64,000 nt of DNA, from NCBI GenBank assembly GCA_951406725.2, contig OX597815.1, positions 99,200,001 to 99,264,000 on the forward strand. Direction: 5' to 3'. Shown piece after piece: positions 1 to 64,000 of the stretch. The position numbers and the translations under genes are program-made. Source of the stretch: Octopus vulgaris. Taxonomy: Eukaryota. Position 1 is the first letter of the stretch; each line of letters starts with the position of its first letter. The notes below the pieces were generated by a model. It was not told where the DNA came from and searched no databases. It saw only the letters and a program-made list of their open reading frames with translations.

Positions 1-950
1 AGGGCAGTGGGAATGAAGCAACAGGGGGCTTGGACAAGATGCGGTTGAGAGGAAAGTGACTTGGGCTGAGCTGTGGAGAGCCGAGCCTCACCGAATTAAA
101 TTTCTGATACAGGCGGTGTACGATATGCTTGCAGGACCATCAAACCTGCACATATGGGGAATAACAGAGACACCAACATGCGCGTTGTGTTCCAAGCGAG
201 GAACTCTAGAACATATCCTCAGCTGCTACACGGAGGCACTTGTAGAAGGACGGTACCGCTGGAGGTATGACCACGTCCTTAAGATCATCGCTGAAGCCAT
301 TGGCGCGGGGGTTCCGGCCATGCAAGAAAACCATCGCCCTTATCAGAGCTGGAGAACAGTCAACCCCTGCCAGAAAAACATCGGCGAGCATCTTAACATC
401 TGCAGGAGACTGGCAGCTGCTGGTGGATCTTGAGCGTCAGTTGATGTTCCCTGACCACATTGCGGTCACCACTCTGCGACTAGACATTCTGCTTGTGTCT
501 GAGTCCACTAAGCAATTGGTGCTGCTGGAGCTGACTGTCTTATAGGAAGATCGCCTGGAAGAAGCTTTTGAGAGAAAGCTCTCCAAGTATGCGGATCTGG
601 TCAGTGACTGCCAGCAGGCTTGTTAGAGCATGAGGTGTCTTCCAGTGGAGGCTGGATGCAGAGGTTTCGCAGCCCGTTCCCTGACTTGAGCCTTCAGCAG
701 TCTTAGCATCGAGGGAGTGAGAAGAAGGAAGGCCATCCGCAGTATCACCGAAGCAGCAGAGAGGGCCTCAAGATGGTTGTGGATCAAAAGAGAAGAGTCA
801 TGGGGTAGCTAGCTGGCCATCTGGACACAAACTGGGGCCTGATCAGCTCTAGCTGGGTGACCTGGAGGAGGGTGTATTATGTTGAAAGACCCGAAACCCC
901 CAATGATACCAGACACATCAATGCAGATGCGTCCAGATGCATCATGCATT
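1..950 (+). mobile_element. 3' end of a HERO/R2-group RLE non-LTR retrotransposon (frameshifted relic) plus 3' UTR
   Basis: ORF pieces give CALCSKRGTLEHILSC (zinc-knuckle-like), RYRWRYDHVL (RHD-like) and LRLDILLVSESTKQLVLLELTV...KLSKYADL (PD-(D/E)xK endonuclease), ending RWLWIKREESWGS* at 810-812. Locally GC-rich; followed by (TA)n/(TG)n. Confidence 0.85.
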
Positions 951-968
951 GATGTATGTACACAATAA

Positions 969-1080
<112 letters not shown>

Positions 1081-1158
1081 TATGTATATAAATATATATA
1101 TATATATCGTAATGCTTTTCCATTGTCATACCTATATGATTTCTCATCTTTAATTTGA

Positions 1159-1201
<43 letters not shown>

Positions 1202-1291
1202 GAGCGAGAAAGGGTGAGACATATAGTGTGTGTATATCTATGTACATGTATGCATTCGCCGCACATATGTATATATATATGTATATATATA

Positions 1292-1329
<38 letters not shown>

Positions 1330-1859
1330 AACACACATATATGCATTGCGTGTATGTGCGCGTGTGCTGTAAAGTTCAGTGTGAATGTGTTATTTTTTTA
1401 TTTGTACATGTGAGTGTACAAATACGTGTGCATCTTTGTATGATTGTTTGTGTGTGCGCGTGAGTAAGTACGCGCGCCCGCATACATGAATCTGTGTGTG
1501 TCCGTCCGCAGAGCCAAGGTCGATTTGAGCCATTGACTGGAAGCTATTGTTAAGAGATGAATCAGAGGTCGGTATGTGCCAACTCTGACACTTGCTGCAA
1601 CAATAGCCATACAGGGGTGACGGCAAGTGTCTTGATAGAGCTGGCAGCTCGCTGTTATTGAATATTGAAGCACCAGACGTAGGCGGGCTTGTCATGGCTT
1701 ATTTCAGGGTTATCTTTATTTATATGTTGCTATCTTTAATATTGAACATTTAATGAAACAGGTAACTGAGACATATAATATAATGACACTAATAGTAATA
1801 ACAACAAAACAACTATTTCACTGCCCTTAGTTAATATTGGTATTATTGTTATCATAATA

Positions 1860-3080
1860 GAAGGGGACGAGCTGGAAGAATAGTTAGCACGCCGGGCAAA
1901 ATGCTTGGTGGTATTTCGCCTGTCGCTCTGATCTGAGTTCAAATTCAGCCGAGGTCGACTTAACCTTCCGTCCTTGCGGGGTCGGTAAAATAAGTACCAG
2001 TTCAACAATGGGGTCGATGAAATCGACTCATCTCCTCCCCAAAATGTTTGCTCTTGTGGCAAAATTTTAAAGCATTATTATTATCATTATAGAAGGCGGT
2101 GAGCTAGTACGCTGGACGAAATGCTTTGTGATATTTCGTCTATCCACGTTCTGAGTTCCAATTTCGCCGAGGTCGACTTTGCCTGTCATCCTTTCGGAGT
2201 CGATAAATTAAGCACCAGTGAAATCGACCAACCACCCTTCCTCAAAATTCAAGGTTTTTGTGCTTAAAGTAGGAACAATTTTTATTATTATTATCATTGT
2301 GAATTGGTCGAATCACACCGCGCAAAATGCTTATCGGTATTTCGTCCGTCTTTACGTTCTGAGTACAAATGCCGTCGAGATCGATTTTGTTTTTCATCCC
2401 TTTCGGAGGTCATAAAATAAATATCAGTTGAACCCTGGGATCAATGTAATCGACTTCACCCCTTCCCCCCAAAGTGTTTGTCTTGTGCCAAAATTTAAAA
2501 CCAATATTTAATTATGACTCTTTACGTTCTGATTTCAAATCCTGCTGTTGTTAATTTTGACTTCCACCTTTCTTGAGTTGATATATATAAAGTATCTGTG
2601 AAGTACTTGTATCAACTTAAACAACAAACCCTCGCCCATAAGATTTTGACCTTGCACCCATGAAAGAAATAACAATTGAAGATGCATAGCCTAGTGGTTA
2701 AGTTGTCGGACGCACAACCATAAGGTCGCAGGTTCGTTAAGGCATTGCGTTCGCAAGGAATTCATTTATTACTGCCCTGTTCATTCAGCTGGTAATGAGC
2801 GTCATCCACTGAGGATTGGCTCCTTATAGGCTATAAGTCCGGGACCTTGCTCCTATGTTATAAAGAAGGATGGTAGATTATTAGAATCGATAAAGCATCA
2901 GAGAAAGTACCTTGCAGTATTTGACCCAGGTTTTTATGTTCTGAGTTCAAATTTCGCTGATGTCACTTTCCCTTTCATTTTCTGGCCTCGACAAACTAAT
3001 ACCAGAAAAATGCTGGCGTCTGTGTAATTGATTAATACTCTCCCTCAAAATTATCGAACGTGTGACTAAATTAGAAATTA
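1860..3080 (+). mobile_element. Cluster of ~5 tRNA-derived SINE-A copies of varying decay (approx. 1860-2075, 2092-2280, 2300-2505, 2520-2670, 2865-3080)
   Basis: Repeated motif gttctgagttcaaattccgccgaggtcgactttgcctttcatcctttcggggtcgataaaataagtaccag, with B-box-like GAGTTCAAAT and (ATT)n tails. Confidence 0.85.
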
Positions 3081-3263
3081 TTAAATAAATTTATTTATTT
3101 ATCTGTCTATTTTAAAGTGGTGCAATGGCAGAATAATCACGGTGAAGGACAAAATCCTTATACACACGCGCGCGCGCACGAACACCACGCATACACAAAT
3201 GTATAGCATGTGTATGGAAAGAGAGAGAGAGTTAGGTAAAGACAGGCAGACATTTAGACGGAC

Positions 3264-3332
<69 letters not shown>

Positions 3333-4981
3333 TTTCAAACAGTAACAACACGATGATGAAATAGGACAATTAAAACATGATGGATCACAGCAGCAATAAG
3401 ACCACCGACAATAAGATGGAACATTTAAACGAAGTAAAAATTAAAATAACATAAACCCTATTCAAGTCAAAGCAAAACATTAGAAACATTTTAATCTTCC
3501 TGTTAAAAATATATTAAGAAAAATAATTTAAATAATCCCTAGCCAACAATAAATGGCTGTTCGATAATTAATCGTGGAAGTCTGATCAATTTACCTGTAA
3601 ACACTGTTAATTAGTGATCGATTCACTAATTAACCCACATCCATCCATAAAAGTGCCGCTTCAGATTAATTCGAAACACTTTTGATGAGGATAGAGTAAC
3701 ATTATTGCTTGGATATCGGAAGTTTGATAAGGTTTCCCGGTAGAAGGTGTTGTTGAATATGTGTGATGGTCCATGTGCACGTGTGCGTGCATGTGTGCGT
3801 GTGTGTGTGTGTGTGTTTGTTTATTTGTGGATGTGTGAGAAAATGTTCGCGTAAACAGGTATTTTATATATGCATATTTTGTATGTTTAAAGTGTGTGTT
3901 ACGTGCGAGTATCCATATACATGTTTGAGTGTATCGTTGTAAATATGCATTTTGCACATGCGTATATGTATGTTTGCCTGAGATTTAGTGATAGTGTACG
4001 ACGATTATGTTGTATACATAAGTATATAGATATGTATGCCTCATTTTATGAACGATAAACTAGTAGATATTTAGCCTAAAAGGTTAATTATACTAAAGCA
4101 TCTCTTTCCAAACTTATACCAACATATCTGCTTCCAAAACTGGCATTTTATCTGTTGCATCTAAGGCTGTAAAACTTAGACATTATAATTAAAATACGTT
4201 AAATAACAGTATTGCTCTCAGCGAAAGTGTCTTCGATAAATTTTGCACATGACTTAGAGATAGAAAGAGACTCTGTAACTGATATTAAAGTTTGAGAGTT
4301 AGTGAATCTTGTAAGCGTAGAAGCTCTTTTGCGCTGTTGCAGATATGGGGAAAATACGTTAAATAACATCTAAGTAAGAAGCACATGGAAGGTTGAGAGA
4401 AGGCTGCAATTGAAGGCAGCATCGTAGGGGGAAATATATTTAATGTGCCCAAGCAATTTGAAGAGAATTGCGTTAAAAGACAAAACTGAAATTAGTCGCA
4501 AGAAAGGAAAATACAATAGATACTGGAAATATGCTCAAACTTGCAGTTAAATTTGTCTGTCTGAATCTAGTTGCATGAACCAAGCAAGTTGATTTCAGAT
4601 TATTACTGCATAAAACAAAACAAGTCAGCTTTTCATAGTCGTTTTCTTGTTTGTCTAAAGAGAAAAATATCTGTATAGGATATGATTCTGCATTACATTT
4701 AACTAACAAGAGAGCTTTTTGCAGCACTAGTGGTAATTGTTGGGGTAAAAAGTCATTTTTCACAAGCAATCCAGGATATATAAATGCGTGCGTATATGTG
4801 TGTGCGTCTGTCTGTCTGTGTATGGATGTGTGTGTGTGTGTGTGTGCGAGTAGGTGTGCGTGTGTGTGTATGTGTCTTAATATATCATTTTTACACGAAG
4901 GGTTACAATGACTTCGAAATCATTGTAACTTAAGTATTGAATTGTGCATGTGTACATGTACATATGCTTGAAATACATAAC

Positions 4982-5019
<38 letters not shown>

Positions 5020-5488
5020 TTTAAGGAGTATGGAAGCATTACCTTGAAGCAGTAACTTCCACATATTTCACGATCATGGTTCCCTTGTATTCACATTCAT
5101 TTGCCTACGAAACCCTTACCTTTGAAAGGTCTCTATACACAGCTTGCCGATATTATTACCTAACAACAAATTCGCTATCACCTTTCGTCCGTCAACTAGA
5201 ATATATGTGTAACCGAATAAAAACATGTAACTGAGAAGTTATACATTTCATAGAGAGGCTTTTTGAACACAGGACTAACTTTAAAGACTCTGGCTGGGAA
5301 GCGCCGATTTGAAGAGTTTGGATGTATGTCGTGTTCATCTGAAGTGACCTCAAATGACATACATTACACATCTAACAGATTATGTATGTGTAATTTTATA
5401 AATTCTTAAATAAATATCAATGCTCTCTACATTTACAATGTATTGAGCCTTACACTGTAAACTTCTTGCTTCCTTCTTCGATAATTTG

Positions 5489-5515
<27 letters not shown>

Positions 5516-5519
<4 letters not shown>

Positions 5520-5980
5520 TTAAAATTTAATAAGGGTAGAAATTGATATTAATCAATTTAAACCAGTGGCCCAGCATATTAAAAAAATCCGAACATTAAA
5601 ATATTTTTACATACAAAATTTAAAGGACTGACCACTAAAAGTGGACGGTCAACATGCTAGATATAGACGTCAAATCGCTATTTTCCACAAAGAATATGTT
5701 CTCAAATAAAAACTCAGCACAAACCAAAGCATTAAAAATAATCAAGACAAATGAAAATATACGAAATAAAAATGATTACCCATGTACCTATCAGTTTCGA
5801 TTGTTAATATCCGCAAGGATAAACTGCAATCTCGTCAGCATGGTCTGTCATATAGAAATACAATTTGCAGAACTAGATGCACAAACGTTTGACCGGAGTC
5901 TCGTATACATGGAGTTCAACCGATTATATTTTTGTGTATCTTTCAAATGCCTTCACTTTGGCTTATTAAATTTTAAATTA
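5516..5980 (-). mobile_element. Hammerhead-bearing short element (Penelope pLTR- or retrozyme-like), family H2, next to (TA)n
   Basis: Homologous to 24090-24460. Has an 18-bp inverted repeat at its ends (5517-5534 / 5962-5979) and a hammerhead fold at 5778-5845. Confidence 0.7.
5778..5845 (-). ncRNA. Type I hammerhead ribozyme (predicted)
   Basis: Minus strand reads GACCATG-CTGACGA-GATTG(cagtt TATCC ttgc GGATA ttaa)CAATC-GAAA-CTGATAGGTA-CATGG. Stem I CCATG/CATGG, intact core, 5-bp stem II, GUA cleavage triplet. Confidence 0.8.
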
Positions 5981-6060
5981 AATAAATATGTTCTCTAACC
6001 GGTAAATTGACTGCTGCTACTTATTAGCTGCAGGGTAATTTTTTCCGATCTCAGCGCGCC

Positions 6061-6301
6061 AAAATGTAGAATTAGATTATTACCCTGCTTCCAGCTACAG
6101 GATTTGAAAAATAGAGCAGATTTTTCCTCTTATGTTTTGATTTAGTGGGGATTTTTGGAAAACAAGGGGGAATTTGCGGCGGTGTTCAGTGAACAAATTA
6201 AACACACTATTCGGCAGTAGCTAAAATGCGAACCGATCAAGTTTATGTATAGATTTTCTTTTTATATGTTTGTTTCCTTTTACACAATATTAAAATAACG
6301 C

Positions 6302-6366
<65 letters not shown>

Positions 6367-6985
6367 ACACACTTTGGCTTGAGAATTACCAAAACATAGA
6401 TCACTGGATCGGCCCGATAAATTATATATACAGTGATTGCGAGCACTTCAGTCATATTATATTAAAGAATACTCTACATTTAAGAATTGAATTGTAATTT
6501 GTGTCTGTTTTTCGGTGAATAAATAAAGAAATCATGTTGCTCACACCGCTGGATTGAACTGTGCAGCCCAAGTGTCGAAGCAATGATTATATACGTCAGG
6601 CATCTGATGATAGTGAGAATACATGTTTGGTGTGCCGTTGCTTTGAATCTTTTATACCTACATATATGTATATAACAGGTCCTTGAATGCAGCGGCACCT
6701 CGTAGATAAAATTAGTGGGGCTGCTGCTTCAGAAACTTTTTAGGCGTTATTTTAATATTGTGTAAAAGGAAACAAACATATAAAAAAAAGATTTATACAT
6801 AAACTTGATCGGTTCGCATTTTAGCTACTGCCGAATAGTGTGTTTAATTTGTTCACTGAACACCGCTGCAAATTCCCCCTTGTTTTCCAAAAATCCCCAC
6901 TAAATCAAAACATAAAGGGAAAAAATCTGCTCTATTTTTCAAATCCTGTAGCTGGAAGCAGGGTAATAATCTAATTCTACATTTT
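6061..6985. repeat. ~245-bp near-perfect inverted repeat (6061-6306 / ~6740-6985) around a ~430-bp spacer containing (TA)n
   Basis: aaaatgtagaattagattattaccctgc...aataacgcctaa is reverse-complemented as ttaggcgttatt...aatctaattctacatttt with few mismatches. Confidence 0.9.
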
Positions 6986-7399
6986 ATCACATTCAAGAAT
7001 ATAAACACACGTTTTTAAGCACAACACACATGGAGTAAAAAAGAAGCACTATTTTTCAATAGCACACCAGGGTTGTCACTGCGTGAACGACAGTGCACTC
7101 TCTCCCAAGCGTGAAGCTTCCAAATCTCGGACATGTGAGCATGCGCACAACAGCCAAACACCGCACTGCTGGAACTGTGAAGCTCACAGTTTTATACAAG
7201 GATTTTGTTTTTGTTTTTTTTCATAAACTAGGGTATGGCTACTGACATTATGCTTAAGGATTATATAATGTACAATTATAAAGAAAGAATTAAAAAAAAG
7301 GACTCATTATATTGAATGTTTTCTATAATATCGAGTGGAAATAGTGTTGCAGTTCCGCAGTGCCTATACCCGAGCTGCCACTGCTTGAACAACAAAGTG

Positions 7400-7695
7400 A
7401 AGTTGTTGGAATCTGGTTAATCTTGACTCGAAAGGATTTCTGCTGGAAGGCCATATATATGGCAGAAAAATTACAATCCTTGCTATATCTCTGAAAAGAG
7501 TAAGAATTGGTTATCGGAGGATTTATACGATTTTCAGAGACCAAATTTCTGTCGTCCTAATTCCTTCGATGTTAACTCCTATTGATTACTATGTGTGCAA
7601 CGCGGTTGAGCAAGATACCAACCGCTCTCTTTATCTCTATCGCTCTCTATCTCTATTTCTATCTCTGTCTTTCTCTCTATCTCTTTCCTTCTCTC

Positions 7696-7727
<32 letters not shown>

Positions 7728-8005
7728 CTTCTTTTCTCTCTCTGTAATACCAAAGCTGGGCTGGCGACCAATTTCATAGCAATGTCTGAAGATCCTCCCA
7801 GCGACACAGCGAGGAACACATGCACCAAGGTTGGTTTGGAGCTGTTTTGAGGCCGTGTTGGGAGCTGAGGACGGATGCTTTGTGGAACATATCTCCCAGC
7901 CATAATCTAGTTGATATTTTTGGATTTTTCTTTTAAATATTTTTTCTTCGGGATGGGGTATATGTTTTCTTTTCCTTCAGGCAAGCTGTCAAATTTAACC
8001 TGTAT
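7400..8005 (+). pseudogene. Decayed Tc1/mariner (maT/DD37D-like) transposase C-terminus, interrupted by (CT)n
   Basis: Reads GRPYIWQKNYNPCYISEKSKNWLSEDLYDF..RPNSFDVN/PIDYYVCNAVEQDTNRS..CNTKA, matching the QQDSAP...WPPNSPDLNPLDYYVW region. Confidence 0.65.
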
Positions 8006-8200
8006 ACACTATATATACATACAATATTTGATATGTACATATATACACAAGGGTACTACATGACTACCTATATCGCTAAAAAATAGAAGTCGAAAAACAC
8101 TTCTGTACCACTGAATAGTCGGAAATCTATTACAGACATGATAGGAAAAAATATCAGTGAACAATAATGTCTTACCTCTACTGGGTTAGAACAAGTAAAT

Positions 8201-8276
8201 GCTGGTCAACCTGGTACCGATTTCGAGATTTAGTGCCAAATAGGTGCCCGATTTCTCATCAGCCAAAGTCTGCCAG
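8201..8276 (-). ncRNA. Type I hammerhead-like motif within a ~310-bp insert (approx. 8045-8360) between TA-rich tracts
   Basis: Minus strand reads CTGGCAGACTTTGG-CTGATGA-GAAATC...AAATCTC-GAAA-TCGGTA-CCAGGTTGACCAG. Core intact, extended stem I, imperfect stem II. Confidence 0.65.
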
Positions 8277-8358
8277 TTAAATTACTACTAACATTCTCCC
8301 CCACCATGCCTGCAAAAGTTCGTTTGAAGTGATCAAGCACTGGTATTTAATACTATCA

Positions 8359-8418
<60 letters not shown>

Positions 8419-8436
8419 GATAGATAGATAGTTAGT

Positions 8437-8502
<66 letters not shown>

Positions 8503-8507
8503 TAAAT

Positions 8508-8546
<39 letters not shown>

Positions 8547-8894
8547 TATATGTATATACGTACACACACACATACACAAATATATATACATATATATATA
8601 TACATGCATTCATGCATATATATATACACTCACAAACACAAACATGAAGATAGACTGAGAGAGAGAGGGTGGGGGTAATCAACGTCTATCGTCTATATCT
8701 CAAGTTAAATGTTTTGGAAAAAAGAACGAAATTCAAAATGAAAAGAATGTATGACACTTGATAATTACGGCCAGAATATACAATAGTTTTTATTGTTGTT
8801 GATGTTGTTGTTGTGTCTATATGTCTGTGTCTGTTCACTTCGTTCAGCGTCTCGTCCCACATCTCCCACCTTCAATGACGCCAATCAACTTTGA

Positions 8895-9285
8895 AAATCA
8901 CCATCGGCGCCGTAGCCAGCGTTCACGTTATCATCATCATATTCATCACCGTGCCCATTACTGCAAACACCACTACTACTACTGCTACTACCACCACCAC
9001 CACCACCACCACCACAACCACCACAACCCCGACCACTGTCACTACTACTACCACTACCACCAACACCACCACTACCACTACTACTACTACTCGTCGTCGC
9101 TGACATCACCTCATAGTCGTCGTCATCATCATCATAGTTTTCGTCGTCGTCGTTGTCGTCATCGTCGTCACCATTGTAGCCAACATCATCATTATCATTG
9201 TTGTCGACGGCGGGGTTGTCGTCAGCATCAACATCATCATCATTATCATCGTCACACTCACCAGTATGGCTAACATCATTATTCT
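8895..9285. repeat. Mosaic trinucleotide repeat (CAT/CAC/TAC/CGT)
   Basis: In-phase blocks of related triplets; explains the His-, Thr- and Asp-rich pseudo-ORFs. Confidence 0.9.
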
Positions 9286-9324
9286 CATCAGAATCGCAAA
9301 CAGAGATGGTAACATGACAACTTT

Positions 9325-9540
9325 CGTAAATTCTAGACGACATACGCCGAGCAAAATACTTAGCGGCATTTCGTCCGACTTCACGTTCTGAGTTCAAATT
9401 CCGCTGAGGCCAATTTTGCCTTTCATCCTTTTGGAGTCGATAAACTAAGTACCAGTGAAACACTGGTGTCGATGTAATCGACTTGTCCCCTTCCCGCTAA
9501 AATTTCAGGCCTTTGGCCTATTGTAGAAAGGATTATTATT
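9325..9540 (+). mobile_element. SINE-A copy
   Basis: ttagcggcatttcgtccg...gttctgagttcaaattcc...gtaccag...ggattattatt tail. Confidence 0.85.
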
Positions 9541-9544
9541 TCTT

Positions 9545-10530
9545 TTTATCATAGGTTTTGTTGGAACTCCCGGAGTCTTGCATGCGTAACGGGCTTGCTG
9601 CCTGCAGCCTACGGTACCATCATATCCGTTCTTTTCAACTATCTAATACTTTTCTGATTATTTTCGCCGTGCCAAGGAGACAATCCTTGTGTAACAGTTC
9701 TACTGGGCACTCTATTCCGATTTCCTTTATCTTCCTCTTGACGCCTTTTGATAATGTCTCAGCAATAATTGGTATTATCTTCACCTTCTTCATTTTCCAT
9801 AGCCGGACTATTTTGTAGTTCAGTGGTTTGTATTTATCTACTTTTCGCCTTCTCTCTCGACTATTCGTGGGTCAAAGGGGCACACAACATCAACTATATA
9901 GCATATGTGGTGTATCTTGTCCACCACCATTAAGTCTAGTCTGATATGCCCTAGCACCTGATCTGTTTGGATTGGGAAATCCCAGAGGATTTTGCTAGTC
10001 TCTAACTCCACCACTCTCTATGGTTTGTGCTCATACCACGTCTCGCCTCTCTCTCTAGCCCCCACTTTTCGCACAGTTTCCAATGTAGCAATTTCGCTAC
10101 CTGGTCGTGTCGCCACAACTTGTAGTGGTTTGGGGCAAGTCTGTGGCATTCATTCGTGATATAGGCAATGGTTTCGTCCACTCTATTACAGATGAGGCAC
10201 AACAGAGACACTTGCTCATTCTGAAAGTTGACCCTCCAGTACATGACCAAAGCACGGTCTTGCCCTGCCAGTATAGTGCTCTCAATCTCTTTTTCAATGT
10301 TCTCTTCTTCAGTCAATCCCACTTACGTTTTCAAGGAACTTCTGTTGTGGCTACATGGAATTGATTGTGTAGTCTCTTGTTGCGTAATGCTTCTTCATGT
10401 CTTTTTTGTACTTATCCCTTTGATTTTTCCCTTCTTTCAATACTCCCTCGTTCCTAACTGACACTAGCAAGGTTTTATTAAACTCTTGAGTTCGTTATGT
10501 ACGCAGTCTTCCACATTTACCAGTCTTATT
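9545..10530 (-). mobile_element. Decayed R4/Dong-like RLE-LINE 3' fragment
   Basis: KEIESTILAGQDRAL...CLICNRVDETIAYITNEC...RHDQVAKLLHWKLCEKWG, homologous to the 39.6-41.1 kb ORF. ILWDFPIQTD and RPD-like segments lie downstream on the minus strand. Confidence 0.8.
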
Positions 10531-11041
10531 TTGCCTAGTGATTGTAACGAAAGAGGTTGTTTGGTGACCAAGGCTGAACTGTACGAGGACAGATACATTC
10601 TTCTTTAGTAGAGCTCTCATTAACTTTTTCAAGTTACACTTGGAAAGGAAAATGAGAGTGGAGAAAGAAGTGCTGTCCTCGAGTGACTTTATTCAAAGGT
10701 GTTTGAAAGTTGCGAAAATGGGAAGAGTAGAGAAGGAATAGGAGAGGGCACTTGCTCCTGGGATTTCAGGGAAATCTCAGACAGTGTGGTTCCTCGATTA
10801 TCCCTAGAAGCGTTCCTATATCAGGAGGACCACATCTCTATCATCTTCCGCGCCCCTTTTTTTAAACCATTGTATGCTATGCATATATACCTTCTTTCTC
10901 AGTGTATACCGTGTATACTTACTTTCTTTCTTTCATTCATTTTTTTCAATCATTTCATTATATGTAAACACCCATACTTTATGTCTATCTCTGTACTTTC
11001 CACCACCCCATCCTTCGCCCTTGTGGCAAAAAGATGAAATC

Positions 11042-11307
<266 letters not shown>

Positions 11308-11803
11308 TTGGCCAAGGCTGACTTTGCCTTTCATCCTTTCAGATTTCATAAAGTAAATACCAGTTGAGCAGCGGAGTCTATGTAATGGACTTATGCTACT
11401 CTCAAAATTGTTGGCCTGGTGACAGAAATATAAATGAAATGTAAAGAAAAAAATTAACGTTAAAAACCTGTTATTATTATCATTGTTGTTGTTGTTGAAC
11501 GATAAATCATGATTTGTAATGTTATGAGGATTTGTTGCATTTATTGCAGAGAGTGTTCGTTTAAATTATTGACTTTGCCCCTTAACGCTCTTGTTCTGTG
11601 TTGCATGGAACTGGCTTATGGCGCAGTACACCAATGGTCTACTTCCTGTGGCCCTTTTTTAGAGTTACACTTCCTTTCTTCAGTTTTCGAAAATATTCAT
11701 TTAAGACACACACATACCACCACCACCACCGCATCATACACACCACACACATACACACATCAATATGCGTGTATGTCCATGCATGTATGTATTTACGTTT
11801 GTG

Positions 11804-11840
<37 letters not shown>

Positions 11841-11998
11841 ATGTGTGTGTGTGTGTATGTGTGTGTGTGTGTATGTGCGTATGTGTGTGTGTGTGTATGT
11901 ATGTGCGTGTGTGTGCGTGCGTGTGTGTGTGTGTGCGTGCGTGTGTGTATGCGTGCGTGTGTGTATGTGTGTGTGTGTATGTATGTGCGTGTGTGTGC

Positions 11999-12068
<70 letters not shown>

Positions 12069-12455
12069 GTGTGCGCGCGTGTGTGTTACTCTGGTGTTTC
12101 TTGTCTATTCAAACAACAAAGACGGCGAAGGAAGAGCGAATAGAAGAGAAATGTGAAGGTACAAAGTCAACACTTGTCCTTCATTAAACATGTAACAGAC
12201 AAATAGGAAGAAAAAGTACGATATTTGTCCACTTACAGCAGCGACAGCGACGTTCTTACTGTCAAGCCCAACACTGCCGTCGTCAGCAATAGTAATGCTA
12301 GCGATATTGGTGATAGAAGCAGCAACGATGTCATCGAAAAGACAAAGCTTACAGTAGCTTGGCGTCTTCAAAAAAGTGACACTTCCATTCATACAAGATA
12401 CATTGCCAATGTATCTGACGCTAGCAATGGTGTTAGGGACAACAGCAGCAGTTAT

Positions 12456-12570
12456 GGAGGCGCAATGGCCCAGTGGTTAGGGCAGCGGACTCGCGGTCGT
12501 AAGAACGCGGCTTCGATTCCCATACCGGGCATTGTGAGTGTTTATTGAGCAAAAATACCTAAGCTCCACG
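12456..12570 (+). mobile_element. tRNA(Arg)-like SINE head (SINE-C, 5' part)
   Basis: ggaggcgcaatggcccagtggttagggcagcggactcgcggtcgtaagaacgcggcttcgattccc has an A box and a B box. It continues into non-tRNA sequence, so it is not a real tRNA. Confidence 0.65.
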
Positions 12571-14119
12571 GTTTTCCATTTTGCTGTTAATAACACCCCT
12601 CCTCTTCACTCTTATATTTAATTAGCTTTGTTAAAAAAACTTACTTTACATTTCTGTCTTTTATCATTGTTAATGTTATTTTTAAGCGCCCTTATAAATG
12701 GTTGTTGAAAAACATGTAAACACTCATGAGCTGTTAGTCTGTCTTATTCCTTCAGTTTTAGAAATGTTACCTTCATAATTTGCATTTTGTTTCTTTGAAA
12801 ATAATTTTATTCAAAATTATTCCGTTTCATTCCATTATTAATGGGGCTTTTTTTAAAGTAAGTAGTTGCCTGTAACAACCACAATAACACCAGCACCGCC
12901 ACGAAAAATCATGTATTGGCCATGAACATTAGTTGCAAACTTCCCTCAGGAAAATATAGATTTTGCAAGGTCCTGGGAAAAACTCCCTAGGCTATCAATC
13001 GAAGATTGAACGCCGAGAGATGTACAGGATGCATAATATCAGGGCTAGGTCTAATTCATATTCCTTCCCAAAGAAGAGTTATGAAAGAGAAGGGGAAAGA
13101 GACCCCATCTACGCATGTCCAAAAACTCTGAATGGCGCAATACAAGGCACCAATGTAGGTCAAAGATTGCATCTGAGATGTTTTGTATACTTTATGATAA
13201 ACCTCAAAGGAAGAAACTGCATTATAGCTGAACTGATATGCCACGGTGAGGACGCGAGGTAGCAGGTCTTCACAAAGTTATCAAATGTGTCCTTACGTTT
13301 TTTTCTTTCTTTTTTTTCTTTTTTGGCGCAGTAAGGGCTGTGATTTCATTAGCTTTGGTATCTATTTCTGCTAGATTGAACAGCCACGAACACGTTCCCT
13401 TGTATGATCGAGTAGAAATTGAAAGAGAATGATGGAGATAGGGTAGAGTAAGAGAGAGAGAGAGAAGAAATAGTCATATTTTAGCCCCTGGTCAACCCTG
13501 GTATCCAGCAGGTCTTTTATATAGGCATTCCAGTCATGACATCTTCGTCTTTTATAGGAGTATAATACAAAAGACATCTAATGTGTTCATCCTTTCAAAA
13601 AGACACTAGCTAGGTTTGATTTGAGGTAGAGTTGTCAGCTACTTTTAGCAAGACGTGCGACAACGAAGGTGCTCGTACAACATTGGCTCGTACAACAATT
13701 AGAGTGTGAAAAGGAAGGACAAGGGTAGGGAGAGGAGAGAATGAAAAGGAGTTGGGGTGAGAGTAGTTTCGTTTGTTGAATAGTCGAACATAAACATTGA
13801 CGATAGAGCAATGTTCCTGTCTAGCAAATAATGATGACTTCTATTGTTATATATAATAACTTCACCACTACCTGTTCTAGACACTTTTACAGCCAATCTT
13901 GTATGACACTTCACTGTCTGAATGGCTGTGCTTGTATGTGTGTGTGTGTGTGTGTGTATGTGTGTGTGTGTGTGTGTGTGTGAGTGTGTGCGTTGTGTGT
14001 TCGTACATGTGTGTGTTCTGTGCGTGCGTACGTGTGCGTGTGTGTATAAGTATCTATTCGTGTGTCATTAGCTGTGTGTGCGTCTTGCTATATGTGAATG
14101 TTCGTGTGTTACTGCATGT

Positions 14120-14444
14120 ATCTTTTATATTCTATCTGTTTCAATCATTAGACTGCGGCCATGCTGGGGCACCGCCTTGAATTTTTAGTCGACTGAATCG
14201 ACCACAGTACTTAATTTTTTAAAACCTGATATTTATACTATCGGTCTCTTTTGTATGCTTTTTTTTTACTTGTATTAGTCATTTGACTGCAGCCATGCAG
14301 GATCACCGCCTTTAGTCGAACAAATTGAGCCCAAGACTTATTCTTTGTAAGCCTAGTACTTATTCTATCGGCCTCTTCTGCCGAACCGCTAAGTTACGGT
14401 GTCAAGCGATGGGGATAAACACAGACACACAAATACATATATAT

Positions 14445-14516
<72 letters not shown>

Positions 14517-14750
14517 CGGGCTTCTTTCAGTTTCCATCTACCAAATCCACTCACATGGCTTTGGTCGGCCTGATGCTATAGTGAAAGACACTTGCCCAAA
14601 GTGCCACGCAGTGAGACTGAACCCGGAACCATGCGGTTGGGAAGCAAACTTCTTACCACACAGCCATTCCATTCCTTAGCCTGTGTTTTTAATCTTTTAT
14701 TATTTTACTTGTTTCAGTCATTTAACTGGGGCCATGCTGGGGTACCACTT
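14120..14750 (-). mobile_element. SINE-B (bipartite, internal (TA)n): full copy ~14265-14665 plus flanking partial 3' ends
   Basis: Matches the reverse complement of 54127-54520: tRNA-like head, gggcaagtgtc core-like motif, 3' part ...gcatggc(c/t)gcagtcaaatgact. Confidence 0.8.
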
Positions 14751-16043
14751 TGGTTTGTGCAAGTGAGCATATGAAAATCTTTCTGTGAGCGTGTGTGTGT
14801 AAGAGGCTCCGTATACAAGTTTCTCTTGTGTAGGATGTATGTACCTTGTGTCTATGTAACAGAAAGGGAGTGTGTTTGTGTCTGCACCTATGTCTGTGTT
14901 TGTGTGCGCGTATCTGTGTGTGTGTGTGTGTGTGCGTGTGCGTCTGTGTGTGTGTTACTGTCTGTATGTATGCGTTTCTGTGTGTATAGATGAAGCTGTA
15001 AATGTAACAGACTCTGTATATAGGTTTGTATTTCTTTGAAGGCGTTGGTGCATGCATGTACGTGCCTGTATGTGTGTGTGCGTGCATGCACATGTTTGTA
15101 AGTGCATATGTGTAGTGTATGTGTGCACGTTTAAGGGTGCACGAGTTTGTGTTAATGTCTATATGAATGACTATATTTGCTTATATTTGTGTGTGTACAT
15201 ACATTCATATATACGTACATAAAAACACGCACACACACACCCCCACACACACAAATGACCACCAATACCGACGCAATATAAAAACAACAAAAACAAATTT
15301 GAATAGACAAATATACAAATATAAAGATAACAATAATATACCATTTAATAAAATACAATATAAACACAAATAAGGGCCTGCCTGTTCTTCTCCCACCCGC
15401 TTTTCACAACCGCCCCTACCCGGCCTACTTCACCCGAATGCTTTGCTAACTCGCCAATTCGCCTTCAACTGATGATTTCAAACGTCGACTACCCATTCAG
15501 CCATGTTTCATCGTTCAAACGGGGCCACCCCACATAATACAACAAACTGTTAAAACCCTCGGTTACTTACAACTACCCACTTTAGTGATCCCATATATTT
15601 CTTTCTTGTTATTGTTATTGATGGGTGATTTGTTTTTGTTTTGTTTTGTTTTGTTTTGCTTTTGTTTTTAATTTTCATAGTTTTAGAGGGTGGGCATTAT
15701 GGAAGGGCGTGCATTAAGTACTTGCCACAAATTGCCCTTGAAACGTTTTCGCTAACTGTCTTCTACAACACATATGCGGTATGACCAAGTATTTGACGCT
15801 GCCACGCGCACGCATACACACATACACACACACATACACACACTCACAACCACACATATACACTACGTACGCACAGATACACACACACAGATATGTGTGT
15901 TTGTTTTTGACTATCATTCTATTATTCTATTTCTTCCTATATATGTGTGTGTGTGTACGTGTGTGTGTATGTACATACATATATATATATGTATTTGTGT
16001 ATATATAATTGTATATATAGATGTATATATATGTATGTGTATA

Positions 16044-16104
<61 letters not shown>

Positions 16105-16246
16105 GTATGTATGTATATATGCATATATTTATATATTATTTATATATATATATATTACATTATATATATATATCTGAGACCGCCTTCGGTCACGACATAG
16201 ACCATGGGATTACACCTAGAAAGTTACCCTCCCAGGCACAAGTCCG

Positions 16247-16303
<57 letters not shown>

Positions 16304-17001
16304 GCTTACTTGGAAACGGATGCGAGGCGTTCAATTAAATAATACATTTATACATATATATACATATGCATATGTATCTGTGTGTGTAATTATATTATTC
16401 TATATTATATTCTAAGAGTTGAATGTGGCACACAACGTGCAACTCAAAATACCCTCATATCCCAACCTGATCGCTTAATGATCGTATATACTTTTACTTT
16501 ATTCGTGGATGGCTGCGTGAAGAGGGGACATTTATATCAAGTAGTTGCCATAAACCCCGTTTAAACGCCTCCAAATACACATATACAGGGGAAACAAACA
16601 CATGCAAATAATCACGCACTCAGACGCATTATATATGTCAGTGTGCGCGCGCTTATGTCTGTGTTGTTTGCCTGCACCCCTAAATTCACCACGTACACCC
16701 GCTTTAGTGATTGTGGGTGGCATAAACGGCGGGACACACCTTAGCAAATTTCTTGTTTGTCCATCAATCACACGCTTCGCTTTATATACCTTACTTTCTT
16801 TTGCTCACCATTTCAGGGGCTTCGCATTTTCTGTCTGTATTTATGTATTTATTTGTACATATAATTACTAATTTATTTATTTATCTATTTATTTATTCAT
16901 TTATTTATTTATTTATATGTATTTTAATGTTATATTTCAGTTTGATTGCTCTCTCTTTCTCTGTCTCTTTTTGTCTCTTTCTTTCCCTCTATCTCACTCT
17001 T

Positions 17002-17043
<42 letters not shown>

Positions 17044-17210
17044 AGTTCTCTATTTTCTCCTTGTTCTTTCTTTTCTGCCGTCTCTCTCACACACACACAA
17101 TTCCTTCCTGTTTTCTCATCTTTCTTAACCTTACAACCTTATATACGTACACAGCCACACACATGTTTGTGTGTGCGCGTGTGCATGTGCTTGTGTATGG
17201 GAGAGAGTAA

Positions 17211-17264
<54 letters not shown>

Positions 17265-18206
17265 ATGTGTGTGTGTGTGTGTTTGTGCATCTTTTGCCCC
17301 TCTTTCCTCAGTTTTATTTCCTTCTACTTTGCTATTTATTTTTTCTCTCATTTATTCTTCTTTACCTAATTCACCATACTGTTTTGTGGGTTTTACTTTA
17401 CCTCTAGTATTCCGCCCCCTTATACACTCAATATATATTCCCCAGCCGTTCCGATTCGTTAACCTCCAGCAGCCATGCAAAGTCTATTAAAGAAAAGCAA
17501 AACAGAAAAACGAAACATACAAAACACTTCTTTTGCTCCTCTTATACCCCTACTTCTCCTCCGCTCTCTTCTCCTTTCACCCCACTCGCCATCCTTTTTT
17601 CCTTTCAGTTTTCCCCTTACGCTCTTCTTCTTCAGTTACTCCTACTCCTTCTATTCTTGTTGGTTATTACAATGCCGTCTCCATCTTCTTACAGCAATGG
17701 TCAGAATTCAACCTATTATGAGACGGTAAAGGGGCTTCTCGGTGGCTAGAAAACAAACGAGAAACAGTAGTCAAGGCTCCCTTATATAACATCCTTTTAG
17801 GAAAAAGTTTCTTTTAAAAAAATACATTAAATGATGTTCTGCTAGGTACGCAATGTCTGATCAAAAATAAGACTGGAATATCACGGTGGAATGTCTTTAC
17901 ACATAGCTCTGTTTGTTTGGAGTTAGCCTGGAACAAAACAACGATAGCACTTATAGTCCTCCACCAATCTATAGTAACAACTTTACGGGAGCCAATGGGG
18001 GATTCTGTATGTGGAGCATGAGATGATAGAAATAGTTGTAAAATCCCAACCAAATCACACCATCCTACCGTCTTTAAAAAAATGGTAAGACATATTAGAT
18101 AATTTGGTTTAATATAGATTCGATTTCAATAATTAATGGCCTTGGAATACCTCTGATACTGGATTACATCTAATCGTAAGTTTGCTCAGTTAGGATTCGG
18201 CGACGG

Positions 18207-18684
18207 CAGGAGTGGGGAAAAACCCCCACCCCGTTTTATTGTGCCCGCAGGCTGATATACTCACATGTACAAAATATAGTAAATTTTTCAATCAAAATTA
18301 ATACAATATTCGTATACCCATTTGCGACATAAATTGCGTTTCCACTACGAGTTAAAATGGTCAGAAATCGTCCGGTAATTGGCATTTGAATGGAAATTTT
18401 GTTTTCATTATAAAACACCTATTGCTAGGATTATACCACCCCCTTGAGACCCAACTACACTTTAGCTGAAAAAAAACCCAGAATACCTCATAAGTAATAT
18501 AAACGTCCTAAATTCAGTGGAGGCCTTAATGAAGATGTTACGCGTTAATTTAATGTGTTAAATTTATCTTTATTTATGTATATCAAATTATACATAGATA
18601 TAAGAGTTAAAACCTGTGATCTGACAGCGGACCTTTTTCTTGAGAAATTTTTGCCCGCCGCTCTAAACAGTTTCCCCACGACTG
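18207..18684. mobile_element. Probable hAT-type MITE
   Basis: Imperfect TIRs CAGGAGTGGGGAAA / TTTCCCCACGACTG; no clear TSD. Confidence 0.45.
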
Positions 18685-18756
18685 GCCTAGGGCTAAAAAT
18701 AGAAATCAAATTTCTCTTCCATTTCCATTAAATTGAGTAAATTTTCTCTAACAATA

Positions 18757-18912
18757 TAGGCGCGGTTATGAGGTTCAGAAGCTCGCTTCCCAACCATATG
18801 ATCTTGGTTTCAGTTCCACGGCGCGGCACTTTTGTCGAGTGTCTTCTATTAGAGTAGGCCAACCAAAGTTTGTGGATGAATTTGGTAGACAGAAACTTGA
18901 AGTCCGCCATGT
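18757..18912 (+). mobile_element. SINE-B 5' half
   Basis: ataggcgcggttatgagg...cccaaccatatg...gtgtcttctatt...ttggtagacagaaac. Confidence 0.7.
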
Positions 18913-19031
18913 ATAAAAACCACGAACATTGATTGAAAGGACACAATACAGGATTTTTTAGTCTAATACATATGCAATTATTTTATAGATCGTCAACTTG
19001 ATAACTTGCAGATTCAAACTGGCAGACTGAA

Positions 19032-20225
19032 TCTTTATATATATAAAACTGAGAATGTGTGTCTGTCTGTCTATCTGTCTGTCTGTCTGTCTGTGTGTTT
19101 CCCTAAAACTTGAGAACTACACAACCAATTTCATTCAAATTTTACACATGCCTTACTTATGGTCCGGGGAGTGTCATCGGCAAAAATTTAACTTTTTGCC
19201 TAGGGCGAGCCCACAGCAATATCATATCTTCTCCACTACTATTCCCTAAAACTTGAGAACTACACAACCAATTTCATTCAAATTTTACACATGCCTTACT
19301 TAGGGTCCATGTAGTTTCATGGGTAAAACAATATTCAACTTCTTGCCTCGAGCGAGCCTATAGCAATATCATATCTTCTCCACTATTTCAGTATTACGTG
19401 TTAAAAGTGAAACAAAAACATTTCTCTATTTTATGTCAGATACTTTCACTTTAACAATAAAAATAATAATAACAATTGAATTATATGTAGTAAGTAATAA
19501 TTAAAATCAAACTAAAGTATAATATAATCGTAACATAAAAAAAGTAAAAATAGCAATTGGTATAAAATTGCATCAATGACTTGAACTTGAATAAGTGGTT
19601 TCACATGAATGGGAATAAATTAAAATAAAATTAGCGTGCAGAAATGGAATAGTCCAGATGGATGATAAAAAATTAAATTAAAGAAAAGACTATTGTCTAT
19701 AAAGTATACAATGTAGAGAAAAGATTTGAAGACATGGAGGAAAGCACCTTCGAAAAGTGTCTTGGTGCGACTATGAAAGTTATCTAATCAGAGGCGGTAA
19801 ATTCGCCACAATAGAAGCAAGATTCGAGTCAACGGAGCGTGCAAGGGGGTACTCGACTCGAACTTGCAAAGTGGAAATATTTTATTTTTACCTTTATATC
19901 TGGGACATAGGACGTCCTGGAAAAAAAAATCTTTAATGTCCCCCCCTCCCTGAAGTAGAGGTAGGCTGGATTGTAGCTACACTTCTATACAAGAGGGAGG
20001 ACAAGATACAATTGATCGAAATTACAAAAGATGGGCTAACAATTCCAGTCTGTTATATATTTTGAGTATTGTTATCACTAGCGATATCAAGATATAACTT
20101 TGTATTTTGTATTTTATGCGTAGATGTATATATATATAGATTTACATGTAATATGTACACATATATATACATATATATATATGCACTAGCACTATGACCC
20201 GGCAACGACGGGTCTTTAATGCTAG
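19032..20225 (+). mobile_element. Non-autonomous Helitron with an internal ~143-bp tandem duplication
   Basis: 5' A|TC terminus followed by (TCTG)n. 3' GC hairpin GACCCG-gcaacga-CGGGTC, then CTAG|T. Tandem units ~19099-19241 and ~19242-19387. Confidence 0.8.
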
Positions 20226-20379
20226 TAAGCTATGTATTCGACGATAAAATTATAAAACTGACTTGCATAATTGATGTATTTGTTCCGGGATTTTAAGTTT
20301 GGAGTTCAGCTTGCCTCTTCATCCTTACGTATTTTGATGCTGAGTGCTCAAGTAAGTGTTGGAAATTTGTCTCTATCAA

Positions 20380-20840
20380 CAATGATTTCAAATTTTGGCA
20401 CAAGGCGGGGAAGAGGATAAGGTAACTACATTGACTTCAGTGCATAAATGATATATATTTTATCGACTCCCAAGGGCTGAAAGTCAAATACTACCTTGGT
20501 GAAATTTAAACTCAGAACGTAAGAACGGACGAAATGACGGTCATTTTGCCCGGTCCAGTATGATAACGGTTCCGCATGCTCACCGCCTTTTATGTTTGTA
20601 TCGATATTGGTTTTACATTTTGGCACAAGGCCAGCAATTTTGAGGTGGGTGGGGTAAGTCGATTACATCGATTTCAGTACCCAAATAGTATTTATTTTAT
20701 CGACCCCGAAAGGATGAGAAGCAAAGTCGACTCGGCGGCATTGGAACTCAGAACGTGGAGTCAGAAGAAATGATTTTAAGCATAACTTTTTCTTTTCTTT
20801 TGTTTGCCGGCATTGTACTGATTCTGACAACATGCCTTGC
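20380..20840 (-). mobile_element. Two SINE-A copies
   Basis: Reverse complement of the SINE-A core (tttatcgaccccgaaaggatgagaagcaaagtcgac...aactcagaacg). Confidence 0.8.
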
Positions 20841-21014
20841 GATATGTGTATGGATATCAACTTGAATTTTTAGAAGTTATACTTCATAAATTTAGAGAGA
20901 GGAGGGAAGGGAGGAAGGAAGGAAGGAAGAAAGAAACAAAGGAAGGAAAGAAAGCGATGCTACAAATATATGGTGGGGTGTACTTGTCGCATTTGACAAG
21001 TACTCACACACAAG

Positions 21015-21151
21015 CTACCACATCCACTCACAAGGCTTTGGTCGGCCCGAGTCTAAAGTAAATGACACTTACCCAAGGTGCCACGCAGTGGGACTGAACC
21101 CGGAACCATGTGGTTGGAAAGCAAGCTTCTTACAACACACCCACTCCTGCA

Positions 21152-21153
<2 letters not shown>
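21015..21153 (-). mobile_element. SINE-B 5' half
   Basis: atccactcacaaggctttggtcggcccgag...cccaaggtgccacgcagtgggactgaacccggaaccatgtggttgg. Confidence 0.8.
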
Positions 21154-21196
<43 letters not shown>

Positions 21197-21268
21197 CATA
21201 TATATATACATATATACATATATATACACATATACACACACATATATATATATACATACATACATACA

Positions 21269-21359
<91 letters not shown>

Positions 21360-22209
21360 AGAGAGAGAGAGAGAGACGCATATATATATAAGCACACATA
21401 TATATACACACACACTACGCACACATATACATTTGAGGACGTTGCGATTCTGCGTGTGTGTGTATGTGTATTGTTTAATACGTGTGTGTTTTTCTTTATG
21501 TCAATTGCTACAATTGTATGATTGATGAACCACCAAATAGCATCACCATTCAATCCACTTCCTTACTTTTTTATCTCTTTCTTTTTTTCCTATCACGCTC
21601 ATCGTTCCATGTTAACACGTATATTTAAACGAATTTCTTTTTTGTCCCTCACACAAAACACTTTTTGTCCCTTCCAATAGTCCCTCTGAATAAAGCCCAT
21701 TTATTGGGTAAGACATTTATTTCCTATAGGGGCCACCCTGTTGAAAAACAATTTCCCTCCATCAAATCTTCAGCTACGATACTTTGACAAACAAATCAGT
21801 GTGTAACCCCTAAATTTGAGGATTTGGCGGGGAGGACCGTGTGTGTGTGTGCGTATATATATATATATATATAACTATACGCACGTACATAAACACACAC
21901 ACACACAAACACACACATACATATATGCATATATGCATACATGCAAACATACATGCCTACCCATACACGCTCTCGATGCTCGAAAAAATAACTCTGTCAT
22001 ATACGTGAAAGTGAAATCAGATAAGTAACATTTTATACTAAATCACGGCATATTAATGCCTGCTTGGGTGTGATTGTTTGTGTGTGTGGCTGCCAGTGAC
22101 CACGAGTGTGCTTGTGTGCGTATAGACACACGCACAAAGGCTCACGGATATATTTATATCAGAGAGAGAGAGAGAGAAAGAGAGAAAAGGAAGATCATAA
22201 TATATATAT

Positions 22210-22502
<293 letters not shown>

Positions 22503-22788
22503 ATATATATATAACGAAACTAAAGATGCGGATGTGTGTGTGTGTGTGTACATACAAGTATATGCATGTGTGTGTGTGCACGCGAGCATATCCATTCATC
22601 CACCTGTGTGTGTGCGTGTAAATTTGTATTTGTTTGTGTGTGTATGTGTGTGTATGTGTGTGTGTGCGTGTGTGTGCGGGTGTGTGCGAACGTGCGCGTC
22701 CGCGCCGATGTACATTTGCGCATTCTCGTATCAATACAGATATGCACGCAAAATCATATAAGCGCGTCCACACACACATACAGAACTA

Positions 22789-23623
22789 CAGTGAGTACCA
22801 AAAGCCACAGATGTGTCTTAATTTTTAATAACTTCCTTAACCTTACAAATAAATGCATGAAATGTTGATACAATATAAAGGACATGCTGGAAATTAACAT
22901 ACACAAGTTAAATTCTGCATCCCCTCTGCATCACATGAAAAATGCTATCGCTTAAATGGCAGCCCTTCTCGGCTTGTACTACAACACCCTCAAGAATTTC
23001 AGACGCCACTTCTCTGATTTCTCCGTTGATGTTCTCCTTCAGTTTTACTAGAGTCTCCGGTTTGTTGACATAAACTCTCTCTTTCAGGTATTCCCACAAG
23101 AAAAAATCCAGGCTAGTCAAGTCTAGGGAGCGTGAAGACCAGTTGCCGTTGCCGTAACGGGAGATTATTCTCTCTCCAAAGTACTGTCGTAGCAACTGCA
23201 TTGTTTCTCTTGCCGCCCTGTCTTGCTGGAACTATGCGTGGGATCTACTTTGAATGGACGGGCACAAAAAGGTATCAATTATGGATACATGAAAGAAAGA
23301 GTTTACGTCAACAAACTGGAGACCGGAGACCCTGTTACAACTGAAGGAGAACATCAATAGAGAATTCAGAGAAGTGGGTCTGAAACCCTTGAGGGTGTTA
23401 TGGTGCAAGTTTTGGAAAGAACACGGGCGTGCAAAGCCGAAAATAGATGCCATTTAATCGATGTCATTTATCGTATGTGATGTAGTGGTGTTGCAAAATT
23501 TGACCTGTTCATATTAATTTCCATTATGTCCTTTATATTGTATCAAAATTTGTTGCACCTATTTGTAAAGTTAAGGAGATTAGTTAAAAACAGAAACTAA
23601 TCAGTGATCTTTGGAACATCCTG
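22789..23623. mobile_element. Palindromic mariner-family (rosa/DD41D-like) derivative built from two inverted 3' halves
   Basis: Minus-strand WSSRSLDLTSLDFFLWEYLKERVYVNKPET (22908-23201) and a plus-strand copy LWIHERK/ERVYVNKL (~23280-23470). Ends are TA|CAG and CTG|TA. Confidence 0.75.
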
Positions 23624-23974
23624 TATGTACTTACGCATACCACCCCTTCTTACCTCCCCTCCAACGACCTGACCGATTTCCTGTCCACCGTGTGGTCGAT
23701 TTCCTGTTCAGCATGCTATTTTTTTCTAACTAACTTTCTTCACTGACATACAGTTATACCAACATCAAAGCACGACATGACGTGACCTTCTTCGACCAAT
23801 CACAGACAACCCTACGGTAATAATCACTTCTTTCATTCAAATTGAAAATGGCTGAGATCAGCATTACGCTTGAAACTTACGGACTACCAAGGAATTTAAA
23901 TCGAACTATTTTGATCCACACATATATATATATATATATGGGAGGTAGAAAGGGGCGGTATGCACAAGTACAAA

Positions 23975-24034
23975 CAGGATGTCCCAAAGGTCACTGATTA
24001 GTTTCAGTTTTTAATAATTTCTTTAACTTTACAT
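23975..24034. mobile_element. Solo TIR of the same mariner family
   Basis: caggatgtcccaaaggtcactgattagtttc is close to the reverse complement of 23594-23623. Confidence 0.65.
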
Positions 24035-24056
24035 ACACACATACATACATGCATAC

Positions 24057-24089
<33 letters not shown>

Positions 24090-24095
<6 letters not shown>

Positions 24096-24460
24096 AAATT
24101 AAGAGGAATGACCACTAAAGTGGACACCTAATATGCTAAACATAGGCGTCAAATCGCCATTACCCCGAAGTGTATGTTCTCATGAAAAATCTCAGCAAAA
24201 CGCCAAGATGTAAAAATGAGCAAGACAAATGAAAATATACGAAATAAAAACCGAATACCTACGTACCATAATTTCACTTGTTAATATTTACGTATGTAAA
24301 TATCTGCAAGATCATCATCGTAGTCTGTCGCTTACAAAACACAATTTCCAGAACTAGAAACAGAATGCATAACCGAAATAGAACATGTATAAAGTTCTAC
24401 AAATCATATTTGGGTGTATTTTTCAAATGTCTTCACTTTGGCGCGCTGAGGCCGGAAATG
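24090..24460 (-). mobile_element. Second, diverged copy of family H2 with a degenerate hammerhead (24257-24325)
   Basis: Aligns to ~5610-5962. Minus strand reads GACTACG-ATGATGA-TCTTG...CAAGT-GAAA-TTATGGTA-CGTAG. Begins at (TA)n. Confidence 0.7.
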
Positions 24461-24721
24461 ACTCTAGGGAATTCCCTACCAAGAATTCACAACGACCTTG
24501 AATCCACAAGAGTAAACAAGAGAGACAGAGACAGGCAGAAGCAAGGAAAATGCCACTTGTATTTGAACACTATACAAATATTCTTTTAAAAAACTTTTCT
24601 TTTAATTTTTTCCAAATTTAATTGTTTTCCATACTTACAGTTGAAAAAGTCTCAATGACTGAAACCGATACTGAAATGTCTTCTAAAATTATTTTAGCAT
24701 TTTCTATCTTGACTTTTTTCC

Positions 24722-24842
<121 letters not shown>

Positions 24843-24859
24843 TACACACATGTATGTAT

Positions 24860-24907
<48 letters not shown>

Positions 24908-24928
24908 GTATGTGTATATATATATGTA

Positions 24929-24979
<51 letters not shown>

Positions 24980-24999
24980 ATACATACATACATACAAAC

Positions 25000-25030
<31 letters not shown>

Positions 25031-25464
25031 CACATATATATATTTACATATATATATTTGCAATCTCAGATGTCTGTAGTAGAGGGCAGCCAGTCTTCGC
25101 GAGTTAGTATGGCTTGGTAACATACGTTCCCTAATCGTTTTTTGCAGGTGCCTTCTCCAGTGAAATATTCTACATGTGTCAGCTGGATGATGAGACCGTT
25201 GCACACAATTAACTGGTAATCTTTTCAACTAAGAGAACTGAGTAACGTAAAATGAAGTGCCTTGCCCAAGGACTTAACGTGCTATCTGGTCCAGGAATTG
25301 AACTGATGCTCTTATAATCATGAGCCGAACACTCTAGTCGAGCGCTAGCAAACACATCATGCAAACACATCTAAACGGTTTCTCTTCTGATGCTCGCATA
25401 AGAATAGTTTAATTAACACTCCCAAAGTTCGTCACATATATATGCGATATTCTATGGTAATATT

Positions 25465-25675
25465 TATATCAAGTTTTGCCACATGGCTAGCAATTTCTTA
25501 GGAGGGGACGGTCGATTACATTGATCCCAGGAGTCAACAGGTATTTATTTTATCGACCCTGAAAGGATGAAGAGCAAAGTCGATTCAGCGGAATTTGAAC
25601 TCAGAACGTGATTACGTACAAAAGGCCGCTAAGAATTTTGCCCAGCGTGCCAGCAATTCTGCCAGCGCACCGATT
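25465..25675 (-). mobile_element. SINE-A copy
   Basis: tttatcgaccctgaaaggatgaagagcaaagtcgattcagcggaatttgaactcagaacg. Confidence 0.8.
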
Positions 25676-26148
25676 CATACTTTGTTGTAATGAATATTTT
25701 AAAGATGTTGGATTTCAAACTAAGCGAATTGATTAAGGAAGAATTAGTTTACTTCACTCGCTACAAAAGTCAAACAAGGTGAAAGGAAACAGTCCCTTTC
25801 GTTGAGATGCCTGACACATTCATTATTCCAAGCTACATGTATTGTGGTGGATCGAACAAACAAAATGCCTTTGTGATATTTAGCTACGTTCCTTTATAGC
25901 TTTATGTGTAAGTTGTGAAAGTTTTAATTTTAAGTTTTCTCCATTCGGGACCTGTAAAGAAAGGACCAGACAAACTATTATCGCAATCTCCGTGGTGATT
26001 AGATTAATCGCATTGATTAGACACGTACTTTCCTATCTAACAAACTCAGATTAATGACCGCTTCATCTGCAAATATCGAAATCTACTCAATGTATTACCC
26101 CAGTTCTCTTCGTTCGATTCTATACACACTACATACGTACACACGTGT

Positions 26149-26181
<33 letters not shown>

Positions 26182-27675
26182 AGTGTGTGTGAGCGCGTGT
26201 GTATTAATAAGTTTTACACACATATACACGCATACACACACACACACTCATATATATATGTATATACATATATATGTGTGTGTGTATGATTGAATGCATG
26301 CATATATGTATGTATTATGTATGTAAATATGTATGTGTATATATATACATATATGCATATATATATATATACATATTTACAAACATGCATACATGCATAC
26401 ATGCATACATGCGTACGTACATACATACATACATACATACATACATACATACATACATACATACATACATACATACATTCGTAACATACATTTGTGAATG
26501 CTTTGAAAACTTACAGCAAATAGAATAAAACCGAGCAAAACTGTTAATATAATCCAACACTCTTTGACTCCCTCCTTCGCTTCTTCCTCTCTTTTACTCT
26601 ACGTTTTATCTCATTCTCTCTCCCCTTCTCTCTTTTTCTATTTATCAATCTATCTTTCATTAAATTTATCATTCTCCAACTCTCATTTCTCTCCCACTTA
26701 CTCATTACTCTTTAACAACACCTCTCTGATTTCCTTTCATTTATCAAAACACACCATTTTACACCATTTTATTGCAATTCCGAAACACCATTCCGAGGTT
26801 GTTTCCATAATTGACTTTATATGTTGCTATTTTAAATGAAACAGAATCTCAGAGAAACGTCCACTTCTTATAACTTAACATTTAATTCAATTTGATCAGC
26901 AAGAGTTGCCGCCCGTCTTAGCTACATCACCTTCAATTTTATCTGGTTTATTTTTCTTTAAATTCGAAAATAATGAAATTACCTACAATTGGCTTTTGTG
27001 CTAAATTCTCTAGTTAGAACTATTTATTTAATCAAAATAATATTTAAAACAGCTTGGATTCGATATTAGGCAAATTGTTTTCGTTTCTACACTATGGAAA
27101 TTGAGAAATTTGAGCAAGAGACAGTTTTCTCACCGAATTAACTATGATTAACTTCCAAGAATCAAATATTATTATCGCCCTCCAACCAACCATTTATTTA
27201 TTTATTTACTTATTTATTTATTTATTTATTCATTCATTTATTATTGCATGAGCACAGATGAAGACTGGAAAAGGCTAATGACGATGATGATGCTGATGAT
27301 GATGATGATGTTGACAGCGATGATGATAAAGACAGCAGCGTCAGGAGCAACGAATACGACGAGGATGTTGATGATGATGTTCTGATGTTATTGTTGAGTC
27401 TGAATCAGTTCTGATTGAGTAAACTTATGATCAAAAGCTATCCACCCATAACAACTCCGCCTAATCTTCCTAGGACGAAATATGTTTATTGCTAAATTAT
27501 CCAAAGAGCCATTAACTTTATTTGGAGCAGTATTATATGAGATCGGAGACGTTCAGTAGGTTTTAGTGAGTATGGGGAAGCCGTCCTATTGATAAGGTAG
27601 ATTGGGCAAAGTCACAACATGAATACGTTGGTATGTGGATATATATATACAGAGAGAGAGAGAGAGAGAGAGACT

Positions 27676-27707
<32 letters not shown>

Positions 27708-28248
27708 TAGAAAGAGAGAGATGGGGAGAACGATAGGTAGACAGACATGTATATGTATGTATGTATATAATCTAAAGATAAACATAAACATATAAGCATG
27801 TATATATGTAAGCATGTAAGCATGTATATATAATGCGCGAATGTAAGTACACTCGTATATGTACAGTTAGAGATATAGGCATATAGATATAGATACATAG
27901 ATACAGAGAGAAGGAGAAAGGGGATAGAGACAAAGAAACAAACAAACAAACAAACAAACAAACAAAGAGAAGAAAGAAGAGAATAAAAAGCACAATAATA
28001 GAACTGCTTACATTGACTTTCAAAACTAGTAGATTCAATCTCAGAGAGAGAGGAACACAAATAATGAAAACGAGAATCTCAGCAAAATTTCGAACGTTGG
28101 GTTACCTGCTGCCATTTAAGACAAATATATGCGCTTGAAATACACCAGAAGCTTGCTTTGCAACCACGCAGTTTCGTTTTCAATACCACAAAGGGTATAC
28201 TTTTGGCAAGTGTCTACTATTAGAACACCAGACCGACCAATATATATA

Positions 28249-28714
28249 TATTTATTACGATCGCTATTTTCCAGTAAATATCGGTACTTCGTTGTACCAT
28301 TTATTTACTTTTATATGTATAATTTTACCCTTACGGGCTATCTTTCGTATTGCATTACTATTTTCATTGAAACTTCTTCACTGTCCTCGTTCTGCTAACG
28401 TTTTGGCGTTCAGACGAGTGTATTGGCATAGATGTGGCAACATTTGAAATTTTGTTTAGGTATATGCAGCTGATGAGGACAAATCAAATCTACGTTGTCA
28501 AACGTATTTGGAGAGTCTGAAACCGGTCCTGCATTATCCGTTTCTAGGTTTTTCATTTTCCAGATGTTCTTCCTAGAGGTAAGACAAATTTTTCTGTTTG
28601 TTGCACACACACGTCTTTGCTAGTATATACGCAGTGAAGCTAAACAATAGCGTCGTATTTATTACGATCGCTATTTTCCAGTAAATATCGGTACTTCGTT
28701 GTACCATTTATTTA

Positions 28715-28717
<3 letters not shown>
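28249..28717 (+). mobile_element. Retrozyme-like element: 407-bp monomer with 62-bp terminal direct repeats, inside (TA)n (family H1)
   Basis: Identical 62-mers at 28249-28310 and 28656-28717, a central hammerhead, no meaningful ORF, TA runs on both sides. Confidence 0.75.
28464..28534 (+). ncRNA. Type I hammerhead ribozyme (predicted cleavage after C28528)
   Basis: ATGCAG-CTGATGA-GGAC(aaat CAAA tc TACGTT gtca AACGTA TTTG gaga)GTCT-GAAA-CCGGTC-CTGCAT. Perfect 6-bp stem I, intact core, palindromic ACCGGT stem III, GUC triplet. Confidence 0.88.
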
Positions 28718-28752
<35 letters not shown>

Positions 28753-28755
<3 letters not shown>

Positions 28756-30357
28756 TTGCGGCCAAAATGTTCAGAACGGCATTGTTTTCGCCAGAAAAGT
28801 AGGTATACGTTTTTATCAGTTGTTTTATATTCTATAATTTTCACAGACAATAAATACGATATTAATTGTTATTGTCTGAGATTTTGGTGTAATTTAACAA
28901 AAGTTATGGATGATTTAGTGATTTACTGCAAAACCCATGGCGGCCAAAATGATCAGAACGGTTGAAAAAATTACAAAATAATCAAAAATGACAGAGAATA
29001 CTGGAATTATTTAATATTTAGTGTGAAGCCCTTTAGCTTCAATCACACTTTGACATCTTCGACTGTATGAGGAAATTAAATTTTCAATTTCTTGCTAGGT
29101 GATCTTATTCCATTCTTCCTGAAGAGCATTCCATAATTGCTCGGTTGTTTTAGGATTTCTGGCTTTCGAACGTTCTCCTAGAATATTCCACACATTTTCA
29201 ATTGGATTGAGATCTGGGCTTTGAGCAGGCCAATCCATAATAATAACCTTTTCAGCCTTGAGGAAGTTCATGACCACCTTAGCCTTGTGACATGGAGCAT
29301 TGTCCTGCATGAATATGGGTGGTCGCTTAGTTGAATTTCTCAGCACAAGCAAGACATGATCTTTTACAAGTTGTTTATAAACTCCTGCATTTACCTTTCC
29401 ATGTAATCGCACCAAAGGGCACACACCATGTCCAGATATCATCCCCCAAACCATGACACTTCCTCTACCGAATTTAACACTAGTCTTAAGGCATTTAAGC
29501 AACAATTTTTCACCTACTTTTCAACGAACGTACCTTTTCCCATCTGAGCCAAATAACATAAACTTAGATTCTTCACTGAAATGCTCCGTTTGCCATTTTT
29601 CTTGAGACCACAACACCATGTTCGGTTGCAAAGGTAAGACGACACTTTTTATTTTTGGAGCTGATCAGTGGCTTCACTGCTGGTGATCTTGCTTGTAGGT
29701 TATGTTCAACTAAACGATGAGACAAGTTTTTCGAGATAACGTTTTCTTCAATACAATGCTCATTTCCCGAGAAACAGCAGCAGCAGTTTTAAATCTGTCC
29801 TTTTTAACCAACTTTACCATAGCACGATCTTCTCTCTTGGTCGTTGTTCTTGGCCTACCTGTAAACTTTCTTGCTACACACAAACCACAATCATCGAAGA
29901 CCTTAAGAATACCGTGAACAACACTTTTTGACTTGTTAACAATCTTTGCAATAGACCCAATACTTAAATTATCCTTCTTTCGAAGCTTAATAATCTGCTG
30001 ACGAATTGATAACGGAGTAAGTGGCATTATATTAACAAAGTACGCTGCAGATATTCTTACTAATGTTTAGTAAACGAACCGTCACGTAAACAAATTCAAA
30101 ACATTAGAGTTCGCCGGTTAAATATACTAAAACATGGACTAAAAGCAACCGTTCTGATAATTTTGGCCGCCATGGGTTTTGCAGTAAATCACTAAATCAT
30201 CCATAACTTTTGTTAAATTACACCAAAATCTCAGACAATAACAATTAATATCGTATTTATTGTCTGTGAAAATTATAGAATATAAAACAACTGATAAAAA
30301 CGTATACCTACTTTTCTGGCGAAAACAATGCCGTTCTGAACATTTTGGCCGCAACTG
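28753..30357 (-). mobile_element. Full-length Tc1-family transposon with ~212-bp IR/DR-type TIRs and TA flanks
   Basis: TIRs 28753-28964 and 30146-30357 are near-identical, with TA on both sides. Each TIR has an outer and an inner gcggccaaaat..tcagaacgg repeat. Confidence 0.95.
29011..30027 (-). pseudogene. Tc1 DD34E transposase disrupted by frameshifts and a stop
   Basis: HTH N-terminus with GRPR, FSEESKF, GSVMVWG, FMQDNAPCH, WPAQSPDLNPIENVW, ending KGLHTKY*. Premature stop at 29095-29097 and frameshifts around 29500-29710. Confidence 0.92.
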
Positions 30358-30365
30358 TATATATA

Positions 30366-30400
<35 letters not shown>

Positions 30401-31050
30401 CAGGTCACTTTCGAGTGCTACCGGTAACGTGTAACCCTGTACAACCTGTTGCATGGTCGGGCCGTCGGCGACTAAACCGGCAACCCCACCAAGCTTGCTT
30501 GGTGAGAAAGGTGTTTACTGGACACCCTGCAGGATGAAAAACAAAACCCGTCAAAGGGCGGAGGAATTCTTGAGAGTCAACGGCCATCCAATAAATGTCC
30601 TAGGGCTGTATCATGCGCGGGGACATAGAAATAATCGGACTGAATACCCGATCGCGCGGTTAAACCATTGGGAGTGAAGGACTCCTAGTCTTTGTTAGGG
30701 CATCCTTCTAGGAGAAGGTTATTCAGGTAACTGGGATAACTCCGACATAAAACCTGCAGCTCAGTGGTTACCGATGACGTTGACTTGTTCTTTTTTTCGG
30801 ATTATGGCTGCTGTTGCTTAGTGAGTGGGAGTGACTCAGTGCACAGCCTTTCCTCACTTTAAAAAAAATCTTCTTGCACAGGCATTGCACGATAACAACA
30901 TTGTTCATGATTGTTGATGGTGCTGTGAGTCTCAACTGAATGGCTGGCTGTAGTCTTAAAATGCAAATAAAAGTCACATTCGATCACAGCACCAATAACA
31001 GTTAAGCTTCGTGCAATGGCCATACTCGATAACGAGGGGGCAGCCATCAT
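30401..31050 (+). mobile_element. GC-richer repeat resembling an internally deleted RTE-type LINE (5' UTR-like part plus short 3' part)
   Basis: ttagggcatccttctaggagaagg...aactccgacataaaacc resembles RTE 5' regions as I recall them. A short SDH-like peptide lies near 30980. Bounded by (TATG)n and TA. Confidence 0.4.
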
Positions 31051-31394
31051 GTATATATAGTATAAGGTGTGTTATGAGCATTTATAGATTCAACTAACAA
31101 TTAAAGATGGAGAAGAGATGTTAAAAGTTTTATAAAATTTGAATATATGCATACGATCGTTTCAAATTATAACACAAACATATAAGAAACATGGGAAAAT
31201 TAAATTAATTTCTATTATAATTAAATTGAATTAATTGCGTATTAATATTCTCCTCACTGCAAAAGATGGAGAAAACATCAGGAAAGGTAGTAACAGAAGA
31301 ATATTACAGGAAGCCATATTGAGTCTGTGTCGGATAACTTAATCGGATATTCATAAATTGATTGTGTAAGAACTCAACCTTTCTTACATGAAAC

Positions 31395-31735
31395 CCACTT
31401 CGGTCATGAATTACCATGGGATTGTCCCGAAAGAGTTACCCTCCAAGCCACAAGCCCGGGCAAAAATTTCTTTATGGAAGACCAGCAGTAACCCATACAT
31501 ACTAGCTTCCACTCTCCACGCTACCGATGTTATCCAAAGGAAAAGCAAAGTCCGATAGTGCTTGGCAGCAGAGACTTCGCATCTTATTTTAAAATCTGAG
31601 AGAACAGGAGCAACGTGAGATAAAGTTTCTTGCCCGAGAACACAACACACTGCCGAGTCCGGGAACCAAGATCAGAACATCATGATTTTGAGTCATGATT
31701 GCGAGCCCGACGCTCTAACCACTGAACCAAGTGGA
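31395..31735 (-). mobile_element. tRNA-derived SINE with CORE-like body (SINE-D); related pieces at 16175-16250 and 25200-25335
   Basis: Minus-strand head tcagtggttagagcgtcgggctcgcaatcatga, then gtgttgtgttctcgggcaagaaactttatctcacgttgctcc. Its 3' part matches 16180-16250. Confidence 0.65.
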
Positions 31736-32276
31736 CTCTCCTTTTGTAAACGACACTTGAGAGTCTCGCAACTTCTTGCTGCACAGATAATTTGCTTATA
31801 ATAATAAAAAATTTGGCCACTCCCTTCATCAATCGACATTCCCTGTACAGGTGGTTGGTGTACTAAACGACAGATGTCAAAGTGAAATGATATGTCTGAG
31901 AATTGAAGCCATGATCTTGCGATCATGAGTGGAAAACCATAACCAGTAGACTGTGTCCTTCCCTCTTTCAAGACAATAGTGTGTAAAGGAAAGAAGATTT
32001 AACTGCTATGTCGGATGATTGAGTTTAAAAATCTTTCCTTTTATGCAGAACATTTACTCTGTTTTCTCTTGAAATACCGTTGCGAATCATTCGTCATGTG
32101 ACAATATCCTGTCACATACATATACACAAACGTATATTCGTACAAGCGTAATACGCATCGAAAACAATCAAGCACGCGTACATGCACGCGCGCACAGAAA
32201 CACCACCCACACGCACACACATACTAATGCATCCGTAAATGCATGTATGTATGTACAAACGTCACTATTTATATAT

Positions 32277-32316
<40 letters not shown>

Positions 32317-33797
32317 ATAATATATGTATATATATATAATATATATATATATACATATATTTATATATATACACACACACACACACACATATGTATGCAT
32401 ATGTGTGTATTATACACAAACAAGAGCACACATATAGACCTGTGTATATGTGTGTGTGCGTGTAGTATCCATGTGTGTGCATCTCTGTGCGCGAAGAAAT
32501 TTGCGTCAGTACCAACACACAAGTCAAACCTTCGTTTTAGATTTTTTAAATTAATTATCCAATGTAAAAATCATTAATTAATATGCAATCAGCGTGGTTT
32601 GGAACCCCTGAGCTACTTAAATGTTAAAATGATGTCGCAAATGTGGCTGCCAGCAGTACCGATGAAGAATCAGAACAAAACATTTCACTTAAAATAAAGT
32701 ACCAGTCAAATAATGAGGTCGATGTACTCAACTTGCTCACTCCTCAAAATTGTGCTAAAAATTAGAAAGGCTTAAAATGTTATTCTTAAGATGGTCTTAA
32801 ATAGTAGGAGCATTACCACACAATTCATTACAGTTGGTTAACGTATACAGTAGTGTGACCGACAGAGTATCATGCGATATTTAGTTATACTAACGAGACC
32901 CTGCCAAATTTATACACCATGTTTTTTTCTATTTCTGTAAGCTAGCCAGTGTATATTCTGAGACACAAGAGAATATTTCACTTATTGGATTATTTCTGAA
33001 AACTTTATCCAAAAGGCCTGAAATCGTAGCTTTTGTTGGGTCTGTATAAAAAGGTAGTTGTCCATCTGCTAATATTGAAAAATCACTGAACCTGGAATAC
33101 GATAATGGAATACATTATATACTCAATTTTATAGACTTGATATACAATATTCTACCTTTTGTTCTCTCACCTTTCGCTTTAACCTCTTTTTCTCTCCCTT
33201 TTCTTTTGCTTTTTGCATCTCCTTTCAACTAATCACGTGAATGCATTACAGACGGGCTAAGTAACGGAGGAAAAAACAGTTCAAAAGAAAACAATTACAC
33301 ATTTCACTAGCCCCCACCTATTCCTCCTCCTCTCCCTCCCCTGTCTCTCTCCCATTTCTTACCCACCCCTCCTCTAACCCTCCCCACCACGCCCCTTCAA
33401 CTAATCACTTGGAAGCGTTACGGACGGGCTAAGTAACGGTGAGACAAGCAGAATAATTATAAGATGTTATTCATTTTAAGTTCAAACTCCAGAGGTGTTA
33501 ACTTTGCTTTTCATTCTTCCAGGGTCATTTACAGTAAAACATCACTTCAAAATATAATCGACCATCAAATGTGTGACTTTGTGTGTTTATGTCTCGTTGA
33601 ATCGGCACAGTAAGAGTAGTTTGTTTTGTTTTGTTTTGTTTTGTATCATTATTCTTATTCTGATGCTGTTGAATGTTGCTTACATTGATAGATTGGCTTC
33701 GGCTGATTAAACAACAGCAGCAACAGTAACAACAACAACCACTATAGACGGTGATAACAAACTTTTGGGAATTTCGATTTCAGCAAAGGCTTTCGAA

Positions 33798-33872
<75 letters not shown>

Positions 33873-34320
33873 ATATTGTAAGCTTTTGGCTAAACTCATT
33901 AGTCATGGAGTTAATCTAGTGCATCGTGAGCCTTCCACCCTGCCAAAATTATACACGATTTTTTCTTTCTATTTCTGTAAGCTAGCCAGTGTATTTTCTG
34001 AGACACAAGAGAATTTGTAGCAAAGTTCATTCAGTCCAATTGCCGTCGGGTTATTCCACACCACATGCGGTATTTAAACCTTTTGAACTCCCTTCTGAAT
34101 TCTCTTGTGAAATAATTAATGCTAACGCAGAAGACCATCACCAGATCCCTTGCAGTTTCGATATGACCCATATTTATTGGACATACGCTTTTTAAATCTT
34201 TTATCAGCGCATTAGTAATAACAATGATGTCGGTTTCGTTGACGAAGTCAAAATTAGGCACAAATATTTCGAAAGTTGTAACCTGTATTCGTCGAAATAA
34301 AAAGAATGACACTCATTAAC

Positions 34321-39270
<4,950 letters not shown>

Positions 39271-39271
<1 letters not shown>

Positions 39272-41218
39272 TCAGTAGTTTTATTTTTATTTTTATAGCG
39301 TGCTTTCACTTCACTACCGAGCGCAGCTCTGTGTGCCTTGGGTATGTGCTGTGATTTGTTGTGATGCTCTGATGGTTATTGTATGGAAAGTGTTCTGCGT
39401 AGGATGTGGGCAGTGCCTAGTAGTGCAATTTTCTGTATGTTATATGTGTTTGTAAGTCCTGGTGTTTTTGTTATGTATTTGTCTGAATATTTTTTTATCA
39501 TGCCTAATGCACCTACTATGATAGGAATTGTTTCTGTTTTCAGATTCCACATTCTAGTTACCTCTATTTCCAGGTCTTTGTATTTTGAGAGTTTCTCCAT
39601 TTCTTTTAGAGACACGTTGTCATCTGCCGGTATTGATACATCAATTAAAAAGCATTTTTTTCTTCATGATCTCTGACAACTATATCTGGTCTGTTGGCCT
39701 TAATTTCTCTATCTGTGTGTATCGGCATATCCCAGAGTATGGTTGCTTTCTCGTTTTCTGTGACCTTTTCTGGTGTGTGCCTATACCATCTTTTTTCTGT
39801 TGTTATTCCATAATGTTGGCATAGCTTCCAATGTATGTAGGTTCCAACTCTGTCATGTCTGTGAATATATTCCTTCTTAGCCAGGACTGGGCAGCTAGAG
39901 ATAATATGATTTATTGTTTCTTGTCCATCTCCACATATTCTGCAGTTACTTGTAATATTTCTTTTCATTACATGTTTTTGGTAATTTCTGGTGGGGAGGC
40001 TTTGGTCTTGTGCTGCAATTAAAAATCCCTCTGTTTCTGCTTTGAGTCCTGAGCTTCTCAACCATTGCTGGGATTTTTCTTTGTCTATTTCTTTTGCGTT
40101 TAGTTTAGTGCAGTATTTACCATGAAGGGGCTTTTCTTGCCATCGTTTTATCATGGTTCGTTGCTGTTCTGTTTTTAGTTTGGATTTCATTTGTTTTATA
40201 GCTTTTGTTGTTTCTTCATCTTCTTCTTCTTCTTCATGTTTATTAGGTGGTATGATTTCTTGTTTGTATTTGTCAGCTTCCTTAAATACTGAGAACAGTT
40301 TTTTGTTTTGCTCGTGTTTTGCCGCTATCTGGATCAGTTTTCCTTCCTTCTGAAGTAGATATTTTTGCAGTCCTATGGTGGTTATTTTATAGTAGTTTTC
40401 CAGCTGTATAAGGCCTCTACCACCTTCCATACGTTGTATATATAGTCTTTCTATGTCAGATTTTGGGTGATGCATCCTAGATCCTGTCATTATTTTTCTT
40501 GTTTTCCTATCTATTTTGGTCAGTTCATTTCGTGTCCAGTTAAGGATATTGTAGCTGTAACTTATAACTGGGACAGCTAAAGTGTTGATACCTATTATCT
40601 TGTTTTTAGCATTGAGCTCTGTGTTTAGTATTGATCTAACTCGTCTATAATATTCTTTTTTTATTTTCTCTTTCATTTGTGTGTGTTGTGTCTTATCTAG
40701 TTCATGGATTCCTAAGTATTTGTAAGTTTGGCTTTGGTCTAATTCTTTTATTTCATTGGTTTTATCTAGTGTGATGTTGTTACTCTTAACTAGTTTTCCT
40801 CTTTTCATGGTTACTTTGGCGCATTTTTCTAATCCAAATTTCATATCTATTTCTTTGGTAAATCCATGAACTGTCTTTAATAGTGTTTCCAGCTGTTTGT
40901 CATTTGCAGCGTATAGTTTTAGGTCATCCATATATAAAAGGTGGCTGATCGTTTTGCCGTAACATTTATATCCGCATCCAGTTCTATTTAGCATATCAGA
41001 TAGAGGTGACAGTGCCAAGCAGAAAAGGAGTGGAGAGAGCGTGTCTCCCTGGAATATTCCTCTTCTAATGGGGATGTCTTTGGTTTTCATGAGTCCCTCT
41101 TTTGTTTGGAGGTGTAGGACTGTTTGCCATTTATTCATAGAGTGCTCTATGAATTTTATGATTGTTGGTGCTACTTTGTTAATGGCTAGTGTTTCGAGGA
41201 TCCATGTGTGGGGGATGC
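39271..41218 (-). mobile_element. 5'-truncated R4/Dong-like RLE non-LTR retrotransposon within (TAA)n
   Basis: RT motifs RGIFQGDTLSPLLF and HLLYMDDLKLY, zinc knuckle CRICGDGQETINHIISSC, RHD, RPDIVV...KLSKYKDL endonuclease, ~100-bp 3' UTR. TAA repeats on both sides. Confidence 0.93.
39376..41218 (-). pseudogene. RT-CCHC-RLE ORF fragment with one frameshift in a homopolymer (~39655-39661)
   Basis: ORFs 39645-41138 and 39376-39615 join as HEEKKCFLIDVSIPADDNVSLKEMEK if one base is added to the T run. Confidence 0.88.
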
Positions 41219-41232
41219 TATTATTATTATTA

Positions 41233-41308
<76 letters not shown>

Positions 41309-41316
41309 CATTATTA

Positions 41317-41807
41317 TAGGCGGGCTGGCAGAATTGTTAGCATGCCGGGTAAAATGCTATACGTCATCTCGTCCGTCTTTATGTTCTGAGTTCAAAATTC
41401 CACGGAGATCGTCTTTGCCTTTCATCCTTTCGGGGTCGATAAAACGAGTTACAGTTGAGCAGCCGGGGTCGATGTAATCGACTAACTGCCTCCTCTGAAA
41501 CAGATGACAATGTGCGAAAATTTGAAACCGTTATTATTATTATCATTATTATTATTATTACTACTACTACTACTACTACTATCTTAGCGAAGGTGGATTC
41601 CGGATTATTTTTCCTTTTTTTTTTTTACTTAATTCTTGAAAGCGGTCGGGTTCATTTTTAGTATTCTCCTTTGTGAGAGCAGTCGAATTTATTTCAGATA
41701 TTCTCATTTTAAAAGTCATCTCTGGTTAATCGTTGAAAGAACGTTGGTGTTGCCGTGGCGGATGTGTGCGCTCTCTGAGTGCCCTTGTTGTTGCTGTTGT
41801 TGTTGTT

Positions 41808-41839
<32 letters not shown>

Positions 41840-42270
41840 CGCTGCTGCTGCTGCTGCTGTTGTTGTTGTTAAGGCTGCGAGCTTGCAGAATCGTTATCAC
41901 GCTAGGCAAAATGCTTAGCGGTATTTCGTCCGTCCTTACGTTCTCAGTTCAAATTCCACCGAGGTCGACTTTACCTTTCATCCTTTCGGGGTCGATAAAT
42001 TAAGTACCAGTTACGAACTGGGGTCGATGTCATCGACTTAACCCCTCACCTGAACTTGCTGTCCTGATACCAAAATTTGTAATCATTATTATAATTATCA
42101 GTGTTTTCATAAAGGCGGTGAGATGGCAGAACCAACAGCACTCTGGGGTCAAATTCCGCAGAGGTCGATAAAATAGATACCAGTTGAATATTGTAGATCG
42201 ATGAAATATACTATCCCCGCCCCATCATCACCACCAAAGATCCAGGCCATGTACCTAAATGGATATTATC
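41317..42270 (+). mobile_element. Three SINE-A copies (approx. 41317-41530, 41870-42080, 42110-42265) separated by TTA/TTG repeats
   Basis: SINE-A head and core motifs. Confidence 0.85.
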
Positions 42271-42284
42271 ATTATTTATTATCT

Positions 42285-42723
42285 TTGCACAGCTTCTAAC
42301 GCTGGAGATGTACTACGGTGCCAGCTGTTCACTACCAGTGAACTAAGGTAACGCCACTTTTTTGAGCACCATCAGGAGTATTCGAGCGGTTCCAAGCAGT
42401 GCTGTTTTCTGCAAATGCTCCACCCTTATTGCAGCCACCATTTGTTCCATGTACTTCTCAAGATTTTTACTCACTGTTCCCAGGGCTCCGACAATTATTG
42501 GTACTACTACCACCTTTTTCATCGACCACAACTGCTTTACCTCCTAAGTTAACCTGTCATATCTTTCGACTTTTCTTTGTTTCTTATCGCATACCTTGTT
42601 GTCAGCTGGGCATGCTATATCTATTATCCAGCGTCGCTTGCTTTCTTTCTCAATTAATACTGTCTGGTTTCCTATTTTCTATCACATGGTCGCATTGAAT
42701 CATAAAATCCCATGGGATCTTTG

Positions 42724-42725
<2 letters not shown>
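42285..42725 (-). mobile_element. 3' fragment of another R4/Dong-like LINE, bounded by (TTA)n
   Basis: AKIPWDFMIQCDHVIENRKPD...KKVVVVPIIVGALGTVSKNLEKY...LQKTALLGTARIL. Confidence 0.85.
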
Positions 42726-42772
<47 letters not shown>

Positions 42773-44186
42773 GTTGTTGTTGTTGTTGTTGTTGTTGTTA
42801 TTGAGTGAGAGAGCAGTGCATGTCATCAAAGTGACACTGGGGTAAAATATGCGAAACTCAGTATACCCATCATGACTGCCCGTCTGATAAGGGTACACCG
42901 GGCGGTGGTGGTGGCAATGTTTTTTGGTGGTGGTGAATGTGATGATCATTTGCTAAAAATCATTGTATCAGTAATTATAAGGGTTTTGTTGACGATAGTG
43001 AATAACATCAGGTACCCCACAGGAAAGAAATCTTTGTAGTGCATAACGAAACGTCACAGTACATCCTGAGTTCAAATCCTGTCGAAATTGCAGAATACAT
43101 TTCTTTTCCCCTCCATCGCCCCCTTTTATTGTAATGCAGGTTAGGGTGGAGATAAAATAATTACCATTAATATATTCAGATTCTCATTAATACACAAAGC
43201 TCTTCTACAAGTTGAAGCTGTGTAAACGAGAATTTGAAGCCACAGTAGTGGTTCTGTTAGTAATTTTTGTGGTATTATTTCATACAGTTGAAGGTGGTGT
43301 TTGTTTTGACAACGTTGGAAACGTCTGTAACAATAGCAACGTCAATAACAACGGCATTAGCAACAGAAACAGCAGCGTCAGAAGCAGCAGTGGTAACAGC
43401 AGCAGCAGTAGCAGCGACAATAACGTTAGCTGCTACTAGACAAGCAACGAGCGTGTCACAGTAGGTCTTGCGGGAAAACGAAAGGGAAGGACTTGGTATC
43501 GGAATATAAATGAAACTGTTAAGAGTTTGAATGGCACTGCCCTCCGGCTTAATTTATTTATGATATCCCGCAGGAGATTGTACGAAATTCCTCCCCATTC
43601 AAATTGCAGTCATATGCTGTAATCGTGCTCATTCAATAATTGAGATTGTATTCAAACTATTATATACACCTAAAACATTAGTGACAGCTTCTTCTCAAAT
43701 ATCCTTTAGAAATTAAAGTTGATTCCCAGAGTATCATCTTTTAGGGTTCTGAGGTTCATAAAGTTAATATTAGCCCCTGGCAAGCCGATTTCAGGACTTG
43801 ATTTCAATTTCATTTAATGATATTTTATACAGAATAGAAAAAGGAGACAAAGTTACTCAGGGACACTCACTGCATGAAAACAAAATAGTAAGGCTAGTAG
43901 ACAATGATATGCATAATGTAGTGAGCAAAGAAATTACAGTTAATTAAAATTCCCCTCTTAAAGACTCGTTAGCTTAATTAAATCTAGTCGAAAACGGCGA
44001 GGGAAATAAAGCCGAAATTTAATTTAATAAAATCAACTAAAAATAGAATATCAACAATTCTCTGAGGAATGGGTTTGATCTTGGCAGGACAGTAACAACT
44101 TACTAAATGCTTAGGACTTATTAGACCTCCTCTATGAAACATTGTGTTTGCTAGTACCGCCAAATAAAAATAACTTGATATATATA

Positions 44187-44224
<38 letters not shown>

Positions 44225-44231
<7 letters not shown>

Positions 44232-44614
44232 CTACAACCATAATTCTCTTGAAGAAGTTATGATACATTGAAAGCTGTCAAGTGACCTTACTCCACATGC
44301 AATTTTTCTGCAATTTCAATATTCAACCCCCAAAATAACACACCTATATTGTCTTGGGCTTCAACACATGCCTTTCATTCCATACCACGAATATCTATAC
44401 CTCTTTTCCCCCACCTCATATCGTGACAATCTACATATATCATGCCTGTCTTGCTAGAAATCTCTCCATTCGTAATCCCTATTATGCAGCGAGTCTCCAT
44501 ACAGCTCATTCGTACCATGACAAGAGCCTTTACATATGACAGGTATACAATGCTAGGGAATATTTATGCATGTTACCCTTGCCATATATATATGTATATA
44601 TCTCTCTCTCTTTA

Positions 44615-44676
<62 letters not shown>

Positions 44677-44781
44677 GGGTTGAATATTGAAATTGCAGAA
44701 AAATTGCATGTGGAGTAAGGTCACTTGACAGCTTTCAATGTATCATAACTTCTTCAAGAGAATTATGGTTGTAGTTAATTA
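44225..44781. repeat. 109-bp perfect inverted repeat (44225-44333 / 44673-44781), each arm preceded by (TA)n; Penelope-like
   Basis: Exact reverse complement by eye. The arm contains a hammerhead-like TGAAGA...GAAAGCTGTC. Confidence 0.9.
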
Positions 44782-45329
44782 ATAAGTTAGTTTCTTTAAT
44801 ATACAACTTATAGACCTTAATATAATTGAAAGGACATATAATGAAAGCATTCTTCCCATGACCACCTTGAATTTCTTCGTAGTGAGAGTATGTGTGCTCT
44901 CTCATGATGAAGTAGATTCCTAGGGTGCTTAATTTAGCATTGATTAACATGAATGGGTGGAAAGAGAAAAAGAGAGACATGAAGACGATAGATAGACAAC
45001 AGACAAGCAGATCAGTAGACAGACAGATAGAGGTTAAAGAGATAGATAAAGGTGAGAAAGGGAGGACGAGAGAAAAGAAAAGAAATGAAGTAATGTAAGA
45101 CATTTTATATGATGAAACACTAGTTGCTGTTCAATCCCAGGTAAGCCATAATCAAACAAAACATTGAAGATATGATCATTCTAATATTCTTTCCTGTGTA
45201 CTAAGAAACGAGGACTATTCCTCAACCGGAATCCATATGGCCCTTCGGGGTCCATAAACGATTTTGTGGTTAATCTTCAATAAAGTTGTTATACTTCTGC
45301 AATTCACAAAATATTTTAACAATTACTCT

Positions 45330-45545
45330 TCTCTTACTCTTTTACTCTTTTACTTGTTTCAGTCATTTGACTGCGGCCATGCTGGAGCACCGCCTTTAGT
45401 CGATCAAATCGACCCCGGGACTTATTCTTTGTAAGCCCAGTACTTATTCTATCAGTCTCTTTTGCCGAACCGCTATGTGACGGGGACGTAAACACACCAG
45501 CATCGTTTGTCAAGCAATGCCAGGGGGACAAACACAGACACACAA
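45330..45545 (-). mobile_element. SINE-B 3' half, apparently inside a hAT-like MITE (~45215-45651)
   Basis: tttacttgtttcagtcatttgactgcggccatgctggagcaccgcc.... MITE-like ends ttcctcaaccgg and ggttgaggaacactg. Confidence 0.75.
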
Positions 45546-45724
45546 CCCCACACACACACTCATATATATATATATATATAGCTAGGAGAGTCCATCCGAG
45601 TAAAATAGAAATCAAAGGTGTCCTCGGGTAGAAAATGGTTGAGGAACACTGGTATAATGTGTCTTTTCCAAGTTGGTAAGAGAATATTGTTTCCATTCCA
45701 TGTAGGTCGAGTAATGATATAGAG

Positions 45725-45847
45725 CAGTGGTTCACAAGTATTTTCGGGATAAGGCCCCTTGACACCCAGGCCACATTACTAGCGCCTCCATCCCAACTAT
45801 CACAAACATAGACCCCTCTTCAATACTGCCCACTTTGGGAACCACTG
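45725..45847. mobile_element. 123-bp hAT (Charlie/MER5-like) MITE with perfect 8-bp TSD ATATAGAG
   Basis: TIRs CAGTGGTTCACAA / TTGGGAACCACTG. ATATAGAG at 45717-45724 and 45848-45855. Confidence 0.88.
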
Positions 45848-45974
45848 ATATAGAGGCTCAAGCGTTGGTTAGATGAATCGGTAGTGACAATGACAATGGT
45901 AGGCAAGATGTGTATGACGCAAGTTCAATATGCGACCAATATAGCAGAGAAAAACTTTAACTTATAATGTTTTA

Positions 45975-46440
45975 ATTGTTTCGGTCTTTAGACTGCGGCC
46001 ATGCTGGGGCACCACCTTGCGGAATTTTCGTCGAATGAATCTATCCCTGTATATCTCTTTTTTAAGACCGGTATTTATTATATCGGTTACTTGTGCTGAA
46101 CTGCTAGTTATGAAGACGTAAACACACGAACACCAGTTGTTAAGGTGTAATGGGTGACAAACAGACACAAAGATACGTACACATACAAACACACGCACAC
46201 ATACACACACTCTACACGCACACACGCACACACACACACACGCGCGCGTAAAACACACTTACATACACACATATATGTGTGTGTATACGACAGACTTCTT
46301 TCAGTTTCCGTCTACCAAATCCACTCACAAGGCTTTGGTCAGCTTTGGCTGTAATTGAAGACACTTGCTCAGATTGCCACGCATTAGGACTGAACCCGGA
46401 TCCATGTGGTTGGGAAGTAAACTTCTTACCACACAGCCAC
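45975..46440 (-). mobile_element. Full SINE-B with internal (CA)-type microsatellite
   Basis: Both halves present around a CA-rich tract at ~46160-46280. Confidence 0.8.
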
Positions 46441-46600
46441 GTTTACATGTATTTTCTCTTCTTCTAAGAATTTTTCATCAACTGCTGTAGTTCTTCTATG
46501 AATTATCCTTAATTATATTACTGTTATTGAAATAAAACTGCTGTTACTGTTATTGCAACTAAAACTGCTGTTACTGTTGCTACGGCTGATGTTGACAGTA

Positions 46601-46631
<31 letters not shown>

Positions 46632-47146
46632 CGACGACGACGACTGCCATAATGTTATCATCATCGTCATTATTCCAACTACGACTAATGCCATCAGCAC
46701 CACCCAACGAACGAACCTCTGAACGTTCCCTTAATCCGCTTGTAATATCTCAAATCATATTCTACTTTCTAAAGAATGAAAGAAACATAGGACAATATAT
46801 TTCTGAATATATAAAATCGACCGGATGGTCACGGCTGCAACATCTTTGATAATACATCAGCTCACGCAGGATTGAAGAGCTGCGGTTAAGCAACAACGAC
46901 ATCTACTTCATTACCAGCTGCCAGCATCATCAACAAGACTTACAATAACAATAGAAAAACTTATATAGGCACAAGGCCAAACATTTGCAAGGAAGTCTTA
47001 ATCGATTAAAGTGCCACGGGTACATGAAAGGTATTTTTTTTTATCGACCTCCGGAAGATGAAAGTCAACGTTGACCTCGGTGGAACTTAAATTGAGAACG
47101 TAATGGGTCATAATATGACACAGCAATGCAATGCCTCCCATTCTAG

Positions 47147-47229
<83 letters not shown>

Positions 47230-47385
47230 TATCTGAAATTTACAGAAAAACAAAAGACGAAAACAGGTGTATGAACAACAAGCAGGTGTATCAGTTTGAC
47301 GCTCGGGAAAGTGAGGAAGTATTTATTAAGTTTTGAGCCTACGCTCTTCTACAGAAAGGAATATGAGGAAATAAACAGAGAGAGT
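47230..47385 (-). mobile_element. Second copy of family H3 (hammerhead degenerate), within (TA)n
   Basis: Reverse-complement match to 22344-22502; ctgtagaagagcgtaggctcaaaac. Confidence 0.65.
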
Positions 47386-47478
47386 TATATATATATGTAC
47401 ATATACATACATACATACATACATACATAGATACATACATACATACATACATACATACATACATACATACACACATAC

Positions 47479-47540
<62 letters not shown>

Positions 47541-47596
47541 GTATATATAACAAACGATAGAGACAAGAGACGGAATACACGGGAAATTTTATTTCT

Positions 47597-47701
47597 CATA
47601 ACGATCGTTTCGAAATATCTTGCATCAATCCCTTGCGCGTGGGTAACTATAAAACTAGTTGTGGTTCATCCCTCAATGAAGAAGTGTTTCGTCAGGTGAT
47701 G
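47597..47701 (-). ncRNA. Degenerate type I hammerhead-like motif with long stem II, in a ~175-bp insert between (TA)n tracts
   Basis: CATCAC-CTGACGA-(~80 nt)-GAAA-CGATC-GTTATG. Stem I pairs 5 of 6; base of stem II is poor. Confidence 0.45.
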
Positions 47702-47718
47702 TAATAATTGGCGTCTCG

Positions 47719-47767
<49 letters not shown>

Positions 47768-47831
47768 TATTGAGATATATTTTATAGAGAAAAAATGAGA
47801 GAGATATCTACCTACAAACCTACATACATAC

Positions 47832-47876
<45 letters not shown>

Positions 47877-48425
47877 AACACGAGCGCACATACTCACACA
47901 CATATATGCATATACTTGTATATGAATGCATGTGATGAAGAACTATGCCTGAAACGTCATATTTTCGTTCTTAACTTTCCCTTTATAATTTTTTTCTCTG
48001 AGCGTCTAACTAATAGTAATCACTTTGAATGTTCACTGTGAACAGAAGCCATCGCAAATCGCTCCTCCAAATTTCACGCAATACTCTGTTAACATTCAAG
48101 AAAATATATTTATAAAGTGCCTTGACAGAAAAAATTCACATCTTTTCACAAAGCCACTGACGTATTAGTATTGTTAGGCAGGTAGTAGTGGTCTCTTCAT
48201 GTTGCTAATATTTTATCGTTTTTCCCTTCACTTCTCATTAGGGATTCAGTCGGTGCGTGGGGTGCATTTGCCGTTAAAACGTTTACCAAGGACGGTGACT
48301 GTGGAGGACTTTTTTTTCTTTTCTTACACCTTTTATTCGACGACACTTTTCGTATAGAGCAGTATTTTCTTCATCTTGTTTTTGCAAATTATGTGCTTGC
48401 ATACACACGCGCGAGAACACACAAA

Positions 48426-48469
<44 letters not shown>

Positions 48470-48623
48470 CTCACACGCACAAACACAAACGCACACACTA
48501 AATTTAGTACACATTGATATTACCCCTCAGAGGACTGCCATATTTATGAGTGTGCATGTGTGTAAGTGTGTGTGTAAGTGTGTGTGTGTGTGTGTCTGTG
48601 TGTGTGTGAGTGTGTGTGTGTGT

Positions 48624-48693
<70 letters not shown>

Positions 48694-49954
48694 GTGTGTG
48701 TGTTTGTGCGCGCGTGTTGTGTTTATAGTCAAAGTGGTGTGCGACTGACAGAACAGTCATATCAGCCATCAGCGAGTGGCCAGTCATATTATCTCTCCCT
48801 ACAATCACAATGCTTTTTACAATGGACACAATTGAACAGTCAGTCTATTTATTTGACAGGAACAGCGATGCTTGCCAACCAAGTCGTCCAATCAGAGCTG
48901 CCCGATTCTGACTTCAGCTAAAAACTAAACGTACCGTCCACAACGTGGGGGTCCTATGCAGAACGTGAGCCAACGAGAGAATATATATTCCTATGTAGTC
49001 GCTCGACTTGCTTGAAATAGCAGTCTAGTCTCCCTTGAACAGCACCCTGCCGTCTAAAATAGAGAAATTTTTATCGAACGATGTATTTTCCTGATGTAAA
49101 AGTGGTCGAATGCCACGAACACCCTTTGTTCCTTCTGTTGTTTAACTCCAGGTCAGCCCTTAGTAAGAAACTTACAATCGAAAGTGTTGTAAGCATGACC
49201 ATCTCAACTTTTCTCTCGTGCATTTGTTTTTCACAAACGTTAAGGTATGATTTGGAGCTGACGACTATATCTAACGAGTCTATCGAGCACGCTGAGGCGT
49301 CTGTGTTTTCTGATGTTGACATGGTTAAATACCACGGGAGTCGAAGTGAGCATACCTATGATCAAAGTTGGTCACGCAACGGATCCTATCGTATTTAAAT
49401 CAGTTGAGGAATGACTCGAGGGAACTTGACTGTAATTTGATGGAGATCGATCAAATACGTGTAGATACCATTCATGGTTTATCGTTACTGGAGCTAGCAG
49501 AATTGTTGGTGCGTCGGACAAAATATAATATGGTACATTTTACAGTTCTGTACATTCTTAATTGAATTTCCGCAGCTATCAGTTTGCCTCCCATCCATTC
49601 GGAATCAAAAAGTAAAGCACCATTCTTGGGTGATGGATTTGTTGAGTTCATAAAGCATTGCGGTATATGTTCCGCCTCTTCATATTCATGTTTGCGTTAT
49701 CATCGTCTTGGGACGATAAAATAATGTACCAGGCAAAAAATGGAGTTAAGAGCATCAACTAACTCCTTCCACAAATTCTCAAGATCGTCTCAGTAAGAAA
49801 TATTAAAGCATAAGTAGATAAATGCTGTATCGAGTCCTAGGGCCTGTTACTCGGTTTTCCTGGCGTGTAAGTAACCGAGATCACAACGTTCCCTCTGAAC
49901 AGGATGCCAGTCAGTGGCAGGCTTCATCATTTACAGCCGAATTGCTGAAAATTA

Positions 49955-50605
49955 TTAAGACTGCAAGCTGGCAGAATCGTTATCACGATGGACAACATGC
50001 TTAGCGGTATTTCGTTCATCAAGGCGGCGAACTGGCAGAAGCGTTAGCACGCCGGGGAAAATGCTTAGCGGTATTTCGTCTGCCGCTACCTTCTGAGTTC
50101 AAATTCCACGGCGGTCAACTTTGTCTTTCATCCTTTCGGGATCGATTAAATAAGTACCAGTTACACACTGGGGTCGATATAATCGACTTAATCCGTTTGT
50201 CTGTCTTTGTTTGTCCTCTCTGTGTTTAGCCCCTTGTATGTAGTAAAGAAATAGGTATTTCGTCTGCCGCTACGTTCTGAGTTCAAATTCCGCCGAGGTC
50301 GACTTTGCCTTTCATCCTTTCGGGGTCGATTAAATAAGTATCATTTACGCACTGGGGTGGATCTAATAGGCTTAATCCGGTTGTCTGTCCTTGTTTGTCC
50401 CCTCTGTGTGTAGCCCCCCTTGTGGGTAGTAAAGAAATAGGTATTTCGCTCATCTTTACATTCTGAAGTTCAAATTCCGCCGGGGTCGACTTCAATTTTT
50501 ATCCCTTTTAGGGGTCAATAAAATAACTACCATGGGCACTGCGGTCAATGTAATTGACATACCCCCGAATCCGAAATTACTGACCTTGTGCTAAAATTGG
50601 AAACA
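49955..50605 (+). mobile_element. Nested SINE-A: a younger dimer (50021-50439) inside an older copy
   Basis: TSD-like ggtatttcg(t/c)tcatc at 50006-50020 and 50440-50454; internal period ~184-186 bp. Confidence 0.8.
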
Positions 50606-51211
50606 TTATTATATAAATTGAAATGTTCAGCTAGAGTGATATGTGCCGCGGACGTATTACACACATGAATGCATTCTCTCATTCTTCTACATCTGACTAC
50701 CTTAAGTAGCAACTGAACTGATAGATGGGTAAAGAGAAGGACAGAGATTGAGAGATATTTTTTGATGAGATGCATGTACATGTATAGTGTGTGTGTCTAT
50801 GTGTGTATGCTTATATTTATGTATTTAGAGAGAAAAAGACATAATAGATAGACAGACTGACAGAGACAGAGACAGAGAGAGAGAGTTAATGGGAGGTGGA
50901 GTTTCAAATAAACAACAGAGTAAACGTCTATTAAAACAAATAAATAAATATATATATAAATAAATAAATAAATAAACGAGATCTCACAAGTAGAATGAAA
51001 GCAATGACCAACCAAACAATGCCATGTTCTATCCACGTGACATCTCTGGTCTGGACTGACAAACCTTCTCTTTTGTCTGTTTGTCTGTGCTTGTCTCTCT
51101 GTTTACTTCGCTAAAAATTGGTTGGATGAAGTTTTTCTTCTTTTTCCTTTTCTATTTGCCGGTGAAGTAGGGTTTATTATATATTTTTTTCATACATTTT
51201 ATTATTTATTA

Positions 51212-51270
<59 letters not shown>

Positions 51271-51271
51271 G

Positions 51272-51414
<143 letters not shown>

Positions 51415-51854
51415 TTAGATATTTTACTATACATTTTATATAATTTTATTATCTATTTTTATTTTGTATTTTCAATTATATATATATTTATTATATATGC
51501 TTTTTATTGGGTATGTTTTTTTGTTTTGTTTTTTTTTTGCAGTATATTTTTAATTTTGTACGTCTTTCTCTCTACTGGATAATAAGGTGAAATGTCAACA
51601 CCAAAACTGACAAAGGCGACAACAACGACAAACAACGACAATAGCAACAACAACAATAACAAAAACAGCAACAACAATAGTTACAATAATAGTTACAACA
51701 TCAACCAAAACAACTGTACACCATACAAGATCAGAATACATAATTGTTGTTGTTGTTTTTGTTGCTATATTATTAATATTATCATTTTATTTAAAATTCT
51801 AATTCGACATGGCTGGATACTGCAGCTGTATATGATGTGTGTGTTTAGGTTGTT

Positions 51855-52490
51855 GTAGAGGTAGGTGGTCGTGGTGACGTTACTGGCAGCGGCGACGGTG
51901 GTAGTGGTGTGGTGGGGTGGGGTAGTTTTGGTAGCAGTGGTGCTTGTAGTGAAGCGTAAATGTAGGGGGAGGGGTTAGTTGTGGTGGTAGTGGTAAGCCA
52001 AGTGTTTCGTGGTTGGGGGTTTCTATTGGTCACGGTGATGTCTGTGGTAGTGATGGTGGTGGTGGTGGTGGTGGTGGTGGTGCCGGGTTAATAGTCGTCG
52101 TAGCTGAGTTAAATGTCATCAAGGTATGCGGGATATTAGGCGGATATGGGGTAGGGGTGGGTACAGTGGTGGTAGTGGCGGTGGTTGTGACGGTGGCGTG
52201 GTAGTTGTGGTGGTCGTGGTGGTGGTGGTGGTGGTGGTGGTGGTGGTGGTGATGGGTCAATGCTGGAAATGTAATGACAGATTATGGAGCACAGTTGGGG
52301 GTACTGGCCGCCGTCACCGCCGTAGTAGTTTTGTTTTGCTAGTGATGGTGATGGTGGTGCTTGTAGTGATGGGAGTCGTGGGAGGTGATGACAGTATTAT
52401 TGGCGGAGGCGGTGGTAACAGTGGTAGATGTCTTTACGTAGTGGTGGAAGCGATGATGGTGTGGTAGTGGTCGTAATGGTTGTAGTCGGA
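51855..52490. repeat. Mosaic (GGT/AGT/GAT)n low-complexity tract
   Basis: Direct reading. Confidence 0.85.
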
Positions 52491-52861
52491 GCAGTCTTAA
52501 CAATCATAGATCTCGTGATATGAGCATTGCAGAAAAGAAGGCGTGGCTGACGTGGTTGATGCTTCTGTTAATGGCACTGTATATAATGGTATTATTGTTG
52601 GTATTAAACCCTAAGCCAGCCCCGACCGTGCAAACTTACGACCAATGCTATCCCAATTATGGCCGTCATGTGTATGTATAGAGTACCATGTTATCCGAAA
52701 TGTTCATTTTTTAATAAAATAGGATATGATTTGAGTGAGATTTGGCTGCTTCTTCAAGCACATTGAACTGCTATATAAAGCCCACGTTGCATTTTGTTTT
52801 CGAGTTGTTGGATTTGTTGTGACGTTGCCGTTAGTGCCAATACTAATATACGCATGCGTGT

Positions 52862-52896
<35 letters not shown>

Positions 52897-52918
52897 GGAT
52901 AGATAGATGGATAGATGA

Positions 52919-53007
<89 letters not shown>

Positions 53008-53008
<1 letters not shown>

Positions 53009-53800
53009 GCGGAGGGCTGCCAGAATCGTTAGTACGCCGGGTGAAATGCTTAGCGGTATTTCGTCTGCCGTTACGTTCTGAGTTCAAATTCCGCCGAGGT
53101 CGACTTTGTCTTTAATCCTTTCGGGGTCGATAAATTAAGTACCAGTTACGCACTGGGGTCGATAGAATCGACTTAATCCTTTTGTCTGTCCTTGTTTGTC
53201 CTCTCTGTGTTTAGCCTTTTGTGGGTAGTAAAGAAATAGGTATTTCGTCTGCCGCTACGTTCTGAGTTCAAATTCTGCCGAGGTCGACTTTGCCTTTCAT
53301 TCTTCCGAAGTCGATGAATTAAGTACCAGTTGCGTACTGGGGACGATCTAATCGACTGTCTTCTCCCCAAAAATGTCGGGCTTTGTGCCTAGAGTAGAAA
53401 AAAATGCTTAGCGGCATTTCGTCCGTCTTCATTGAAATTCAATTGGCGTCGACTTTGCATTTCATCTTTTTAGAGTCGATAAAACAAGTACCGTTTCAGC
53501 ACTGGGTCGATGTAATTGACTTATCCCCTCCCCCAAAATTTCTGGGCTTGTGCCAAAATTTGAAACCAATATTAATATAATACATAAGGTGTTGAACTGG
53601 CAGGACCGTTACTGCACCTGGCAAAAATTATTAGCGGCATTTCGTCCGTCATTGCGTTCCGAGTTAAATTCCGCCAAGGTTTATTTTGTCTTTCATCCTA
53701 TTGAGTTCGATAAAATAAGTACCAGTTGAGCACTGGGATCGATGTAATCGACTTGCCCATCTGCCGAAATTTCTGGCTGTGTACCAAAATTTGAAACCAA
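53008..53800 (+). mobile_element. SINE-A cluster, including a dimer-like copy with the same junction as at 50.2 kb
   Basis: gtagtaaagaaataggtatttcgtctgccgctacgttctgag at ~53225-53265; further copies at 53400-53570 and 53585-53800. Confidence 0.85.
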
Positions 53801-54126
53801 TGTATGTATGAGGAAATTTCTAATACAAACGGTGGCACGACGAGATTCTATAGAATTTGCCAAGTGAGCGGACCAAGGTATCAAATTTTTAAGAAAAGGT
53901 GATAAATCTCCAAAGGCAAAAGCAGCTGTGGAGAACCGTTTTCTATTTTGCATCATGCCTCAGACTAAAAGGTGTAAATGGATCTGAATGGTAGATTCAT
54001 CTTTCCAGAAGAGATCGCAGTACCATCGCTCCGACTAGGCATGTTCCTTCTATCAAAAGGTGCAAAAACAATCATCGTAGCTGATCTCACTGTTTTGGTA
54101 TGACTGGTTTCACATTTTTCGCTATA

Positions 54127-54250
54127 TAGGCGCAGGCGTGGCTGTGTGGTAAATAGTTTGCTTCGGGCAAGTGTCTCCTACTGCTGGGGAGCCATCCGAA
54201 ACATTGTGAGTGGATTTGGTAGATGGACGGATACAGAAAAAATCCTGTCA

Positions 54251-54319
<69 letters not shown>

Positions 54320-54520
54320 TTGTGTGTGTCTTTGCGTCTTTGTCCACCCTTCACTTGACAACCGATATTCTTTGTTTAAGTCTCAGGCTCGGCAAAAAGA
54401 AACCGATAGAATAAGTAGGTACCAGGCTTAAAAAAAAAAGAACTGGTGTCAATTCGTTCGACTAAAAATTCTTCATGGCAGTGCCCCAGCATGGCCGTGG
54501 TCTAAATTCTAAAAGAAAGT
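54127..54520 (+). mobile_element. Full SINE-B with internal (TG)n
   Basis: aggcgcaggcgtggctgtgtggtaa head, (TG)n at ~54255-54330, 3' part ...gccccagcatggccg. Confidence 0.8.
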
Positions 54521-55248
54521 GAAGACAGCCAAATATCAGAACTTTATTGGTGAGGCTCTTGTCAAAGGATAACATGCAGACTCACTCCCTATTAAAGTCA
54601 GCTGCTGCAGTTTCCCAATAAATTCGGTGTTCTATTCTCTGAAGAAGATTGGTTTCGAACACATACAACAGATGAAACCCACAAAGGAGATAGCCATGGC
54701 AGCTGATACAAACTCTAAGTTGTTGTGTTTGACAAAAGACCGCAGACAAAATCCTCCTGCAGGTAAAGAATAATTCAGTCTTCATTGCTTCACTCAGGCA
54801 GATACTTCAAATGCTTGTAACCATGAGATACTTGCTGAAGATACAGAAGAGTTTCCAATATTGCGATGGCTTTAGTCAACATCGGAAGAAGAGCTTGCTT
54901 TCCTTTGAAGTATCTGCTGCTGCATCTGCGTGAAATAAAGCATCTCTGATGTTTATTTCAGCTATAAAACAGTTTTCATTCAAATATAGAGATGAAACCT
55001 GATTCTTTGCGTTTGCTAGAACTTAATGGCTTGGGTGACTACTTAGATAAAGTGGATCACATACTGGAAGAAATATAAACATCCCCCACAAATGACTGTT
55101 TCATTTAGCATTAAATAACATTAATGGACATTGGTCACACTAAGAGCTCATCAAGAGTTGAGAGACCAGGGAACAAATGAATGTCCGTCAATATGCCTCT
55201 GTTACACAGTAGTTCTCCCACGCTCGTCTACATTTCATCTCTCTCTCA

Positions 55249-55286
<38 letters not shown>

Positions 55287-55287
55287 A

Positions 55288-55667
55288 TAAATAAAACATA
55301 TGCATATATATATATATATGTACGTACCTACCTCTACATGTATATATACACGCATATATGGGTACAGGACACCAAAAAAAACGTCGAACACAATGAGAAA
55401 CGGAAACATAAACACAAAAACAAGGAACTGGACATTTTTCTTAAACAACAAAAAAATAGAGTTCAGGACAAATAACACAAGGACAATTTCCCTTCTTCAG
55501 TCGCCATGGTTTCATGTCCAGTTCCTTGTTTTTGTGTTTATGTTTCCGTTTCTCATTGTGTTCGACGTTTTTTTGTGTGTTCTGTACCCATATATGCGTG
55601 TGTATATACATTTAGAGGTAGGTACGTACATATATGTATATATATATATGCATATGTTTTGTTTATT
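55288..55667. repeat. ~150-bp inverted repeat (55288-55435 / 55514-55667) with a 78-bp spacer, within (TA)n; Penelope pLTR-like
   Basis: gggtacaggacacc...aaggaactggacat is mirrored by atgtccagttccttg...ctgtaccc. The spacer minus strand has CTGAAGA-AGGG. Confidence 0.9.
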
Positions 55668-55718
55668 ACTATATTATATGACGGAACGCACGCATCCATT
55701 TCTAAGTAAGATTGTTCT

Positions 55719-55755
<37 letters not shown>

Positions 55756-56352
55756 CATACACACACGCGCGCACGCACATAGTGACATTTGCAAAACAAA
55801 ACTCTTCGCCAGCGTAGTGGCAACAACTTCCCCGCCCCCATCCGCTTATGAATATGAAATAATGTAAAACAAAAGGTAGAAATTTCAAATCAAGGAATAA
55901 CAACGTGAGGATTGGAATAAAATAACGCCATTTATCGTCAAGCAAACACGCTATACAAGCAAAACATATACAAGCTTATATAAACCACTACCAAGAATAA
56001 ATGCATATATTTATGTATATATATATATATATATACTCATACACACAACCAATCACACGCATACACATACACATGCATACACACACGAATGTGCGGATAC
56101 ACATATATTCGTATACACAGTATGACAGCAATTGAATTGGAGAGTGTCTTCATCTAAATGAACATATATATTCAGCAGGGAGTTTGCCTTATATGAGCAT
56201 TATATATTTTAAAACTCACATAATCGTATAATCGTTCACATGTCACACTGCCGCCGTATGTAATAGATTCATAAGATTTCACACACACACAAACAAACGC
56301 ACATATATTCATATTTACACACACACACACATACACGCATATACATGTAAAC

Positions 56353-56413
<61 letters not shown>

Positions 56414-56510
56414 TGTATGTATATATATGCATATATACATACACATACATATATATATATACATATATATATGTATATATGCATATATATATGTATATAT
56501 ATATATATTC

Positions 56511-56544
<34 letters not shown>

Positions 56545-56660
56545 AGGTATATATAGACCGAAGATATATATAGACGTATATTTGTATAGGTACACATTTA
56601 TACTTATATTTATATGTATATATAAGTATATACATATGTATATATGTGTATATATTTATA

Positions 56661-56717
<57 letters not shown>

Positions 56718-57701
56718 ATACATATACATATCTGTTATATCTATATCCTATCAATCTATCTCAATATCAATATGTATCACTAGATAGATTTCCTTACAAA
56801 TATGTATATATTATCTATTATACATATATATATATACATATCCATGCATGCATACATACATACATACATACATACATACATACATACATACATACATACA
56901 TACATACATACATACACATATGTATGCATGCCTGTATCTACCTGTTCTTCAGCTAACTCATCTTTTATAAACTTCTCTATTCTCTGGACATGTTGCTTAT
57001 TCGGAAAATATATAACTTCTTTTTTTCACTCGCTTTTACATATATGTCTTATATTTTCTTTCATCATTTTTTCTGTTGTTGTAGTTGTAGTTGTTATTAT
57101 TCTTGATTCTGTATTGTTATATCGAATTTTTCTAATATTTTATATATTGTTTTTAATATTTTACAATATTTTTCTTATATTTTCACTTAATTTTATTTGT
57201 TTCCCTTACTGTTTTAGATTTGAGATTATGATAAATGCGAGGAAATCCGAATTACAATTGGTTTTCTATATATTTCCATCTATTAATTTTCACAGGATGT
57301 CACGCATAGGTAAACGTAAGCATACACACTGTAAATATGTATGTGTGTGTGTGTACTTGTGCGTATGTGTGAGTTCGTATGTGTAATTGTGTTTGTTTGT
57401 ACGTGCATTTGTGTGTGCGTGTGTATGTGTGTCATTAGGCATGTACGTTTGTAGACAAAATATTATTATAGCGCAACTAACTACACAAATAGAATAGAAA
57501 GTATAACAAATATGTTATTACTTATATACACCTCCAATCTGTAAAACATACATACACAAACACACATACTTACACACACTGGTGCGTGTGTATATATATA
57601 TATATATTCATAAATATATATACATTTACATCTAATGTATATATTTATATATGTATATATGTATATATGCATACATATATATATATGTATATTTATGTAT
57701 G

Positions 57702-57776
<75 letters not shown>

Positions 57777-58225
57777 TTATATATCTATGCCTATATATAT
57801 ATGTGTGTGTGAATCCAACCAACTAAGGGATAATATCTATCCAATATACTGCTGGTAGAATACCCAATTATTAATATGTATGTATGTATATATATACGTA
57901 TGTATATACCCACACACCACACACATACACACATACACACAAACACACACACACACATTTATATAGATATATGTATAAATTTATTAATCGAGATATGGCT
58001 TTGCAGTCGTTCAGATAAAAATCTTGGGAGTTGTAAGAAAACTTCATGATGTAAAGTTATAAAATCTGCTTTCAGACACATTGAGAAGACTTTTGGCTTG
58101 CAGACACATTATCTATATAACTCACGATGTATAGATGTATTGATACACACTCACACACACAAGGACGCACACAAACATATATATGTATATATAATTTTTT
58201 AATATTTACATATATAATGTAATGC

Positions 58226-58290
<65 letters not shown>

Positions 58291-58436
58291 CGCACATAGA
58301 AGCGTATATATGCATATGTTACTGGAAGCTTATTATAGAATACGTTTAAAAATAATAGTGGAACATTCATTGAGGGTATGACAATTTATTCAAAGCTGGG
58401 TCAACTTGATCTTGAGTATAGAACTGTACGCATACT

Positions 58437-58466
<30 letters not shown>

Positions 58467-58467
<1 letters not shown>

Positions 58468-58590
58468 GCTTGTTCGCTTAGCCAGCGGGGTGGCGTCATT
58501 CGAAAGCTAAAACAATGCGAACGCATTGTGAACAGCGATGTGTAACAACATATGATGGTCTGGTCGGTCACGTGATAGTGATAGTGATAT
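58467..58590 (+). mobile_element. Probable SINE 3' fragment with (GTGATA)n tail, inside (TA)n
   Basis: GC-richer insert ending ggtcacgtgatagtgatagtgata; family assignment is inference. Confidence 0.45.
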
Positions 58591-58761
58591 ATATATATAT
58601 ATATATATATTTATATGTAACTGTTTGTATATTTCTATACGACTACGCAAAGAGGAAAAGTGTGAGAGATAGGGATTTTCACGGGGTGGGAGGTGAGAGA
58701 CCAAGGCTGAATCCTTTCTGATATAGATCAACATATAGACGGATGGATGGATGGATGGATG

Positions 58762-58839
<78 letters not shown>

Positions 58840-59579
58840 ACTTACATGCATATATGCATACATTTATAGATCCATATGTATCTATGATGATTGACGTTTA
58901 GATATCACACATACACACACGCACATACATGCACACACACATATATATAATATATCAGTTGTGTGTGTGTATATGTGTGTGAGTGTGTGTGTGTATGTGC
59001 GTGTGTTTGTACATGCATGCGTGTGTGTGTGTGTGTGTGAATGTATTCACATGCGTATGCATATACGTAGGTCACCGTATTTCATATATTCATACGCAAG
59101 TGCGTGTTTTAAAAGTTAGAGAGAGCATATACGTACATGGAGGCCTGTTTGTGAGTCTTGCCTATGTCTATGTGTCTTTGCCTGCATCTGTTTTTCTATG
59201 CATGTGTAATATTAATTGCAATGAAATATTAGCTCTGTTATTTGCATACACTGTTAAAATTTTTAAATATATCAAAACGTTTCGTGCAGTTTAATTCAAG
59301 AGAGAGAGAAAAAAAAATAATAAATCAATTTATGTCATCTTTGAAAAATCATTTTTCATTTTTCTCTATTCTTTTACTATTTCAACAAACCTATTATTTT
59401 CGTCTTCTATTCTTTCCTGCATTTACCAATAATAACCTTCTCCATTTCTTTTATCTGCAAATCATGTATGAATATATACATGTGTATATAAATACGTATA
59501 TGTACACGAGAGTGTGTTTGTGCAAGTATGTGTGTGTGAGTGTATGTATTTTTGTTTATCCTCTGGCAAATGTGTGAGA

Positions 59580-59626
<47 letters not shown>

Positions 59627-59693
59627 TATAATAACAATTTAATAAAGAAAACATGTGTGTGTATGTATATATATGTATATATATATGTATATA

Positions 59694-59741
<48 letters not shown>

Positions 59742-59872
59742 GGTATATTCACGTACATGTGTATGTATTGTGTATGTATGCATACTAACATGCATATATA
59801 TGCATACACACAAGCATATGATGTACTTTTTGTATACAGACGTGCATATATGTGTAATAATATTTGAGCGTT

Positions 59873-59939
<67 letters not shown>

Positions 59940-60343
59940 TATGCAAGAATTCATACACACAACTGTTTCTATACTCGTATTCATAAACTAACATATAGAT
60001 GTAGACAATTCTACATTTATGTAAATATACGTACAAATAAACAGTGTGTCTGTAGGTGTAAGTATACGTGGGTATATATGTATGAGTGTACGTGTGACGG
60101 TAATCATGATATAATGGCGGTGTACGCGTGTGCTTGCATGTATATGTGTTCCTGTATGTGTATCGATTTTAAATTGCTTGGAAGGTACTGTCATCCTCCT
60201 TGTTCTCTCATTTACACACATGATCTTCAAATATTTTCCATGGACTGCTCTTGCATGTGTGAACGTGTTTTCAAGCGGGCATATATATTAATTTCTGTGT
60301 GTGTGTTCCTTTTGAGCGTGTTTGTGTGCCTTTTGTGCATGTA

Positions 60344-60396
<53 letters not shown>

Positions 60397-60651
60397 GCAT
60401 GTAAATATCCCATTATTCATGTCTATGTGTACATGATATGTATGTTATATATTCACTTATATTGATAAATATATATGGAGTTGTGTACGCATGCATGTAC
60501 ACTCGCATGACCCCACGCGTATACACACAGACACGCTTGTGCACTCAGTGACATAAGCTGACACACCCACTCACATAGCATACGCACATATTCACGAACA
60601 TTCAAGAAAGCACATATACACAAACGTACGTAAATACAATTATACACTAAT

Positions 60652-60693
<42 letters not shown>

Positions 60694-60696
60694 GTA

Positions 60697-60731
<35 letters not shown>

Positions 60732-60864
60732 AAATACACTGAATATCTCATACAACAAGCATACCAGTCAACGCAATCAATCTATGGTCATCTGCCCTGC
60801 TAGAAATAAAGCTAAATTACTTTGAAAACGCACTTTACGATGTTAGAACTCAAGGCATGGTAAA

Positions 60865-61070
60865 TATTGGTTTCAAATTTTGACACAAGGCCAGCAATTT
60901 TGGTGGGTGGGGTAAGAAGATTAATCGACCCCAGTGTTCCAAGAAGATTTTATCGACCCCTAAAAGAATAAAAGGCAAAGTCGACTTGAACTCAGAATGT
61001 AAAACCGGAAAAATTGCCGCTAAGCATTTTGCCACATGTGCTAATCATTCTCCCAGTTCGCAGCCTTAAA
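60865..61070 (-). mobile_element. SINE-A copy
   Basis: attggtttcaaattttgacacaaggccagc...tatcgacccc...aaaggcaaagtcgac...gctaagcatttt. Confidence 0.8.
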
Positions 61071-61592
61071 AGCATGTTAAATATTATAGTCGTTAAGTAT
61101 TATAATTTTGAATATATGGTCTGGGAGTATGTTGGTGTTGTCACAGCGTGAAGAACACGGCTTGCAAAAAGAGCTTGAGTTGAAGGTCAGTGATTAGAAC
61201 AAGAAAATTTCAAAATGTGTCTTTTTGCTGAACTAGAAATATGCGTAAGGAAGAATGAGTTGACATCAGACTATTATGGTACTTATCAAGAAAGAAAGAT
61301 AGCAAGTGAGAGAGAGAGAGAGAGAGAGAGTGAGAGAGAGCGAGAGAGAGACATCAAAATAGTCATTTGTATATGTCTATATATGTGTGTGTGTGTGTGT
61401 ATGTGTGTGTGTACACATATGTATGAATGTATACATATATATACATATATAGATATGTATACACACAGTCACACATATATACATACATATATAAACCTAT
61501 ATGCACATATACAAACATAATTGTGTGTGTAGAGAGAGCGGGAGAGGAAGAGAGGAAGAGAGAGGAAGAGAGGAAGAGAGAGAGACACACGC

Positions 61593-61679
<87 letters not shown>

Positions 61680-62123
61680 CAAACAGATAGAGAAAGAGAG
61701 AGAGGTAGGTGGAAAGAAACAGAGAGAAGAGAGAGTGTCAAGATCGCTAAATTACAGTTCTTTTGTGCAGTTGATTCTTCTGTATCTCTCTTTGAGTAAG
61801 GAAATCTTAATATCAACTGCCCATGTAGAATATTTTCTACTCAATCTTAAATAGAAGAACAGTAAGTCTGTAATAATGAATCTCTGAACGGTTAGTTGGA
61901 AACTAGCATGATCCAATTAAATTATGCCATATATCTTAAGACAGACATTTTGTATAAAATGCTTTATAACACGAGCGAACGATTGTGCCTATCTACTGTC
62001 GCAGAACTTAAACGTAGCAAGCAAATCTCCAGCAACTTGCATTGTACTGTCTTACAGACACTACCTTTAATGAAAAGTAGGATAATCATTTGGAGAACAC
62101 TTTTAATCATAGTTCTGCTTAAG

Positions 62124-62466
62124 CAGAGGGATTCTCAACCATTTTTTTATCTATGAACCCCTTTGATTACTATTTTATTCGGGTGCACCCCATAGCCATC
62201 AGATGTTTAAAAATTGGTTTTATAGAAGCTTCTTTCAAAATTCCTATTTTGTTTTTCACACATTCATTTGTGAAGGTTGCACTGTGAAATGCTAAAGAAA
62301 GAAACCTAGCCATTTCTTAAAATATGTACCTGTACAGGTAATTTTTTTCATATGCACTTAAAATACTATTGTGGATCACTAATTAGCTATTTTGTTTCGT
62401 GAACCCCCAGAAAAAAACCTTGTATGGGCCGCTAGGGTCCTTATAGACCCCGGTTGAGAACTACTG
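62124..62466. mobile_element. hAT-type MITE related to ~45215-45651
   Basis: Ends CAGAGGGATTCTCAACC / GGTTGAGAACTACTG; TSD not evident. Confidence 0.6.
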
Positions 62467-62798
62467 TTTTGACAGATTAACCTGGATCAAAAACAAATGC
62501 AACATCTATAACGGAGTACAGCATCACATGTGGAAGAATCTAACGCAAATCATACTGTTCTATCTTATAAACGGGGAGATATATAGGTCTTGCATTGCTG
62601 TAACTTATAACAGCTACGGATGGACTGGATTGTCTTCTTCAATAAATAATATTAATCGGTGTGTGCTTTACCTGGGGCTAAACAACGATTGATGTAGTTT
62701 TAAAGAAGTAAATTAAAGTTCTCTCTCCTTTCTTTATCTCTCTCAAATGCCCCACGCATGCACAAGCATATACATTCTTTTAAATTCACTATCTCCAT

Positions 62799-62861
<63 letters not shown>

Positions 62862-63024
62862 CCTATCTATCTAACTGTCTACCAGTCTATCTGTCTCTCT
62901 GTCTCACTGCCTGCCTGTCTCACTGAGTATCTATTTGTCTGTCTGTTTCTTTGTCTGTCTATCTGACTGTATATTTGCCTACCTATCTATCTAACTATCT
63001 ATCTATTTATCTATTTGTCTGCCT

Positions 63025-64000
63025 AGAGGCCGAGGAAGGGCGAATGGCACCGCGAGTGTCGCGTTGCTCTCAAGCAACTCTGCCGTCCTGGGTCGACCTT
63101 AAGTGACTTCAACACAACCAAAGCATTCTATAGGGGTTTAGTGGAGGGGAGGTACGACGACGAGCTCGGGGCGAACCTGGACGTCGACGAGGAGTACCTG
63201 ACCCGCCTGTTCAGGACGACTTTCGGGCCAGGGCCCATGGACAACTTCCAGAGATCCCTGGCCTGGCAGTGCTACCGAGAAGCGCTACCCGTTCGGGATA
63301 AGCTCTACAGACACGGCTCGAGAAACACGGGGCCGACCTGCCCGAGATGCGGTCAGAGCGACGAAACCGTTCTGCACGCACTCGTTCAGTGTCCAACAAT
63401 TTCCGACCTGTGGGCTTATGTCGAACAACTGCTGTCACGTGTGGGATGAGTCGGTTTATCAGCTGAGTCTATCGTCAATATTGTCACGCCTCCTTCCTTC
63501 AAACGGGAAGGAAGAGCTATTTTCATCATCCTTGTGGCTATGGCGAAAGAATGTATCTGGTGGACGCGTCTGAAAGGATTGGAGACAAACACTTTCCTCT
63601 CTGGTCAATCTCTCATCAACTTCTTCAAGTACCACTTGAAAAGGAAAGTGAGAGTAGAGAGGCAAGTTTTGTCTAGCGAATGTTTTAAAAAAAGATGGGT
63701 GAATGTAGCAAGAATGGCACGTATGAATGACGAAGCCACCTTGAGCATAGTCCTATGAACCCAGAAATCGAAAACAGAGAGTTGCTTATTTGCAAAAAAA
63801 AAAAAAAGAAATATAAAATGTGACATCATTGACCGAGGTTACCGTGGTCTTTTCCGTAGGCTTTTCTTTCCACGGGTAAACCTCACCTGTCCTCCCCTTT
63901 ACACTTCATATTGACATTTCTGTGATATCGATCCCTATTGATCAATTTTTTTTCCTCCCCCCTTTTTTTTTAAACCCCCTTTTTTTGTCCTCTTTCTCTC
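63025..64000 (+). mobile_element. 5'-truncated Tx1/L1-clade LINE 3' end (zf-RVT region plus 3' UTR) after a (TATC)n/(TGTC)n tract
   Basis: One frame 63027-63758 with a single internal TGA (63447-63449): RSLAWQCYREALPVRDKL...CPRCGQSDETVLHALVQC...AKECIWWTR...FKKRW. Confidence 0.85.

Follow-up and report, generated by a model that had tools for sequence, protein, structure and literature searches.

The window analysed here is a 64,000 nt stretch of Octopus vulgaris contig OX597815.1. It carries, at 28249..28717 on the + strand, an insertion made up of a 407-nt unit and 62 nt of the next unit, which we read as a 5'-truncated copy of a non-autonomous Penelope-like (PLE) or retrozyme element. The first-pass annotation described 62-bp direct repeats lying 407 bp apart, and these are perfect: the left copy is at 28249..28310 (+) and the right copy at 28656..28717 (+), 407 nt start to start. 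The left repeat begins at a 5' junction in TA-like unit sequence that adjoins a short TA tract. The right repeat ends at the main fixed 3' end of the family, the first of two putative reverse-transcription starts. Immediately upstream of the fixed 3' end there is a GGTAC-loop-GTACC hairpin (28283..28298, with a second copy at 28690-28705; +). Its pairing is preserved in the common variants and it is also found in sister family Y (described below); we regard it as a candidate recognition element. The segment that we call the tail (unit positions ~63-138; 28311..28367, +) lies between the two 3' ends used by the family, is internal in the window copy and bears a 19-nt deletion at about 28341/28342. 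TA tracts, to which no strand applies, are present on both sides as annotated: a short (AT)5 on the left (28240..28248), taken as a target remnant, and (TA)18 on the right (28717..28752), taken as the target microsatellite. The annotated lack of coding capacity also stands, there being no ORF of at least 120 aa that overlaps the insertion.

There is a type I hammerhead at 28464..28534 (+). Stem I is formed by ATGCAG (28464-28469) and CTGCAT (28529-28534), and the core consists of CTGATGA (CUGAUGA in RNA; 28470-28476) and GAAA (28519-28522), separated by an extended stem II (28477-28518). Stem III is 2 bp long and lies within the palindrome ACCGGT, with the predicted cut after C28528. The motif has the CUGANGA / GAAA / NUH core, the three stems and the open stem I of the type I class. 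It had been annotated as canonical; the stems, the core, the extended stem II and the palindrome are all there, but pair 10.1-11.1 is G-U in the window copy instead of the canonical G-C, is G-C in only one subfamily and is non-canonical in most. A hammerhead descriptor gives two matches in the window and none in 30/30 block-shuffled windows. The comparison with Rfam models that the first-pass annotation had proposed gives a divided result. Hammerhead_HH9 matches the window hammerhead with E=2e-4, but the score of 27 bits is below the gathering score of 52, and at the gathering threshold no Rfam model matches anywhere in the window. The window copy bears a single hammerhead and is therefore unable to cut out a monomer unaided.

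Downstream of the hammerhead there is a splice-donor-like AG/GTAAGA, with the exon/intron bar after AG (28577..28584, +), and this is found in the same place in sister family Y. Spliced copies were not found at any of the 189 loci with three exact junction patterns, and there is no splice joint in contigs from sequencing runs presumed to be RNA.

The window also holds other mobile sequences. A Tc1/mariner-type DNA transposon (28753-30357), with 212-nt inverted ends that are 99.5% identical and a DDE_3 frame at 29095-29520 (-), directly follows the right TA tract. About 4.5 kb of (ATT)n (~34300-38800) lies beside an RT frame of 563 aa (39645-41336, -) that has a zinc motif at its C-terminus; this resembles R4/Dong-type elements, which target TAA repeats. 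A zf-RVT domain fragment at 63027-63449 (+) is probably the end of another non-LTR retrotransposon.

The window locus is one copy of a dispersed family without ORFs, repeated on most of the large contigs of the genome (2.8 Gb searched, in 227 contigs), and the copy number rules out a single-copy locus. A search with the element gave 1860 first-look candidates, of which 40 were scored. Exact hammerhead cores of the GUC form number 160 in the genome as against 0 in the control, and a 19-nt anchor has 143 matches on one strand (the forward-strand count is inflated by a variable gap). We estimate that there are about 300 or more recognisable copies, and assembled a set of 189 unique loci. In 173 copies, divergence from the column majority has a median of 5.2%. 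The unit of the family is AT-rich (35% GC) and measures 429 nt, not the 407 nt that had been taken as the monomer. The window copy is 22 nt shorter (19 + 3), and its length is private to it because, when compared with a 429-nt copy, it has lost 19 nt in a deletion flanked by microhomology and 3 nt in a T-rich stretch.

The ends of the insertions were tabulated in a set of 140 copies, taken from the first 100 matches listed of each of two patterns that require part of the unit and are unranked by length. The 3' ends fall at two fixed sites about 70 nt apart: 105 are short (unit position 60-84), 19 include the tail (125-142) and 16 are elsewhere. The 5' ends are variable as a result of truncation and are spread over about 600 nt. 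In 57/140 copies the main segment is longer than one unit and passes into the previous unit without a seam. Head-to-tail runs in the 189 loci measure 840 nt at most and so stay short of two units; two full hammerhead cores, 427-429 nt apart, are present at 4/189 loci, and a two-site pattern for the GUC form only has 4 exact matches genome-wide. An inverted arm is attached to the 5' end in 31/140 copies, and the two ends of these loci are short and tail in 22, both short in one, both tail in none and include an unclassed end in 8. There is (TA)3 or more downstream of 130/189 loci, as a raw count from which no genome-wide background is subtracted, and one locus sited in non-TA DNA (L038) shows a target duplication. 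The first-pass annotation had envisaged circular permutations with free ends, and random permutation is ruled out by the fixed 3' ends. Its long tandem multimers are at odds with the 840-nt maximum, and the 1.15-mer of the window, which it explained by slightly more than one turn round a circle, is one draw from the broad spread of 5' truncation and no mark of exactly one turn.

The 5' truncation, partial tandems, inverted 5' copies and microsatellite target bias seen here are features of PLE insertion. Published PLE copies are 5'-truncated and form partial tandems, inverted 5' copies occur, and the tail is often on one end only (PMC8557442); this tail sits between two internal reverse-transcription starts (PMC11167929). 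Because the two fixed 3' ends and the one-sided tail of the octopus family match the anatomy given in PMC8557442 and PMC11167929, two internal priming sites about 70 nt apart are likely. Additionally, unit position ~160 (window ~28385-28395), at a hairpin 5' arm, is a second place where 5' ends gather, with 10 against 3.4 expected; this could possibly be a transcription start or a pause site.

In an alignment of 47 distinct hammerheads 93.6% of the cells are paired, compared with 24-41% in slid controls. Six pairs and 36 cells are altered on both sides; in stem I, CG to UA and AU to GC occur together in one subfamily, and in stem II, CG to UA occurs in 18 rows, these compensatory changes representing few inherited events that are non-independent. 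The cut triplet among 48 hammerheads is GUA in 28, GUC in 18, GUU in 1 and GUG in 1. The compensatory changes in the stems suggest that the hammerhead fold is conserved and that the ribozyme is under selection, and cleavage is predicted. The unit is highly self-paired, with a fold z=-6.5 against shuffles for the 407-nt unit and a z of about -5.5 to -6.8 overall. Counting against this, the antisense strand has almost as strong a fold (z -5 to -6.5) and the minimum-energy fold is without the active core. A 2-bp palindromic stem III is a form reported to need dimers (PMC4209133 and PMC6765202), eight of nine Xenopus retrozyme dimers were without cleavage in vitro (bioRxiv 10.64898/2026.07.22.740005) and cleavage is dispensable for PLE insertion in vitro according to PMC11167929.

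Copies whose start lies within 34 nt around the predicted cut were sought genome-wide with a pattern that gave 31 matches, from which 5 were dropped (internal deletions, mutated full copies and one duplicate locus). Of the 26 remaining 5' junctions, 7 are at +1 of the predicted cut and 17 are at +1..+8. The upstream control gave 23 matches, of which 3 were dropped, and the other 20 junctions are spread over 49 nt with a maximum of 3 per site, as judged by eye. Against this control the Poisson P=2e-4 for +1 and 1e-6 for +1..+8, both uncorrected for microhomology. In 6/7 junctions at +1 there is a TA directly upstream, which may come from the target or from the element's own GUA triplet. Because of these TAs and of the TA-rich positions +5 to +9, microhomology accounts for part of the pile-up. 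In the 140-copy set, 4 ends made in a second pass over the unit lie at the cut as against 0.37 expected; ends made in the first pass number 3 as against 2.0 by the unit-wide rate, which is not significant, and the hot spot at ~160 is equally strong. At L174, L249 and L017 the sequence after an internal deletion starts again at 0 to +2 of the cut, a weak hint from a noisy scan. There is no clear repeat of the pile-up in two sister families: 0/9 junctions are at +1 in family Y, and about 2/17 in family X, by eye and with a pattern spaced about 15 nt wider than intended. Taken together, the 5' ends at the cut are moderate evidence, confounded by TA microhomology, and hint that cut RNA serves as the template and that cleavage takes place in vivo.

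Duplicated parts within a locus resemble each other more than they resemble other copies. Tandem pairs (74) diverge by 4.4% and inverted pairs (54) by 3.8%, against a divergence from typical other copies of 9.8% and 8.8%; pairs from one locus are non-independent. The duplicated parts have some rare variants in common, and the three segments of locus L003 have 4-5. This suggests that one sequence variant was re-read, or two like molecules were used, per insertion. That more-than-unit copies could come from hammerhead-made circles is an idea already in print (PMC4209133 and PMC7229834), and the retrozymes of mussel, coral and axolotl form circles (PMC7229834). Contigs of four sequencing runs presumed to be RNA cover the unit, and are uninformative on strand, ends and circles. 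In contigs of two probable RNA runs, from different studies, the upstream flank of a diverged copy (L228; G000:C14, near 31.79 Mb) appears joined to the element, which suggests read-through transcription; this copy possibly lies inside a host transcript. With its more-than-unit copies, seamless joints and near-identical halves, the sequence is a multicopy, ORF-less mobile family with a hammerhead, of the retrozyme kind that the first-pass annotation suspected.

There are also related families in this genome. Other hammerheads that share this stem III were sought with a pattern, which has 409 matches against 58 in the control; among the first 100 matches listed, most belong to two families, X and Y, and the loci examined for them resemble partial tandems that have TA ends and no ORF. 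Family Y is colinear with the unit (score 104.5; shuffles 74.9 +/- 6.8, maximum 92 of 100), a second stretch of it scores no better than shuffles, and it keeps the donor-like motif and the terminal hairpin. The window itself contains a copy of family Y (8004-8324, -) between TA tracts, and this copy has a type I hammerhead of its own as well as the donor-like motif and the terminal hairpin. Family X (L259-L263 and L274) has a unit of about 430-460 nt, an ACCGGU stem III, partial tandems and inversions.

None of the 189 loci has a PLE ORF contiguous with the element, so the case of a Penelope LTR (pLTR) always attached to its ORF, which the first-pass annotation had named as its refutation, is absent. 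True PLE fragments are present in the flanks of 9/189, where they are reversed, downstream or have their own 3' end about 1 kb away; most tblastn matches of the flanks are to peptides translated from non-coding or repeat DNA. No upstream flank is common to copies at the same junction in the 189 loci. The 18 flank pairs that were listed join at different positions and are read as common repeats. A search for GIY-YIG loci gave 6136 first-look candidates, of which 150 were scored and 30 fetched, and when the unit was compared with these 30 there was no BLASTN match better than E=0.41 and the local-alignment z was <=2.4. A pattern with the same stems and a shorter stem II, aimed at an autonomous partner, has 2 matches, both of them deletion derivatives, and there is no such partner among 20 loci of other ACCGGU hammerheads.

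The genome has many GIY-YIG frames, among them intact, repeated ones of 781 codons, of which a 597-aa part has RT followed by GIY-YIG. We take this family to be putatively of the Neptune type, given a cysteine motif before the nuclease. Such a motif is described in PMC8557442. The 781-codon family too has (TA)n at its end and may carry a tail of about 36 nt, and it shares no significant sequence with the unit; the PLE partner of the unit is therefore deduced from insertion structure, not identified by sequence. In the 3' UTR of the 781-codon family (L067, L072, L083 and relatives), many copies of which have intact frames, there is a hammerhead-like motif with a UUGAUAA core. This core resembles a U3-A8 variant described in PMC4209133.

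In summary, the window locus is probably one 5'-truncated member of a dispersed family of 429-nt non-coding elements in which the hammerhead fold is conserved and which a PLE RT/GIY-YIG protein likely mobilises in trans. The unit would be transcribed, at least partly by read-through, and the hammerhead would likely cut, probably as a dimer through the palindromic stem III. After nicking (TA)n DNA, the PLE protein would prime at one of the two internal RNA sites about 70 nt apart and copy upstream across the unit joint, stopping at random or at the ribozyme-cut 5' end, and a second nick would allow the other site to prime the arm of opposite orientation. Where a copy exceeds one unit, a monomer would have been read repeatedly, either round a ligated circle or through template jumps from end to end; we put a covalent circle as the source of such copies at a little short of an even chance. 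We are more hesitant about a wider proposal, and would on balance bet against it, that the family and its two sisters are a group of cephalopod mini-elements living as ribozyme-cut RNA circles and copied by a Penelope-type enzyme, with the cycle recorded in the genome as 5' ends at the cut, two fixed priming sites and seamless re-reading. If true, the insertions themselves would give direct evidence for the mobilisation of animal retrozymes by Penelope-like machinery and for cleavage by their hammerheads in the germ line.

The two ways of re-reading a monomer can be set against each other. The classic retrozyme cycle, a sub-case of mobilisation by a PLE protein, has two-hammerhead loci that release a 429-nt monomer, which becomes an abundant covalent circle and the main insertion template. 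It would fit the many main segments (57/140) that exceed one unit although no locus reaches two, the homogeneous halves within loci across subfamilies, including the rare variants of L003, the loci with two full cores (4/189), the strong self-pairing and the circles of mussel, coral and axolotl retrozymes (PMC7229834). An intact circle has no 5' end, however, yet ends gather at the cut, second pass included, which means that linear or re-cleaved templates are needed; two-core loci are also rare. We think this cycle nearly as likely to be right as wrong. Linear templates only, that is cut monomers or read-through of 1.5-2-unit loci on which the RT jumps end-to-end to give seamless tandems, would make the circle unneeded. 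Ends lie at the cut on both passes, and the second-pass stops fit end-to-end jumping better than a circle; the internal deletions near the cut (a weak and noisy signal) and the contigs with the L228 flank, which suggest read-through, point the same way. We give this possibility serious weight, at somewhat under an even chance.

There are two further explanations. The copies might be solo pLTRs of an ordinary autonomous PLE, left by 5' truncation. All the insertion hallmarks are PLE-like and most PLE hammerheads are single motifs of truncated copies (PMC4209133), but upstream of the unit start the long copies run into their own unit and never into an ORF (57/140 longer than one unit; 0/189 joined to an ORF), so that this is very improbable. 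It is also rather unlikely, if less so, that the hammerhead is an inactive relic in a SINE-like passenger and that the pile-up at the cut comes from TA microhomology only. The TA-rich surroundings of the cut, the weak stem III and the non-canonical 10.1-11.1 pair of most subfamilies would agree with a relic, whereas the compensatory changes in stems I and II, a cut triplet that toggles between the permissive GUC and GUA, and the far fewer junctions at TA sites farther away would not.

The family can be compared with several known systems. Members of Hammerhead_HH9 are known as conserved single-copy amniote motifs. The octopus hammerhead shares with this model (RF02275) the type I core and a near-identical stem I / stem III context, at a score (27 bits) that is below the gathering score of 52. 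The non-LTR retrozymes of animals (PMC7229834; 350-390 bp in mussel) are, like our family, ORF-less, AT-rich and highly self-paired, with a type I hammerhead, head-to-tail repeats and autonomous PLEs alongside. Their reported units are of 170-400 nt and they form dimers to 62-mers (same source), whereas our unit, at 429 nt, is slightly longer, its dispersed copies are shorter than two units and its RNA circle is putative. A 2026 preprint already makes the case for animal retrozymes as non-autonomous PLE sequences (bioRxiv 10.64898/2026.07.22.740005). It proposes the same relationship for vertebrate retrozymes, with monomers dispersed over chromosomes, on the basis of co-occurrence and pLTR homology; ours is based on insertion anatomy, with no homologous parent found.

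PLEs with a pLTR, a tail and an inverted 5' copy (PMC8557442, PMC11167929 and PMC4209133) have in common with the family truncation, partial tandems, inverted arms, a one-ended tail, two internal starts, microsatellite targets and a palindromic short stem III. In contrast with these, the family is without an RT/GIY-YIG ORF, its tail is about 65-75 nt long instead of 30-40, and its stem II is long where theirs is minimal. The Chlamys non-autonomous elements such as MRC1 (Craig 2021, PMC8557442) are ORF-less PLE dependants with pLTRs and head-to-tail insertions, as in our family; they do not have canonical hammerheads, and for them an autonomous family with common 3' sequence generally exists, whereas no such partner was found here. 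The octopus element is a known kind of element: it behaves like a PLE insertion, looks like a non-LTR retrozyme and is not an autonomous PLE. Our literature search, to which repeat libraries and the supplement of PMC7229834 were out of reach, did not turn up a family from a cephalopod or a description of genomic 5' ends at the cut.

Two questions are stated to be open in PMC7229834, PMC11167929 and bioRxiv 10.64898/2026.07.22.740005: the identity of the enzyme that moves animal retrozymes, and whether PLE hammerheads cut during transposition. Both become testable because the family offers a minimal substrate of 429 nt on which candidate priming sites are mapped, together with a candidate recognition hairpin and natural compensatory variants, and because intact Penelope-type ORFs are present in the same genome. 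The family supplies, beside the systems compared above, insertion-level evidence that bears on the open mechanism of retrozymes.
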